A stretch of DNA of 63,940 nucleotides, the filler included. It is 6 parts of 6 records of this genome, joined end to end, with 100 filler letters (N's around TTAATTAATTAA, not from the genome) between each part and the next. Parts side by side here need not be neighbours in the genome. Positions count along the whole stretch, not along the records: positions 1 to 29,038 come from SRR20825010_1669; 5 more parts are not named here. The stretch is one strand, 5' to 3'. The position numbers and the translations under genes are program-made. A model generated the notes under the pieces. It ran no database searches, was not told the DNA's origin, and worked only from the letters and a program-made list of their open reading frames with translations. This document shows, one piece after another, positions 1 to 63,940 of this stretch. The stretch's first letter is position 1, and each line of letters begins with the position of its first letter.

Positions 1-30
1 CGGTGTCCTGGGCCACTAGACGAAGGGGAC
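1..30 (-). tRNA. tRNA-Glu, 5' part only (truncated at window start)
   Basis: Reverse complement of 1-30 is GTCCCCTTCGTCTAGTGGCCCAGGACACCG, nearly identical to the 5' acceptor strand/D-arm of gammaproteobacterial tRNA-Glu; the anticodon lies outside the window. Confidence 0.85.
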
Positions 31-63
31 CCGGGCTTGACTTGGTACGTCAAAGCGGCGCGT

Positions 64-92
64 AGAATAGGTATCTGCCGGGCAATCGTCAA
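64..92 (-). promoter_or_regulatory. sigma70 promoter of the tRNA gene
   Basis: Minus strand TTGACG - 17 nt - TATTCT followed by a GC-rich discriminator (ACGCGCCGC), typical of stable-RNA promoters. Confidence 0.7.
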
Positions 93-215
93 GGAAAAAT
101 TTTGTCGCAGACCATCATTGACCCGAAAAAGTCATGCTGCTCTAGTAATGACGCGCTATAACCCTGCCGATTCCATCAAATTGGCGAAAAAACATTCACT
201 TATCGGGAGAGAAGC

Positions 216-869
216 ATGTCCATTAAGTTGTACGGGGCCGCCCTGTCACCTTTCGTCCGCAAGACCCGGGTTGCTCTGGCACTGAAAGGGATCGAGTTCG
301 AATCTGTCCACATTGACCCTAACAACACGCCGGAGGGCTATGAAAAGATCAGCCCCATGAAACGGATTCCTGCGCTGGAAGTGGATGGCCAGTTCCTGGC
401 TGACTCCGCTGCCATTTGTGCCTGGATGGAAAAGACACATCCGGAGCCGGCGCTCTACCCCAGCGATGCCATGGAAATGGGACAAACCATCTGGTTTGAG
501 CGTTTCATCGATTATGACCTGGCCATGCGCTGTACTTTTGCTGTGTTCCGTAACCGCGTGGTCATGCGCTTGCTCGGTAAGGAATGCGATGAAGAAAAGG
601 TGCAGCATGCCTTGAGTACAACGATCCCGCCGCTGTTTGCCTACCTGGACAAGACACTGGACGGCCGTAAATTCCTGGTGGGCGACAGCATGACCGTTGC
701 CGATATTGCCCTGGCCAGCCAGATGGTCAATTTCCGCCATGGTGGCGAAACGATTGACCCGGCGACCTATCCAAACCTGGCCGCACACACTGAGCGCATG
801 CACGCTCTGGCGCCCTTCGCCCAAGCCATCGAGAAAGAAACCGGCTTTATCCAGAAAGTCATGGGGTGA
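216..869 (+). CDS. Glutathione S-transferase family protein
   Basis: SPFVRK N-terminal motif, P-x-x-R-IPAL, DS-x-AI, ADIA C-domain motif. Confidence 0.9.
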   Translation: MSIKLYGAALSPFVRKTRVALALKGIEFESVHIDPNNTPEGYEKISPMKRIPALEVDGQFLADSAAICAWMEKTHPEPALYPSDAMEMGQTIWFERFIDYDLAMRCTFAVFRNRVVMRLLGKECDEEKVQHALSTTIPPLFAYLDKTLDGRKFLVGDSMTVADIALASQMVNFRHGGETIDPATYPNLAAHTERMHALAPFAQAIEKETGFIQKVMG

Positions 870-870
870 A

Positions 871-1013
871 GCAATTAATAATTAATAACGACGCGTGAAA
901 GCGTATATAAACCTGCAACGCAAGAGGCCGCGCCCAAGCCATGGACGCGGCCTCTTGCGTTTCAAAAGCAGGAAACCTGGATCGCGCGTTATTCACTATT
1001 CATTATTCATTGC
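871..1013. repeat. Intergenic element with 7-nt-periodic inverted arms and a central 16-bp hairpin
   Basis: Left GC-AATTAAT-AATTAAT-AACGACGCG, right CGCGCGTT-ATTCACT-ATTCATT-ATTCATT-GC; perfect stem 917-932/946-961, probably a bidirectional terminator. Confidence 0.7.
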
Positions 1014-1505
1014 CTTTGCCTCCACTGTCACCAGCGCAGCCTTGCCGTTAGGTGCCACACGTACCACCGCCACCGCGCTATCGCGCAGCTGCCTCTCCAG
1101 CGCCAGTGCTTTTTCCTTGGGGGCAAACAACGCCTCAATGCCATACTTCACGGTATTGCCTGCGCTCCAGGGCTGGCCGGACACTCGACCCCGCAGGTAC
1201 AACCCGGTTTCCGGCTCAGTGGCCTGGGGCTCACCGCCCCGCCACAGCGCGTCATCAGACTGTTTTTCCAGAGGCAAATACACCACATCGCCCGGTCGCA
1301 AATCTGACGCTTTCAGGGTGCTGAAGTCATAGCCCAGGCGGGCATAATTGCCGCGAAACAGATCTCGCGGGTCCACCGGCCGGGTTTCCAGGCGAATTTC
1401 CTCACCGACCCACAATGGATAAACCCCACCGAGGAAGACCCCCGCCATCACCGCAACCTGTAACCCAAGGGCCACCATCAACCCCATCACATGACAGCGC
1501 TTCAT
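996..1505 (-). CDS. GDYXXLXY domain membrane-anchored protein
   Basis: PVDPRDLFRGNYARLGY motif after an N-terminal TM segment; coupled to the upstream DUF2157 gene as is usual. Confidence 0.85.
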   Translation of the reverse strand: MKRCHVMGLMVALGLQVAVMAGVFLGGVYPLWVGEEIRLETRPVDPRDLFRGNYARLGYDFSTLKASDLRPGDVVYLPLEKQSDDALWRGGEPQATEPETGLYLRGRVSGQPWSAGNTVKYGIEALFAPKEKALALERQLRDSAVAVVRVAPNGKAALVTVEAKAMNNE

Positions 1506-2851
1506 GATTGCCCCTCCCCGGCGGCGGCCTTGCTTGCCGCCTCCTGACTTTGTTGTCGCCGCCAGAAGCGGGCCGCGCCGTACAGCACCGCAGCGGCCAC
1601 CAGAAACATGGCCGCCGCCCCCAGATAGTCCCCGAACAGATCCAGATAACGCATCAGCGCCAGCAGCAGTATCAACACAATGCCGCTATAAAAGTATTGG
1701 GTCAGCCCGCGCTTGAGACCTTCCTGAATCAACACAATGGCGGACAACAGCGCCAGCAGATTCATCGCCACCACAAACAACCATGCCGCAGCCTCAACAT
1801 CCCCAAGCACCGTTTCAGCGCCCCCAAAGGCATGAATACCCAGCAGCAAAAAGGGCAACAGCATCACCACCAGGCGGGGGCCACTGGAGCCCAAACGACG
1901 AACGACCACCCACACAGACGCCAACATCGCCGCCAGCAACCCGGCCCACAACCCCGGATCGGCCAGCCCGACCAGCTCATGCAGATACCCTTCGGAAAAC
2001 TCCCTGAATGAGAACATTAGCAGCAACAGTAAATAGCCACGCAGTGACCACAGCCCCACCAGGCTGCCTGCACGTCGCAGATAATGAGCCTCGCTTTGCG
2101 CCGCCCAGTGACTGAAGGCATACAGTAACGCCAGCAAGCCCATGTTCAGGGACAGGTGACCGGCTTCAAAATCCGGGCCCCAGCCGTCACCGTACACCCA
2201 ACCGAGTAGCAGGTTCAGCCAGCTCACCAATACCGCAATAACAACCAGCAACAAGCCACCGGAATGCGCCCGCAAGGCAACGGCACCCGCCACGCCCAGA
2301 AACAGCACCATGGCCCAGGGCGGTGTGTATTGGCCTTGCGCGCCCATCCACAAAAACGCCACCGCCAGCATCAGCAAGGCAAGTAATCGGCTGCGCACCA
2401 GCCAGGCCATGGGTGCGACACCCAGCGCCCAGTAGAACAGGCCATCCGGGAAGTGCTCCCCCAGATGATAAATCTGCGCAATCAGCATGATCGAGGCGCC
2501 ATAACTAATGCCCCCCAGGAACAACCAGCCGCTGCCCTCGCCCTGCTTCACATGGCCCCGGATGCCGATCAGGTTCAGCGTAATGGTGGTGGCGATCAGC
2601 CCTAACATGCGTACCGCGCGGGGAATGTCTTCCCAGTTGGCAGAGACCAGCAACAATATAGCCAGGCCCACAAACAGCAGCGCCACGGTAACCAGCACCT
2701 TGTAGGCCAGTGAGCCGTCCGCATCGTCGTCCAGGTGGGTGTCATAGCGAGCCAGGATCCGGTTGCCCTGCTCCTCGCTGATATCCCCGTCGACCACCCA
2801 CTGGCGGCATTCGCTACGCAGCTCACGCCGCAATAAACCAAGAAGTTGCAT
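1502..2851 (-). CDS. DUF2157 domain integral membrane protein
   Basis: W-x-x-x-G-x-IS-x-EQ N-terminus, SANWEDIP and GASIMLIAQIYHL motifs, many TM helices; start chosen at MQLLGLL. Confidence 0.85.
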   Translation of the reverse strand: MQLLGLLRRELRSECRQWVVDGDISEEQGNRILARYDTHLDDDADGSLAYKVLVTVALLFVGLAILLLVSANWEDIPRAVRMLGLIATTITLNLIGIRGHVKQGEGSGWLFLGGISYGASIMLIAQIYHLGEHFPDGLFYWALGVAPMAWLVRSRLLALLMLAVAFLWMGAQGQYTPPWAMVLFLGVAGAVALRAHSGGLLLVVIAVLVSWLNLLLGWVYGDGWGPDFEAGHLSLNMGLLALLYAFSHWAAQSEAHYLRRAGSLVGLWSLRGYLLLLLMFSFREFSEGYLHELVGLADPGLWAGLLAAMLASVWVVVRRLGSSGPRLVVMLLPFLLLGIHAFGGAETVLGDVEAAAWLFVVAMNLLALLSAIVLIQEGLKRGLTQYFYSGIVLILLLALMRYLDLFGDYLGAAAMFLVAAAVLYGAARFWRRQQSQEAASKAAAGEGQS

Positions 2852-2974
2852 GCAAAATCCCTGTGCTTTTGTCCGATCAGACAGCAAGGTGGACGCAAAG
2901 GCAATCCATGCGGGTAACCGGGGATGTCACGGGGTGTTCAACAGGAAAGCGCAGACGAGCCTCAAAGGGACGGC

Positions 2975-3048
2975 AGTAACGAGGTACGGGTAACGAAAAC
3001 CGGTAACCGAACAGGCTTTTCGCAACGCGCACCTCGCTTCTCGTCACT
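2975..3048. repeat. Short 7-nt-periodic inverted-arm element
   Basis: AGTAACG-AGGTACG-GGTAACG ... CGCAACG-CGCACCT-CGCTTCT-CGTCACT. Confidence 0.5.
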
Positions 3049-3053
3049 GAGAC

Positions 3054-4541
3054 TCACACCGGCAAGCCAATGCGCTTGGCTTCCAGGCGTCGCAGGAATT
3101 CCAGCATCACCTGCCGGTACAGGTCTTCACCCAGCCAGGCATCTTCCACCCCCGCATCGATATTAGGATTGTCGTTCACTTCGATGACCACCACATCGTC
3201 GCCGGATTGCTTCAAGTCCACACCGTACAAGCCGTTGCCCATTAGCCGGGCCGCCTTCAGCGCGGCTTTGAGCACCTTGGGCGGCACCTCCTGCACCGGC
3301 AGCGTCCTGCTGTTGCCGGACGCGGTTTTGCCGCTGCTCTGGTGGTGGTAGATCTGCCAATGCCCCTTGCTCATGAAATACTGGCAAGCAAACAACGGGC
3401 GGTGGTTCAGCACACCAATACGCCAGTCGTAGTCGGTGTACATGAACGCCTGTGCCAACACCACCGAGGACTGTTTCAAATAACCGCGCAAGGCCTCAGC
3501 CAGCGCTTCACGGGTGGCCACCTTACTGATCCCCCGGGAAAAACTGCCATCCGGGATCTTCAGCACCATGGGCAGTTTCAGCTCCGCCACCAGCTGGTCG
3601 ATCTGGGCGTCATCGTCGCTGAACACAAACGCAGTCGGTGGCACCGGGACATTATTGGCGTGCATCAGCTCCGCCAGATAAATCTTGTTGGTGCAGCGCA
3701 AAATCGAACCCGGATCGTCGATCACCACCATGCCTTCCTGCTCCGCCTTGCGGGCAAACTGGTAGGTATGATGATCCAGCGCGGTGGTTTCACGAATAAA
3801 CAGGCCGTCGTATTCGCCAAGGCGTGTATAGGCATCGCGACCTACCAGATCCACCTTGATGCCCAGCTGCCGTCCTGCACGGATAAAACGCTTCAGGGCA
3901 GTCTTGTTGCTGGGTGGCAACGCCTCTTCATCGTTGACCAGCATGGCCAGCTCATAGCGGTCGCCACGGCGCCGGCGGGGGTTACGCCACACCCGGGCAT
4001 TGAATTGCTCCAGCGCGCGGGCAAAGGCATCTTCTTCTGCCCCTTTCAGCTGTTTCAGGGTCAGCGGTTTCAGTGCCTCGATAGCCCACTGCTCGCGGCG
4101 GCGAAAACCCACCTTCAGCAACGGACACGGTAACTGATCGAAAATCTGCCGTCCCAAATCTGCCAGGCCTTCCTGCTCGGTGTGACCGAAGAACAGCAGC
4201 AGGCTGAAATGGTCACTGCTACCCCCCTTGCGTTTCATGGCCTTGTCCAGCGCCGCTTCGAACTGGCCGAAATGCAGGCCATAGAGCGCCTTGCGGCTCA
4301 GATCATTCACCGTGCGCACAGAAGGCAACACACGCTGACCCCGAGCCTCTGCCAGCAACGAGCAATAGTAGCCCGGGCTCAGGTATTTATAGCTGCGGCA
4401 CAGGTTGATCACCTGCACTTTCTTGTCGGTACAGACCGGCTGCTGCGCTTGCAGGTAGTCCTTGGCAGACAACAAATGGCGGGCGGGATAGTAGGCGGCC
4501 CAGTCGGCGGGATCGTCTACCAGAATGATGACCTGACTCAT
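3054..4541 (-). CDS. RimK-family ATP-grasp ligase with N-terminal RLAN domain
   Basis: VINLCRSYKYLSPGYYCSLLAEARG (RLAN), KIPDGSFSRG, GLYGVDLK and IEVNDNPNID ATP-grasp motifs. Confidence 0.9.
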   Translation of the reverse strand: MSQVIILVDDPADWAAYYPARHLLSAKDYLQAQQPVCTDKKVQVINLCRSYKYLSPGYYCSLLAEARGQRVLPSVRTVNDLSRKALYGLHFGQFEAALDKAMKRKGGSSDHFSLLLFFGHTEQEGLADLGRQIFDQLPCPLLKVGFRRREQWAIEALKPLTLKQLKGAEEDAFARALEQFNARVWRNPRRRRGDRYELAMLVNDEEALPPSNKTALKRFIRAGRQLGIKVDLVGRDAYTRLGEYDGLFIRETTALDHHTYQFARKAEQEGMVVIDDPGSILRCTNKIYLAELMHANNVPVPPTAFVFSDDDAQIDQLVAELKLPMVLKIPDGSFSRGISKVATREALAEALRGYLKQSSVVLAQAFMYTDYDWRIGVLNHRPLFACQYFMSKGHWQIYHHQSSGKTASGNSRTLPVQEVPPKVLKAALKAARLMGNGLYGVDLKQSGDDVVVIEVNDNPNIDAGVEDAWLGEDLYRQVMLEFLRRLEAKRIGLPV

Positions 4542-4711
4542 GAAAAGCCCTGAACAAAGACGGCACCCGAAGCGGGGCCTGATAAGCGCAAATGTAGGGC
4601 CGGAACCGGGTTGTCAGCAAGAAAAAATTACGGGGTGAAACGAGGGGATCGGCAAACAGACGTGACGACCGTGAGATACCGGGCTTCGCGGCGCGAAACC
4701 CGGTCAGGGGT

Positions 4712-5203
4712 TTAATACCCGGAAGGAGTATATTCCTTCTCGCCGCCCTTAGGGTCAGCCTTGCTGGCGCCCGGGTGGCCGGCTTTTTCCAGTGCCTCCT
4801 GCACTTCCGGCGGCATGTAGGTTTCATCATGCTTGGCCAGCACTTCCTCGGCTTCAAAGCGAGTCCGGCTCACCAGCGTGCCATTGGCCACAATGCCCTG
4901 CCCTTCGCGAAACAGGTCCGGCAGGATGCCCTGATAATGCACGGTGAAACGCCCCTTGCCATCGGTAAGCCCGAAGGTAACGTCCAGGGTTTCCGGGTTA
5001 CGGATGACCGTACCGGGCTCCACCAGGCCACCCACACGCATCTGGGCATCCAGCGGGGCTTCCCCTGCGGCAATCTGCTGGGGGGTGTAGAACAGATTGA
5101 TGTTCTGACGCAGCGCATAAAACATCAGGCCGCAGGCAATGCCCAGCCCGATCAGAACGGCGAGTACCACCAAAAGACGCTGCTTACGTACCGGATTCAT
5201 CAT
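4712..5203 (-). CDS. ccmE: Cytochrome c maturation heme chaperone CcmE
   Basis: [10 protein letters not shown] and LAKHDETY heme-binding motif. Confidence 0.95.
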
Positions 5204-5438
5204 CTACCTCAGGTTTATGCTCAGTGTGTTGCTGGCGGCGTTGCTTCTCTTGAGCCTGTTGTTTTGCCATCGCCTCAAGTCGCCACTGCCGCGCCAGCGT
5301 TTGGCGCACCTGTCCCTGTCCGCGTATTGCCAGCACCATGCTAGCACCAATCAGGAGCGCGCTGATTCCGTAGGCGCTCCAGACATAAAAACCGTGTTTC
5401 CCCATGGCCAGAAAATCGGCAAAGCTGTCAAAGTACAT
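5184..5438 (-). CDS. ccmD: Heme exporter protein CcmD
   Basis: [25 protein letters not shown]-terminus; lies between ccmC and ccmE. Confidence 0.9.
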
Positions 5439-5439
5439 G

Positions 5440-6198
5440 CTATTGCCCCCCACCCTTCACCAGCTTGCGCACCCACTTGCTGCGCCGCTCGCGCCACACC
5501 ACTTCGGTGCGTGCGCGTACCAGTACATTGACCGCATACAGCAGCCAGGTTCCCAGCATGCTGATCAACAGCGGGTATTTCATGGCCGGGTTGATGGTGG
5601 ATTCTCCCACCAGTTTCAGAGTCGATCCCTGATGCAGGGTCTGCACCCATTCCACCGAATATTTCACGATGATCACATTGATCACCCCCACCATGGCCAG
5701 CAAACCGGCGGCACGGGCCGCCTGGCGCGGGTCGCGGATCACGTTTTGCAGGGCAATCACACCCACGTACATGAACAGCAGAATCAGCATGGAGGTCATA
5801 CGGGCATCCCATTGCCAGTAGGTGCCCCAGGTGGGCTTGCCCCACAGCGCACCGGTAGCCAGGGAAATTGCTGCCAGCGCCGCCCCGAAAGGCGCAATGG
5901 CCTTCATCATCACTTCGGCCATCTTCATTCGCCAGACCACAGCCACCAGACCCGCCACGCCCATGGCCACGTAGCCCATCAGCGCACCGCTGGACGCCGG
6001 CACATGAATAAAGATGATCCGGTAACTGTTGCCCTGCTGATAATCACTGGGGGCAAACGCCAGCCCCCAGACGATGCCCACGGTAAACACTAACAACGCG
6101 ATGGGCGTCAGCCACGGCAGTAGCGCAGAACTGAACGTATAGAAGTAACGCGGCGAACCGAGCATGTGGTACCAGCGTTTTATCGTTTGCCAAACCAT
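5440..6198 (-). CDS. ccmC: Heme exporter protein CcmC
   Basis: WWD-type motif WGKPTWGTYWQWDARMTS; conserved His in HVP and LHQ. Confidence 0.95.
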   Translation of the reverse strand: MVWQTIKRWYHMLGSPRYFYTFSSALLPWLTPIALLVFTVGIVWGLAFAPSDYQQGNSYRIIFIHVPASSGALMGYVAMGVAGLVAVVWRMKMAEVMMKAIAPFGAALAAISLATGALWGKPTWGTYWQWDARMTSMLILLFMYVGVIALQNVIRDPRQAARAAGLLAMVGVINVIIVKYSVEWVQTLHQGSTLKLVGESTINPAMKYPLLISMLGTWLLYAVNVLVRARTEVVWRERRSKWVRKLVKGGGQ

Positions 6199-6262
6199 TC
6201 AGACACCTACCTTCACCTAGCGACCTTCAATAACGCCCTCTTTCTCTTCAGGAAAGGTGCGC

Positions 6263-6931
6263 TTAATTCCCGGAACTGATCTTCAAACCTGCGGCCACCG
6301 CCAATGGTCCCAGGCTCACCGTCAGGGCCAGCAAAGCCCCAAGGATAGCCAGGATGCCATTCACCGCACCGCCATCGACTGCGGCACTGACCGCCCCGGC
6401 GCCAAAAATCAGCACCGGAATGTACAGCGGCAACACCAACACCGCCAACAGAATCCCCCCCCGATTCAGGCCCACGGTGAGCGCCGCACCGATGGCGCCG
6501 ATAATGGTCAGCGCCGGGGTCCCCAACAGCAAACTCAGCATCACTGTACCCAGCACCCCATCAGGCAGCTGCAGCATATGCGCCAGCACTGGGGAGATCA
6601 GCACCAGCGGCAAACCGGTCAGCAGCCAGTGCGCCAGCAGTTTGGCACTCACTGGCACCACCGCCATCACCGGCGCGGTGAGCAGCAATTCCAGCACGCC
6701 GCTTTCCTGGTCGCGCCGAAACAGGCCATCCAGCGACAGCATCACCGCCAGCAACGCCGCCACCCAGAGTACGCCGGGAGCCACCAGCGCCAGCAGTTCC
6801 GGTTTCGGCGAAATCGCCAACGGAAACAGGCTGATCACCATCACAAAGAAAAACAGCGGATTGATGATTTCTGCCGGGCTACGCCATAACACCAATAATT
6901 CCCGGACCAGGGCCGCACGAAATACGCTCAT
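6263..6931 (-). CDS. ccmB: Heme exporter permease CcmB
   Basis: PGVLWVAALLA, D-x-x-x-G-x-LE, LPLYIPVLIFG motifs; operon position. Confidence 0.95.
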   Translation of the reverse strand: MSVFRAALVRELLVLWRSPAEIINPLFFFVMVISLFPLAISPKPELLALVAPGVLWVAALLAVMLSLDGLFRRDQESGVLELLLTAPVMAVVPVSAKLLAHWLLTGLPLVLISPVLAHMLQLPDGVLGTVMLSLLLGTPALTIIGAIGAALTVGLNRGGILLAVLVLPLYIPVLIFGAGAVSAAVDGGAVNGILAILGALLALTVSLGPLAVAAGLKISSGN

Positions 6932-7581
6932 GGCTGCCCCCCTTCCGTCACTTCCGCCTGCCCGTGGGCCAGATGCAGTTGCCGCACGCCATCGCCAACC
7001 TGGTGATGGGAGGTATAGATCACCAACGCGCCAGCCTGGGCCGCCTGCTGGATCTGCTGGTCCAGCGCCGCCACCCCATCCTGATCGATGGCGGTATAAG
7101 GCTCATCCAGCACCCACACGGCCTTGTGCTCCAGCCACAGGCGCGCCAGCGCAATACGGCGCTTTTGCCCGGCGGACAAGTGCGCCGCCGGCACATCTTC
7201 AAAACCTTGCAAGCCCACCGCCGCCAACGCCGCCATGGGGTCGCCTCCCTGCTCGCTTAACGCGCAGGCGTAACGCAGATTCTCCAGTGGATTGAGCTCT
7301 TCACGTACCCCTGGCTGGTGACCCAGGTAGAGTAATTCCTGTTGCCATTGAGGTTGCCACCACTGGCATACGCCTTCATAGAAGCCGTGCAGCCCCACCA
7401 GAATGCGTAACAACGTGGTTTTGCCGGCACCGTTGGCGCCGGTGATCTGCCAGATTTCACCGGCCGATGCGGTCAAGCTCAAACCGCTGAACAACAGCCG
7501 GTCATCGCGCTCACAGCTAAGCTGCTCCAGCACAAGCCGGGGGGCGGTTTCGGCATCAGAATGGGTGGATGGCTGGCTCAA
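6928..7581 (-). CDS. ccmA: Heme ABC exporter ATP-binding protein CcmA
   Basis: GANGAGKTT Walker A, LSAGQKRR signature, WVLDEP; TTG start at 7581 chosen from upstream AGGGAG. Confidence 0.9.
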   Translation of the reverse strand: MSQPSTHSDAETAPRLVLEQLSCERDDRLLFSGLSLTASAGEIWQITGANGAGKTTLLRILVGLHGFYEGVCQWWQPQWQQELLYLGHQPGVREELNPLENLRYACALSEQGGDPMAALAAVGLQGFEDVPAAHLSAGQKRRIALARLWLEHKAVWVLDEPYTAIDQDGVAALDQQIQQAAQAGALVIYTSHHQVGDGVRQLHLAHGQAEVTEGGQP

Positions 7582-7691
7582 ATCGGGCTCCCTAAAACAG
7601 CGCCGAAGTATAGCACGACAGTTCAAAACGGGCTTGATCGCCAGCAAGAAGCCGATAGCCTGTAGGCGTTACCGTGCCAAAGGAGAGGTTT

Positions 7692-8267
7692 ATGTTCGTG
7701 TCCCACACTGCCCGCGTCACCGGCCTACTGGCCATCACCCTGATCAGCGGGGTCCTGGCCGCCTGTGGCGGCGACAAAAAACCCCTGGCTACGGTAGATC
7801 AGGTTGACCTGCAACGCTATGCCGGCACCTGGTATGAAATCGCCCGCCTGCCGCAATGGTTTCAGCGCGGCTGCTACGACTCCACCGCCACCTACAGCCC
7901 CAATGACGATGGCACTATCAAGGTGGTGAACCGTTGCCAGCGCGAAGGCGACGAAGCCAGTGAAGCCGAAGGCACCGCGCGCATTGTCCCCGATTCCGGC
8001 AATGCCAAGCTGAAAGTGCGCTTTGATAACTGGGTATCGAAACTGATTCCCACCATTACCGAAGGCAACTACTGGATAATCGCCCTGGATAAGGACTACC
8101 AGACGGTGGTGATCGGCGAACCCAGCCGCGAATATCTGTGGATACTGGCGCGCCAGCCGGAGCTCAACGATGACCAGTACCAGGCACTGGTGCAGGTGGC
8201 CGAGGACAAGGGCTTTCCGGTAGATCAGCTGGAACGCAACCGCACCCTGCGCCCCGGTAAGCCGTAA
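7692..8267 (+). CDS. blc: Outer-membrane lipocalin lipoprotein
   Basis: Lipobox LAAC, VDLQRYAGTWYEIAR lipocalin motif, YLWILAR. Confidence 0.9.
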   Translation: MFVSHTARVTGLLAITLISGVLAACGGDKKPLATVDQVDLQRYAGTWYEIARLPQWFQRGCYDSTATYSPNDDGTIKVVNRCQREGDEASEAEGTARIVPDSGNAKLKVRFDNWVSKLIPTITEGNYWIIALDKDYQTVVIGEPSREYLWILARQPELNDDQYQALVQVAEDKGFPVDQLERNRTLRPGKP

Positions 8268-8725
8268 TGGAACATCACGTCTATTTTGCCGTGTTCGGCT
8301 TCGACCACGACCCGCAACAACTGGACCTGTTACTGGGCCAGAATGCGGACGATTACTGGCGCGAAGGCGAGAACTACAGCGATGCCGCCCCCGAGGCACT
8401 GCGCAAGGAAAATCGCTGGATTCTCTCCAGCCAGCTGGACCATACCGCCAGCCACCGGGATCATTTTGAAAAGCTGCTCTACAAGCTGCAGCGCCTGGCG
8501 CCCCGACTTTCTGCGCTGGATAACCCCGACGCCGATAATCCCGAACCGGAGAACAGCGTGTGGGAAACGCATTACCGTTACGGCATCGGTGTGTCACAGT
8601 ACTTCTTTATGGACGACCCGGCGTTTTATCTGCCTGCCGACATCATCAACGGCTATCAAGCACTGGGTTTTGATATCAGCTTTGACCAACTGGGAATCGA
8701 CGGCAGCCATGGCAACGGAAATTGA
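8267..8725 (+). CDS. Hypothetical protein, DUF4279-like
   Basis: VYFAVFGFD-x-DP N-terminus and W-x-x-G / W-x-LSS pattern; overlaps both neighbours (coupled). Confidence 0.55.
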   Translation: MEHHVYFAVFGFDHDPQQLDLLLGQNADDYWREGENYSDAAPEALRKENRWILSSQLDHTASHRDHFEKLLYKLQRLAPRLSALDNPDADNPEPENSVWETHYRYGIGVSQYFFMDDPAFYLPADIINGYQALGFDISFDQLGIDGSHGNGN

Positions 8726-9176
8726 ACGCAAGTTTCAGGTCAATGACTTGACCATTATCAACACCCTGCCCGGGGAGCGACTTACCCAGGGCTACCTGAG
8801 CCATGACAAGAACGCCACCGTGCGAGTGCGCACCACCGGCGACACTGCCTGGTTAACCATCAAGGGCAAAACCGTGGGCGCCACCCGTAGTGAGTTCGAA
8901 TACCCCATTCCGGTGGCAGACGCGCGGCAGATGCTCACCGAGCTGTGTGGGGCCGGTGTCATTGATAAAACCCGCTACCGGTTGCCACAAGGCGATCTGT
9001 GCTGGGAAATTGATGTGTTTCACGGTGACAACGACGGACTGATCGTGGCAGAAATCGAACTACCCAGCGAAGCGACCGCCTTTGACAGACCCGCCTGGCT
9101 GGGAGAAGAAGTTACCGGCGACAGCCGCTATTATAACAGTGCGCTAAGCACCACACCCTACAAAAGCTGGCCGTAA
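8709..9176 (+). CDS. CYTH domain protein
   Basis: MATEIERKF (ExExK), QGYL, VRVR, EFEY, WEIDVF, AEIEL motifs. Confidence 0.92.
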   Translation: MATEIERKFQVNDLTIINTLPGERLTQGYLSHDKNATVRVRTTGDTAWLTIKGKTVGATRSEFEYPIPVADARQMLTELCGAGVIDKTRYRLPQGDLCWEIDVFHGDNDGLIVAEIELPSEATAFDRPAWLGEEVTGDSRYYNSALSTTPYKSWP

Positions 9177-9232
9177 TCACCGCCATCATTATCCAAAAAT
9201 ACAATCGGCAAGCACGAACACGGGGGACAGCA

Positions 9233-9856
9233 ATGGAATCCAACCTCTACCAGGCTCCGGCCAGCGAGATCATCGCACCGGAATCAGATCGGCCAGGCGT
9301 GGCGCTCTATGTGATCGCTCCCTGGAAATTCAATCTGCTTTTCTGGGCGACCCTGGGCATCTATGACGTCTACTGGAATTTCAGAAACTGGCAGAACCAG
9401 AAAGACATCCGGCAGAAAAAAGTGCAGCCCGTAGCACGTGCCCTGTTCAGCGTATTTTTCTTTGCCTCGCTGATGAAAACCATCAATAACGAAAGCAAGG
9501 GCACGACAAAACCCTTACCGGTCACCATCATGGCGACCCTGTATGTCCTCTCCTACCTGATCAGTACCGTGTCTGACCGGGCCGCCGCCAGTATGGAAAC
9601 CTTTGGCATTCTGGATCTGATTTCACTGGCGCTTCTCCCGGTCACCTGGGCCGTCCTGTTCAAGGCTCAAAAAGCCATCAACCTGTCCCAGGGGGATGAG
9701 CACGGCCTGCTCAATAACCGACTAACCCTCGCCAACGGTATCTGGATCTTGCTGGGCATCAGCCTGTGGGCGCTCATTTTGCTCGGCCTGGCCAGCGGTT
9801 ATTTTCCAGAGCAAACGGATACCTTTCTCTCCAGTCTGATAGAGACCGTGTCATGA
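9233..9856 (+). CDS. Hypothetical membrane protein
   Basis: N-terminal NLYQAP motif, TLGIY-x-x-YW and several TM segments; RBS GGGGA. Confidence 0.7.
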   Translation: MESNLYQAPASEIIAPESDRPGVALYVIAPWKFNLLFWATLGIYDVYWNFRNWQNQKDIRQKKVQPVARALFSVFFFASLMKTINNESKGTTKPLPVTIMATLYVLSYLISTVSDRAAASMETFGILDLISLALLPVTWAVLFKAQKAINLSQGDEHGLLNNRLTLANGIWILLGISLWALILLGLASGYFPEQTDTFLSSLIETVS

Positions 9857-10443
9857 TCAGGTCATCCACAAAGAAGGCACTCGCCTACCCACTGGCAGGC
9901 GCTGCGCTTGCCCTGCTACTGACCGGCTGCATTCCCACTGTCCAGCGTCTGTGGGACGCCCAACCCGTGAGCGGCACGGTAATCGATGGCGACACCGGCG
10001 CCCCGATCAGCGGTGCCACCATCAGCCTGATTGCCTCCCCCGATGCCCCTGAGCCGCCGCGCACTGCCACCAGCAATGCGCACGGGGAATTTACCCTGCA
10101 CGGCAGCTCCCACATCGGTTTCCATATGGCCATGCCGGCCAGCTATCTGGCCTCGGACAAGTGGACAATCAGCCACCCGGACTACCCCGACGCCGTGGCC
10201 GAAACGCGCACCATCGCCCCCCCAACCGGTGAACAGCACCGGGAAATCACCGTACCGCTGTTCTCACATATAGAAACCACACCAGTGGAAGACTGCCCGT
10301 ACTTCCATTACCAACAACAGCTCACGCAGTGGATACAGCAACATTTCAATGAGGAAGCACGGCGACCCTTCCAGGACTCCCTGCTCACGCTTTGCCGTGA
10401 TCCCGAGCGTATTGAGAAAATTCTCGCCTCTCAGGAACCGTGA
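9853..10443 (+). CDS. Lipoprotein with carboxypeptidase-regulatory-like domain
   Basis: Lipobox LTGC, GTVIDGDTGAPISGATI and TSNAHGEF motifs; ATGA overlap with previous stop. Confidence 0.7.
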   Translation: MIRSSTKKALAYPLAGAALALLLTGCIPTVQRLWDAQPVSGTVIDGDTGAPISGATISLIASPDAPEPPRTATSNAHGEFTLHGSSHIGFHMAMPASYLASDKWTISHPDYPDAVAETRTIAPPTGEQHREITVPLFSHIETTPVEDCPYFHYQQQLTQWIQQHFNEEARRPFQDSLLTLCRDPERIEKILASQEP

Positions 10444-10481
10444 TTCAGCCAACCAGTCTGAGCTATACTGAAGACCAACGT

Positions 10482-10541
10482 CTGCCGTGGACGACCCGGC
10501 AGGCACCTCCATCGCATCAACCACATAACGGGGACGGCCCC
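10482..10541 (+). ncRNA. Guanidine-II (mini-ykkC) riboswitch
   Basis: Two GC-rich hairpins with ACGA and ACGG tetraloops (CTGCCG-T-GG-ACGA-CC-CGGCAG; GGGG-ACGG-CCCC) directly before the RBS of an SMR gene; TATACT -10 at 10464-10469. Confidence 0.85.
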
Positions 10542-10558
10542 ATGACAGGAGACACGTC

Positions 10559-10876
10559 ATGGCATGGGCCCTGGTTATTCTTGCAGGCATTATTGAAACC
10601 GGCTGGGCATTGGGGCTGAAAGCCAGCCACGGCTTTACCCGCCCGCTTCCCTCACTACTGACCCTCATCGGCATGGTCGCCAGCTTCTGGCTATTGGCCA
10701 AAGCCATGCAGACCTTGCCCGTGGGCACCGCCTACGCAGTGTGGACTGGCATCGGCACCATCGGCACTGTGCTGTTGGGTATTGTGCTGTTCCAGGATGC
10801 GGTTAACGCCCCACGGTTACTCTGTCTCGGGCTGATTCTGGCCGGCATAGTAGGGCTAAAAATCTTCACCCCCTGA
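10559..10876 (+). CDS. sugE: SMR-family guanidinium exporter Gdx/SugE
   Basis: 105 aa, 4 TM, Glu13 in TM1, LPVGTAYAVWTGIG; riboswitch upstream. Confidence 0.92.
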   Translation: MAWALVILAGIIETGWALGLKASHGFTRPLPSLLTLIGMVASFWLLAKAMQTLPVGTAYAVWTGIGTIGTVLLGIVLFQDAVNAPRLLCLGLILAGIVGLKIFTP

Positions 10877-10980
10877 AACGTCGACGGATATGCAGGCGTG
10901 TTCCCGCCACCGGTTCCCTGTACTATTACCCGTGAATCATGGCGGTCACGCCCCTCCGTTTCCCTCACCACAGGTCCCGC

Positions 10981-11445
10981 ATGCTCAATAACGACGTCCT
11001 TCGCCGCACCCGGTACATCTTCGATTTCGACGACACTCGCATGATCGGCGTTTTCGCCGAAGCCGGCGAAACCGTCACCCGGGAACAGGTCAGCGACTGG
11101 CTGAAAAAGGACGACGACCCGGCCTTTCAAAAATGTACCGATCGCACCCTGGCGATTTTTCTCAACGGCCTGATCAATGCACTGCGCGGCAAGAAACCCG
11201 GGCAACAACCGGAACCGGAAAGCCGCCTCACCAACAACATGATTTTCATGAAACTGAAGATCGCCCTGAACCTGCAGGCCGAAGACGTGCTGGCGGTGCT
11301 CGAGCTGGCCAACTTCCGCATGAGCAAACACGAACTCAGCGCCTTCTTCCGCAAACCCGGCCACAAGCACTATCGCGAGTGCAAGGACCAGATTCTGCGC
11401 AACTTTCTCAAAGGCTTGCAGATCCAGTTCAGGGATGGGGAATAG
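10981..11445 (+). CDS. DUF1456 (YehS) family protein
   Basis: MLNNDVLRR, NNMIFMKLKIAL, SKHELSAFFRK, DQILRNFLKGL. Confidence 0.9.
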   Translation: MLNNDVLRRTRYIFDFDDTRMIGVFAEAGETVTREQVSDWLKKDDDPAFQKCTDRTLAIFLNGLINALRGKKPGQQPEPESRLTNNMIFMKLKIALNLQAEDVLAVLELANFRMSKHELSAFFRKPGHKHYRECKDQILRNFLKGLQIQFRDGE

Positions 11446-11487
11446 CGGTGTCACGCTGGACACCAGACGCATAAAGCCTACGGCTCC

Positions 11488-12405
11488 CTAACGCACCGCC
11501 CTGATGCCACTCAAGGTCTTGAAGGACAGGTCACGGGCGGTACCGAGAAACTCCTGCACATAAGGCGTCTGTTCGTCCTCAGCTCGCACCGCCGCATAGA
11601 GCGTGCGCCACACCCCCTTTTCTCCGAGCCGCACGGTTTTCAGCAAGTCATGCTCGGTGTATTCCGTTAGCGCCCAGTTCGGCAGCGCTGCCACACCCCG
11701 GCCTGCCGCCACCAGTTGTGCGGTCATCGGGGTCAGCTCGGCGGTGCGGATAGCAGCAGGTTCGGCGCCGGCCGGATCCAGAAAGGCGGTGAACACATCC
11801 AGTCGTTGCCGCTCCACCGGGTAGGTAATCAAGGTCTGATCGGCGAAGTCTTCCGGAAGAATCCACTTCTGCGCCGCCAGCGGCGACTGCCGTGACACCG
11901 CCAGCACCAGCTCGTAGCGAAACAGCGGTACATAAAGTACAGCCTCATTTTCCACCGGGTCGGAACTGATCACCATGTCCAGGTCCCCGCGCACCAACGC
12001 CGGCAACGGGGCAAAACTGAAAGCCGCAGACAGATCCAGCTCCACTTCCGGCCAGTGTTCCCGAAACGCGTCCAGGGCCGGCATCAGCCACTGAAAACAA
12101 GAATGGCACTCAATGGCGATATGCAGCCGCCCGGTCTGCCCGGCGGCCAGGCGCTTCAGCTCCCTCTCCGTCTGCTGCACCCGGGGAAGAATCTCCCGCC
12201 CCAACGCCAGCAATCGCAACCCGGCGGTGGTAAAGCGCACCGGACGGGAGCGCCGCACGACCAATTCCATGCCCAGGCGATGCTCCAGATCTTTCAGCTG
12301 GTGCGATAAGGCTGACTGGGTGACATGCAGCCGATCTGCCGCGTCCACCATTGAGCCCGCCTCATCCATCGCCAGCAGGGTGGCAAGATGTCGTAATTCC
12401 AGCAT
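11488..12405 (-). CDS. metR: LysR-family methionine regulator MetR
   Basis: LysR HTH TQSALSHQ and MetR signature IECHSCFQWLMP; divergent from the methionine synthase genes. Confidence 0.92.
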   Translation of the reverse strand: MLELRHLATLLAMDEAGSMVDAADRLHVTQSALSHQLKDLEHRLGMELVVRRSRPVRFTTAGLRLLALGREILPRVQQTERELKRLAAGQTGRLHIAIECHSCFQWLMPALDAFREHWPEVELDLSAAFSFAPLPALVRGDLDMVISSDPVENEAVLYVPLFRYELVLAVSRQSPLAAQKWILPEDFADQTLITYPVERQRLDVFTAFLDPAGAEPAAIRTAELTPMTAQLVAAGRGVAALPNWALTEYTEHDLLKTVRLGEKGVWRTLYAAVRAEDEQTPYVQEFLGTARDLSFKTLSGIRAVR

Positions 12406-12557
12406 CTGATCCTCCAACATGTTCCATTGTGAGACGGGGGGTTACATCGCCGTGCGCCCCTGCAACAAGCTCTCGCATTGCAACGCCGCAAACCTCGCAC
12501 CCACCCGGTGTTACGCACCCCGACAGTCAGGTTGCGCGTTTCAGGGATAACGCCAAG

Positions 12558-12572
12558 ATGAGGATATCTCAT
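12558..12572. promoter_or_regulatory. Probable MetR-binding palindrome
   Basis: ATGAG-GATAT-CTCAT (TGA-N7-TCA LysR-type dyad) in the metR-mesX divergent intergenic region. Confidence 0.6.
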
Positions 12573-12701
12573 GAAATGTTGAAATAATACCAATTAAATT
12601 CAAGTCGCGCCTTGGGCATAATGGCCACCAATCAGGTTGCATTGCGGTACACGCACTGCGATGCAAGCCATGCCCAATACTGACGCGGACGCCCTGTCAT
12701 C

Positions 12702-13679
12702 ATGAGCAACGAATTCACTTTCAGCATCAAGCGCATTAGTTTCGACGAGGATTACCGTCCATCCGACAACACGCGCATTACCACCAACTTTGCCAACCTG
12801 GCCCGGGGTGAGCGACGCCGGGAAAACCTGCGCGACACCCTGACGATGATCAACAACCGGTTCAACGCGCTGGCACATTGGGACAACCCCAACGGCGACC
12901 GATACACCGTGCAACACGACATTGTGTCGGTGGATATCGACATCGAAGGCAAGGGCGAAACCTTCCCGACCATTGAAATACTGAAAACCCGTATCTTTGA
13001 CCGGCACACCAACAAGCATATCGAAGGGGTGGTCGGGAACAATTTTTCCTCTTACCTGCGGGACTATGACTTCAGCATCGCCCTGCAGAACCATAACAAG
13101 GACCAGCCGCACTTCAGCATCCCTGAAAATTTCGGCGATCTGCACGGCAAGCTGTTCAAACATTTCGTTAACTCAAGCGCTTACCAGGAAAACTTCAGCA
13201 AATTGCCGGTGATCTGTATCAGCGTATCGGATAACAAGGTGTACACCCGCACCGAGAATCATCACCCCGTTTTGGGGTTTGAGTACCTGCCCAATGAATC
13301 GTCACTGACTGAGAGTTACTTCAAGAAAATGGGGTTGAGCGTGCGCTATTTCATGCCGCCCCACAGCGTGGCGCCGCTGGCCTTTTTCTTCTTTGGCGAC
13401 CTGGTGAACGATTACACCAACCTGGAGCTGATCAGCACCATCAGCACCATGGAAACGTTCCAGAGAATCTATCGGCCCGAGATTTACAACGCCAATTCCG
13501 AAGCCGGCAATCGCTACCAGCCCAGCCTGAAGCACTCGGACTACTCCCTTACCCGCATTCACTATGACCGGGAAGAACGCAGTCAATTGGCCGTCAAGCA
13601 AGGAAAATTCACTGAGGAAAACCTGATCGAGCCTTACCGAACGGTGCTGAATCAGTGGTCCGCGAATTACGGCATTTAA
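12702..13679 (+). CDS. mesX: MesX (DUF1852), putative oxygenase partner of MesD
   Basis: TRITTNFANLARGE, GNNFSSYLRDYDFS, IYRPEIYNANS; directly upstream of MesD. Confidence 0.9.
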   Translation: MSNEFTFSIKRISFDEDYRPSDNTRITTNFANLARGERRRENLRDTLTMINNRFNALAHWDNPNGDRYTVQHDIVSVDIDIEGKGETFPTIEILKTRIFDRHTNKHIEGVVGNNFSSYLRDYDFSIALQNHNKDQPHFSIPENFGDLHGKLFKHFVNSSAYQENFSKLPVICISVSDNKVYTRTENHHPVLGFEYLPNESSLTESYFKKMGLSVRYFMPPHSVAPLAFFFFGDLVNDYTNLELISTISTMETFQRIYRPEIYNANSEAGNRYQPSLKHSDYSLTRIHYDREERSQLAVKQGKFTEENLIEPYRTVLNQWSANYGI

Positions 13680-13698
13680 CTCATACACGGCAGTACAG

Positions 13699-14727
13699 AT
13701 GATGAAACGATTGTTACCCACATCCACGGCGGGCAGTTTGCCCAAGCCTTCCTGGCTGGCCGAACCCGAAACGCTCTGGTCCCCCTGGAAGTTGCAGGGC
13801 GAGGCTCTCATTGAAGGCAAACAGGACGCCCTGCGCCTGAGCTTGCATGAGCAGCAACTGGCCGGCATCGATATCGTCAGCGATGGTGAACAAACCCGCC
13901 AGCACTTCGTGACCACCTTTATCGAGCACCTGGACGGAGTGGATTTCGAGAAACGCGAGACGGTGAAGATTCGCGACCGTTACGATGCCAGTGTCCCCAC
14001 AGTCGTGGGGGCGGTTAGCCGCCAGAAACCGGTGTTTGTGGACAATGCCCGCTTTCTGCGTGAGCAAACACAACAACCGATCAAATGGGCCCTGCCCGGC
14101 CCCATGACCATGATCGATACGCTTTACGATGCCCATTACAAAAGCCGGGAAAAGCTGGCCTGGGAATTCGCTAAAATACTCAATCAGGAAGCCAGGGAAC
14201 TGGAGGCGGCAGGCGTTGACATCATTCAGTTCGACGAGCCGGCCTTTAATGTATTTTTTGATGAAGTGAATGACTGGGGCGTGGCCACACTGGAAAAAGC
14301 CATTGAAGGGCTCAAGTGTGAGACCGCCGTGCATATCTGTTATGGCTACGGCATCAAAGCCAATACCGACTGGAAAAAAACGCTGGGCTCCGAGTGGCGA
14401 CAATATGAAGAAGCCTTCCCCAGGCTGCAGGCCTCAAGCATCGACATGGTGTCCCTGGAGTGCCACAACTCCCACGTCCCTATGGATCTGATTGAGTTGA
14501 TTCGCGGCAAGAAAGTGATGGTGGGCGCCATTGATGTGGCGACCCAGACCGTTGAAAGCCCCGAGGAAGTGGCCAACACCTTGCGCCAGGCGCTGCAGTT
14601 TGTGGATGCCGACAAGCTGTACCCGTGCACCAACTGCGGCATGGCGCCTCTGCCTCGCCAGGTTGCCAGAGGCAAGCTGCGGGCATTGAGTGCCGGTGCC
14701 GAAATCGTGCGCAATGAACTTGCCTGA
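13699..14727 (+). CDS. mesD: Folate-independent core methionine synthase MesD
   Basis: Single MetE C-terminal-like domain; zinc ligands HICYGYG and PCTNCG; GSLPKPSWLAEP. Confidence 0.9.
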   Translation: MMKRLLPTSTAGSLPKPSWLAEPETLWSPWKLQGEALIEGKQDALRLSLHEQQLAGIDIVSDGEQTRQHFVTTFIEHLDGVDFEKRETVKIRDRYDASVPTVVGAVSRQKPVFVDNARFLREQTQQPIKWALPGPMTMIDTLYDAHYKSREKLAWEFAKILNQEARELEAAGVDIIQFDEPAFNVFFDEVNDWGVATLEKAIEGLKCETAVHICYGYGIKANTDWKKTLGSEWRQYEEAFPRLQASSIDMVSLECHNSHVPMDLIELIRGKKVMVGAIDVATQTVESPEEVANTLRQALQFVDADKLYPCTNCGMAPLPRQVARGKLRALSAGAEIVRNELA

Positions 14728-14810
14728 ATCCTGTGGGAAGAGCGAGCGCCCGACCGCGCCGCCTCTTCCCTGAGCCACCCGTTTGCGTTACGCCCTATTC
14801 TGGAATCACT

Positions 14811-15320
14811 ATGTCACTGACCACCACGGCCATCGACCCTCTGCATTTTCGCAAAGCGCTCAGCCATTTCGCCTCCGGACTCACCGTGATTACGTCGCAC
14901 ATCGATGACGAGCCCATTGGCTTTACCTGTCAATCGTTCTACAGCGTATCGACAACCCCACCGTTGGTGTCATTCAGTGTGAAGCGAGATTCTTTCAGCT
15001 ACCCCAAGATCCGTCGGGCGGGCCGGTTTGCGGTGAACATCCTCTCGGATGAACAGAAGGCGGTATCCAACCTCTTTGCGCAACAGGGCGCAGACAAGTG
15101 GAAAGAAATCGACTGGAACACCTCTCCCCTGGGCAACCCGTTGATTGGCGGCAGCCTGCACTGGCTCGACTGTGACATTCACGCCGAACATGAAGCCGGC
15201 GATCACCTGATCGTGATTGGTGAAGTGCGGGCACTGAGTCTGCAGCAAGCGGCAACCACACAGCCGCTCCTGTATTTCAAAGGGCAATACTGCAATCTGG
15301 ATGCGACGTTCAGCCCCTGA
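14811..15320 (+). CDS. Flavin reductase family protein
   Basis: FRKALSHFASG, GFTCQSF-x-SVS-x-x-PP, AGDH motifs. Confidence 0.9.
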   Translation: MSLTTTAIDPLHFRKALSHFASGLTVITSHIDDEPIGFTCQSFYSVSTTPPLVSFSVKRDSFSYPKIRRAGRFAVNILSDEQKAVSNLFAQQGADKWKEIDWNTSPLGNPLIGGSLHWLDCDIHAEHEAGDHLIVIGEVRALSLQQAATTQPLLYFKGQYCNLDATFSP

Positions 15321-15392
15321 GCCCCCCTCACTTCCGATTCGTTCTTTCTGTCATCACGCCGCCAACCTGTGCGGCTTTTCCAAGGGTTTAAC

Positions 15393-16175
15393 ATGGAATT
15401 TTTGCTTTATTTGATTCTGGGTGCGGCGGCCGGGGTATTGGCGGGTCTGTTTGGGGTCGGCGGCGGCATCATCATCGTACCGGTACTGGTTCTGAGCTTT
15501 ACCGCCCAGGGCGTTGATCCACAAGTATTGACGCATCTCGCCGTTGGCACCTCACTGGCCACTATCATCTTCACCTCCATCAATTCGGTGATGGAGCATC
15601 ATCGCAAAGGCGCGGTGCAATGGCCCATTTTCACCTGGATGACAATAGGCATACTGCTTGGAGCGGGGCTTGGCTCACTGACGGCTGCGTCAATTCAGGG
15701 GCCGATGCTTCAGAAGATCATTGGCGTATTTGCCATCGTTATTGCCATTCAAATGGCGTTCGACCTGAAACCCAAAGGCAGCCGCGCCGTGCCTGGCAAG
15801 CTGGGACTGACCGCCGCTGGCGGGGTCATTGGCTGGGCCTCGGCGATCTTTGGCATCGGCGGCGGCACTCTGAATGTGCCCTTTCTCACCTGGCGCAGCC
15901 TGCCCATGCAACAAGCGGTGGCCACCTCGTCGGCTTGCGGACTGCCCATCGCCGCGGCCAGTGCCTTGAGTTTCATGCTGATTGGCTGGAACCAGCCACA
16001 ACTGCCCGAGTGGAGCCTGGGTTACGTGTACCTTCCAGCTATGGTCGGGGTCGCCTTTACCAGCATGTTCTTTGCCCGTTTTGGCGCACGCCTGGCACAC
16101 CGGTTGTCGCCACGGCTGCTGAAACGGCTGTTCGCCCTGTTGCTGCTGTGCGTGGGAGTGAATTTTCTCGTTTGA
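15393..16175 (+). CDS. TauE/SafE sulfite exporter family protein
   Basis: GLFGVGGG and FGIGGG repeats, AVGTSL/AVATSS, about 8 TM. Confidence 0.9.
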   Translation: MEFLLYLILGAAAGVLAGLFGVGGGIIIVPVLVLSFTAQGVDPQVLTHLAVGTSLATIIFTSINSVMEHHRKGAVQWPIFTWMTIGILLGAGLGSLTAASIQGPMLQKIIGVFAIVIAIQMAFDLKPKGSRAVPGKLGLTAAGGVIGWASAIFGIGGGTLNVPFLTWRSLPMQQAVATSSACGLPIAAASALSFMLIGWNQPQLPEWSLGYVYLPAMVGVAFTSMFFARFGARLAHRLSPRLLKRLFALLLLCVGVNFLV

Positions 16176-16243
16176 GGCGCACGTGTGACGTTATTCATTA
16201 CTGATATCGTGGTAACGCTTACATGGCAATGAGCGCAATACTC

Positions 16244-16352
16244 AGTTGCGAGCGGCGAGCGGCGAGAGACGAGTTTCAAAATTCAAAAACCTGCAACCTG
16301 TAATGCATAAAGGTTTTCGCAACTGGAAACCCGCTTCTCGTGCCTCTCAGCT
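16244..16352. repeat. 7-nt-periodic inverted-arm element
   Basis: AGTTGCG-AGCGGCG-AGCGGCG-AGAGACG-AGTTTCA ... CGCAACT-GGAAACC-CGCTTCT-CGTGCCT-CTCAGCT; overlaps the nasS stop. Confidence 0.55.
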
Positions 16353-17513
16353 TTCAGCCTGATCTTCGATCACTTTCAACAACCTGTCCGGCCCCAGCTC
16401 CAAGGGGGTCGGCTCACCGGGCAGCTGCCAATGGCCTGCATGACGCTCGGCGGGCTTGCTGTCCATAATCGGCAGGCTGGTCAAGTCAGCCAGGGCATCA
16501 CGGAACAGATCCGTGCGATAGCACTGGGCGGCAAACGTTTTCGTTTCTTCCAGCGAACACTGTCGCCAGCGCTGCATTTCCTGCAGCAGAAAAACGGCAT
16601 CGGAACGCCAGGGGAAGTTGGCGTGAAAACCGGCAAACACATGAAAGTGATGAGCAGGAAACGGCTGGCCAGTCAGGCCGCCGGGCAAGCGTTGACTGAA
16701 CGGCGCACGAAGGATTTCTTCCGGTACATCCAGCCACGCGGGATGGGCCAGTAACGACAGACTCTCCACCAGATTCTCATCCGCATGGCAGGCCGCCTTG
16801 TACAGCGCCCGCAGCAACGCGCGATGGGTATCTGGATGACGTGACACCCAGTCACGGGATACCGCCAGCACCTTCTCCGGAGCATTTTCCCAAATCTGAT
16901 AACCGGACAAAATACAGTGCCCGGCACCGGTCAGTGCAGCCAAACTATTCCACGGTTCGCCCACACAGAAACCATCAATGTGGCCCATGCGCAGGTGATC
17001 CACCATTTGTGACGGCGGCAGCACCACCAACTTCACATCATGATCCGGATCCAGCCCGGCTACGCTCAACCAGTGACGCAGTTGATAGGCATGGCAGGAA
17101 AACGGAAAGACCACGGCGAGTACCAACGGGGCTTCCCCACTGGAGGCACGGGCCGCCACCAGCTTGTTCATGGCCGCGGCGATGTCATTGGGCGTGGGGC
17201 CTTCCGACAACGCACACAAACCTTGAAACAGCATCGGCGAAACGGTCACGCCATTACCGTTCAGGCCCATGGAAAACGCCGTGGCGAGGGGTTTCTTGAT
17301 GCACCCCAACCCCAGGGACGTAGACAACAGCATGGGCGCCAACATGGGTGCTGCATCCAGTTGCCCCACCAGTAATCGATCGCGCAGGCTGGCCCAGCTC
17401 CATTCCGGTTGCAGCTCCACATCCAGCCCTTCGGCGGCAAAGAACCCGGCCTCCTGGGCCACCACCAGCGGCAAGCTGTCTGTCAGTGGCATATAGCCGA
17501 TACGAATTTTCAT
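16347..17513 (-). CDS. nasS: Cytoplasmic NrtA/CmpA-like nitrate sensor NasS
   Basis: GYMPLTD, GFCVGEPWNS, PEKVL motifs; no signal peptide; downstream of an ANTAR regulator. Confidence 0.85.
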   Translation of the reverse strand: MKIRIGYMPLTDSLPLVVAQEAGFFAAEGLDVELQPEWSWASLRDRLLVGQLDAAPMLAPMLLSTSLGLGCIKKPLATAFSMGLNGNGVTVSPMLFQGLCALSEGPTPNDIAAAMNKLVAARASSGEAPLVLAVVFPFSCHAYQLRHWLSVAGLDPDHDVKLVVLPPSQMVDHLRMGHIDGFCVGEPWNSLAALTGAGHCILSGYQIWENAPEKVLAVSRDWVSRHPDTHRALLRALYKAACHADENLVESLSLLAHPAWLDVPEEILRAPFSQRLPGGLTGQPFPAHHFHVFAGFHANFPWRSDAVFLLQEMQRWRQCSLEETKTFAAQCYRTDLFRDALADLTSLPIMDSKPAERHAGHWQLPGEPTPLELGPDRLLKVIEDQAES

Positions 17514-17662
17514 TCTGGTTGCTCCGTGAACGCTGCACGGCGAGTGCTGGACGCCTGACGGCGAACTGGCCTGGCGCCCACTACGGCAGGAGCCCGGCTC
17601 ACCGTCTTTTCCGGTGTCTCAATCAGGCTGCGCGCCTTCATCAATGGCATCACTCGTCGCAT
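17510..17662 (-). CDS. Putative 50-aa basic small protein between nasT and nasS
   Basis: AGGAG RBS 5 nt before ATG; ORF MRRVMPLMKARSLIETPEK...TEQPE; stop overlaps the nasS start (ATGA). Confidence 0.45.
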   Translation of the reverse strand: MRRVMPLMKARSLIETPEKTVSRAPAVVGARPVRRQASSTRRAAFTEQPE

Positions 17663-17711
17663 CTTGTCTCCTGTTTTTCCGTCGTGCGCCCGGCCTCAGA
17701 CGCCCAGCAAG

Positions 17712-18299
17712 TTATCCCTGCGCCTTGAGCATTTCGGCATAATCCAGCACCGACTGAGCCACCTGGATCAGCGGCTGACCACTGTTCATGGCCTGGCGTC
17801 GCAGGGTGCTATAGGCATCCTGTTCATTGAGCCGACGACGCTGCATCAGCAACCCTTTCGCACGCTCAATGATCTTCCGCTCAGCCAGGGCTTCACGGGT
17901 TTCTTCCAACTCTTCACGCAACGCCTGGTACTCTCGAAAACGGGCCGTCGCCACCCGCATGACACCGCGCACCCGGGTCAGATCGGTTTCTCCAGCCACG
18001 TAGGCGCTAACACCCGCGCGCAGCGCCGCCACCACCAGCTCTTCGTCGTCCTTGTTGCAGAACATGACCATAGGTCGCGGGATATCCCGCTGCACCAGCG
18101 CCATGCTTTCCAGGGTGTCCCGGTCAGGCGCATCCATGTCGACAATCACCACATCCGGATTACTGCTGCGCACCTTCTCTGCCAAACCGGCGGCACTGGT
18201 CAGGCGGCACAGGATCTCGTGGCCCTCATCAATGAGTGCCCGCTCGAGAATCGCGGCACGGGGTGGCTGGTCATCTACCAGCATGATTTTCAGAGCCAT
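17712..18299 (-). CDS. nasT: ANTAR-domain response regulator NasT
   Basis: Receiver-like N-terminus plus ANTAR motif IERAKGLLM...AY-x-x-LRRQAM. Confidence 0.92.
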   Translation of the reverse strand: MALKIMLVDDQPPRAAILERALIDEGHEILCRLTSAAGLAEKVRSSNPDVVIVDMDAPDRDTLESMALVQRDIPRPMVMFCNKDDEELVVAALRAGVSAYVAGETDLTRVRGVMRVATARFREYQALREELEETREALAERKIIERAKGLLMQRRRLNEQDAYSTLRRQAMNSGQPLIQVAQSVLDYAEMLKAQG

Positions 18300-18359
18300 C
18301 TTATTTTCAGAACCATCATGTCAGGCGCGTCCGGAATCGCTGTCGTTACGGGTTGTTTT

Positions 18360-18374
18360 GCAACGGTTGTGCCA
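18360..18374 (-). promoter_or_regulatory. sigma54 promoter of nasT
   Basis: Minus strand TGGCACAACCGTTGC matches -24/-12; NtrC-like GCAC-N7-GTGC/GCACCA boxes at about 18429-18475. Confidence 0.8.
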
Positions 18375-18479
18375 GTCATCACATTCTTAACCTGATGATT
18401 TTCAATGTGTTTCGTTTTTTCCTGAGCCAGCACCGAAAAAGTGCACCAAGGCGACGCACCGCTCGGCACCAAAATGTGA

Positions 18480-19658
18480 TCAGAATTTAATCTCACCCCA
18501 GGCCCAGTACTTGCTGGTGTCATCCTTGACGTCGTCAGCGTTGTATTGCGCATACTTCAGGCCGACCACATAGTGCTTACCGATGGGTCGGGCCACCAGC
18601 AAGTCGGTTTCCGTGCCGTAGTCCGTGCTGCCTTCGTTGGACTGGAAGTCATGGTAGACCGCCGCCAATTTGAACCCGGCCAGCTTGCCGCCCACGGTCA
18701 CAAAGGTGTCTTCCAGACCATCCGCCGGGGTGACCAGGAATTGGTCCGCCCATCCGTTGAAGGCATGCTTGGTGGCCAATGGCGTCTGGAATGCCACCAG
18801 ACCGTCATCTGAACCAAGCACTTCCTGTGCCACTTTTACCGTCACCCCGGCCACCTCGGCGCCCAGCTCGGCAAAGTAATAGTCGCTATCGCCGGCTTCT
18901 ACCTCTTGTTGAGCGCCTTCCAGCGTGAGCAACAGCTTTACCGTATCCAGATCGAAAGCACCGGCATAACGCACACCGTAGGTGTCGTTCTGCGAGTCGG
19001 TCACGTTATCGGTCTCCAGTAGGTAAGCGTATGCGGTTAGCGAGCCACCCGGCATGCCTGCCCAGCTGGCATTGAAAAGATTGTTGGTCACATTGGCATC
19101 AAACCCCGGCGTAATGCCGTTCACCTGGGTCAGATGTGCCGCAGAGACACTGAAATCACTGATGCCGTAATCGATCCGCGCACCATCAAAGGTCTGCTCA
19201 TCCTGACGCCAGCCCACGTTCCCCACGAAGCGGGCGTTGTCGTAGATAATGCGCTGGCGGCCGTATGTCGCGACCAGCCCTTGCAAGGCATTGCTGCCGG
19301 TATAGCGAATCGCGGCACGGTTGAGTTCGGTCACTTCCGGGTCAGCGATGACCGGATAACCGGCCTGTTGCGGCGCATAGTTATCCACCTGCCCCACGAT
19401 ACGGGTATCTTCAAACTCCCCCATCACATCAAAACCGTGGAGCTTGCCGCTCTGGTAACCCAGGCGAGTACGCAGGGTCAGCGCCTGCCCGTCTTCGGTA
19501 AAGGCATCACTGTCCACGTCTTCATAACGCAGCCGCATATTCAGCAGCGGTGTGCCGTCTTTCAACGCGGTAATGAAGGCATCGTCTTCCGCGTTGGCGG
19601 TCCCCGTAAAGCCCAGCGTGGAGAGAATCACGCCGGCGGCGATGGCAGAATGTTTCAT
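18480..19658 (-). CDS. Outer-membrane beta-barrel porin (alginate-export-like) in nitrate cluster
   Basis: Signal peptide, RLRYE, RFVGNVGWRQ, PLATKHAFNGWAD, C-terminal Phe. Confidence 0.8.
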   Translation of the reverse strand: MKHSAIAAGVILSTLGFTGTANAEDDAFITALKDGTPLLNMRLRYEDVDSDAFTEDGQALTLRTRLGYQSGKLHGFDVMGEFEDTRIVGQVDNYAPQQAGYPVIADPEVTELNRAAIRYTGSNALQGLVATYGRQRIIYDNARFVGNVGWRQDEQTFDGARIDYGISDFSVSAAHLTQVNGITPGFDANVTNNLFNASWAGMPGGSLTAYAYLLETDNVTDSQNDTYGVRYAGAFDLDTVKLLLTLEGAQQEVEAGDSDYYFAELGAEVAGVTVKVAQEVLGSDDGLVAFQTPLATKHAFNGWADQFLVTPADGLEDTFVTVGGKLAGFKLAAVYHDFQSNEGSTDYGTETDLLVARPIGKHYVVGLKYAQYNADDVKDDTSKYWAWGEIKF

Positions 19659-19782
19659 GGTTTTCTTCCTCAGCAAGTACCAAAAATAAAAGTCATTGGA
19701 TAAATTCAGGGCATAACTTCCCCGTTCCCGCCTTTTGCAAAACAAAAAACGAGCGGTATAAATCAGTGGTTCAATGCAGTTT

Positions 19783-20622
19783 TCAGGCGCGTTTGCGGTT
19801 TGCCTCAGCCTTCGCACTATTACGCCTAGGCAGCGGCTCCACCTTGCGCTGTTTCTCGTACAGGAACTGAAGCACCTGCTGACGACAGCGAACAAAGGTG
19901 GGGTCGTCCGCCAGGGCCAGACGGTCCCGGGGACGCGGAACGGTCACCTCCAGAATCTCGCCGATGGTGGCGGAGGGGCCATTGGTCATCATCACAATGC
20001 GGTCGGACAGCAATACGGCCTCATCCACATCGTGGGTAATCATGATCACCGTGGTGCCCAGCTGGGCATGAATCTCCATTAGCGAATCCTGCAGATGCGC
20101 CCGGGTCAGCGCATCCAGTGCACCAAAGGGCTCATCCATGAGCAGCACCTGGGGCTGCATGGCCAGAGCCCGGGCAATCCCTACGCGTTGCTTCATGCCG
20201 CCGGAAATTTCATCCGGCTTTTTGTGCATGGCGTGCGCCATATGCACCAGCTCCAGGTTGTGCTCCACCCAGTCACGGATCTCCGCCTTGCTCTTGGTCT
20301 TTCTGAAGACCTGCTTGACCGCCAGTTCCACATTTTCAAACGCGGTCAGCCAGGGCAGCAGCGAATGATTCTGGAACACCACCGCCCGCTCCGGGCCGGG
20401 TTCAGTGACTTCGTGCTTGTCCAGAATCACTCCACCATCGGTGGCCTGTAGCAGGCCGGCAACAATGTTGAGCACGGTGGATTTACCGCAACCGGAGTGA
20501 CCGATCAGCGAGACAAATTCGCCAGAATCGATTTTCAGGTTCACATCCTTCAGCGCTTCGAACTGGCCTTTCGGTGTGTCGAACTTCATGCCGACGTTGG
20601 AGAGTTCCAGTAATGCTTTCAT
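19783..20622 (-). CDS. nrtD: Nitrate ABC transporter ATP-binding protein
   Basis: GHSGCGKST, ISGGMKQRVGIARAL, MDEPFGALDALTR. Confidence 0.9.
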   Translation of the reverse strand: MKALLELSNVGMKFDTPKGQFEALKDVNLKIDSGEFVSLIGHSGCGKSTVLNIVAGLLQATDGGVILDKHEVTEPGPERAVVFQNHSLLPWLTAFENVELAVKQVFRKTKSKAEIRDWVEHNLELVHMAHAMHKKPDEISGGMKQRVGIARALAMQPQVLLMDEPFGALDALTRAHLQDSLMEIHAQLGTTVIMITHDVDEAVLLSDRIVMMTNGPSATIGEILEVTVPRPRDRLALADDPTFVRCRQQVLQFLYEKQRKVEPLPRRNSAKAEANRKRA

Positions 20623-20638
20623 GTCTTTTCTCCTTTCC

Positions 20639-21640
20639 TTAGCGCTGTACGGAAGATTTGTCCCACACCAGAGCGCGCTGCAGCATGAGCATCAGGCGAT
20701 CGAGCAGAAAACCGATCAGACCAATCACGATCACCGCCACCATGATCCGGCCCAGTGACTGGGAGCTACCGTTCTGGAACTCATCCCAGACGAATTTCCC
20801 CAGGCCCGGGTTCTGCGCCAGCATCTCGGCGGCGATCAATACCATCCAGGCGATCCCCAGACTCAGGCGCAGGCCGGTGAACATCATCGGCAGCGCAGAG
20901 GGCAACACGATCTTGCCCACGTGGCTCAGCGCATTCAGGCGCAGCACCTTGGAGACGTTAGTCAGATCCTGGCTCACCGACGTCACCCCCACCGCCGTGT
21001 TCATCAGCGTCGGCCACAGGCAGCACAGCGTCACCGTGAACATGGAGGTCAGGAAGGACTTGGCCACCAGCGGGTCGTCGCTCACGTACACCGCACTTAC
21101 CACCATGGTGACCAGTGGCAACCAGGCCAGCGGCGACACCGGCTTGAACAACTGAATCAGCGGGTTCATGGCGGCATGGGCCGTGTTGCTCAGACCGATA
21201 AAAATGCCCAGCGGAATCGCAATCACAGAGGCCAGCAGGAAACCGCTCATTACCGTGATCAGGCTGGTGCCGATCTGATCAAAGAAGGTGGGGGCACCGG
21301 TGTAGTCCCGGTAAACCGGTTCCCACTCCGGCTGCTGTTCCAGACGCGAGGCAATGTATTTTTCCTGGCGTTCGTGAAACGCCTCTTCCTTGGCACGGGT
21401 CGCCTGGTGCTCATCCACCAGAGTCCCGGCTTGCTCCCAGACATCAGCCGGCCCGGGAAATTGTCCCAGTGAGGTGTCGATACGTTGAGCAGCCAGTTGC
21501 CACAGCAGCAGAAAGACCGCCATGCCCAACACCGGCCAGATCAACTGGCGCAGTAGCGTTTGCCACTGCTCACCGGTCATCTTGCCGGTAGCCAGGGCGC
21601 GGTAGGGTTCCATCCAGGTCGGGAATGTCAGGGTCACCAT
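20639..21640 (-). CDS. nrtB: Nitrate ABC transporter permease
   Basis: PVSPLAWLP, GLRLSLGIAWMVLIAAEM, GLGKFVWDE. Confidence 0.9.
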   Translation of the reverse strand: MVTLTFPTWMEPYRALATGKMTGEQWQTLLRQLIWPVLGMAVFLLLWQLAAQRIDTSLGQFPGPADVWEQAGTLVDEHQATRAKEEAFHERQEKYIASRLEQQPEWEPVYRDYTGAPTFFDQIGTSLITVMSGFLLASVIAIPLGIFIGLSNTAHAAMNPLIQLFKPVSPLAWLPLVTMVVSAVYVSDDPLVAKSFLTSMFTVTLCCLWPTLMNTAVGVTSVSQDLTNVSKVLRLNALSHVGKIVLPSALPMMFTGLRLSLGIAWMVLIAAEMLAQNPGLGKFVWDEFQNGSSQSLGRIMVAVIVIGLIGFLLDRLMLMLQRALVWDKSSVQR

Positions 21641-21668
21641 GATTGCTTCTCCCAAGGTGAGCACGCCC

Positions 21669-23042
21669 TTAAAGCGCGTCACCCTCTTTTAGGCCAATCG
21701 GGAACTTCGCCAAGTAACCGTTAGGCTTGCGGCCGTCGTAGGTGATGTTGTCGATAAATCCTTTCTGCGGCGGCTTGAAGCCATCTTCGGTAGCGAAATC
21801 AGGGAACTCATCCGCCGGGATCTTGCCTTCAGCGATCAGGGCCTTGGCCGCCTGGGCATAGATGTCCGGGCGGTACACTTTCTTGGCCACATCCATGTAC
21901 CAGCTGTCCGGCTTGGACTCGCTGATCTGGCCCCAACGACGCATCTGGGTCAGGTACCAGATGGCATCGGAGTAGAACGGGTAAGTGGCGTTGTAGCGGA
22001 AGAACACATTGAAATCCGGCACTGGGCGCTTGTCGCCTTTCTCGTACTCAAAGGTGCCGGTCATGGAGTTGGCAATCACGTCATAGTCCGCCCCCACATA
22101 GTTGGGCTGGGACAGAATCTTTACGGCCTCCGGACGGTTGGCGTTGTTGTTTTCATCCAGCCATTTGGCCGCACGGATCATCGCCTTCACCACACGAATG
22201 TGAGTGTTGGGATACTTGTCGGCCCAGCCTTTGCTCACGCCGAACACTTTTTCCGGGTTGTTCTTCCAGATTTCGTAGTCAGTAATCACGGGCACACCGA
22301 TGCCCTTGAATACCGCCTGCTGGTTCCAGGGCTCGCCCACGCAGTAACCGTAAATGGTGCCCGCTTCCAGGGTTGCAGGCATTTGCGGTGGCGGCGTTAC
22401 CGACAGCAGCACGTCAGCTTGCAGCTGGCCGCTGGTATCCCCCTTGTGGGGCGCGTAGTAACCCGGATTCAGGCCGCCCGCTGCCAGCCAGTAACGCAGC
22501 TCGTAATTGTGCGTGGATACCGGGAACACCATGCCCATGTTGAAAGATTTACCTTGCGCCCGGTACTTCTCCACCACCGGCTTCAAAGCATCCGCCTTGA
22601 TCGGATGCACCGGCTTACCGTTTTTCTGGGGAATATGCTTTTTCATGTCTTCCCACACGGCATTGGAAACGGTAATGCCATTACCATTCAGGTCCATGCT
22701 GAACGCGGTAATGATGTGCGCTTCGGTGCCATAGCCAATGGTGGCGCCCAGCGGCTGACCGGCAAGCATGTGCGCGCCATCCAGCTGACCGTCGATCACC
22801 CGGTCCAGCAACACCTTCCAGTTCGCCTGGGCTTCCAGGGTGACAAACAGGCCTTCTTCCTCGAAGTAGCCTTTCTCATAAGCGATGGCCAACGGCGCCA
22901 TGTCGGTGAGTTTGATAAAGCCGAACTTGAGATCCGCCTTCTCCGGCCAGCCCAGCGCATCATCCGCCACGGAGGTAGCCGACAGGCCCAGCGTCATCGC
23001 GGCGAACACGCCACAAAGTGTTTTCTTGAAACCTTTCATCAT
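21669..23042 (-). CDS. nrtA: Nitrate ABC transporter periplasmic binding protein (CmpA/NrtA)
   Basis: Signal peptide, PEK[12 protein letters not shown], [15 protein letters not shown]. Confidence 0.92.
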
Positions 23043-23074
23043 CCTTCCCTCGTCTGCCCGTTTTTTTCGGGCAT

Positions 23075-23161
23075 AAAAAAAGCGCTCAAAGCCCCCGCCT
23101 TCGTTGGCCGGGTCCTCTGAGCGCCTTTGCTCGAATCTGCTCGTAGCCGTCGTTGGCCACG
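23075..23161 (-). promoter_or_regulatory. ANTAR (NasT) antitermination leader: tandem hexaloop hairpins plus overlapping intrinsic terminator
   Basis: Minus strand GCC-AACGAC-GGC and GAGC-AAAGGC-GCTC (A1/G4 hexaloops); the second overlaps terminator stem AAGGCGCTCAGAG...CTTTGAGCGCTTT followed by a U tract. Confidence 0.8.
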
Positions 23162-23208
23162 AAGATGGTTGTCTGCACAGCATTGCCACTGTGCTTACTT
23201 GCCATAAC

Positions 23209-23223
23209 GCAAATGCTATGCCA
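23209..23223 (-). promoter_or_regulatory. sigma54 promoter of the nitrate transporter operon
   Basis: Minus strand TGGCATAGCATTTGC; IHF-like AATCAAGGTATTT just upstream. Confidence 0.75.
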
Positions 23224-23633
23224 GTTTTCAAATACCTTGATTTTCATCAACTTAACGGCAAAGCCAATCGCCACCCCCGATTTCACGCGCCCGCTTATTG
23301 CCCAGCGAGCACCGTTGTGAATCAGCCCCGGCTCACCAAAATGCATCACCGCTTTGCTGCAACAACGGTTTCCGCCCACAAACACCGCGCTTTGCCCCGC
23401 CCTGGTGAAAAAACCACGCCCCGTTTACGACCAAGGGCGTATTTATCACTGAGGTGAATGATGAACATCATTCGAATGATAAGGCCGAAAACGCCACGGC
23501 CTGTTAGGCTGCGCGCTGCATTGCGGTGGTGGGGAACATCCACAATCGTTAGAGACCTTGGGTACCTCTGAACAACCCCTTGCAGGAACGTGCTTGCACG
23601 CGCCGGCAAAAAAGCCAAAACGGAATCGTGTTG

Positions 23634-24785
23634 ATGAACGCAGACAGAGATCACCTGCTCACCGCCATCGCCGGCGCCTTCAGTCTGGTTATTGCCCTGG
23701 GCATTGGCCGCTTCCTGTTCACCCCGGCCCTGCCCGACATGATTGCCGAGACGATGCTCACCGCAGTCAGTGGCGGCTACCTGGCCGCCATCAACTACGG
23801 GGGGTACCTGGCCGGCGCCATGCTCGCCATGGCAGTGCCGGCCCACCGGGCACGCACCGCGTTCTGGCTGGCATTGTGGGCAAGCGTAATCACCAGCATC
23901 CTCATGGGGCTGAGCACTACCTTTACGCCCTGGGCCATTAACCGGTTTCTCGCAGGTGTGGCCAGCGCCATCATCATGGTCAACGGCTCCGCGCTGGTAC
24001 TGGGCGCCATGCCCAATCACCTGCGTGCCCGGCTGGGCAATATTCACTATGCCGGCATCGGCCTGGGCATCAGCATCGCCGCCCTCACTGTTGCCTTTAT
24101 TGAACGCCTGCACGGTAGCTACACCACCATGTGGCTCGCCTGTGGCGTTCTGGCCCTGATCATTCTGCCGCTGCTGCGCCGCATCCCCGCCCTACCCCAC
24201 GCCAAGCACAGCCAGCACGAACGCGCGCCGGTGAACCGCTCGGCTCTGGGCTTTCTGATCGCCAGCTACACCCTGGCCGGCTTCGGCTACATCACCAGCA
24301 CCACCTACCTGCCGGTAATCGCCAAGGCGCTACTGCCGGGCCTGGACAGCGCCGCCTTCTATACCTGGCTGGCCGTGGGTCTGGCCGCCGTGCCCGCCAA
24401 CCTGCTGTGGGGCAAGCTCGCCAGCCATGCCGGCGAACGCAACGCGCTCATGGCAGCCTTGCTAGTACAGGCTGTGGGCGTCAGCGCCCCCGCCTGGCTA
24501 CCAGGCCTCGCCGGGCTGATCATCAGCGGCCTACTGGTGGGCGCCACCTTTACCGCCGTGGTTGCCCTGAGTATGTACTGCGGCCGCCAACTCGCCCCCC
24601 ACGCCGCCAGCGCCGCCCTGGGCGCATTAACCGCCTGCTATGGTGTCGGGCAGATACTGGGGCCAGTCGTAACGGCGCGGCTGCTGGAAAGTAGTGGGAG
24701 TTTTACGCCTGGGTTGTTGGGGGCAGCGGCGGCGCTGATCGGGGCGGCGATGCTGTTGGTGCCGTTGGGGAAGGTGCGGTTTTAG
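23634..24785 (+). CDS. YbfB/YjiJ-family MFS transporter
   Basis: GIGRFLFTPALP, NYGGYLAG, GFGYITSTTYLP, YGVGQILGP; about 12 TM. Confidence 0.88.
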   Translation: MNADRDHLLTAIAGAFSLVIALGIGRFLFTPALPDMIAETMLTAVSGGYLAAINYGGYLAGAMLAMAVPAHRARTAFWLALWASVITSILMGLSTTFTPWAINRFLAGVASAIIMVNGSALVLGAMPNHLRARLGNIHYAGIGLGISIAALTVAFIERLHGSYTTMWLACGVLALIILPLLRRIPALPHAKHSQHERAPVNRSALGFLIASYTLAGFGYITSTTYLPVIAKALLPGLDSAAFYTWLAVGLAAVPANLLWGKLASHAGERNALMAALLVQAVGVSAPAWLPGLAGLIISGLLVGATFTAVVALSMYCGRQLAPHAASAALGALTACYGVGQILGPVVTARLLESSGSFTPGLLGAAAALIGAAMLLVPLGKVRF

Positions 24786-25180
24786 GCGCGGCTCACGGCC
24801 TGCTTGCGTACCTGCAATGGCATCGCCGCAAACAGCAGCAGGGAGGCGAGATAGGCCATACCGGATACCGGGTCACGCCCCGCCAAGTAGTCGCCCAGGT
24901 CCTGCCCTTGAAACAGTGTCACCGCCAACTCGGCGCTCAGCATCATCAACAGGGCCGGCAGGCCAGTGCCAATACACTGCCTCACCGTTACCAACCCAAA
25001 TCGGCGCACCAGCCAGCGGGCCACCAGAAAACTGGCCAGCACCATGAAAGGCAATTCAACCAGCTCAGCCCAGCGCTCCCCAATTCGCGGCACCAGGAAG
25101 GGAATCCGGATCATGGCCAGGGCGAAGCCGGTGACAAAGATCAGGATGAAGTCGATGAGAGCGGGTTTTATATGTCGCAT
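24782..25180 (-). CDS. Hypothetical membrane protein
   Basis: 132-aa ORF with about 4 hydrophobic segments (LVPRIGERWAELVELP, RDPVSG). Confidence 0.7.
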   Translation of the reverse strand: MRHIKPALIDFILIFVTGFALAMIRIPFLVPRIGERWAELVELPFMVLASFLVARWLVRRFGLVTVRQCIGTGLPALLMMLSAELAVTLFQGQDLGDYLAGRDPVSGMAYLASLLLFAAMPLQVRKQAVSRA

Positions 25181-25253
25181 TTGGAGAACCGTCTTAGTAT
25201 TACTCTATGCCTTAACAGTGCGGCAAAAGCATCCAAATAAAAAGTATCAACTC

Positions 25254-25327
25254 CAGATCTCGCATTTCTCAGTCCTGCACTTTTATAAACAGTAAAATGA
25301 AAAATGAAAAATGAGAGACCCAACCGC
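25254..25327. repeat. Degenerate copy of the GGGGTCAGGTCTC-type inverted-repeat element
   Basis: CAGATCTCGCATTT ... AAATGAGAGACCCAACCGC resemble the two arms at 26328-26399; includes (AAAATGA)x3. Confidence 0.5.
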
Positions 25328-25345
25328 GAATTCCATACTGAAAAT

Positions 25346-26149
25346 CTACGCCCAGTCAGGGTGATTGGGAATCTTGACCGCATAATTTTTTTTACAGGCC
25401 TCTGCTTTATATAGCTGAATATCCGTTCCGTTATTTTTATTCAAGGAGTCAACTATTGTTTTTAGATTACCGTAATTATTTTGGCTTATTTTCATGCCCG
25501 CAATGACTGACGTTACAAGCCTATCTCGGTGATAAAGATGGATACCTGGCCCCCGGTTATGATCGTACACCCTCCGCTCCATTTCGTAAGCCCACATATC
25601 TGATTTGGAGTAGATAAGTTTATTCAAGACATCATGATCACTATCGACGCCATACGCTATCTCCGGCCTTTGAGATTTGTACTCAACCGGTAAAGCCAGA
25701 AGGTTTTGGCTCCATTCTTCTACTTCTTTCCCGCTTACAACTAATGGAATATCAAATTCCACAACAAATCCGGTATGGAATCCGGCGTAATGTGACCACA
25801 TAAGGATGCTGTCCGCTTTTTCAGAAAGGCTTACTACGCCGACGCCAGAAAGTATATTCTCAAGGTGATCACTTCTCATTATATGCTTCTTTATTTTCTT
25901 GGATATTCTCTTTTTCTGTTGAATCCTCTGCGCTGGCGAAAGGCCTCCTTTTCGAGCAATTTCTTTTAATAGGTCCGGCCTCGTTCTGTAGATTTTATTT
26001 AAAGCCTCCTCGTTATATGACGGCCGGCAATCAAATGGGTCATTGAAATCTAACGGGCAGGTGTACTTAATCGTACTTCTTGTTAGTACACAGCACGACC
26101 CTTGATCATAGGGCAAATATTTGTAGAGCTTTATCGATTTCTTATCCAT
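25346..26149 (-). CDS. DUF2971 domain protein
   Basis: FNDPFDC, SILMWSHYAG-x-HTGFVVEFD, KS-x-x-WAYE-x-ERR; visibly AT-richer than flanks. Confidence 0.85.
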   Translation of the reverse strand: MDKKSIKLYKYLPYDQGSCCVLTRSTIKYTCPLDFNDPFDCRPSYNEEALNKIYRTRPDLLKEIARKGGLSPAQRIQQKKRISKKIKKHIMRSDHLENILSGVGVVSLSEKADSILMWSHYAGFHTGFVVEFDIPLVVSGKEVEEWSQNLLALPVEYKSQRPEIAYGVDSDHDVLNKLIYSKSDMWAYEMERRVYDHNRGPGIHLYHRDRLVTSVIAGMKISQNNYGNLKTIVDSLNKNNGTDIQLYKAEACKKNYAVKIPNHPDWA

Positions 26150-26327
26150 CTCATCTTCTAAGGCTTTTGTGAAATACTCGACGTCCTAAGCGTCAGCTCT
26201 CTTACTTCTAAGATATTACCTGAATTTACTGGGACAGACTGATACCCGTCTTGATCGATGCGGCAAGCCTCAGGGTTTACCGTAAGATGGTACGAGGACA
26301 CCTAAACCCACAACGCAAACCCACAAA

Positions 26328-26399
26328 GGGGTCAGGTCTCCCATTTCCCGTTATTGGAGTCCACATGGGGCTCGCCTGGGAAATGAGAGACCTGACCCC
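26328..26399. repeat. 22-bp inverted-repeat element (GGGGTCAG / STIR-like)
   Basis: GGGGTCAGGTCTCCCATTTCCC ... GGGAAATGAGAGACCTGACCCC, 21/22 complementary, 28-nt spacer; preceded by direct repeat AAACCCACAA x2. Confidence 0.75.
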
Positions 26400-26510
26400 G
26401 CATTCTTGCGCCGTGAAAGAGTGTTCTGGTAAAAACAAGCTCATCACCTTCTATGTAGCGATGTCCAAGAACGCGGCCATCCTTGTCATCGTGATCTTCC
26501 TGCCCTATGT

Positions 26511-26558
26511 GTATAACGCTGCCAACACGCGCTTGTCGCGTGCTTGGCCTTGTTCTGT
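26511..26558 (-). mobile_element. attC-like recombination site 2 (48 bp)
   Basis: Minus strand ACAGAAC-AAGGC-CAAGCACG-CGACAAGCG-CGTGTTG-GCAGC-GTTATAC: R''/L''/L'/R' with an extra base at L'' position 4. Confidence 0.8.
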
Positions 26559-26562
26559 GTTT

Positions 26563-27120
26563 TTAATGAGTTGCCATATACCATGAGTACGAAACAGCCT
26601 GCTTAAATTCTAACGTCACATCCTGACTAGAAGATTTAAGAGCCAACGACAAAGGCGTTTCGGCGGCAAAGCCAATCCAAACATGCTTCCCAGGAGAAAT
26701 ATAACGCTCCGTATTATCTAGGCCTTCTAGCATACCAGCGTCTATAGCAGGGTATCTTTGGAAGCTAGCCTTGATCGTCTCACTAGAATTAGCAATCAAG
26801 AGCGGGCCAGAACCGCTATTCGTTATTTTTACCCATTGATAGGGCCTAACCACCTCATATCCATCAACGGGATAAAGAGGAATAACGAGCCCTTTCGCTA
26901 CAACTTTTGAATGATGGTCAATTGAGCATACTGAGATCAAGACATCACCAGATGAAATTATCACCTCATTTTCGGCACCAAATTTAATCGAATTATCGAA
27001 GTAGCCACAGGCGGAATCAGACCGTCTTCCATCTTGGCTCGACACTATCAGATGAGAGCCCTTTGAAAGAGAACAGCCTGTAAGAAAGCCCAAGGTAATA
27101 ATTGCGATTATTATTTTCAT
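26563..27120 (-). CDS. Cassette-borne hypothetical lipoprotein
   Basis: MKIIIAIITLGFLTGC lipobox; AT-richer; bounded by GTTCTGT and ACAGAAC. Confidence 0.8.
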   Translation of the reverse strand: MKIIIAIITLGFLTGCSLSKGSHLIVSSQDGRRSDSACGYFDNSIKFGAENEVIISSGDVLISVCSIDHHSKVVAKGLVIPLYPVDGYEVVRPYQWVKITNSGSGPLLIANSSETIKASFQRYPAIDAGMLEGLDNTERYISPGKHVWIGFAAETPLSLALKSSSQDVTLEFKQAVSYSWYMATH

Positions 27121-27126
27121 ATTGAT

Positions 27127-27178
27127 ACAGAACGCCTAGCACAGCCGCCGAAGGTCGACCTGCTGCTTATTGTTAGTG
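27127..27178 (-). mobile_element. attC-like recombination site 1 (52 bp)
   Basis: Minus strand CACTAAC-AATAA-GCAGCAGG-TCGACCTTCGGCG-GCTGTGC-TAGGC-GTTCTGT; the gene's TAA stop lies in R''. Confidence 0.8.
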
Positions 27179-27547
27179 CTCATGATCTGACTCGATGTAC
27201 TTGTAATCAGATAAGAAATCGACCTTACCCCCACACGAGCACGTATCGATACTTTCTTCACGAACAACCCTTTCACACTCAATACAAAATCTTTCCGAAT
27301 TCATCCTTTTCCTACGGAAATATATATACACCACGAGGTAAGCACCGACACCCCAAATAGCATAGACATGTAGCCGACCAAACATCTCACCCCAGCTCAA
27401 CGGGTCAGGGCTTCTGAATTTTGAAATCCCTATTTTATCTGAGAAAGCGATAACTACTGGCAAGAACACGGCAGCAAAAGCAGCGAACCCTTTAGCACTG
27501 CTTTCGCGCTCCATCGACAGATCAAACTCGTTTCGTTTTACCCACAT
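27173..27547 (-). CDS. Cassette-borne hypothetical 2-TM protein with C-terminal Cys cluster
   Basis: Two hydrophobic segments, then CIEC...CSCGG zinc-ribbon-like motif; bounded by GTTAGTG and CACTAAC. Confidence 0.75.
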   Translation of the reverse strand: MWVKRNEFDLSMERESSAKGFAAFAAVFLPVVIAFSDKIGISKFRSPDPLSWGEMFGRLHVYAIWGVGAYLVVYIYFRRKRMNSERFCIECERVVREESIDTCSCGGKVDFLSDYKYIESDHEH

Positions 27548-27557
27548 AGCTAAGAGT

Positions 27558-27607
27558 CACTAACAGCGTATTCAGTCGAACGATTCGACATATCTTTCTT
27601 CGACATA
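27558..27607 (-). mobile_element. attI-like site heading the cassette array
   Basis: Minus strand TATGTCGAA-GAAAGA-TATGTCGAA-TCGTTCGACTGAATACGCT-G/TTAGTG: core GTT with two 9-nt direct repeats upstream and no attC-type hairpin. Confidence 0.6.
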
Positions 27608-27759
27608 ATTCTTTTAAGGCTTTCGGGGAAAACACAGAAATTCGCATGACCGCCAGGCTCTTACAGTAAAAACAAGAACCCTTCTCGTCTGACAAAACTC
27701 GAAGAAGCGGCCTATTTCCTGACTTCCCCCGATATCACCCCATTCTGAAAACCACTCTA

Positions 27760-27798
27760 TATCAACCGCTTAGCATTTTCTGTAAGCCATATCCTACA
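27760..27798. promoter_or_regulatory. IHF site plus TGTAAG-N6-CCTACA palindrome upstream of the cassette array
   Basis: TATCAACCGCTTA (27760-27772) fits WATCAANNNNTTR; TGTAAGCCATATCCTACA (27781-27798) is one mismatch from the GacA box TGTAAGN6CTTACA. Confidence 0.45.
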
Positions 27799-27923
27799 AA
27801 GATATGGCTGGTTCTGTTGAGCACGGCAGTGGCTTCAGCTCCTTCGCCTTGCGAGCAAAGCTGCAACGAGGGTTGAGGCGATGGAGGGCTTGGGGGTAGG
27901 GCGCGGTTGGGGAGCCTCAGGGC

Positions 27924-28922
27924 TCACGGGGTGATAGTGAACCGCATGACGCCGATGATCTGGTTATCTGCGGTGCGCACCTCTACCCGCCAGCGCCCCT
28001 CTGATGGCACAGGAATATGGCGCTTGTGGGACCAGGTGCGAAAACCCGATTCGCGGCCACCGGTGACTTTAAGGGGAATCCTGTCCACCTGTTCGCCATC
28101 ACGAAACCAGTAGTGATACACCTCTTGCCCTAACCCCAATGGTGCCTTGATGGCCGTGTAGGCATACAACCCTTCTGCTACCTCATCGGCACTGAACACC
28201 TCTCCACTCACCAGCGGCTTGCGCTCGGCGCGATTGAATGACAAGGCCACGGCACGTTCCTGCAGCGAGAGGGTCAGTGGTGGCACCAGCGGGGCCAACC
28301 AACGTGGGGCTAACGCGATCAGGCACGAGACCAGGATCAACCCGAGCCAGCGAAACCATTTTCGTGGGCCGCCAAATCGCCAGAAGCTGGGCAACGCAAA
28401 CAGGGCCGTGAGCCAGCCGGCCCAGGCCAGCGCTGAATCCGTGCTCCAGTGGAAGATCAGCGGCAACAGCACCAGCAACGCCACAAATAACGCCCAGGCG
28501 TGAAAGCCGAAATACAGCGCCCGGTGCCGGGACAGCCAGAAGTAGACCGGATCGATGATGCTGATGGCCGCCGCGCTCACCACCAACGTGGTGAAGAAAA
28601 TATATTCCGCGCCGCCAGACCATTGCAGCAGCACGAACGGCAGACTGAAAAAGAACGCCTCCTGATGCACCGCCTGCAACAACAGTTTGAGCATGCCCTG
28701 GGGCAGGCCATCAAAACGGGTGCCGATCACCTTGTTCTGCCAGATCCCCTCGGTGAGCAGCAAGAGCCAGCTGAACACCAGCAGCCCAGTCAGCACCGCC
28801 GCCAGCCAGGGCTGCCGCTCCACCAGAAAATAACTGCTCAGGCCCAGCGAAAAGCTGATCAGCGCCCAGACATGGCGAATCTGATAGAGCTTGTCCGTGA
28901 GGGTTTGTCGCGTCAGTGGCAA
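27924..28922 (-). CDS. Membrane protein with C-terminal DUF2914-like domain
   Basis: HQEAFFFSLPF TM region; YAYTAIKAP, GGRESGFRTWS, GRWRVEV C-terminal motifs. Confidence 0.8.
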   Translation of the reverse strand: MPLTRQTLTDKLYQIRHVWALISFSLGLSSYFLVERQPWLAAVLTGLLVFSWLLLLTEGIWQNKVIGTRFDGLPQGMLKLLLQAVHQEAFFFSLPFVLLQWSGGAEYIFFTTLVVSAAAISIIDPVYFWLSRHRALYFGFHAWALFVALLVLLPLIFHWSTDSALAWAGWLTALFALPSFWRFGGPRKWFRWLGLILVSCLIALAPRWLAPLVPPLTLSLQERAVALSFNRAERKPLVSGEVFSADEVAEGLYAYTAIKAPLGLGQEVYHYWFRDGEQVDRIPLKVTGGRESGFRTWSHKRHIPVPSEGRWRVEVRTADNQIIGVMRFTITP

Positions 28923-29012
28923 GGGGTGGCTCCGTCGAGGGGTTGCGTCTTCGACGTACTATAGCCCTGTGGGTTCCCGATGGCAGCAGGGGTTCCAGAC
29001 AAAGCCCTCCCG

Positions 29013-29038
29013 CTGTAGGAGTTCCCTTCCAGGGGACG
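29013..29038 (+). repeat. GTAG-family REP (truncated at contig end)
   Basis: CTGTAGGAGTTCCCTTCCAGGGGACG, same family as 48925-49095. Confidence 0.7.
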
Positions 29039-29138
29039 NNNNNNNNNNNNNNNNNNNNNNNNNNNNNNNNNNNNNNNNNNNNTTAATTAATTAANNNNNN
29101 NNNNNNNNNNNNNNNNNNNNNNNNNNNNNNNNNNNNNN
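29039..29138. other. Artificial contig spacer (also 35461-35560, 42743-42842, 57058-57157, 60399-60498)
   Basis: N-run + TTAATTAATTAA (stops in all six frames) + N-run, 100 nt each. Confidence 0.99.
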
Positions 29139-30506
29139 GGGTTCAGCCAGGGCGGCGGCGTCGGCCTCGCGCTGGCGCAATGGATGATCGAGGGGGAGCC
29201 GGACATGGATATCTATGCCATGGATTGCGCCCGCTTCGGCTCCTACGCGACCAAGGGCTATACCTACGAGAAGGTGAAGGAAAACTACTCCCGCCGCTTC
29301 TCCATCACTTTCCCGAACGAGGAACTGCCGGCGGGCCGTCCGCTGCGCAAGACCGCGATCTATGACCGGCTGGCGGCGCAGAATGCCGTGTTCGGTGCTT
29401 CCTACGGCTTGGAGCACGCGCTCTGGTTTGCGCCGGAAGGCATGGAGCCGGTGGAGAATGTGACCTTCGGCCGCTCCAACGCTTTCGGCCCGGTGGCTGA
29501 GGAATGCAAGGCCGTGCGTACCGGCGTCGGCATGATCGAGATTTCCAGCTTCGCCAAATACGAGGTGGCGGGCGAGGGGGCGGAAGCCTGGCTGTCCGAG
29601 TTGATGGCGAACAAGATGCCGCGCACCGGCCGCATGGTGCTGACGCCGATGCTCAACAAACAGGGCAAGATCATCGGCGATTTCACCATCGCCAAGCTGG
29701 CCGACGACCGGTTCATGATTTTCGGCTCCGGCATCGCGGAAATGTTCCATCTGCGCTGGTTCTGGGATCACCTGCCGGAGAGCGGTGTCTCGATCCAAAG
29801 CCGCTGTCAGGATCTTGTCGGCCTCTCCATCGCCGGGCCGAAATCGGCCGATCTGATGGCGAAGCTGACCCATGAGGATGTCTCGACCGAGGCCATGCCG
29901 TTCATGTCCTTCCGGGAGATGGATCTCGGGATGCTGAACGCCATGGTCGGCCGGGTCTCCTTCAGCGGGGAGCGCGGCTACGAGATCTGGGTGCGGCCGG
30001 ACTACCTGATCACGCTCTATGACATGCTGGTCGGGGCAGGAGCGGAATTCGGGCTGAAGCATTTCGGCGGCAGGGCACTCAATTCTCTGCGGCTGGAAAA
30101 GAGCTTCGGTGGCTTCCGGGCGGAATTCACGCCGGACTATTCCCCCTTCGAAGCCGGTCTGGACCGGTTCGTCGACATGTCGAAGAACAGCTTCATCGGC
30201 CGGGATGCGCTGGTCGCGGAGAAGGAAACCGGTGGCACTTACCGGCTGATCACCCTGACCATCGATGTCGAGGATATCGATCCGATCGCCGACGAGCCGA
30301 TCTTCCATGACGGCAAGGCCATCGGCTGGGTGACGTCCGGCGGCTTCGGCCACTTCACAGGCAAGAGCATCGCCATCGGGTACGTGCCGAAGGAATTCGC
30401 CGACAAGACGGACGGCTTCGAGGTCGAGATCCTCGGCAAGATCCTGAAGGCACACCGGATCGGCGCGCCGCTACATGATCCGAAGGGTGCCCTGATGCGG
30501 GGATAG
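29139..30506 (+). CDS. Dimethylglycine/sarcosine dehydrogenase-like GcvT-family protein, 5'-truncated
   Basis: GFSQGGGVGLALAQWM, ELPAGRPLR, RVSFSGERGYEI, SLRLEK, VTSGGFGH. Confidence 0.9.
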   Translation, partial: GFSQGGGVGLALAQWMIEGEPDMDIYAMDCARFGSYATKGYTYEKVKENYSRRFSITFPNEELPAGRPLRKTAIYDRLAAQNAVFGASYGLEHALWFAPEGMEPVENVTFGRSNAFGPVAEECKAVRTGVGMIEISSFAKYEVAGEGAEAWLSELMANKMPRTGRMVLTPMLNKQGKIIGDFTIAKLADDRFMIFGSGIAEMFHLRWFWDHLPESGVSIQSRCQDLVGLSIAGPKSADLMAKLTHEDVSTEAMPFMSFREMDLGMLNAMVGRVSFSGERGYEIWVRPDYLITLYDMLVGAGAEFGLKHFGGRALNSLRLEKSFGGFRAEFTPDYSPFEAGLDRFVDMSKNSFIGRDALVAEKETGGTYRLITLTIDVEDIDPIADEPIFHDGKAIGWVTSGGFGHFTGKSIAIGYVPKEFADKTDGFEVEILGKILKAHRIGAPLHDPKGALMRG

Positions 30507-30581
30507 TCAGATCGTCGATTGAAAGTCACCGTCGCCGGGCCCACGTCTGCGGCTTCTTGGGACGATTAATCAGGGGCGATC

Positions 30582-31385
30582 ATGGCTGAACTCGACGGGA
30601 AAGTGGCAATCGTCACTGGCGCCTCTGCGGCACGTGGTATCGGACGGGCTGTTTCTCTGCGTCTGGCGGCGGCGGGCGCGTCCGTCATCGTCAGCGACAT
30701 CGGGACAGCTGAGACATCGAGCCGGCTTGCGGACATTGTCTCCGAGATCGCGGCGGCCGGGGGGACGGCATTGGCCGTGTCTGTCGACGTGACGCGAAAA
30801 GCCGATATCGAGACCGCTGTGCAGTTGGCTACGGAACATTTCGGCCGGATCGATATTCTGGTGAACAATGCGGGCTCCCTCAGCGGGTCCGCGCCTTTCC
30901 TGGAAACAAAGCCCGAGCAATGGGAGACCAGCTTTCGCGTCAACCTGCTTGGCCCGGCCATGTTCACCCAGGCGGTGATCCCGGAAATGCAGGCGTCGGG
31001 CGGCGGCAGCATCGTCAATATCGGCTCCACGGGCAGTCTCGGTGCGGATGCCGGGTTTGGCGCCTATACGGCCATGAAGCACGGGCTGGTCGGCCTGACC
31101 AAGACGGTCGCAGCCGAGTTTGGCGTGGATGGTATTCGCTGCAACGTGGTCTGCCCCGGCTTTATCGCGACGGACATGCATACGGCGGCGAACGAGCGTC
31201 TGGCCCGTGAAAGCGGCCGTCCGGTCGATGACGTGAAGCAGGAGCGCTATAAAACGGTGGCAATGCGCCGGGCGGGGGAGCCGGAAGAGGTGGCCGAGGC
31301 TGTCGCGTTCCTGGCGGGGCCACGCGCGGAGTACATCACCGGGATTGCCATGCCGATCAGCGGCGGAACACCTGTCGGGCTTTGA
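30582..31385 (+). CDS. SDR family oxidoreductase
   Basis: TGA...GIG, NNAG, YTAMK (YxxxK), CPG. Confidence 0.92.
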   Translation: MAELDGKVAIVTGASAARGIGRAVSLRLAAAGASVIVSDIGTAETSSRLADIVSEIAAAGGTALAVSVDVTRKADIETAVQLATEHFGRIDILVNNAGSLSGSAPFLETKPEQWETSFRVNLLGPAMFTQAVIPEMQASGGGSIVNIGSTGSLGADAGFGAYTAMKHGLVGLTKTVAAEFGVDGIRCNVVCPGFIATDMHTAANERLARESGRPVDDVKQERYKTVAMRRAGEPEEVAEAVAFLAGPRAEYITGIAMPISGGTPVGL

Positions 31386-31401
31386 CGTAAGACCGCGCCG
31401 G

Positions 31402-32025
31402 TCAGTGCTTGCGGGCGATCATGAAGAGCGCCTTTGCCGGCCCTGGCTGCCAGCTTTCCTCGATCTCAAGCCCTGCCGCTTCGAAATCGGCGCGCAGGCT
31501 TTCGCTGGTGAAGAAACCGACCCAGGGCACAAGGCCGAGCCAGCGTGCCGGCGGGAGAACGAAACGCAACCAGCCCAACCGGCCGCCGGCAAGGCACGGG
31601 GTGGAGCTGATGAAAAGCCCTCCCGGCTTCAGCAGGCGCACCGCTTTTGTGATGGCGGTCCGGCGGTCGCGCAACAGGTGCAGGATGCTGTGCGCCATGA
31701 CGATATCGTAGTCTCCGTCTTCAGCCTCAAGACTGTCGAAATCCGCAACCTCGAAGGTGACATTCCCGATACCGGCGATCTCCGCCTTGCGACGTGCGAT
31801 TCCCAGCATTTTCGGTGAGATATCCACCGCCCGGATATGCGCGACATGTGGAGCGTGACGCAGGGCCGTGCTGCCGGTGCCGCAGCCGAATTCGAGAATC
31901 TTCATACCGGGGGTGAGGCGCGCACGGGTCAGGGCGAGCTTGTGTTCGTACGCCTCCTCGTCCCCGACGGGACGTTTCGCATAGCCTTCAGCGTGCCTGT
32001 CCCAGAACTTTGCTGTGTCCGTCAT
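31402..32025 (-). CDS. Class I SAM-dependent methyltransferase
   Basis: FWDRHA, LEFGCGTG motif I, LKPGG; RBS GAGGAG. Confidence 0.9.
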   Translation of the reverse strand: MTDTAKFWDRHAEGYAKRPVGDEEAYEHKLALTRARLTPGMKILEFGCGTGSTALRHAPHVAHIRAVDISPKMLGIARRKAEIAGIGNVTFEVADFDSLEAEDGDYDIVMAHSILHLLRDRRTAITKAVRLLKPGGLFISSTPCLAGGRLGWLRFVLPPARWLGLVPWVGFFTSESLRADFEAAGLEIEESWQPGPAKALFMIARKH

Positions 32026-32130
32026 CCGCATCTCCTCTTGCGGGAGCTTTGTGTGGCGAAAGAGGTGTTCTGTCGACCGGGTAAAAAGAATGCGGACACA
32101 CAAGACTGTGAGCGTTGTATGGACACCGTA

Positions 32131-32787
32131 TCAGGGCACTGTTCCGGCCCGACGCAATTCACTCACGGCCATGCGTTTATAGGCGTCGACGAGTATCGCA
32201 CCTTCGTCCGGCGTGACCGAAATCGCCAGCCGCATGGTGGCTTCGCCCAGATGCATGATCAGGAAGCAATCTGAGGCGGCGCGCTTCGGGTCGCAGTCCG
32301 GCGCGACACGGCAGAGTGCCTTGGAAAGCAGGGCGCCGCTCTTGCGGCTTTCCGCGATTTCCATGTCCCTCAGGGTCTTGTCGGCGCCTATGCCGGAATA
32401 GATGTCGCGAATGACCGGTTCCGCCTGGAAGAGAGCGTAATAGACGTCGATCAGCTCACCCAGCGCATCGCAGAGGGCGTCGAGCGTTTCCGCTTCCGAT
32501 AGCGCGTCCTTGATGCATCTGAGGCATTCCGCGCCGTAATGCTCGGCCAGCGCCCGGATGATCGCGCTCTTGTCCGGAAAATACTGGTAGAGCGAGCCGA
32601 TGGAGACATCCGCGAGCCGGGCCAGCTCGCTCATCGTCATTGCTTCGCTGCCCTTCTCGGCGATCACCGCGATGGCGCAGTTCAGCATGTGTTCGACGCG
32701 GGCGCGGCTGCGTTCCTGATTGGGCATGCGGCGGAGCGAGATATGCTCCAGCGCGACCTGCGACATGTCCGGCAGTTCTTTCGACAT
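32131..32787 (-). CDS. TetR/AcrR family regulator
   Basis: P-x-QERSRARV and HTH VSIGSLYQYFPDK. Confidence 0.92.
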   Translation of the reverse strand: MSKELPDMSQVALEHISLRRMPNQERSRARVEHMLNCAIAVIAEKGSEAMTMSELARLADVSIGSLYQYFPDKSAIIRALAEHYGAECLRCIKDALSEAETLDALCDALGELIDVYYALFQAEPVIRDIYSGIGADKTLRDMEIAESRKSGALLSKALCRVAPDCDPKRAASDCFLIMHLGEATMRLAISVTPDEGAILVDAYKRMAVSELRRAGTVP

Positions 32788-32837
32788 AACCACTCCGTGA
32801 ATTCACCCCGTATCAGAGCAAATTTCGTTGACGCGGT

Positions 32838-32885
32838 AAATGTGAGAGTTTATCAGATTTTAAAATATGAGTAATCCTCACATTT
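32838..32885. promoter_or_regulatory. Tandem palindromic operator (probable TetR site)
   Basis: AAATGTGAG-N5-ATCAGATTT and AAATATGAG-N5-CTCACATTT between the divergent tetR and NmrA-like genes. Confidence 0.65.
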
Positions 32886-32897
32886 ATGGAGAACGAG

Positions 32898-33752
32898 ATG
32901 AGCAGACACGATGAGACGGCGCCGATCCTGGTGTTGGGCGGGACGGGCAAGACCGGACAACGGGTGGTGAAGCGGTTGATCGAACAGGGACAGCCTGTCC
33001 GGATCGGCTCCCGTGAAGCAGCGCTGCCGTTCGACTGGGATGCGCCGGAAACCTGGGCGCCTGTGGTCGAGGGAACGCGGGCCATCTACATCGCCTATCA
33101 TCCGGATCTTGCTGTTCCGGGTGCCCTGAAAACGGTCGGCGGCTTTGTCGAGACGGCGCTCCGCGCAGGTGTGAAGCGCATGGTCCTTCTGTCCGGCCGG
33201 GGCGAGGCAGAGGCCGAGCAGGTGGAGCAGATGCTGATCGCGTCGGGCGCCGACTGGACCATCGTCCAGGCCAGTTGGTTCTTCCAGAATTTCAGTGAGA
33301 CCTTCCTGGCCGACGCCATCAATACGGGCGAGGTAGCGCTGCCGATCAGCGATGTGAAGGAGCCGTTCATAGACGTTGACGATATTGCGGAGATCGCCGC
33401 CGCCGCCCTGATAGACCCGGCGCATATCGGCAAGCTCTATGAAGTCACCGGCCCGGAGTTGCTGAGCTTTTCGGAGGCCATTGCCGGTATTGCTGAAGCG
33501 GCCGGACGGCCTATCCGCTATCAGCAAATTCCGGCGGCGGATTACAAAGCTGCGATGGAGCAGGCCGGTGTGCCGGAAGACATGATTTCGCTCGTCCTCT
33601 ATCTCTTCACCACCGTACTGGACGGACGCAATGCGAACGTGACCGATGGCGTCGACCAGGCATTGGGCCGACAACCGCGCCGTTTCGCCGATTATGCGCA
33701 GCGAACCGCCAGGGCTGGCGTCTGGAGCGTCGAAACGCCTCTGGCAGTGTGA
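32898..33752 (+). CDS. NmrA-like NAD(P)H-binding oxidoreductase
   Basis: GGTGKTG Rossmann motif, FDW, WFFQNFSE, YEVTGP. Confidence 0.88.
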   Translation: MSRHDETAPILVLGGTGKTGQRVVKRLIEQGQPVRIGSREAALPFDWDAPETWAPVVEGTRAIYIAYHPDLAVPGALKTVGGFVETALRAGVKRMVLLSGRGEAEAEQVEQMLIASGADWTIVQASWFFQNFSETFLADAINTGEVALPISDVKEPFIDVDDIAEIAAAALIDPAHIGKLYEVTGPELLSFSEAIAGIAEAAGRPIRYQQIPAADYKAAMEQAGVPEDMISLVLYLFTTVLDGRNANVTDGVDQALGRQPRRFADYAQRTARAGVWSVETPLAV

Positions 33753-33785
33753 GAGACTGTCCTGGAAGAGGATAACGCTCCGAAG

Positions 33786-33818
33786 AAAACCCCGCGACAC
33801 ATGGTCTCGCGGGTTTTT
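33786..33818 (+). terminator. Intrinsic terminator
   Basis: AAAACCCCGCGA...TCGCGGGTTTTT. Confidence 0.6.
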
Positions 33819-33856
33819 CATTTGTTGTGTGAGGGAACGGGCGCACATTCATTTGC

Positions 33857-34906
33857 ATGATCAATCCGCGCCTCTTGAGTGTTGCGACGGCCGTGCCCCG
33901 ACATCGCCTTTCGCAATCCGACGCCCTCGCCCATGCCCGAAAGATCTTCGAGGAGCGGGTGCCCGCCTTTGCCCGGCTGGCCCCTGTTTATGGCAATGCC
34001 GGGGTTGAGACGCGCTATCTGTCCGTGCCGCTCGACTGGTTTGCCAGGCCGCGCAACTGGGCCGAAGCGAACCGGATCTATCTCGAGGTCGCCGAGGATC
34101 TTCTGGCCGAGGCCGCGGGCCGGGCGCTGAAACAGGCTGGTCTCGCCGCGTCGGACGTAGACACGCTGGTCGTCGTCTCCAGCACGGGCATTGCGACACC
34201 GAGCCTGGACGCGCGCATGCTGCGGCGGCTGGGTTTCCGGGACAATGTGAAACGGGTGCCGCTGTTCGGACTCGGGTGCGCCGGTGGTGTCCTCGGCCTC
34301 GGCCGGGCGGCGCAGTTTGCCGCGAGTGGTGAGGGGGAGACGGTTCTGCTGCTTGTGGTCGAGCTGTGCAGCCTGACCTTCCGCTGGTCCGATACCGGCA
34401 AATCCAATCAGGTCGCGACCGCGATCTTTGGCGACGGCGCGGCAGCGGCTGTACTGCGAGGCAGCAAGGATGAAGAAGCTACGGCTGTCACGGCCTGGGG
34501 CGAGCATACCTGGCCGGACTCGCTCGACGTCATGGGCTGGTCGGTGGAGGAGGACGGGTTCGGTGTGATTTTCAGCCCGCGCATTCCGGAGATCGTTCGC
34601 ACCGGCATGCGGAGCGAGGTGGACCGGTTTCTGGCCCGCGAGGGGCTGACCCTCTCTGATATAGACTTGTTCGCCTGCCACCCTGGCGGTGCCAAGGTCG
34701 CGTCCGCGCTGGAAGCAGCCTTCGATCTGCCCGAGGGCGGGCTTGAGCAGTCCCGGTCGGTGCTGCGGGACTATGGAAACATGTCGGCGGCGACCGTGTT
34801 CTTCGTGCTGGAGCGGATGAAGGCGGATGGAATAGAAGGCAAGCGCATGCTGGTGCAGGCGCTCGGCCCCGGTTTCACCGCCGGTTTCGCCGTGCTGGAA
34901 GGATAA
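33857..34906 (+). CDS. Type III polyketide synthase (BpsA/SrsA-like)
   Basis: Catalytic triad motifs GLGCAGG, HPGG and GNMS; FGDGAAA; LGPGF. Confidence 0.93.
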   Translation: MINPRLLSVATAVPRHRLSQSDALAHARKIFEERVPAFARLAPVYGNAGVETRYLSVPLDWFARPRNWAEANRIYLEVAEDLLAEAAGRALKQAGLAASDVDTLVVVSSTGIATPSLDARMLRRLGFRDNVKRVPLFGLGCAGGVLGLGRAAQFAASGEGETVLLLVVELCSLTFRWSDTGKSNQVATAIFGDGAAAAVLRGSKDEEATAVTAWGEHTWPDSLDVMGWSVEEDGFGVIFSPRIPEIVRTGMRSEVDRFLAREGLTLSDIDLFACHPGGAKVASALEAAFDLPEGGLEQSRSVLRDYGNMSAATVFFVLERMKADGIEGKRMLVQALGPGFTAGFAVLEG

Positions 34907-34911
34907 GCGGG

Positions 34912-35418
34912 ATGGATCTCGGTTGGGCGCAATGGACGGCGCTGGTCGTGGCGGCGCTGCGCTTGGCTGAGCTGGCCTACGCCCGGCGCAACCTGACGCG
35001 ATTGCTCGCCCGGGGTGGGCAGGAACACGGCGCGCGGCATTATCCGCTGTTCGTCCTGCTGCATGGAAGCTGGCTGCTGGCCCTGTTCTTTCTGGTGCAT
35101 GAGGCGAAGGCGCCAAGCCTGGCATTACTCGCTGTTTTCGCCGCTCTGCAGGCTGTCCGCGTCTGGATCATCGCCAGCCTCGGGCCATACTGGACCACGC
35201 GGATCGTGACCCTGCTGGAGGCACCTTTGGTGCGGCGCGGCCCGTACCGCTTTCTCCGGCACCCGAACTACCTGCTTGTCGCGGTCGAAATCCCGCTGCT
35301 GCCGCTTGCCTTCGGCGCCTGGGATATTGCGGCATTGTTCGGTGCCGCCAACCTGGCCCTGCTGGCCTATCGGATAAAGGTTGAGGAAGCGGTTCTGCAA
35401 GAGCGTCGAACGCTTTAG
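34912..35418 (+). CDS. Isoprenylcysteine carboxyl methyltransferase family protein (BpsB/SrsB-like)
   Basis: RLAEL, LG-x-YWTTRI, GPYRFLRHPNY, RI-x-x-EE. Confidence 0.9.
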   Translation: MDLGWAQWTALVVAALRLAELAYARRNLTRLLARGGQEHGARHYPLFVLLHGSWLLALFFLVHEAKAPSLALLAVFAALQAVRVWIIASLGPYWTTRIVTLLEAPLVRRGPYRFLRHPNYLLVAVEIPLLPLAFGAWDIAALFGAANLALLAYRIKVEEAVLQERRTL

Positions 35419-35430
35419 GCAATCCTCTAA

Positions 35431-35460
35431 ACCGTCATCCCGTCGAAAGACGGGACCCAG
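35431..35460 (+). repeat. CGTC-family REP (truncated at contig end)
   Basis: ACCGTCATCCCGTCGAAAGACGGGACCCAG, same family as 38078-38163. Confidence 0.65.
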
Positions 35461-35560
35461 NNNNNNNNNNNNNNNNNNNNNNNNNNNNNNNNNNNNNNNN
35501 NNNNTTAATTAATTAANNNNNNNNNNNNNNNNNNNNNNNNNNNNNNNNNNNNNNNNNNNN

Positions 35561-35833
35561 GCAGAAATCCACCACCATCGTGGTGCCGCCGGCAACGGCC
35601 GCCGAGGTTCCGGTAAGGAAATCTTCCGCCGAATAGGTGCCCATGAAGGGCATTTCCATGTGCGTGTGCGGATCGATCCCGCCCGGCATGATGTAACAGC
35701 CGGTGGCATCGATGGTCTCGTTACCCTTCAGATCCTTGCCGATGGCAGTGATCACACCGCCTTCGATCAGAACGTCGGCCTCGAAACTATGATCGGCGGT
35801 GACGACTGTCCCGCCTTTGATGACTTTGGACAT
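35561..35833 (-). CDS. hydA: Dihydropyrimidinase, 3'-truncated
   Basis: IKGGTVV, PGGIDPHTH metal motif, AGGTT. Confidence 0.9.
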
Positions 35834-35853
35834 AAACGCGCTCCTCTCCGGTT

Positions 35854-37104
35854 TTATTCGACGATCTGGGCGGTCTCGACCACGGCATGGAACAGCACAT
35901 CCGCACCGGCGGTCGCCCATTCCTTGCTGATCTCCTCATCCTCATTGTGGCTGAGGCCGTCGACACAGGGGCACATGATCATGGATGTCGGCGCCACCCG
36001 GTTGATCCAGCAGGCATCGTGCCCCGCGCCGGAAACGATGTTCCGGTGCGAGTAACCGAGACTCTCCGCCGCGTTCCGCACAGCCGTGACGCAATTCTCG
36101 TCGAAGGTGACAGGGTCGAAGCCGCCGGTCTGCTCGATCTCGATGCCGAGGCCGATTTCCGCCGCGATTTTCTCCGCGCCAGCCCGCAGCTTGGCGTCCA
36201 TCTCTTCAAGCGCCGCCTTGTCCGGATGCCGGAAATCGACCGTGAAGACAGTGCGTCCGGGGATGATGTTCCGGGAATTCGGGTAAAGTTCGAGATGGCC
36301 AATGGCACCAACACCGTTCGGGCCATGCTCAAGGGCGATCTCGTTCACAAGTTCGGTGACGCGCGCCATGCCTAGTCCGGCATTGATCCGCTTCGGCATC
36401 GGGGTCGAGCCGGTATGGCTTTCCTTGCCGGTCAGCGTGATCTGGATCCATTTCAGGCCCTGGCCGTGGGTTACCACGCCGATATCGATGTTTTCGTCCT
36501 CGAGGATCGGGCCCTGCTCGATATGCAACTCAAAGAAAGCATGCATCTTGCGCTGACCGACCGGCTCCTCGCCCTTGTAGCCGATGCGCTCCAGCTCATC
36601 ACCGAGCCTCAGACCGTCCGCGTCGGTCCGGTCATAGGCCCAGTCCTGGGTATGAATGCCGGCGAAAACACCGGAGGCGACCATCGCGGGCGCGAAACGC
36701 GTGCCCTCCTCGTTGGTCCAGTTCACGATCTCGATCGGGTGCTTGGTCTTGATGCCGAGATCGTTGAGCGTGCGGATCACCTCCAGCGCGCCGAGAACGC
36801 CGAGAACACCGTCATACTTGCCGCCTGTCGGCTGGGTATCCAGATGGCTACCGAGCATCACCGGAAGCGCATCAGGGTCCGTCCCTTCACGCCGGGCAAA
36901 CATGTTGCCCATGCTGTCGACGCCCATGGTCAGGCCTTGATGCTCACACCACTTGGTGAATAGGTCACGGCCCTGCTTGTCGGAATCCGTTAGCGTCTGA
37001 CGGTTATTACCGCCGCGCAGGCCGGGCCCGATCTTCGCCATGTCCATAAGGCTGTCCCACAGCCGCTGCTCGTTGATCCGGATATTGCTGGCCGGTTCAG
37101 TCAT
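35854..37104 (-). CDS. Beta-ureidopropionase / N-carbamoyl amino-acid hydrolase (M20)
   Basis: GSHLDTQPTGGKYDG, NEEG, ELHIEQG, SGAGHD, SHN; pyrimidine catabolic context. Confidence 0.92.
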   Translation of the reverse strand: MTEPASNIRINEQRLWDSLMDMAKIGPGLRGGNNRQTLTDSDKQGRDLFTKWCEHQGLTMGVDSMGNMFARREGTDPDALPVMLGSHLDTQPTGGKYDGVLGVLGALEVIRTLNDLGIKTKHPIEIVNWTNEEGTRFAPAMVASGVFAGIHTQDWAYDRTDADGLRLGDELERIGYKGEEPVGQRKMHAFFELHIEQGPILEDENIDIGVVTHGQGLKWIQITLTGKESHTGSTPMPKRINAGLGMARVTELVNEIALEHGPNGVGAIGHLELYPNSRNIIPGRTVFTVDFRHPDKAALEEMDAKLRAGAEKIAAEIGLGIEIEQTGGFDPVTFDENCVTAVRNAAESLGYSHRNIVSGAGHDACWINRVAPTSMIMCPCVDGLSHNEDEEISKEWATAGADVLFHAVVETAQIVE

Positions 37105-37252
37105 CCCAAACTCTCCTGTTCGCTCCGTCCCTCATCGGGGACGATTTTCATCGGCATCGGCAAGTTCATATGTGAAGGACAAGAACTTGGCGATTGCCGA
37201 CTTTTGAGGGCATTTGTGCTCACGCCCTTCTGGGGTATAAGCAAAGACAAAG

Positions 37253-37268
37253 TTGACCATTTGATCAA
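37253..37268. promoter_or_regulatory. RutR box
   Basis: TTGACCATTTGATCAA vs consensus TTGACCAnnTGGTCAA. Confidence 0.8.
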
Positions 37269-37405
37269 GATTAAAGTGTAGGCAATCAGGTGAGCCGCTT
37301 GCCCAGCAAACATGCAGACAGTCCGGCGCAAACGGCCTTGCCCACACTCCTTCGCTACCCCCGCCTCCTGTCCGAAAATGACACATAACATGCCGGATTA
37401 AACGA

Positions 37406-38041
37406 ATGGCTGTGACATCGCAAAATGGCCGCCGCACACGAATTCAGCAGGAAAACCGCGAGCGCATCCTGAAGGCCGCGCTCGATATGTTCTCCCGGTC
37501 AGGCTATCGCGGCACCACGCTGGACGAGATCGCCGCCACGGCCGGCATGTCCAAACCCAACATGCTCTACTATTTCCGCACCAAGCAGGAACTTTATCAA
37601 ACCGTCCTGCAGGAAACCCTGGACGACTGGCTGACTCCGTTCGCCAAACTCAACCCGCAAGGCGATCCCGCCTCCGAACTCGGCGCCTATATCTCCGCCA
37701 AACTTGCTCATGCCCGGATCAACCCGAAGGCCTCCCGCCTGTTCGCCAACGAGATCCTGCAGGGTGCCCCCCTGCTTGAGGACACCCTGAAAGGCCCGCT
37801 CAAGGATCTGGTCGAAACCAAGTCGAAAGCGATCCGGACATGGATCGCCGACGGGAAGATGGCGCCGGTCGACCCGCTGCACCTGATCTACATGATCTGG
37901 GCCTCGACCCAGCATTACGCCGATTTCGAAACCCAGATGGATGCCCTCGAAGGCACCGAGCCCGGCACCCGCGCCAAACGCTTCGAAGGCGCCGAGAGAA
38001 CGCTGTTCACGGTGCTCTTCAATGGGTTGAAGCCGCGTTAA
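37406..38041 (+). CDS. rutR: RutR/PydR-like TetR regulator of pyrimidine utilisation
   Basis: MSKPNMLYYF HTH, SRLFANEI, WASTQHYADF. Confidence 0.9.
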   Translation: MAVTSQNGRRTRIQQENRERILKAALDMFSRSGYRGTTLDEIAATAGMSKPNMLYYFRTKQELYQTVLQETLDDWLTPFAKLNPQGDPASELGAYISAKLAHARINPKASRLFANEILQGAPLLEDTLKGPLKDLVETKSKAIRTWIADGKMAPVDPLHLIYMIWASTQHYADFETQMDALEGTEPGTRAKRFEGAERTLFTVLFNGLKPR

Positions 38042-38077
38042 GACTATCTCCTATCATCATGTAACTTTTAAACAATA

Positions 38078-38163
38078 ACCGTCATCCCCATGAAAGTGGA
38101 GACCCAGGGAGGGCTGGCGAAACTCTACGATCTCTGGGTCCCCGCATGCGCGGAGATGACGGT
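38078..38163. repeat. CGTC-family REP doublet
   Basis: ACCGTCATCCCC...GACCCAG / CTGGGTCCCC...GATGACGGT inverted pair between convergent genes. Confidence 0.7.
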
Positions 38164-38195
38164 GAAAAAGTGGGGCGGATGGCGCCATACATCCC

Positions 38196-39500
38196 CTACT
38201 CCGCCGCAACCCGCATCGGGTTGTTCGGGTGGGTTGTCCAATTGCCGTATTCCGGATTAATCGGCTGGCCGGTGCGCGCATCCACGCCGTCCGTCTGCTG
38301 CTCCATGGTGATGCAGTTCTCGACCGGGCAGACACTGACGCAGAGATTGCAACCGACACATTCCGCATCGTTCACCTCGAAATGCCTCTGACCGTCCTTC
38401 TCAGCCCAGATCGCCTGGTGCGAGGTGTCCTCGCAGACGATATGGCAGCGCCCGCACTTGATGCAGGACTCCTGATCGATCTTCGCCTTCACCACGTAAT
38501 TGAGGTTCAGATACTGCCAGTCGGTGACGTTCGGAACCGCCATGCCGACGAACTGATCGACGGATGTATACCCCTTCTCATCCATCCAGTCCGACAACCC
38601 AAGTTTCATCTCCTCGACGATCTTGAAGCCGTAGGTCATGGCCGCGGTGCAGACCTGCACCGTACCGGCGCCGAGCGCCATGAATTCCGCCGCGTCCCGC
38701 CAGGTGGTGATGCCGCCGATAGCCGAGATCGGCAGGCCCTGGGTCTCCGGGTCGCGAGCGATCTCGGAGACCATGCTCATGGCAATCGGCTTTACGGCTG
38801 GGCCACAATAGCCGCCATGTGTGCCTTTGCCGTCGATATGCGGGCTCGGCGCCATAATATCGAGATCGACGCCCATCACCGAATTGATCGTATTGATCAG
38901 CGATACCGCATCCGCTCCACCGTTTTTCGCAGCCCGGGCAGGCTGACGGACATCGGTGATGTTCGGCGTCAGCTTGACGATGACCGGCATGCGCGTGTTC
39001 TGCTTGCACCAGCGGGCGACCATCTCGACATATTCCGGCACCTGACCGACAGCCGCGCCCATGCCGCGCTCCGACATGCCGTGCGGACAGCCGAAATTGA
39101 GCTCGATCCCATCCGCGCCGGTATCCTCAACCAGCGGCAGGATCTTCTTCCAGGCCTCCTCCTCGCACGGCACCATCAGCGAGACGATGATGGCCCGGTC
39201 CGGCCACGCCTTCTTAACCGCCTTGATCTCCCGGAGATTGACTTCCAGAGGTCGGTCGGTAATTAGCTCGATATTGTTGAGGCCGATAAGCCGCCGGTCA
39301 TTGGAATGGATCGCGCCGTAACGCGGCCCGTTCACATTGACGACATGCGGATCCTCCCCGAGCGTCTTCCAGACAACGCCACCCCAGCCGGCCTTGAAGG
39401 CACGGGTGACGTTCACCTCCCGGTCGGTCGGCGGTGCCGAGGCGAGCCAGAAGGGGTTGGGGGATTTGATACCGAGGAAATTCGTCTGCAGATTTGCCAT
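38196..39500 (-). CDS. preA: Dihydropyrimidine dehydrogenase subunit PreA
   Basis: NPFWLASAPPT, NFGCPH, KLTPN, two C-terminal 4Fe-4S CxxCxxC motifs. Confidence 0.95.
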   Translation of the reverse strand: MANLQTNFLGIKSPNPFWLASAPPTDREVNVTRAFKAGWGGVVWKTLGEDPHVVNVNGPRYGAIHSNDRRLIGLNNIELITDRPLEVNLREIKAVKKAWPDRAIIVSLMVPCEEEAWKKILPLVEDTGADGIELNFGCPHGMSERGMGAAVGQVPEYVEMVARWCKQNTRMPVIVKLTPNITDVRQPARAAKNGGADAVSLINTINSVMGVDLDIMAPSPHIDGKGTHGGYCGPAVKPIAMSMVSEIARDPETQGLPISAIGGITTWRDAAEFMALGAGTVQVCTAAMTYGFKIVEEMKLGLSDWMDEKGYTSVDQFVGMAVPNVTDWQYLNLNYVVKAKIDQESCIKCGRCHIVCEDTSHQAIWAEKDGQRHFEVNDAECVGCNLCVSVCPVENCITMEQQTDGVDARTGQPINPEYGNWTTHPNNPMRVAAE

Positions 39501-39520
39501 GATCTCTCTCCCGATCCGGC

Positions 39521-40861
39521 TTACGCGCCTGTCAGCGCGTTATGGATGGAAAGCGCGGCTTGCTTGCCGTCTTCAACGGCCGCAACGGTGAGATCCTCAC
39601 CGCCGGCAACCGCATCGCCCCCCGCCCAGATTTTCGGATGACTGGTGCGACGGTCCGCTCCGGCCTTGATCCGTCCAGCCTCCAGCGCGACCTCGACCGT
39701 GCTGCCCTGAAGCGGCACCGGGACAAAGGTCTGGCCAATGGCTTTCAGCACCATGTCCGCCTCAAGCGTGAAATGCGCGCCAGTGTCCGTGAGCTTCCCG
39801 CCCTCGTCTTTCGTCCGGGCAAAACTAATTGAGCCAACCTTGCCATCCGGCCCTGCATCGATCTTCTCTGGCCGGGCCCAGTGCCGCAGCACAACGCCCT
39901 TTTCCTTGGCGAGAGATTGCTCGTAAGGGCTGGCATTCATCCGATCCGCACCGCGGCGATAAACCAGCGTCACCTCGTCCGCGCCCAGCAGCTTGGACTG
40001 AACGGCCGCATCAATCGCCGTCATGCCGCCGCCGATGACGACAACATTGCTGCCGACTGCGACCTTCTCCATCGCCGGAGCCTGCCGCAGATCCTCGATG
40101 AAATCGACCGCATCGGCAACGCCGTCGAGCGCCTCGCCGTCAACGCCAAGGCCATTGGCCGCCCCGAGGCCAAGGCCCAGGAAGACAGCATCGAAATCAG
40201 AGACCAGGCTGTCGAGTGTCACGTCCCGCCCAAGCGCTACACCGTTTTTCAATTCAATGCCGCCGATGGAAAGCACAAAGTCGAGCTCTTTCTGGGCGAA
40301 TTCATCGACCGCCTTGTAAGCTGCAATGCCGTATTCGTTAAGCCCGCCGCCCTTCTCCCGCGCCTCGAAGATGGTGACGTCATGGCCCAGCATTGCGAGC
40401 CGATGGGCGCAGGAAAGTCCGGCAGGGCCGGCACCGACAACGGCAATAGTCTTGCCGGTCAGGGCTGCGCGTTCAAAAGGCTGAGCGCCCTTTTCCATCA
40501 GGTGATCGGTGGCATAGCGCTGCAGCTCGCCGATCCGCACCGGTTTGTGCTCAATCTCCCGCACGCAGGCCTGCTCGCACAAGGTCTCCGTCGGACAAAC
40601 CCGGGCACACATGCCCCCGAGAATGTTCTCGCTCAGGATCGTCTTGGCCGACCCGGACGGATTGTCGGTCAGGATCTGGCGGATGAAGAGCGGGATATCG
40701 ATGCCTGTCGGGCATGCTGTGACGCAGGGCGCATCATGGCAGAAATAACAGCGGTCAGCCTCGACAACAGCTTCGTGTTTGCTGAGCAACGGATGGAGAT
40801 CGGCGAAATTCGACTCGACCTCCGCCGGGGACAATCTGTCCCCACGGATATCAGACGGCAT
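39521..40861 (-). CDS. preT: Dihydropyrimidine dehydrogenase subunit PreT
   Basis: RCYFCHDAPC-x-x-ACP, CARVCP, GAGPAG, GGGMTAID. Confidence 0.92.
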   Translation of the reverse strand: MPSDIRGDRLSPAEVESNFADLHPLLSKHEAVVEADRCYFCHDAPCVTACPTGIDIPLFIRQILTDNPSGSAKTILSENILGGMCARVCPTETLCEQACVREIEHKPVRIGELQRYATDHLMEKGAQPFERAALTGKTIAVVGAGPAGLSCAHRLAMLGHDVTIFEAREKGGGLNEYGIAAYKAVDEFAQKELDFVLSIGGIELKNGVALGRDVTLDSLVSDFDAVFLGLGLGAANGLGVDGEALDGVADAVDFIEDLRQAPAMEKVAVGSNVVVIGGGMTAIDAAVQSKLLGADEVTLVYRRGADRMNASPYEQSLAKEKGVVLRHWARPEKIDAGPDGKVGSISFARTKDEGGKLTDTGAHFTLEADMVLKAIGQTFVPVPLQGSTVEVALEAGRIKAGADRRTSHPKIWAGGDAVAGGEDLTVAAVEDGKQAALSIHNALTGA

Positions 40862-40903
40862 AGTCTCTCCAGTTCAGAAGCCACGGTGCATTTGCACTCG
40901 TTT

Positions 40904-40919
40904 TTTACTATCTGATCAA
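40904..40919. promoter_or_regulatory. RutR box upstream of preT
   Basis: TTTACTATCTGATCAA, degenerate RutR palindrome. Confidence 0.6.
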
Positions 40920-41018
40920 AAATTTGAGACGCCGTCAAACTGAAGACGCGGTTGCCGTGCATAAAATCTGCGCATAGAACCAGATCCGCTTACCCCTTCG
41001 ATACTGGCAGCAAACTTC

Positions 41019-41837
41019 ATGTGCAAAAGTCATATCGTTCAGTCCGGCAGCGCTTCACTGGCAGTGGAGAGCATCGGTGCAGGGCCACCAATTGTCTTTC
41101 TTCATGCCAATGTCGCCGATAGCCGGATGTGGTACGCGCAGATGGACAGCATCAGCGCAGGCAATATGGCCATTGCCTATGACCGGCGCGGGTTTGGGAA
41201 AACCGTCACCGGACCGGAGGGGTTTTCTGCCGTTTCCGACTTGATGGCAGTGATTGACGCCATCTCGGACGGCTCCCCCACCATTCTCGTCGGCTGCTCC
41301 CGTGGCGGACGGATCGCAATCGATGCCGCCTTGCGCTATCCGGAACGGTTCCGCGCGCTGGTGCTGATTGCCCCTTCGGTAAGCGGATCTCCGGCTGCCA
41401 TCAATTCTCCCGAAATCGAAGCTCTGATGCGGCACGCATCGGAAATCGAAGAGGCAGGCGATCTTGATCAATTGAACGCTATTAAAGCGCGGATATGGCT
41501 CGACGGACCGCTTGGCGCCGAGGGCCGGGTCCAGGGCGACGCCCGCCGGTTGTTCCTCGACATGAACGGCATTGCCCTCCGTCTGGCAGCAGATATGAAA
41601 GCGGAGATAGAGACCGCGCCTGCCTATCACCGGTTAAGCGAGATAGCGATGCCAGCCCTCGTGATCTCGGGCGACCTCGACTTTCCGTTCATTCAGGAAA
41701 GATCCCGGCATATCGCCAAGACCGTGCGTAACGGCTCGCATCATGAGGTTTCCGGCACCGCGCATCTGCCGAGCCTTGAACGGCCGGCTGAGATCACGGA
41801 ACTGCTTACCGGTTTCATCTCCGCCTCCCGGACATAG
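41019..41837 (+). CDS. Alpha/beta fold hydrolase
   Basis: D-x-RGFG, GCSRGG nucleophile elbow, GDLD, AH-x-P-x-x-E-x-P. Confidence 0.9.
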   Translation: MCKSHIVQSGSASLAVESIGAGPPIVFLHANVADSRMWYAQMDSISAGNMAIAYDRRGFGKTVTGPEGFSAVSDLMAVIDAISDGSPTILVGCSRGGRIAIDAALRYPERFRALVLIAPSVSGSPAAINSPEIEALMRHASEIEEAGDLDQLNAIKARIWLDGPLGAEGRVQGDARRLFLDMNGIALRLAADMKAEIETAPAYHRLSEIAMPALVISGDLDFPFIQERSRHIAKTVRNGSHHEVSGTAHLPSLERPAEITELLTGFISASRT

Positions 41838-41868
41838 AAAACGCCGGAAGACATCTTCCGGCGTTTTC
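41837..41868. terminator. Bidirectional intrinsic terminator
   Basis: GAAAACGCCGGAAGA-CA-TCTTCCGGCGTTTTC between convergent genes. Confidence 0.75.
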
Positions 41869-41910
41869 GTTTGTATCAAGTTTTGGACGCGGCTCTGAAC
41901 GCCCTTGGCA

Positions 41911-42474
41911 TCAATAGGCCCAGCTAGCAAGGACGGCAGGCTCGACCCGGGCATATGCGCCGCCGTGACCGGACGGGGCGGTCTCGGCCTTGTCCTGGCA
42001 GGTGCCTTCGACGACATCGAGGGCCGGCTGGTAGTAGCCCTTGAAGCGGCGGTTCGCCCGCATCCAGGCTTCCAGCAGTTTCTCGTCCGCGACCTCGACC
42101 GCATCGACGCCGCAGCGCTGCAGGAACAGGAACTGGTCCTGGATCACATGACCGGTGGCCCGGATCTCGCCCTTGAAACCGAAGCGGTCCCGCAGCAGAC
42201 GAGCCTGAGAGAAGGCCCGGCCGTCATTGAATTTCGGGAACACCAGGATCACCGCATCGAGATCCGGCAGATCCTCGCGGATATCCTCGACATCATCGGC
42301 GTTTTCAAGCCGGACGGCGCGCCGGTCGAAATTGGCGACCAGTGTCTCGCGGCCGGCCTTCCATTCCTCGAGGCTAACAAGCACCGGTGTATTCCGGTCC
42401 AGCGTTTCAGCCTCCCGATCCGTCAGCGAAACCCAGATATCTTCCTGGATACGGCCATTCTTAATGATTGGCAT
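41911..42474 (-). CDS. DUF934 protein (sulfite-reductase associated)
   Basis: FPKFNDGRAFSQARLLR, GEIRATG, RCG-x-D. Confidence 0.9.
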   Translation of the reverse strand: MPIIKNGRIQEDIWVSLTDREAETLDRNTPVLVSLEEWKAGRETLVANFDRRAVRLENADDVEDIREDLPDLDAVILVFPKFNDGRAFSQARLLRDRFGFKGEIRATGHVIQDQFLFLQRCGVDAVEVADEKLLEAWMRANRRFKGYYQPALDVVEGTCQDKAETAPSGHGGAYARVEPAVLASWAY

Positions 42475-42742
42475 AGAGAGTCTCCTTGAAGGGGTTGATG
42501 CCGACACGGGACACCGTGTCGATGAAGGTCTCGCCTTCGGTGCGTATTTTGCGGAACGTCCCGATCAATGTGTCGATGGCGTCCACAACGCCTTCGGCCG
42601 GGAAGGACGGGCCGAGGATCTTGCCAATGGCGGCATTCTCGTCCGCGATCCCGCCGATGGTGATCTGGTAATGCTCGACGCCTTTCTTATCGACGCCGAG
42701 AATGCCGATATTGCCGACATGGTGATGCCCGCAGGCATTGAT
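42461..42742 (-). CDS. cysI: Sulfite reductase hemoprotein, C-terminal fragment
   Basis: Manual translation INACGHHHVGNIGILGVDKKG...PFKETLYANH*. Confidence 0.88.
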   Translation of the reverse strand: MNACGHHHVGNIGILGVDKKGVEHYQITIGGIADENAAIGKILGPSFPAEGVVDAIDTLIGTFRKIRTEGETFIDTVSRVGINPFKETLYANH

Positions 42743-42842
42743 NNNNNNNNNNNNNNNNNNNNNNNNNNNNNNNNNNNNNNNNNNNNTTAATTAATTAANN
42801 NNNNNNNNNNNNNNNNNNNNNNNNNNNNNNNNNNNNNNNNNN

Positions 42843-42971
42843 CTGTAGGAGCACCTCTTGAGGTGCGAACCGTGCCGCGTAAGCAGGGATTTGTGAGCGA
42901 CGCTTGCGTGAAAGCTGTATCGTTTTCCCTCGCCAAGGCTCGGGTTCGCGCCTCAAGAGGCGCTCCTACAG
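42843..42971. repeat. GTAG-family REP doublet (REPIN)
   Basis: CTGTAGGAGCACCTCTTGAGGTGCGAACC ... GGTTCGCGCCTCAAGAGGCGCTCCTACAG. Confidence 0.85.
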
Positions 42972-42988
42972 CGACTCCATAAGCAAGG

Positions 42989-43456
42989 TCAGTCGCGCAT
43001 CAAGACGGCCTGCTTGCCGCCGGTGAGCTTCAGTAAATCCCCCGGCGCCATGGCGATTTCCAGCCCGCGCCGGCCGGCGCTCATGTAGATAATCTCGAGG
43101 GATTGCGCGCTGCCATCCAGATATAACGGCAACCGTTTCTTCTGCCCCAGCGGGCTAATGCCGCCCAGCACATAACCGGTTAATCGTTGCGCCTTGTCCG
43201 CCGGGCACATCTGCGCCTTCTTGCCACCGTGGGCACGGGCCAGACACTTCAGGTCCAGCTGGTGGGCCACTGGCACCATGGCCACCACCGGCACGTCATC
43301 CACCAGCACCATCAACGTCTTGAACACCTGCTCCACCGGCAGGTCCAAGGCCTCCGCCGCCTCCAGCCCGTAGCTTTGCGCTTTCGGGTCGTGTTCGTAG
43401 CTATGCAGCGTAAACGCTACCTTGCCGCGCTTGGCCGCCTGCACCGCCGGTGTCAT
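42989..43456 (-). CDS. ybaK: Cys-tRNA(Pro) deacylase
   Basis: MTPA, VFKTL, TGYVLGGISPLGQKK, SAGRRG. Confidence 0.93.
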   Translation of the reverse strand: MTPAVQAAKRGKVAFTLHSYEHDPKAQSYGLEAAEALDLPVEQVFKTLMVLVDDVPVVAMVPVAHQLDLKCLARAHGGKKAQMCPADKAQRLTGYVLGGISPLGQKKRLPLYLDGSAQSLEIIYMSAGRRGLEIAMAPGDLLKLTGGKQAVLMRD

Positions 43457-43914
43457 GCCTTGCGCGACTCCGGGGCACGCAGCGTCGCCGCCCGTTCGCG
43501 AGCAGTCTTTGCCCCGGCAGCATCGCCTTGCCGGTCCCGCGCGGTGGCCACCAATTCCCACAAACCGGCCTGATACTCCGGGTGGTCAGGAGCCAGACGC
43601 AGCGCTTTCAGGGCAAAGCCTTCCGCACCTCGGGCGTCGCCTTCGGTCAGGCGCAGGTCCGCCAGCTGCTTGTACAGCCAGGAGGAATCCGGGGCAATAT
43701 TCAACGCCCGCTCCAGATACCGTTCCGCCCGGGAATTATCCCCTTGCTGGCGCGCCTGCTCGGCACTGGTCAACAAACTCAGCGCCGGAGAGCCCTCCAA
43801 TTCCTGGCTGGCTGTCATCGGTTCCTGCGGCTCGTCGACCACGGGCTTCACCGCACACCCCACCATCACGACACTGATTAACACCAATCGAACCAGCCTT
43901 TGCATAAATAACAT
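43453..43914 (-). CDS. lpoP: TPR lipoprotein, probable PBP1b activator LpoP
   Basis: Lipobox MVGC, LERALNIAP TPR, immediately downstream of mrcB. Confidence 0.7.
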   Translation of the reverse strand: MLFMQRLVRLVLISVVMVGCAVKPVVDEPQEPMTASQELEGSPALSLLTSAEQARQQGDNSRAERYLERALNIAPDSSWLYKQLADLRLTEGDARGAEGFALKALRLAPDHPEYQAGLWELVATARDRQGDAAGAKTARERAATLRAPESRKA

Positions 43915-43975
43915 CCTGACCCCTATTTCCTTGATCGCAGGTTGATTGAGAGAATCACCGCAAACCGCATGGCGT

Positions 43976-46315
43976 TTAATCAAACAGGCCCTTGAACCAT
44001 CCTTTGATGCCCTTGCCGGTTTGCTTCACTGTGCCACAACCATCGCTGTCTTCGGGAATCGACGCGGCCAGCATGGGGTAGCGGCGGGCATTGCCACAAC
44101 CTTCTGCACTGACACGGCGACCGTCTTCATTCATCCATACCCATTCCACGCTGGGCGGCGGGTTTTGTGACAGGCTGCGCTGGGGCAGCTTGCCCATCAA
44201 ATTCGCCCACACTGGCAGGGCACCGCTGGAGCCGGTAATCCCCGCGTTTTTGTTGTCGTCACGGCCCACCCAGACCACCGCCAAATGATTGGCCGAGAAC
44301 CCGGCAAACCAGGCATCGCGGAAGTCATCACTGGTACCTGTCTTACCGGCGACTCTCAGGTCCGACGGCAGCGCCGCACGAGCGGCGCGGGCGGTGCCTT
44401 CTTCCACCACCTGCTGCATGGCCCACTGGGTCAAGAAGGCGGGGCCGGCCTCCACTACTTCATCGGTGCTCACCGGGTAACGGGCCAGCGGCTTGCCATC
44501 CTTGTCCAGCACATCAGTAATGGAGCGCAGTCGGGTACTGAAGCCACCGGTGGCCAGCGGCTGATACATCATCGCCACTTCAAACGGGGTCAATTCCAGG
44601 CTCCCCAACAGGATACTCGGGTACAGCGGAATATTGCGGGTAACCCCCAGGGTCTTCATGGTGTCGGCCACCTTATCCAGCCCCACATCCAGACCCAGTC
44701 GTGCAGTGGCCTGGTTACGGGACAGCGCCAGCACATCCACCATGGGCATGGCGCCCTTGGCCGTCTTGTCGAAATTCTGTGGCGACCACACGCTGCCATT
44801 GGGCAACTTGACCTGAATCGGCCCGTCTTCCACCAGCGTGGCCAGGGAATAGGTTTTCGGCTGTTGAACCGCCGACAACACCACCGCCGGTTTCGCCAGA
44901 GACCCCATGGGCCGCTGGGCATCCAGCGCCCGGTTGAAACCCGCCTGCCGCGAATCCCGGTTGCTTACCAGCGCCAGCACATCGCCCTGGGCCGGCGCCA
45001 CCACCACCACAGCACCGTTGAGCTTTTTCACCTGTTTCGGATCGCGATGATTGAGATGCTCTTTCAGCGCCCCCTCCGAAGCCAGCTGCGCCAGCACATC
45101 CAGAGTGGAATGGATGTGCAGGCCTTCGTCGCTGAGCACTTCCGGCGGGTAATCCCGCGCCAACTGACGGCGCACCAGATCGATAAACGCAGGGAATGCA
45201 TACAGTGCCGACGCGCCACGCGGCACCACTTCCAGCGGCCGGGCACTGAACTTGTCGTAGTCCGCACTGGACAAGGCACCTTCGTCACGGGCCACTTTCA
45301 ATACGGTATTGCGACGTTCCATGGCCCGCTCCGGGCGGCGGCGCGGGTCGTACCAGCTGGGTCCTTTCAGCAAGGCCACCAGGGTCGCCAGCTGATGGGG
45401 CTCCAGCTCTTCCAGCGGCCGACCGAACAGGAACTGGGCCCCCAGGCCCATCCCATGAATGGCACGGGCGCCGTCCTGGCCGAGATACACCTCATTGAGG
45501 TAGGCCTCGAGAATCTGGTCCTTGCTGTAATGCAGCTCCAGCAGCAAGGCCATGGGCATTTCCATCAGCTTGCGGGACAGGGTCCGGTCGGAGCTGAGCC
45601 AGAAATTCTTCACCAGCTGCTGGGTCAGGGTACTGCCCCCCTGCACCAGCCCGCCGGCCTTGATGTTGGCCAGCATGGCGCGGCTCAGGCCACGCAGGGA
45701 AATGCCATGGTGGTCGTAGAAGCTGCGGTCTTCGGTGGCAATCAGCATATCCACCAGCAACGGCGGCACTTTATCCAGCGGCACCAGCACCCGATCTTCC
45801 GCGTGCTGGGGGTGAATGCTGCCGATCTGCAATGGTTCCAGGCGGGCCAGGCGATCGCCGCCGGCCTCCAGGCTGCGAATCTGCCCACCGGACAAGGACA
45901 GCCGGATACGCTCGGACTGCTCGCCACCGTCACTGTCGTTGAAACCGCGGGTGTGAATCAGCAGGGAGTTGCCCTGCACCGCAAAGCTGCCCGGCGTGCT
46001 GGCGCGCGCATCGCGCCGGTAACGCATCAGGTCCAGCAGCTTGAGCATGTCCTCACGGGACAGCACCCGGCCTTCATACAGTTCCACTGGCCGGGCATAC
46101 ACCCGCGCCGGCAGCTGCCAGGCATGGGAATCAAACCGTTCGCGCACCAGCGCATCCAGATACGCCATGCCGGCAGCCCCAAGCACCAGGCACACCAGCC
46201 CTGCCTTGGCAATGAATGACCAACTGAACCAGCGCCGACGCTGGGCGGAGGGCTTCTTTTTTCTACTGGGTTGCCGCCGCGATTTTGCAGGGGACTTTTT
46301 CGCTTTTTTCGCCAT
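43976..46315 (-). CDS. mrcB: Penicillin-binding protein 1B
   Basis: UB2H region, EDRSF, GGSTLTQQLVKN, SLAK (SxxK), SRN, KTG. Confidence 0.95.
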   Translation of the reverse strand: MAKKAKKSPAKSRRQPSRKKKPSAQRRRWFSWSFIAKAGLVCLVLGAAGMAYLDALVRERFDSHAWQLPARVYARPVELYEGRVLSREDMLKLLDLMRYRRDARASTPGSFAVQGNSLLIHTRGFNDSDGGEQSERIRLSLSGGQIRSLEAGGDRLARLEPLQIGSIHPQHAEDRVLVPLDKVPPLLVDMLIATEDRSFYDHHGISLRGLSRAMLANIKAGGLVQGGSTLTQQLVKNFWLSSDRTLSRKLMEMPMALLLELHYSKDQILEAYLNEVYLGQDGARAIHGMGLGAQFLFGRPLEELEPHQLATLVALLKGPSWYDPRRRPERAMERRNTVLKVARDEGALSSADYDKFSARPLEVVPRGASALYAFPAFIDLVRRQLARDYPPEVLSDEGLHIHSTLDVLAQLASEGALKEHLNHRDPKQVKKLNGAVVVVAPAQGDVLALVSNRDSRQAGFNRALDAQRPMGSLAKPAVVLSAVQQPKTYSLATLVEDGPIQVKLPNGSVWSPQNFDKTAKGAMPMVDVLALSRNQATARLGLDVGLDKVADTMKTLGVTRNIPLYPSILLGSLELTPFEVAMMYQPLATGGFSTRLRSITDVLDKDGKPLARYPVSTDEVVEAGPAFLTQWAMQQVVEEGTARAARAALPSDLRVAGKTGTSDDFRDAWFAGFSANHLAVVWVGRDDNKNAGITGSSGALPVWANLMGKLPQRSLSQNPPPSVEWVWMNEDGRRVSAEGCGNARRYPMLAASIPEDSDGCGTVKQTGKGIKGWFKGLFD

Positions 46316-46491
46316 GGGCCGGAGTATAGAGAAAAGTGTGGGTACTTTATGAGTGTGGGGTGAGAAATATGTTCCCGGGGTCAAAATGACCGGGCCAGAG
46401 CAGGCAGCCCTCCCGCCACTGGCGTACAAATTTTGCATGCAGCGCCCGGCAGCCCATAATAGCCGCCCCTGCAATTCGCCTCGGAGCTTCC

Positions 46492-47496
46492 ATGACAAAG
46501 AAATATGACGTTTACGCCCTCGGTAATGCCCTGGTAGACACGGAAATCGAGGTCAGCGACGCCTTTTTGCAGCGCATGGAAGTAGGCAAGGGCCTGATGA
46601 CACTGGTGGATGAAGCCCGTCAGGCAGAATTGATCGAAGCGCTGGCCAACGAAGCCGAGCCCCGCAAACAGACCAGCGGAGGCTCCGCCTGCAACACGGT
46701 AGTCGCCACCCGTTACTTCGGCGGCAACAGTTACTACGCCTGCAAAGTGGCCGACGACGCCACCGGCACCATTTTCGTCGACGACCTGACCGCCGCCGGC
46801 GTAGATACCAACATGAACGGCCCGCGGGATGCCGGTGTTTCAGGCAAATGCCTGGTCATGCTGACCCCGGATGCCGAGCGCACCATGAACACCTACCTGG
46901 GCATCTCCAGCCAGGTCTCCGATGCGGAACTGGACGAAGCCGCCATCGCCGCCAGCCAGTACGTGTACCTGGAAGGCTATCTGGTCAGCGGCGACAGCTC
47001 TCGGGCCGCCGCCATCAAACTCCGCCAGCTGGCCGAAAAGAACGGCGTGAAAACCTCGCTGACCTTCTCCGACCCCGCCATGGTGCAGTTTTTCAAAGAC
47101 GGCCTGAATGAAATGCTCGGCGAGCGTGTGGACCTGCTGTTCTGCAACGAAGCCGAAGCTACCAGCTTCACCGACACCGACAACGTGGACGCCGCCCTGG
47201 AAGCGCTCAAGCCCCGCTGCGGCTCCGCCGTCATTACTCTCGGGGCGGACGGCGCCCTGGTCTGGGATGGTGATCAGACGCACCGCATCGACCCGGTCCC
47301 GGTGAAAGCCATCGACAGTAACGGTGCCGGCGACATGTTTGCCGGCGCCTTCCTGTATGCCATTACCCACGGTCACGACTTTGCCGCTGCCGGCAAACTC
47401 GCCTCCGCCGCCGCCGCGCGGCTGGTCAGCGAATTTGGCCCGCGCCTCCCGGCAGAGGCTCACCAGGAACTTCGCAACGCCATTCTGGGCGAATAA
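46492..47496 (+). CDS. PfkB-family (adenosine kinase-like) kinase
   Basis: GNALVD, GGSACN, DSNGAGDMFAG. Confidence 0.9.
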   Translation: MTKKYDVYALGNALVDTEIEVSDAFLQRMEVGKGLMTLVDEARQAELIEALANEAEPRKQTSGGSACNTVVATRYFGGNSYYACKVADDATGTIFVDDLTAAGVDTNMNGPRDAGVSGKCLVMLTPDAERTMNTYLGISSQVSDAELDEAAIAASQYVYLEGYLVSGDSSRAAAIKLRQLAEKNGVKTSLTFSDPAMVQFFKDGLNEMLGERVDLLFCNEAEATSFTDTDNVDAALEALKPRCGSAVITLGADGALVWDGDQTHRIDPVPVKAIDSNGAGDMFAGAFLYAITHGHDFAAAGKLASAAAARLVSEFGPRLPAEAHQELRNAILGE

Positions 47497-47550
47497 CCGC
47501 AGGGCGGACCTTTCTTCCCGACGACACAGCATCACGGAAACACCAAGACC

Positions 47551-47883
47551 ATGGAACACATCTGCAACGTGAACGACATCGAGCACGAGAGTGCACGGGA
47601 ATTTCAGAAAGACGGCCAGCCGATTGTCGTCGCCAAGTTCGATGGGCAGATTCACGCCTATATCAACTGGTGCCCGCACCTGGGCATCGAACTGAACTTC
47701 ATGCCCGATGAATTCATGGACGGCGACAGCCAGTTCATCATGTGCGCCAACCACGGCGCCCTGTTCGAAGTGGAGACCGGCCATTGCCTGTCCGGCCCCT
47801 GCAGCGGCGACAAGCTGATTCCCGTACCGCTGGAAATACGCGGCGAGGAAGTCTGGCTCGGCGAGGTTCCCCAACCCGCATGA
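47551..47883 (+). CDS. Rieske 2Fe-2S ferredoxin
   Basis: CPH ... CANHGALF ... GPC. Confidence 0.92.
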   Translation: MEHICNVNDIEHESAREFQKDGQPIVVAKFDGQIHAYINWCPHLGIELNFMPDEFMDGDSQFIMCANHGALFEVETGHCLSGPCSGDKLIPVPLEIRGEEVWLGEVPQPA

Positions 47884-48851
47884 ATACAGAAAGCAGCCAC
47901 CCCTTTGATTTACTGACCCCGGACTACATGCTGGATGCCGTCGATGCCGCCGGCTTTCTCAGCGATGGCCGGCTGCTGCAGCTGAACAGTTTTGAGAACC
48001 GGGTGTATCAGGTGGGCCAGGAAGACGGCCCGCCGGTGATCGTGAAGTTCTACCGCCCGCACCGCTGGAGCGATGAACAAATCCTCGAAGAACATGCTTT
48101 CAGCCTGTTTCTGGCGGACCGGGACCTGCCGGTGGTCGCCCCCATCGAAAAGAACGGCACCAGCCTGTTCCATTGCGACGACTTTGCTTTCGCCGTGTTT
48201 CGCCGCGCCGGTGGCCACGCCCCGGAGCTGGCCAACGACGATCATCTGGAGCAACTGGGGCGCACCCTGGCCCGCTGGCACACCTGTGGCAGCGACCGCC
48301 CCTATCAGACGCGCCCGACCCTGCAGATCGTCGACGATATCCGCACCGCCAGCACCTTTCTCACCAATGAGGTTGTGGACCTGAATTACCGTGGACAATA
48401 TCGGGATGTGACGGGCCAGATACTGGAAAAAGTGGAGCAGCAACTGGGCCAGAGCGAATTTCCCTTATTAAACGTGCACGGCGATTGCCACACCGGCAAT
48501 ATCCTGTGGCGCGACAACAGCCCCCACTTCGTGGACCTGGACGACAGCCTGCGCGCACCGGCCATGCAAGACATCTGGATGCTGCTGTCCGGTGAGCACG
48601 ACGAACAGCAGCACCAACTAAGAGTGCTTGCCCGCGGCTACGACACCTTCCTGCCGTTTCCCTGGAACCAGACCAGCCTGATCGAGCCGCTACGCCTGCG
48701 ACGCATCATCAACTACGACGCCTGGCTGGCAAAACGCTGGGACGACCCGGCCTTTCCCCCCGCCTTCCCGTGGTTCGAATCCATGCATTACTGGGGCAAC
48801 CAGGTGACCTTATTGCAACAGCAGCTGCGCAGTTTGCAGACCCCTCTGTAG
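47880..48851 (+). CDS. srkA: Ser/Thr kinase SrkA (RdoA/YihE)
   Basis: LNSFENRVY, KFYRP, HGDCHTGN, DLDD, WDDPAFP. Confidence 0.93.
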   Translation: MNTESSHPFDLLTPDYMLDAVDAAGFLSDGRLLQLNSFENRVYQVGQEDGPPVIVKFYRPHRWSDEQILEEHAFSLFLADRDLPVVAPIEKNGTSLFHCDDFAFAVFRRAGGHAPELANDDHLEQLGRTLARWHTCGSDRPYQTRPTLQIVDDIRTASTFLTNEVVDLNYRGQYRDVTGQILEKVEQQLGQSEFPLLNVHGDCHTGNILWRDNSPHFVDLDDSLRAPAMQDIWMLLSGEHDEQQHQLRVLARGYDTFLPFPWNQTSLIEPLRLRRIINYDAWLAKRWDDPAFPPAFPWFESMHYWGNQVTLLQQQLRSLQTPL

Positions 48852-48924
48852 AGGAAAACGCTTTTCTGCAGGAGCGTCGCTCGCGGCGCGACAGGGCTGG
48901 CTCCGTGTTTTCTAAAGCCGCTGC

Positions 48925-49095
48925 TGTAGGAGTTCCTCTCGAGGGACGAACCCGAGCCCAGGCGAGGGAAAAGGCGAGGCAGGGGTGCCCGCCCGATCAC
49001 TCTGGAGGCGCCCCGGTTCACAGCAACGACGCTGCTGTACCTACAGGCGTTTTCCACGCTAACGCGTGGTTCGTCCCTCGAGAGGAACTCCTACA
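48925..49095. repeat. GTAG-family REP doublet (REPIN); a further degenerate REP at about 48867-48892
   Basis: TGTAGGAGTTCCTCTCGAGGGACGAACC ... GGTTCGTCCCTCGAGAGGAACTCCTACA; supplies the sfsA stop codon. Confidence 0.85.
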
Positions 49096-49810
49096 ACGCA
49101 ATCGGCAAGGGTTTTTCCAGTTCGAAACCCTCGGCGGATAACGCCACCTTCCAGGCCAGCACCTCCACTCCCTTCTCTATCGCCTCGCGCAACAGCAACC
49201 CATAGCGCACATCGATTTCGTCCGCCGGGCGCGCGGCGGTGGCGCCGCTGTGTTGAACGCAAAAGAACAGCACCGCGCGCTTTCCCGACGCGACCACCGC
49301 CATCAACGTCTGCAAATGCTTCTGCCCCCGCTCAGTGACCGAATCCGGAAAGGCGATAACGCCGTCGTCCTCATCCTCCGGGCCGGGACCCAGGGTGACG
49401 TTTTTCACTTCAATAAAGGTATGTGGGTCGGCCCGCTCGCCCAGCGCCAGGTCAAAGCGACTGTCTCCGTATTTCACCTCCCGCTCCACGCCACTGGCGG
49501 GATTCAACGCGGGAATCTGTCCGGCCCGCACGGCTTCTTCCACCAACGCATTGGGCCGCGCGGTATTGACTCCGGCCCAGTGGCCATGGGCCACCTGCAA
49601 CGCTTCCAAAGTGTGGCGATATTTGCGTTTGGGGTTGCCGCTGTCGGAAATCAGCGCCTGCTGCGGCTCGCCCAGCACGCAATTTTTCATGGACCCGGTA
49701 TTCGGGCAATGCACGGTAATCTCGCTGCCATCGGCGCGGACCACATCCGCCATGAACCGCTTGTAGCGACGCAATAGCGTCACCGCTTCCAGTGGGGGAT
49801 CAAAGATCAC
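49091..49810 (-). CDS. sfsA: DNA/RNA nuclease SfsA
   Basis: RYKRF, HCPNTGSM, EVKNVTL, FPDSVTERGQKHL. Confidence 0.95.
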   Translation of the reverse strand: MIFDPPLEAVTLLRRYKRFMADVVRADGSEITVHCPNTGSMKNCVLGEPQQALISDSGNPKRKYRHTLEALQVAHGHWAGVNTARPNALVEEAVRAGQIPALNPASGVEREVKYGDSRFDLALGERADPHTFIEVKNVTLGPGPEDEDDGVIAFPDSVTERGQKHLQTLMAVVASGKRAVLFFCVQHSGATAARPADEIDVRYGLLLREAIEKGVEVLAWKVALSAEGFELEKPLPIAL

Positions 49811-50976
49811 AGGGACTCCAGATAGTGTTCCAGGCGGTGCAGCGCCTCTGTTAGCCGTGCCTCACTGCAGGTATAGGCCATGCGTACAAAGCGCCGGTGA
49901 TCGTGGCCTTCACCGAAGTCCAATCCCGGCGTCATGGCAACCTTGGCCTTTTCCAGCAGGTCGGCACAAAAGGCAAAACTGTCGTCGGTATAATCACTCA
50001 CATCCGCGTAGATATAAAAGGCGCCGTCCGCCCGAGATACCACCGGCAATTTCAGGTGCGCCAAACCATTCAATAGACACTGGCGGCGGCGCGCCAACAA
50101 CTGATGGCGCTGCTCCAGAATCGTCAGTGTCGGCTCTTGCAGCGCTGCCAACGCCCCATGCTGCGCCGGAGTGGATGGCGCCAGAAACAAATTCTGGGCC
50201 AGCCGCTCGATGGCAGGCACCAGCGGCTCAGGTGCCACCAGCCAGCCCAACCGCCAACCGGTCATGCAGAAATACTTGCTGAAACTGTTGATCACCAGCA
50301 CCGGGGCCGGCCCCGCCAACACCGATGTGGCGGGCTGGGTATAACACAGTCCCTGATAGATCTCGTCCACCAGCAGGATGCCGCCCTTGTCTACGGCGCC
50401 GCGGGCCAGCTGCTGCAAGGCCTCTACCGACAGCATATTGCCGGTGGGGTTGTCCGGACTCGCGACCATGGCCACCCGGGTATTGCTTTGCCAGGCATCC
50501 AGAAACACCACCGGGTCCACATTGAAATGGGCATCCGCCTGCAGCGCTACCGGTTGTGGCTCGCCGCCGACCAACCGCACGAACTGCCGGTTACAAGGAT
50601 AGCCGGGATCGGTGATCAACACGCCGTCGCCGGGATTGAGCAGCGCCGCCAGCGCCAGCTGCAAGGCCCCGGAGGCTCCAGGCGTTACTACCACCTGAGC
50701 AGGGCTGACCTGGGCGTCAAAGCGATTCTGGTAATCCTCGGCGATGGCTTCGCGCAGGGCGGGTAAACCCGCCGCCGGCGTATAGCCGGTATGACCGTGC
50801 GTTACCGCATCCTGAATGGCCGCAAGCACGGGTTCGGGAGTATCAAAATCCGGCTCGCCCACCTCCAGGTGAATCACATCGTGACCTTGAGCAGACAAGG
50901 CTTGGGCACGCTCCAGTAACGCCATCACATGAAACGGCGGAATGCGTCGGGCGAAGTCGGACAGACTGACTGTCAT
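49807..50976 (-). CDS. PLP-dependent class I/II aminotransferase
   Basis: GEPDF, SPDNPTG, DEIY, NSFSKYFCMTGWRLG. Confidence 0.92.
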   Translation of the reverse strand: MTVSLSDFARRIPPFHVMALLERAQALSAQGHDVIHLEVGEPDFDTPEPVLAAIQDAVTHGHTGYTPAAGLPALREAIAEDYQNRFDAQVSPAQVVVTPGASGALQLALAALLNPGDGVLITDPGYPCNRQFVRLVGGEPQPVALQADAHFNVDPVVFLDAWQSNTRVAMVASPDNPTGNMLSVEALQQLARGAVDKGGILLVDEIYQGLCYTQPATSVLAGPAPVLVINSFSKYFCMTGWRLGWLVAPEPLVPAIERLAQNLFLAPSTPAQHGALAALQEPTLTILEQRHQLLARRRQCLLNGLAHLKLPVVSRADGAFYIYADVSDYTDDSFAFCADLLEKAKVAMTPGLDFGEGHDHRRFVRMAYTCSEARLTEALHRLEHYLESL

Positions 50977-51314
50977 GATCATGCTCCCTCGAAAATGCGT
51001 GACTTACGGTATAACAACCGCGCTCCTTCATCTGCTACCCCGTGCCGGGCCCACACAGCAGGGCAAAAACACAGCAAAAGGCGGCCTGTCACAAGATTCC
51101 CCTTTTCTGTTGCGCCTGCATGGCTATAATCGGCCAGATTTTCACCAGCAGTGGTCAGAAAATGTCCAGCGTCCCGCTGATTGGTGACAACCCTTGCCCA
51201 GACGGGGTAAGGTCGAAGATTACATTATGCCCGGGTCTGACGATATCAGCCCGGCACCCAAGGATTGCGGGTTACCGATAGAGAGTCGCGAAGATGCTAA
51301 GGGAGTTAATCAAC

Positions 51315-52475
51315 ATGGCCACCGGCAAGAAAAAAGCCCCCAAGAAGGCGGCTAAAAAACAAACCTCCGGTTCTGCTTCCAGCAGCAAGAAAGCGTCGGC
51401 ATCAGCAAAGGCTGCGCCCAAAAAAGCCGCAGCTAAAAAGGCCGCACCAGCTGCCAAGAAGGCCGTAGCGAAGAAGCCCGCCGCCAAAAAGACCCCGGCC
51501 AAGCCGGCCGCAAAAGCCGCCACCAAGAAGGCTGTCGCCAAGAAAGCGGCAATCAAGAAAGCACCGGCAAAGAAGACCACTGCCGCCAAAACCACCGCGA
51601 AAAAAGCCCCGGTTAAAAAGGCCGCTGCCAAACCTGCAACGAAAGTTGCACCCAAAAAAGCAGCGCCCAAAAAGGCGGTAGCGAAGAAGCCTGCAGCCAG
51701 CAAAACGGCCAGCAAGACAACCGCTACGCCCAAGGCAACACCCCCCAAGAAAGTGGCCGCCAAGAAAGCCGCTGCACCAAAGGCGCCTGCTAAAACTGCA
51801 GCCAGCAAGCCGCAGTCCAAGCCAGCACCCAAGACTGCTGCGAAAAAAGCCGCCGCCAAAAAGGCCGCAGCAGCCCCAAGAACCAAATTACCGGCCTCAG
51901 GCAAGGCCACCGCAGCGGCCCGTGCGGCCGCAGCGAAAGCAACCGCAGGTTCTGCACGGACTGCAACCGCCGGCAAAAGGACTTCGCCGAGCCGTTCCCC
52001 CTCTTCTGCTCAGGTAAATCCGAAAGTGAAAAAGAAAAGCACCAGTTCCTCCGCATCACAGGCCCAGGTTCACGGCTTCACGCCTTACCAGCCCGGTCCT
52101 GACGAGGAATACATGAACGAAAAGCAACGCGAACACTTCCGCAATATCCTGCTGGCCTGGCGCCAGGAGCTGATGGAAGAAGCGGACCGCACCATGCACC
52201 ACCTACAGGACGAGCAGGCCAACCTGCCCGACCCGGCAGACCGCGCCACCCAGGAAGAAGAATTCGCTCTGGAACTGCGCACCCGCGACCGTGAGCGCAA
52301 ACTGCTCAAGAAAATCGAGAAAACCCTCGATCTGGTGGGCAAGGACGATTACGGCTTCTGCGAAGCCTGTGGCGTAGAAATCGGCATCCGCCGCCTGGAA
52401 GCCCGCCCTACCGCGGAAATGTGCATCGACTGCAAAGAGCTCGCTGAAATCAAGGAAAAGCAGCTGGCCGGATAG
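51315..52475 (+). CDS. dksA: DksA with about 250-aa Lys/Ala/Pro-rich histone-H1-like N-terminal extension
   Basis: C-terminal DPADRATQEEE coiled-coil tip and CEAC...CIDC zinc finger; continuous ORF from a GGGAG RBS; dksA-gluQ synteny. Confidence 0.92.
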   Translation: MATGKKKAPKKAAKKQTSGSASSSKKASASAKAAPKKAAAKKAAPAAKKAVAKKPAAKKTPAKPAAKAATKKAVAKKAAIKKAPAKKTTAAKTTAKKAPVKKAAAKPATKVAPKKAAPKKAVAKKPAASKTASKTTATPKATPPKKVAAKKAAAPKAPAKTAASKPQSKPAPKTAAKKAAAKKAAAAPRTKLPASGKATAAARAAAAKATAGSARTATAGKRTSPSRSPSSAQVNPKVKKKSTSSSASQAQVHGFTPYQPGPDEEYMNEKQREHFRNILLAWRQELMEEADRTMHHLQDEQANLPDPADRATQEEEFALELRTRDRERKLLKKIEKTLDLVGKDDYGFCEACGVEIGIRRLEARPTAEMCIDCKELAEIKEKQLAG

Positions 52476-52478
52476 AGC

Positions 52479-52670
52479 AGTTCAAAGTGAAAAGTTGAAA
52501 GTTGCAACGCGGACTAGCGCGCTGCAACTTTCAGCCGAAGAGGCCGCGCCCAAACCGGGAGAGCGGCCTTTTTGCTTTTATCTCCAGAAGCTAGAGCGCG
52601 GCGGGCACGGCATAGCAAACCACCACGGCTTTGGCCGCGCCTTTTCACTTTCAACTTGAAGCTTTCAACT
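52479..52670. repeat. 7-nt-periodic inverted-arm element with central terminator-like hairpin
   Basis: AGTTCAA-AGTGAAA-AGTTGAA-AGTTGCA-ACGCGG ... CCGCGC-CT-TTTCACT-TTCAACT-TGAAGCT-TTCAACT; shares AAGAGGCCGCGCCCAA with 922-937. Confidence 0.7.
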
Positions 52671-53549
52671 ATGGTTTATCGAGGACGTTTCGCTCCCACC
52701 CCCTCTGGCCCGTTGCACTTCGGCTCGCTGGTGGCGGCCCTGGCCAGTTGGCTTGAGGCCCGTCATCAAGGGGGGCAGTGGCTGGTTCGCATTGATGACC
52801 TGGACCCGCCCCGGGAAGCCCCCGGTGCCGCTGATCATATCCTGATGCAACTCGAAGCCTTCGGGCTGCACTGGGACGAAACCGTGCGCTACCAGAGCCA
52901 GCGCAGCGAAGCCTACCAGGCGGCAATGACACAATTGCTCGATACTGGCCACGCCTTTCATTGCCGCATGACCCGCAAACAACTGGCCACCCTGGACCAC
53001 TGTCACCCGGGCATCGACGCGGCCGTTCCCGCCGCCTCTGACACCGCCATTCGCCTGCATGTACCAGACCGTCAGCTTTGTTACCCGGACGGCATTCAAG
53101 GGCAAGTCTGCAATAACCTCCACCGCGATGGCGGTGCCTTCGTGATTCGTCGCCGCGACGGCCTGTTCGGCTACCAGCTTGCCTGCGCTCTGGACGATGC
53201 GGACGACAACATTACCCATGTGCTGCGCGGTGCCGACCTGCTCGATTCCACCTTGCGCCAGTGCTGGCTGCTGGAATGCCTGGGCCGCCCTGCACCCCGC
53301 TACGCTCACCTGCCGGTCATCCTGGATGGCCGCGCCACCAAGCTATCAAAATCCGCCGGCAGCGATGCGCTCGCCCCGGACCAGGCCAGCCACCTGCTGG
53401 GTGCAGCGTTCCTCGGTATGGGCTTAACCGTGCCCGAGGCACTGTCAGGCGCGCCGGTCACTGAGCTGCTGAACTGGGGCATTAGTCATTACAGGAAACA
53501 CCGCTGGCCACCCGGGCAGACACAACCGTTACCGGCAATCCTCACGTAG
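52671..53549 (+). CDS. gluQ: Glutamyl-Q tRNA(Asp) synthetase
   Basis: YRGRFAPTPSGPLHFGS, RIDDLDPPRE, RGADL, KLSKS. Confidence 0.93.
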   Translation: MVYRGRFAPTPSGPLHFGSLVAALASWLEARHQGGQWLVRIDDLDPPREAPGAADHILMQLEAFGLHWDETVRYQSQRSEAYQAAMTQLLDTGHAFHCRMTRKQLATLDHCHPGIDAAVPAASDTAIRLHVPDRQLCYPDGIQGQVCNNLHRDGGAFVIRRRDGLFGYQLACALDDADDNITHVLRGADLLDSTLRQCWLLECLGRPAPRYAHLPVILDGRATKLSKSAGSDALAPDQASHLLGAAFLGMGLTVPEALSGAPVTELLNWGISHYRKHRWPPGQTQPLPAILT

Positions 53550-53675
53550 AGTGGCTCGGGGGGTTACCCCCGCCTGCCACGCTTATGACCGCAATGACAG
53601 CCCCCGCGTCTGGCCGCGCTTTTACAGTGAATCGGTGCTGACGTATGCTCTTCGACCAGAGGGCCTTAACCACCT

Positions 53676-53852
53676 ATGTATACTGATCGCCTGCTTATTA
53701 TTTTTATTCTCGGCACCTACTTGCTGTCCCCGGCCATTATTGACTGGTGGAGCGAAGGCGGCCGCGCCTGGTATCGCCCCTACCTGATCTGGCTGGGCCT
53801 GATCGCGCTGAGCTACTGGATTGCCAAGAGCAAGGATGTCGATGGTCTATAG
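53676..53852 (+). CDS. cbrX: CbrX-like 58-aa membrane peptide
   Basis: Manual translation MYTDRLLIIFILGTYLLSPAIIDWWSEGGRAWYRPYLIWLGLIALSYWIAKSKDVDGL; overlaps the cbrA start; absent from the ORF track. Confidence 0.85.
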   Translation: MYTDRLLIIFILGTYLLSPAIIDWWSEGGRAWYRPYLIWLGLIALSYWIAKSKDVDGL

Positions 53853-56784
53853 TGTCAGCGACCTCATCCTGATTGCCTGTGGCTACCTGTTCTTTTTATT
53901 CATGGTGGCCTGGATTACCGAGCGCGGCTGGTTGCCGGCGCGCTGGGTACGTCACCCGGCCGTTTATGTTTTCTCTCTGGGCGTCTATGCCAGTGCCTGG
54001 GCGGTGTACGGCTCGGTAGGTTATGCCTACCAGTACGGCTATAACTTCCTGTCCTATTTTCTTGGCATCTCCGGCGTCTTTCTGCTCGCGCCAATTCTGC
54101 TTGCGCCGATACTTCGGCTCACCACCACCTACCAGTTAAGCTCACTGGCCGATCTGTTTGCGTTCCGCTATCGCAGTCGCCTGGCCGGGGCCATGACCAC
54201 CATCATCATGCTCATCGGCGTGCTGCCGTTGCTGGCACTGCAATTGAAAGCGGTGGCGGAATCCATCCAGATTCTCAGCGGCACCTCCGACCCTCGCGAC
54301 CTGGCCGCCGGCTTCTGCCTGATGATGGTAATCTTCGCCATCCTGTTCGGCGCCCGCCACGCCACCGCCCGGGAAAAGCACGAAGGGCTGGTGGTGGCCA
54401 TCGCCATGGAATCACTGATCAAATTGCTGGCCTTCGGCGCGGTGGCCCTGCTGGGCCTGTATGGCGTGTTTGATGGCCCGGAAAGTCTGGGCAACTGGCT
54501 GGACGAGCACCCGGAAATGCTGTCACGGCTGTACTACCCACTGCAGGATGGCACCTGGCATTCCATGATCATGGCGTTTTTCGTCTCCGCCGTGGTGCTG
54601 CCACACATGTTCTACATGGCGTTCACCGAAAACCTGAACCCCCGCGCCCTGATCACTGCCAGCTGGGCGCTGCCGCTGATGTTCCTGGTCATGGCACTGT
54701 GCGTGCCGGTGATACTGTGGGCCGCCGCCGCCAGCAACGCCCCCACCTCGCCGGACTACTATGCGCTGGGCATTGGTATGGTCACCGGCGGACACGGCGC
54801 CATCCTCGGTTATATCGCCGGCCTGGCCGGCGCCAGCGGCATGCTGATTGTGGCCACTCTGGCCCTGTCCGGCATGTGCCTGAACCACCTGGTCCTGCCA
54901 GCCAGCCCACTGCATCAGGGCCAGAACCTGTACCGCAATCTGCTCTGGACCCGGCGCATTCTGATCGCCGCGATCCTCGCTCTGGCCTATCTGTTCTACC
55001 GTTTCACCGGCACCGAGCACACCTTGGTAGAGCTGGGCGTACTCTCGTTCGTGGCCACACTGCAATTTGTTCCCGGCCTGATTGGCGCCCTGTTCTGGCC
55101 CTCCGGCAACCGCAACGGCCTGTTCGCCGGTCTGGTCGTGGGCTTCCTGCTGTGGCTACTGCTACTGCTACTGCCGATCACCTACCCGCAATGGCAATTC
55201 CAGGGGTTGATGGAATTGCTGGGCATGCGCTTTCAGACCGGCGCCAGCCAATGGCACCACGTGGCCATTGCCTCGGTCACGGCCAACACTCTGATCTACG
55301 CCATCGTTTCCATTGTTACGCCCATGTCCCGGGCCGAACAGAACGCCGCGGAAGCCTGCGCGGTGGACAGCTTGCGCCGCCCTTACCGCTGGGAACTGGA
55401 AGCCAAAAGCGTGGACGATTTCATTGATGCACTGACTCAGCCCCTGGGGCCCATCACTGCCACCCGGGAAGTGGAAATGGCGCTGCGTGATTTGCGCCTT
55501 CCGCGAACCGAAACCCGACCCTATGCTCTGCGGCGTTTGCGTGACCAGCTGGAAACCAACCTGTCCGGCCTCCTTGGCCCCTCGGTCTCGCACCAGTTGA
55601 TGGACGATCATCTGCCTTACTTGCCCGAAGAAGAACAAAGCTCCAGCGAAGACATCCAGTTTATCGAGTCGCGGCTGGAACAATACCGTGACCGACTCTC
55701 CGGGCTGGCCGCAGAACTGGATGGCCTGCGGCGCTTCCACCGCCAGACCTTGCTGGAACTGCCCATGGGCGTTATTTCCCTGGGCGCAGACCGGGAAATC
55801 ATTGGCTGGAACCGGGCCATGGAAGAGCTGACCGGCATCACCGCCGCCGACACCATCGGCTCCCGGCTCGCAGACCTGGACCCACCATGGGGACAATTCC
55901 TGACCCAGTTCAGCCACGACGACAACCCTCACCAGCCGCAACAGTCGCTGGACGTGGACCAGCAAACCCGCTGGCTCAGCCTGCATAAATCTGAAGTGCT
56001 GGGCACTGGCACATCGGAACAGGCAGGCGGTCAGGTCGTGGTGATCGAAGACATTACCGAGCTACGCCACATGGAAGCCCACCTGGCACACAACGAACGG
56101 CTTGCCTCCATCGGCCGGCTGGCCGCCGGAGTTGCTCACGAAATTGGCAACCCGGTGACCGCCATTGCCTGCCTGGCGCAAAACCTGGACAGTGAAACCG
56201 ATGCGGAAGAACAACTGGAATCCAGCCAGCAGATCCTTGAGCAGACGCGGCGCATCACCCGCATCGTGGAATCACTGGTTACCTTCAGCCACTCCGGCGG
56301 CATCAAACATAGCCAGCACGTGCCGGTGAATATTCGTGATACCGTTGACGAAGCCATCTCCCTGTTGCTGCTCGACCCGGACCACCGCCAGCAGCCTTTC
56401 GGCAACCAATGCGAGCCACAACACTGGGTACAGGGCGACCCGCAACGCTTGCTGCAGGTTTTCATTAACTTGCTGGGCAATGCCGCCGATGCCAGCGTCG
56501 ACAAACAGCCAGTGATTGTTCGCTGCGAATCCATCGACGAAATGCTCGATGTGATTGTGGAAGACCAGGGACACGGCATCCCGAATGAACTGCGCGACGC
56601 CCTGTTCGAACCCTTCGTCACCAGTAAGCCACCGGGCCGGGGAACAGGCCTTGGGTTGGCGCTGGTTTACAGTATTATCGAAGAACACTTGGGGGCGATT
56701 CGGGTAGAAAGCCCGATCACCGACCAGGGCGGCACCCGGTTTATTATTCGGCTTCCCATGCACGCCCCCACCTCCGGTGTGTAA
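53842..56784 (+). CDS. cbrA: SLC5-transporter/PAS/histidine kinase CbrA
   Basis: N-terminal multi-TM SLC5-like domain (SLGVYASAWA), PAS, AHEIGNP H-box, GTGLGL G2 box. Confidence 0.92.
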   Translation: MVYSVSDLILIACGYLFFLFMVAWITERGWLPARWVRHPAVYVFSLGVYASAWAVYGSVGYAYQYGYNFLSYFLGISGVFLLAPILLAPILRLTTTYQLSSLADLFAFRYRSRLAGAMTTIIMLIGVLPLLALQLKAVAESIQILSGTSDPRDLAAGFCLMMVIFAILFGARHATAREKHEGLVVAIAMESLIKLLAFGAVALLGLYGVFDGPESLGNWLDEHPEMLSRLYYPLQDGTWHSMIMAFFVSAVVLPHMFYMAFTENLNPRALITASWALPLMFLVMALCVPVILWAAAASNAPTSPDYYALGIGMVTGGHGAILGYIAGLAGASGMLIVATLALSGMCLNHLVLPASPLHQGQNLYRNLLWTRRILIAAILALAYLFYRFTGTEHTLVELGVLSFVATLQFVPGLIGALFWPSGNRNGLFAGLVVGFLLWLLLLLLPITYPQWQFQGLMELLGMRFQTGASQWHHVAIASVTANTLIYAIVSIVTPMSRAEQNAAEACAVDSLRRPYRWELEAKSVDDFIDALTQPLGPITATREVEMALRDLRLPRTETRPYALRRLRDQLETNLSGLLGPSVSHQLMDDHLPYLPEEEQSSSEDIQFIESRLEQYRDRLSGLAAELDGLRRFHRQTLLELPMGVISLGADREIIGWNRAMEELTGITAADTIGSRLADLDPPWGQFLTQFSHDDNPHQPQQSLDVDQQTRWLSLHKSEVLGTGTSEQAGGQVVVIEDITELRHMEAHLAHNERLASIGRLAAGVAHEIGNPVTAIACLAQNLDSETDAEEQLESSQQILEQTRRITRIVESLVTFSHSGGIKHSQHVPVNIRDTVDEAISLLLLDPDHRQQPFGNQCEPQHWVQGDPQRLLQVFINLLGNAADASVDKQPVIVRCESIDEMLDVIVEDQGHGIPNELRDALFEPFVTSKPPGRGTGLGLALVYSIIEEHLGAIRVESPITDQGGTRFIIRLPMHAPTSGV

Positions 56785-56820
56785 GGCGCCACTGCAAGAC
56801 AGGACAGGATCAAGTCATTC

Positions 56821-57057
56821 ATGAGTCACATTCTGATTGTTGAAGATGAGCCGGTTATTCGCGGCGCCCTGCGCAAACTGCTGGTGCGCCACGAACACTC
56901 GGTTGAAGAAGCGGAATCCGTGGAACAGGCCCGCGAATACAGCCTCAATCAGTTCGACCTGATCATCAGCGACTTGCGTCTGCCCGGCGACCCCGGCACC
57001 AGCCTCATCGCCACCGCCGGCAATACACCGGTGCTGATCATGACCAGCTATGCCAGC
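56821..57057 (+). CDS. cbrB: Response regulator CbrB, 3'-truncated
   Basis: ILIVEDE, SDLRLPG, MTSYAS; follows cbrA. Confidence 0.88.
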
Positions 57058-57157
57058 NNNNNNNNNNNNNNNNNNNNNNNNNNNNNNNNNNNNNNNNNNN
57101 NTTAATTAATTAANNNNNNNNNNNNNNNNNNNNNNNNNNNNNNNNNNNNNNNNNNNN

Positions 57158-57194
57158 CGTCACGGGCGATCAATTCAAAAGATGTCTGTGCCAT
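57158..57194 (-). CDS. 5' end of a gene truncated by the contig edge, possibly tgt
   Basis: MAQTSFELIARD resembles TGT N-termini; only 12 codons visible. Confidence 0.3.
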
Positions 57195-57364
57195 GCGCGC
57201 CCCTCTACACCCTTCCCCCGCCGGAACAAAGCCGCAAAACGTGCCCCACGCCCCAACCCGAGGCAAGGCACCGCAGGGGCCACAGCCAAGGCACCCTGTG
57301 CGCGCTTGCGCGCTCAATCGGATCACCGCTTGCCCATTGCCGCGGACCCCGCCACTCTGCCGAC

Positions 57365-59092
57365 ATGAACAGGACACCCACTTACCCCGGCGGCATCGAC
57401 GCCATCATCGCCCAGTATGAGGCCCGCCGCGCCCCGCTGCCACGCGACCACGGGTTGCCGCCTGTCAACGCCGATCTCACAGCCCTGGCAAACCAGATCG
57501 TCGACGACCCGGACAAGGGCCCTTTTGCCCCGCCCTTTGCCGACAATCTGCAGCGCAAGACCTATCAGCTGCGCAAGGAATTGCAGGGGCAGTCGGAACT
57601 GACCGTCCTGCACGGGCTGACCATCTCACACTTGCGCAAGCGCAGCTTTCCCGATCACGCGCCACTGCTGTTCCAGCGCTTGTGGGCCGACCAAGGCACG
57701 CACCTGCTGGACCAACTTGACGCGCGCTGGCTGGTCTCTGCGGTCACGACCTTTGGCGACCACGGCACCACCCCGGTGCAGCGCAGCACCGGCCTTGCCC
57801 TCACAACCCTCTTTGGGATGATGAAGCTCTACGAAAGCGAACGCCTCTACAGCGGCAAATCGCCCGACACCCCCTTTGCCGTCACCGATCGCCACCGTGC
57901 CAAACTGCCGCTTCAGATGGACGCCTATGCGCTGGTCGGCGGCGGGTTGGACGTCAACCTGATCGCGCGTCTGTGGCAAGAGGCCGAAGGCGATCCGGTG
58001 ATCCAACCGCTGGCGCATCACCTGCTGGATCTGCTGATCCATGATCCGGCAGGGATTTTCCGCCGCCTGTCGATCATGTCCGCCCGCAAGGCCCGCCGCG
58101 ACAAATCGCAGACCATGGCGGAAAACCCCGCCCCGGTCCCTGCCCGCCCGCGCAAAACGGCAGAGACCTTGCGCTGGGGCCTTGTCAGCACCATCAAGGC
58201 ACCGCTGCCCCAGATCGCGCGCTTTGCCGCCCATCACCTCGACCTTGGGGCGCAGGATTTGCACCTCTACCTCGACCACCCCGATGTTGAGGCTGCGGCC
58301 TTTCTGTCACGCCATCCGCGCATCCACGTCACCCAGTGTGACGATGCCTATTGGCAGGCTGCGGGGCGCGCCCGGCCAGAAGCGCACCAGTTGCGACAAG
58401 CCTTCAACGCCACGCGCACCCTGCGCGCCTGCGCGGATACACTCGACTGGTTGGGCCATATCGACCACGACGAGTTCCTGATCCCGGCGCAGCCCCTGTC
58501 GCAGATCCTTGCCAGCATCGCCCCCGACATCGCGCTGGCCCGCGTTCCGCCGGCAGAGGCACTGGCGCGCGAGGACGGCCCGCCCCGGCATTTCAAGCTG
58601 ACCCACAAACAGGCCGGGGTGAAGAAATCGCAGCTACAGGACATCTACCCCACCTTTGGCCTGCATTTGTTCGGCGGTTTCCTCAGTCACACAGGCGGCA
58701 AGGTCTTTGCCCGCCCCGGCATTCCCGACACCCGCCTTGGCATCCATACACTGAAATACAAAGGCGAGGACGCCACCAACCGCACCAAGCCCGACGGGCT
58801 GTTTCTGGCGCATTTCCACGCACCCGACTGGGCCCATTTTCACAGCCACCTGACGTTTCGCCGCGAAAAGGGATCTTACCGATCGAACGACGCTCGCCCC
58901 GAGATGGGACAGGGCGAACTGCTGGCCTACCTGGAACAAGAAGAGGGAGAGGCCGGTCTGCGCGCCTTCTTTGATGAGATCTGCGCCGATACGCCAGAAC
59001 TGCGTGCCCGACTTGCGGCGCATGGCATGTTGCTGAGCCATGAGTTTGACTTTGACGCCTGCGTCCGGCGCGTGTTCGGGGTCTTGCCGTGA
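57365..59092 (+). CDS. Fusion of an uncharacterised N-terminal domain and a GT2-like (Glyco_tranf_2_4-type) glycosyltransferase
   Basis: C-half WGLVSTIKAP...WLGHIDHDEF (DxD) is paralogous to the next gene; N-half contains RWLVSAVTTFGDHG and KLYESER. Confidence 0.75.
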   Translation: MNRTPTYPGGIDAIIAQYEARRAPLPRDHGLPPVNADLTALANQIVDDPDKGPFAPPFADNLQRKTYQLRKELQGQSELTVLHGLTISHLRKRSFPDHAPLLFQRLWADQGTHLLDQLDARWLVSAVTTFGDHGTTPVQRSTGLALTTLFGMMKLYESERLYSGKSPDTPFAVTDRHRAKLPLQMDAYALVGGGLDVNLIARLWQEAEGDPVIQPLAHHLLDLLIHDPAGIFRRLSIMSARKARRDKSQTMAENPAPVPARPRKTAETLRWGLVSTIKAPLPQIARFAAHHLDLGAQDLHLYLDHPDVEAAAFLSRHPRIHVTQCDDAYWQAAGRARPEAHQLRQAFNATRTLRACADTLDWLGHIDHDEFLIPAQPLSQILASIAPDIALARVPPAEALAREDGPPRHFKLTHKQAGVKKSQLQDIYPTFGLHLFGGFLSHTGGKVFARPGIPDTRLGIHTLKYKGEDATNRTKPDGLFLAHFHAPDWAHFHSHLTFRREKGSYRSNDARPEMGQGELLAYLEQEEGEAGLRAFFDEICADTPELRARLAAHGMLLSHEFDFDACVRRVFGVLP

Positions 59093-60039
59093 CGCGATGG
59101 GGCACCGTCACGACAGTCAAGGCGCCGCTGAAGGCAATCCAAACCTTTGCCGCCTGGCACCTAGAACAGGGGGCGCACCGGATCTACATCTACCTTGATG
59201 AGGACGCGCCACAGACCTTTGCCACCCTCAAGGCCCATCCGAAAATCCGCGTCACGCAAACCGACGCCGCCTATTGGGCCAAGCGCAATGGCCGTCCGGA
59301 CAAACATCAGGCCCGGCAGTCCGCCAACGCCCGTCACGCCAACAACCGCAAGCCAGAGGTCGACTGGTTGGCCCATATCGACGTGGACGAATTCCTGCTC
59401 AGCGACCGGGCGATTTCCGACCAACTGTCCGCCCTGCCCGCCGACGCGCTCTGCGCCCGCGTCCGGCCCGTAGAGGCGCTGGCCCCCGGCAACGCCACCG
59501 CCCCCGGAGAGACCGCCTTTAAGGCGTTTCATCTGGACCAAACCGCCCGCCAACAGGCGGCACAGGCTTGTTTCCCCACTTGGGGCCAGCACCTGTCAGG
59601 CGGTTTTCTCAGCCATGTGGCGGGCAAACTGTTCTTTCGCGCCGGTACCAAAGGCCTGCAAATCCGCATCCACAACGTGATCCTGAACGATGTACAAAAT
59701 CCCGGTCAGGTGGCGCTGCCCGACATCGAACTGGGCCATTTCCATGCCGACAGTTGGGAGCATTTTTTGGATGCTTACCGCTTTCGTTTGGCGCGTGGGT
59801 CTTACCGGGCTGAATTGAAGCCGCAGGCGCGCGGCAAAAATGCCCTGACACTGCACGATCTGTTTCAACGCATCGAAGCGGCAGGCGGCGAACCCGCCCT
59901 GCGTCAATTCTACGACGAAGTCTGCGTCGCCAACTCCACGCTGTGTGACAAGCTAGCCGCCCATGAACTGCTGCGCCGCCACCATCTGCGGCTGGACAAA
60001 ATCCGCGATTGTCACTTTCCTGTGATCAATCAGGCTTAA
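59089..60039 (+). CDS. GT2-like (Glyco_tranf_2_4-type) glycosyltransferase
   Basis: WGTVTTVKAP, IYLD, WLAHIDVDEF, GFLSH-x-x-GK. Confidence 0.85.
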   Translation: MTRWGTVTTVKAPLKAIQTFAAWHLEQGAHRIYIYLDEDAPQTFATLKAHPKIRVTQTDAAYWAKRNGRPDKHQARQSANARHANNRKPEVDWLAHIDVDEFLLSDRAISDQLSALPADALCARVRPVEALAPGNATAPGETAFKAFHLDQTARQQAAQACFPTWGQHLSGGFLSHVAGKLFFRAGTKGLQIRIHNVILNDVQNPGQVALPDIELGHFHADSWEHFLDAYRFRLARGSYRAELKPQARGKNALTLHDLFQRIEAAGGEPALRQFYDEVCVANSTLCDKLAAHELLRRHHLRLDKIRDCHFPVINQA

Positions 60040-60239
60040 ACTGAATCTAAATCCACGTTCTCGAACCAGTCAATCTGTGTCTTATCCGCCTTACAGCCAC
60101 GTCCCGATTGACCTTTTGCCAAGATTTTAATAAGGCAAGCCTCACCAAGGGGATGAATGCACTGCTTATGGACCACGCGGGTCCGCTCCCCATCAGATGC
60201 GCGGGCCAGGTACAGTGTCCGCAAAACAATCGGACATCA

Positions 60240-60398
60240 ATGACCAAATTTTCTGATCTGAACCTCAGCCCGAAAGTCCTGAAAGCCGTCGAAGAGGCTG
60301 GCTATGAAACGCCCACGCCGATTCAGGAAGGTGCCATTCCGCCCGCTCTGGAAGGCAAGGACGTTCTTGGCATCGCCCAGACGGGCACCGGCAAGACC
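60240..60398 (+). CDS. DEAD-box RNA helicase, 3'-truncated
   Basis: Q motif GYETPTPIQ and AQTGTGKT. Confidence 0.9.
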
Positions 60399-60500
60399 NN
60401 NNNNNNNNNNNNNNNNNNNNNNNNNNNNNNNNNNNNNNNNNNTTAATTAATTAANNNNNNNNNNNNNNNNNNNNNNNNNNNNNNNNNNNNNNNNNNNNTC

Positions 60501-60914
60501 ATCGCCATCGCCATCACCGCATGGCCGGTTTATGCGCGCATCGCTCGCGCCGAGACGATCACCTTTCGCGATTCGGAATTCATCTCGGCGGTCAGGCTGC
60601 AGGGCGCTTCTGCAACGCGGGTCATCCTGCGTCACGTTCTGCCGCTCTGCGCGTCCTCGACCATTGTGCGCGTGACGCTCGACATGGCGGGCATCATCCT
60701 CACCGCCGCCGGCCTCGGCTTCCTTGGCCTCGGCGCGCAGCCGCCTTTGCCTGAATGGGGCGCGATGATCTCGCGCGGGCGCAACTTCATCCTCGATCAG
60801 TGGTGGGTCGCCACCATGCCCGGCTTTGCGATCATCCTTGTCAGCCTCGGCTTCTGCTTCCTGGGCGATGGTCTGCGTGACGTGCTCGATCCCAAGCAGG
60901 GAGAAGAGCAATGA
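60501..60914 (+). CDS. Peptide/nickel ABC permease (DppC-like), 5'-truncated
   Basis: WP-x-YARIAR, LGFLGLGAQPP-x-PEWG, GDGLRD-x-LDP. Confidence 0.9.
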   Translation: MAIAITAWPVYARIARAETITFRDSEFISAVRLQGASATRVILRHVLPLCASSTIVRVTLDMAGIILTAAGLGFLGLGAQPPLPEWGAMISRGRNFILDQWWVATMPGFAIILVSLGFCFLGDGLRDVLDPKQGEEQ

Positions 60915-61756
60915 GTGCACCGCTGCTTGAAATCGAAAACCTGACCGTCACCTTCCCCACATCCCGCGGACCGGTCGACGTGGTGCAGGGCATTTCCTTC
61001 TCGCTCGGCCGTGAGCGTCTGGGCATCGTCGGCGAATCCGGCTCCGGCAAGTCGATGACGGGCCGCTCCATCCTGCGGCTCATCCGCAAGCCGGGCCGTG
61101 TTGCGGCGGACCGGATGACCTTCGACGGCATCGACCTTTTGGCGCAGAGCGAACGGCAGATGCGCGAGCTTCGCGGCGCGCGCATCTCCATGGTGATGCA
61201 GGACCCGAAATTCTCGCTGAACCCGGTGATGACCATTGGCGAGCAGATCGGCGAGGCGCTGCTGACCCACAAGAAGCTGCCGCGCGGCGAGCTGAAGGCG
61301 CGGGTGCTTTCCATGCTGGAAGCCGTGCGCATCAACGAGCCGGAGCGTGTGGCGAACCTCTATCCGCACGAGGTTTCGGGCGGCATGGGCCAACGCGTCA
61401 TGATCGCGATGATGCTCATCCCCGAGCCCGACCTTCTGATCGCCGACGAGCCGACTTCGGCGCTCGACGTTTCGGTGCAGGCGCAGGTGCTCGACATCAT
61501 CGACGATCTGGTGACCGGCAAGGGCATGGGGCTGATCCTCATCAGCCACGATCTGAACCTCGTCTCGCGCTACTGCGACCGCATCCTCGTGATGAACAGC
61601 GGCGAGATCGTTGAAACCTGCAAGGCCAGCGACCTCAACAGGGCGACGCACCCCTATACAAGGGGGCTTCTTGCGGCCATGCCGCGCATGGACGAGGACC
61701 GCGACGAACTGCCGGTGCTCGACCGCAGCACCTGGACCACGGGAGCGGGCACATGA
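60911..61756 (+). CDS. Peptide ABC ATP-binding protein (DppD-like)
   Basis: [33 protein letters not shown]. Confidence 0.92.
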   Translation: MSAPLLEIENLTVTFPTSRGPVDVVQGISFSLGRERLGIVGESGSGKSMTGRSILRLIRKPGRVAADRMTFDGIDLLAQSERQMRELRGARISMVMQDPKFSLNPVMTIGEQIGEALLTHKKLPRGELKARVLSMLEAVRINEPERVANLYPHEVSGGMGQRVMIAMMLIPEPDLLIADEPTSALDVSVQAQVLDIIDDLVTGKGMGLILISHDLNLVSRYCDRILVMNSGEIVETCKASDLNRATHPYTRGLLAAMPRMDEDRDELPVLDRSTWTTGAGT

Positions 61757-62505
61757 AGAACGCCGCCATTCATCTCGAAAACCTGTCGATCAGCTACGGC
61801 AAGACGCCGGTGGTGTTCGATGTCGATTTCTCGGTGGCCGAGGGCGAGAGCTTTGCGCTGGTGGGCGAGTCGGGCTCCGGCAAGTCGACCATCCTGCGCG
61901 CGATCAGCGGCCTTGCACCCGACTGGACCGGCAGGATCTCCGTGCTCGGAAAGCCGCGCGGCCATGCGCCGGACCGCGAATTCGCAAAAGTCTGCCAGAT
62001 GGTGTTTCAGGATCCGTACGGATCGCTGCATCCGCGCAAGACGGTGGATGACTGCCTGGCCGAACCGCTTGCCGTGCACGGCATCGGCGGACGCGACACG
62101 CGCGTGAAGGACATGCTCGACGCGGTCGGTCTCGACCAGCGTTTCCGCTTCCGCTTTCCGCACCAGCTTTCAGGCGGCCAGCGGCAGCGCGTGGCGATTG
62201 CCCGTGCGCTGATGCTGGAGCCGCGCGTGATGCTGCTCGACGAGCCCACCTCGGCGCTCGACGTCTCGGTGCAGGCGGAAATCCTCAACCTCCTGAAGAA
62301 GCTGCGCCGCGAGCAGGGGCTCACCTATCTGATGGTGACCCACAATCTGCCCGTGGTCTCCTTCCTCTGCGACCGGATGGCGGTCATGCGTCATGGCCGC
62401 GTTGTCGAGATCGCAGAGGTGGATGCGCTGAAGACGGGTCGGCTTTCCGATCCCTATTCGCGCGAACTCTACGCCGCCAGCGGCGGCACGCTCCAACCCG
62501 CATAA
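61753..62505 (+). CDS. Peptide ABC ATP-binding protein (DppF-like)
   Basis: [34 protein letters not shown]. Confidence 0.92.
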
Positions 62506-62517
62506 CAGAGACTGAAA

Positions 62518-63015
62518 ATGACCGACTACACCGGCCCGCTGGCCGAATTCGACCGTGCGCTTTCACGCGCCACGACCCCGGATGCACCCTTCGATGCGCT
62601 TTTGGAGCTGACGCGTGCCGTGGTCGGCACGAAGCTGTTCACCTTCATGACCGCCGACATGAAGACGGAAACGGCAAGCCGTTCCTACACCTCGCATCCG
62701 GAAGAATATCCCGTCTCCGGCACCAAGCCGATCCATTATGACCGCTGGTTCGAGACCGTGCACAAAAAGCGCGAATGCTTCGTCGCCAACACGCTGGCCG
62801 ACATCGACACCGTGTTCCCCGACGCTACGCTGATCGGCAAGCTCGGCTGCGGTTCGGTCATCAACCTGCCGGTGGTGCTGGGCGATACGCTGGTCGGCAC
62901 CGTCAACATGCTCGATGTCGAGCACCACTACACGCCCGAGCGTGTGGCGCTGGCGAAGGCCTGGCTCTCGGTGCCGGCAAAGGCAGCCTATCTCGCCAGC
63001 CGGGCATTGGGCTAA
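62518..63015 (+). CDS. Stand-alone GAF domain protein
   Basis: YPVSGTKP, FPD, LGCGSVINLPV, GTVNML. Confidence 0.8.
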   Translation: MTDYTGPLAEFDRALSRATTPDAPFDALLELTRAVVGTKLFTFMTADMKTETASRSYTSHPEEYPVSGTKPIHYDRWFETVHKKRECFVANTLADIDTVFPDATLIGKLGCGSVINLPVVLGDTLVGTVNMLDVEHHYTPERVALAKAWLSVPAKAAYLASRALG

Positions 63016-63105
63016 GCCGTTTCCCACCTTTGCCTCGGGAGAAAATAGGGTATACGTGCCGCGGGCGGCGAAGCCGCCTGTCGCACAACCCGAGGAAGAG
63101 CAAAG

Positions 63106-63940
63106 ATGTCGAACCGCGTTGCCTGGCATGAATTGTCCAAACTGTCCGCTGACGAGCGTAGGACGCTGCTGACGCGAACGGAAGACGATCTCACCCATTT
63201 CCTCGAAAATGTCGCCCCGATCATCGACGCGGTTCGAGAAGAGGGCGATACGGCTCTATCCCGTTTTGCGCGCCTGTTCGACAAGGCACAGGTGGAGCCT
63301 CACGAGATCGCGGCGACGGAAGACGATTTCGATGCCGCCTTCAGGGCGCTCGATCCAGAAATGATCGAGACGCTGGAATTCTGCGCCGACAATATCCGCC
63401 GTTTCCACGAGGCACAGCGGCCGCAGGAAATGTGGATGAAGGAAATCCGCCCCGGCGTTCTGGTCGGAGAACGGGCCACGCCCATCGACAGCGTTGCGCT
63501 TTATTCGCCGCGCGGCAAGGGCACCTTCCCTTCGATGACGCTCATGACGGCGATCCCCGCCGTGGTGGCCGGAGTGCCCCTGCCCATCGTGCTCACACCG
63601 CCCGGACCCGATGGCAAGGTGGATGCCGCAACGCTGGTTGCCGCGCGCATTGCCGGCGTCAGGCACGTCTACAAGGCCGGTGGTGGCCAGGCCGTCGCCG
63701 CCGCCGCCTATGGCACGGCTACGGTGCCGCGTTGCGCCAGGTTCGAGGGGCCGGGCAGCCCGTGGATCGCCGCTGCCAAGCGTCTGCTGCAAGGCCAGAT
63801 CGCCTCGCGCCTTCCCGCTGGTCCTACAGAAAGCATCGTGCTTGCCGACGAGACAGCTGATCCCGAAATCGCAGCGCTCGATCTCTTGGTCGAGGCCGAA
63901 CACGGCAGTGACAGCTCCAATTTCCTGGTCACCTGGTCGC
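63106..63940 (+). CDS. hisD: Histidinol dehydrogenase homologue (divergent paralogue), 3'-truncated
   Basis: Manual translation MSNRVAWHEL...NIRRFH...YSPRGKGTFPS...GGGQAVAA...GPGSPW...PAGPTE...DLLVEAEHG; no stop in the window, so missing from the ORF track. Confidence 0.85.
   Translation, partial: MSNRVAWHELSKLSADERRTLLTRTEDDLTHFLENVAPIIDAVREEGDTALSRFARLFDKAQVEPHEIAATEDDFDAAFRALDPEMIETLEFCADNIRRFHEAQRPQEMWMKEIRPGVLVGERATPIDSVALYSPRGKGTFPSMTLMTAIPAVVAGVPLPIVLTPPGPDGKVDAATLVAARIAGVRHVYKAGGGQAVAAAAYGTATVPRCARFEGPGSPWIAAAKRLLQGQIASRLPAGPTESIVLADETADPEIAALDLLVEAEHGSDSSNFLVTWS

Follow-up and report, generated by a model that had tools for sequence, protein, structure and literature searches.

An integrase-less gene-cassette array of Alcanivorax and its probable orphan attI platform

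How gene cassettes come to stand in a chromosome with no integrase gene beside them, and whether such cassettes are still exchanged, is the question raised by a short region of Alcanivorax DNA. Integrase-less cassette clusters are common, and their origin and activity are debated, the proposals being that they are relics, rearranged pieces of integrons or insertions at genomic sites. The region lies within a 63,940-base stretch of DNA (the window, meaning the whole stretch analysed), where an island of low G+C content (40-50%, the window as a whole having 59%) is bracketed by two core genes:

27924 to 28922, minus strand: DUF5924 + DUF2914 core gene, the conserved neighbour of the platform described below
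23580 to 24785, plus strand: MFS_4/YbfB-type transporter core gene, convergent with the array

The array between these genes is a genuine integron gene-cassette array of CALIN kind in an Alcanivorax chromosome. The initial annotation had called it an integron-like cassette array, a description borne out by a covarying family of sites, by arrays linked to intI in relatives and by turnover at GTT. With CALINs, described by Cury et al. 2016 (PMC4889954) as attC clusters lacking an integron-integrase, it shares at least two co-oriented attC sites and no nearby intI, and the locus lacks the intI adjoining attI and array that defines a complete integron. The same annotation had seen no integrase adjoining the array, and a tblastn search of the whole 63.9-kb window with the IntI of a relative agreed, finding no IntI-like frame (best E 3.4); ten short N runs, all more than 1 kb from the array, were unreadable. 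The region from 25.2 to 27.8 kb is very probably a cassette array standing behind an orphan attI platform without intI, on which an IntI from elsewhere would act.

Two cassettes and a family of short attC sites

Two cassettes, each closed by its own attC site, make up the well-preserved part of the array:

27133 to 27563, minus strand: cassette 1, 431 bp, a 124-aa ORF (27547-27173) with its attC
27127 to 27178, minus strand: attC site 1, 52 nt, type B, with R'' CACTAAC, R' GTTCTGT and an extra G at L'' position 4
26517 to 27132, minus strand: cassette 2, 616 bp, a 185-aa predicted lipoprotein (27120-26563) with its attC
26511 to 26558, minus strand: attC site 2, 48 nt, type A, with R'' ACAGAAC, R' GTTATAC and an extra G at L'' position 4

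Every motif reported in the initial annotation lies at its given coordinate on the minus strand. GTTAGTG (27564-27558) stands upstream of the 124-aa ORF, the TAA stop of which falls within CACTAAC (27178-27172); GTTCTGT (27133-27127) stands upstream of the 185-aa ORF, which is closed by ACAGAAC (26558-26552); and GTTATAC (26517-26511) ends site 2. The exact reciprocal end-matching claimed for these motifs is present, the R'/R'' complementarity being perfect for both cassettes, and cuts at G|TT yield units of 431 and 616 bp, in agreement with the sizes of about 431 and 616 bp first estimated. The proposed geometry of R''(7)-5-L''(8, extra base at position 4)-inner-L'(7)-5-R'(7) is likewise correct for both sites, the L boxes being separated by 12-13 nt in site 1 and by only 9 nt in site 2.

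The 124-aa product, as judged by eye, has a pair of predicted membrane helices and a cluster of Cys residues at its C terminus, and the 185-aa product begins with a lipobox signal peptide (MKIIIAIITLGFLTGC); neither ORF has a family match in Pfam, NCBIfam or PADLOC. Just 11 relatives of the lipoprotein, none of them named, were found among 5.8 billion clustered proteins, and none was found in species-representative genomes by pattern search and tblastn.

Folding of the two bottom strands, which had been proposed as a check, supported one site and not the other. As single-stranded DNA, site 2 (26511-26558) beats shuffled sequences on both strands, its bottom strand reaching -12.9 kcal/mol (z -4.0) in a minimum-free-energy structure with R pairing, an unpaired spacer, an L stem and one bulged base. 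Site 1 (27127-27178) folds no better than shuffles in the window copy (-4.8 kcal/mol, z +0.3); close homologues of it fold better, at -11.4 kcal/mol (z -2.9) in the copy at locus L025 and -8.9 kcal/mol (z -1.3) in that at L097.

A DNA search of 41 related genomes found copies of both hairpins, 93-100% identical, at many positions within one genus. An alignment of 17 sites (the two of the window and 15 from relatives) has 93.6% of its cells paired and compensatory changes on both sides in seven of the eight L-stem pairs; its covariation score was matched in none of 500 shuffles, and sliding the partners destroys the pairing. What is conserved in the family is structure rather than sequence, as expected of an attC site.

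A loose scan with a geometry-based regular expression gave hundreds of chance matches and was replaced by covariance models. The first model (R1) was built from the 17 aligned sites, both window sites being in the seed, where they score 49.6 (site 1) and 62.7 bits (site 2). Searched against 31 loci of relatives (316,882 bases), it found 83 sites in co-oriented arrays, ranging from 48 to 114 nt apart from one doubtful match of 38 nt. The second model (R2) was built from these 83 other-genome sites alone, with the window sites left out. Run on the window, it answered the earlier call for a custom covariance model by finding both sites at E values of about 1e-7 (site 2 at 38.4 bits, E 1e-7; site 1 at 37.8 bits, E 1.5e-7), the next-best match in the 63,940 bases of both strands having an E value of 5.2. 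R2 also places the aadA1 attC of plasmid R100 correctly to the base (17 bits), and the Alcanivorax family is therefore built like canonical attC sites. Rfam holds no such family, and the region yields only two sub-threshold chance matches there.

The layout of R''(..AAC) and R'(GTT..) with 5-nt spacers, L''/L' and an extra base is present in both window sites and in the 83 members, and the reciprocal complementarity of each R'' to the upstream R' is perfect across six consecutive cassettes of genome G019. The suggestion that the sites represent a short class of attC held up, members of 48-52 nt recurring in Alcanivorax relatives and 35 of the 83 matches being 56 nt or shorter when the doubtful 38-nt one is counted. 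The top-strand G noted as the extrahelical base of both window sites is equally the rule among relatives (G in 70 of the 83 sites, C in nine, T in two and a gap in two), and the 48-nt type has this single extrahelical base with no second unpaired one. The non-consensus R boxes described at the outset are a feature of this copy and do not extend to the family, in which the consensus ..TAAC / GTTA.. is usual.

The short sites are not peculiar to satellite arrays, as they also occur in arrays directly beside intI. Arrays of the family that adjoin intI and include short sites were found at five loci (L023, L025, L027, L028 and L029), and in G004 (L025) the first two cassettes next to intI close with sites of 48-52 nt.

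The platform and the integrases of the genus

The array is headed by an element that the initial annotation had missed:

27561 to 27829, minus strand: orphan attI platform, alpha type, recognised by homology to the intI-attI intergenic region of relatives

This 269-bp segment corresponds to the full intI-to-attI intergenic region without intI and is, from its sequence, read as an attI platform lacking an integrase. A stretch of about 270 bp starting exactly at GTTAGTG is present in multiple copies in the genus, as found in the DNA search of 41 related genomes, and homologues of the platform occupy the interval from intI to the first cassette in seven relatives (G017, G014, G004, G002, G016, G009 and G024), about 200 bp from the intI match. 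The crossover GTT (27564-27562) is at the cassette-side end, and the core contains two direct repeats (ATGTCGAA, at 27606-27599 and 27591-27584) and an inverted repeat (27589-27575) followed by ..AATACGCT. As an attI-type platform heads it, the array is more than a cluster of attC sites.

When 29 platform copies, six of them beside intI, are aligned, homology includes a strongly conserved core and ends at GTT(A), after which each copy diverges, and all copies have a common distal edge that corresponds to 27826-27829 of the window. A search of the 24 genus genomes for the attI core pattern gave 60 matches, spread over 22 genomes, and the reversed control gave none. Comparison of coordinates placed seven of these cores beside an intact intI, one beside a 39-aa remnant and 52 elsewhere, the remnant being a C-terminal piece that is the only trace of intI beside an orphan platform and, in that complete genome (G022), the only intI to accompany five attI cores. 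Orphan copies number one to six per genome, and at least one correctly oriented attC follows in ten of the 13 examined.

A simple scan for sigma-70 promoters found none in the platform, and no convincing LexA-type box was seen by eye at its distal edge. A clear CTGT-N8-ACAG box is present in the beta platform only.

The integron integrase family TIGR02249 was found above its curated cut-off in 20 of 24 Alcanivorax genomes and in none of 14 control genomes. Three integrase/attI types exist in the genus, termed alpha, beta (with an integrase 67-68% identical to that of alpha) and gamma (with an integrase 44-47% identical), and the crossover ..AATAC(G)CTGTTA is common to all three. The orphan platforms carry the attI type of the alpha integrase. 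Among the nearest relatives of the window, G001, G010 and G020 have the beta integrase, which in G001, the nearest of all, is in two overlapping pieces in different frames, and G024, also close, has the alpha type. Excision by attC x attC recombination needs no attI. The beta attI of G001, G010 and G020 matches the window platform over its last 12 or so bases only, and attI is said to be recognised by the cognate integrase alone in the part of the literature consulted here (PMC2095811).

Loading and service in trans by a distant IntI, as we infer from this arrangement, would proceed as follows. The platform would be a paralogue of the docking region next to the integrase in the alpha integron of the genus. 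An IntI that is present only transiently, or has its gene at another place in the genome, would excise cassettes by attC x attC recombination and insert them by attI x attC recombination with the bottom strand folded, as the geometry of the sites and the positions of the junctions suggest. Conserved blocks in the platform probably supply the promoter for the first cassettes, and the locus would be a satellite of a distributed integron, capturing cassettes and displaying them.

A broader reading, which is offered tentatively and falls a little short of probable, is that Alcanivorax as a genus runs a distributed integron in which a single integrase gene, which may be missing at times, serves scattered orphan attI platforms, each with its own short array, using minimal attC sites (48 nt, 9 nt between the L boxes and a single extrahelical base, C on the bottom strand) that contradict both the bottom-G rule and the rule of two to three extrahelical bases.

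Turnover at the crossover point

Cassette turnover exactly at G/TT in related genomes had been put forward as a test of the array, and the outcome was positive, the platform at this locus being present in many species and its content different in each. Nineteen syntenic loci, each spanning the interval between the MFS and DUF5924 genes, were compared with the window. The platform survives wholly or partly in 14 of them and is missing from the other five (G008, G021, G013, G014 and G017); nine have attC matches (1, 2, 2, 4, 6, 3, 1, 2 and 1 per locus), and intI is absent from all 19. All 11 platform junctions aligned among these loci differ after GTT, with GTT itself mutated in three (L039, L043 and L044).

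Individual cassettes were also found in other company. The cassette of the 124-aa ORF recurs on another contig of G003, with an ORF 92% identical, an attC 98% identical and a platform copy 73% identical to those of the window, and the alignment of the two is lost at the GTT junction on either side. The sequence behind site 2 in the window, the start of cassette 3, has a different attC of 72 nt before it in G007. The same cassettes are thus found behind other platforms or other attC sites, and the junctions of cassettes fall at G|TT, both in attI and in the R' box of every attC.

Turnover extends to very close relatives. A contig of 2,612 nt from a public RNA-library run matches positions 26514-27749 with eight differences and then, before it reaches the MFS end, carries 444 letters of other sequence. 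In this near-identical strain the content thus changes immediately past the site 2 GTT. A second public run has the platform and the DUF5924 end with a different first cassette. These data are assembled contigs, which are uninformative on transcription, transcript ends, circles and rare excision, and parts of the window that some runs do not cover were not counted as evidence. Differences in content between species could stem in part from homologous recombination between conserved platform or attC sequences.

The strongest competing explanation, though an unlikely one, is that the locus is a dead relic, a complete integron that lost intI and left a static array, with differences that pre-date the loss or reflect homologous recombination and deletion. 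It would account for the absence of intI from all syntenic loci, the decay of the distal part of the array, the mutated GTT at three of the 11 syntenic platform junctions, the genome with five attI cores and a mere remnant of intI, and the split intI of the nearest relative. Orphan copies at many loci nevertheless have one common distal boundary, so that a one-off deletion at the window locus is no explanation, and the exact point at which content changes is GTT both in relatives at about 90% DNA identity and in the strain variant at 99%. One cassette is, moreover, common to non-homologous platform copies, which also speaks against a static array.

Much less probable is the insertion of the cassettes at a secondary genomic site rather than at attI (attC x attG, the CALIN/SALIN route). 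This route has been demonstrated by experiment for class 1-3 integrases and has been proposed as the origin of small CALINs in the accessible text of bioRxiv 10.1101/2022.09.11.507474, but the junction in the window ends a 269-bp element that is homologous throughout to the integrase-proximal region and recurs before other arrays. Least probable of all is the reading of the hairpins as ordinary REP elements or bidirectional terminators with coincidental end-matching: site 2 does lie between convergent reading frames with a T-rich tract after it on the plus strand, site 1 folds like its shuffles and a real REP-like hairpin is nearby, but this reading is refuted by covariation together with the R''/R' boxes, by arrays beside integron integrases, by exchange of cassettes at GTT and by the detection of a textbook attC, that of aadA1, with the same model.

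With an array behind an orphan attI platform as the preferred reading, the genus provides a clean natural case, in which integrase-less clusters keep their docking site and their position is conserved while their content differs at the recombination point; this combination makes service in trans directly testable.

Relation to described integrons and the distal part of the array

Cassettes of CALINs may still be excised by a distant IntI according to PMC4889954 and the accessible part of bioRxiv 10.1101/2025.06.18.660453. What sets the window array apart from a CALIN as such is the recognisable attI platform at its head, which is paralogous to the platform linked to the integrase. That layer went unassessed in PMC4889954 because attI is stated there to be unknown for most integrons and unsearchable. 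The integrase-less Xanthomonas arrays described in the preprint of 2025 (bioRxiv 10.1101/2025.06.18.660453) likewise occupy the same locus across species. Their content is, in the portion of that text available, identical within a pathovar and read as traces of ancestral activity, whereas Alcanivorax content differs in every species examined, and the same portion reports no attI copy, whereas the Alcanivorax arrays have a platform.

The Vibrio cholerae VCR array is likewise chromosomal and genus-wide; as in Alcanivorax, its attC sites are homogeneous and most of its cassette genes are unknown, with a gene of defence type among them. VCR sites are long and have a large branched terminal structure, given as a 65-bp VTS in the passages seen of Bouvier 2009, whereas many Alcanivorax sites measure 48-52 nt; V. 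cholerae has one large array, whereas that of Alcanivorax is split over several integrase-less platforms.

The aadA1 attC of R100 (60 nt) has the same box order, 5-nt spacers, 8/7 L boxes, extra base at L'' position 4 and R' crossover as the window sites. It differs from them in having 20 nt between the L boxes, against 9-13, and a second unpaired base, against the single one of the Alcanivorax 48-nt type. Its extra base is a top-strand C (bottom-strand G), in contrast to the top-strand G of 70 of the 83 Alcanivorax sites. Extrahelical bases number two to three, the first of them, a bottom-strand G, being 'absolutely conserved', in the passages seen of Bouvier 2009; the 48-nt type and 70 of the 83 sites depart from this description. 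As the base-carrying arm and the R' crossover are canonical, ordinary bottom-strand recombination with an unusual base would be expected.

In length, too, the window sites (48 and 52 nt) fall below the range of 57 to 141 bp that is repeated in the literature consulted, and the variable part of attC is given as 20-100 nt in the text consulted of Cury et al. 2016 (PMC4889954). Sites of 48-52 nt are natural minimal attC substrates, and their lone unpaired base, of the 'wrong' identity, is relevant to strand choice by IntI and to the design of synthetic attC sites. attC sites of Oceanospirillales were modelled by Ghaly et al. 2021, as stated in the part of that paper available. Nothing specific on Alcanivorax integrons, orphan or solo attI, or short attC sites was found in a search of the literature that covered running text, with figures and supplements outside its scope, and shorter sites may exist in published data sets; within the literature searched, no earlier description was found of the orphan attI platform family or of the minimal attC design.

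Beyond site 2 the array is less well preserved, and comprises the following:

25217 to 26516, minus strand: decayed distal part of the array without a recognisable closing attC
26149 to 25346, minus strand: DUF2971/PDC-S31 gene, 267 aa, with a full-length PADLOC PDC-S31 match (E 1.6e-45)
25210 to 25216, minus strand: GTTAAGG, an R'-type junction before a 132-aa ORF, corresponding to the R' of a 62-nt attC in G012
24782 to 25180, minus strand: 132-aa membrane ORF, 60% G+C, abutting the MFS gene

The window holds no third attC, there being no GTATAAC partner downstream and no R1 or R2 match beyond E 3-5. The distal part contains the start of a cassette that G007 also has, a reverse-oriented ORF having lost 243 bp, and a REP-like hairpin (26326-26402) with arms that are a dispersed short repeat. 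The gene for the 267-aa DUF2971 product is, on its PADLOC match, a candidate anti-phage defence gene linked to the cassettes, in keeping with recent proposals that chromosomal integrons store defence systems. Upstream of GTTAAGG there is only a remnant resembling half an attC. The 132-aa ORF behind this junction is present in some relatives and missing from several others, and thus behaves as the last cassette of the array.

Integrase and attI platforms in the genus

The integrase/attI platforms of the genus fall into three types, alpha, to which the orphan platforms belong, beta (loci L101, L102, L028, L026 and L029) and gamma (L027 and L104), and the crossover sequence ..AATAC(G)CTGTTA is common to all three. 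Beta platforms carry a clear CTGT-N8-ACAG box of LexA type adjoining the start of intI, together with the direct repeats GAGTTATG.GGA. The complete genome G022 contains five attI cores with arrays, at 943650, 1838816, 2636840, 2930075 and 3072681, and no intact integron integrase was found in that genome, only a 39-aa C-terminal remnant that adjoins one of the five cores.

Distal boundary of the platform

The distal platform boundary behaves as a discrete junction, because in one metagenome contig from the public sequencing run X11 the platform's distal end directly abuts the stop of the DUF5924 gene (window position 27827 joined to 27924), without the 96-nt spacer that separates them in the window. 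A REP-like motif, GTAGGAGC...GCGAACC, lies approximately 40 nt beyond this boundary at several unrelated loci, the orphan copies L058, L059, L061 and L065.

Third cassette and distal part of the array

The third cassette has at its start a reverse-oriented ORF, and comparison of window positions 26409-26522 with positions 9184-9547 of L033, a locus from genome G007, revealed that in the window this ORF carries a 243-bp in-frame deletion located between short direct repeats. The reading frame of this ORF enters attC site 2. Two further features lie in this region:

26326-26402, long hairpin with perfect 22-nt arms
25346-26149, minus strand, DUF2971 protein of 267 aa, full-length match to PDC-S31, a PADLOC family of candidate anti-phage defence proteins (E 1.6e-45)

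The arms of the hairpin occur in relatives as a short dispersed repeat, including in the interiors of other arrays, and the hairpin resembles a REP or MITE element and not an attC site. The DUF2971 gene lies where the array is decayed, in its distal section. For the unit carrying the 132-aa ORF, a 35-nt duplicate of the 3' end of the MFS gene, found upstream of this unit in L039 from genome G019 (positions 2979-3013), suggests insertion where the MFS gene ends.

The window also contains ten masked runs of 44 N, arranged in pairs at 29039-29138, 35461-35560, 42743-42842, 57058-57157 and 60399-60498, none of which (0/10) falls inside the array.
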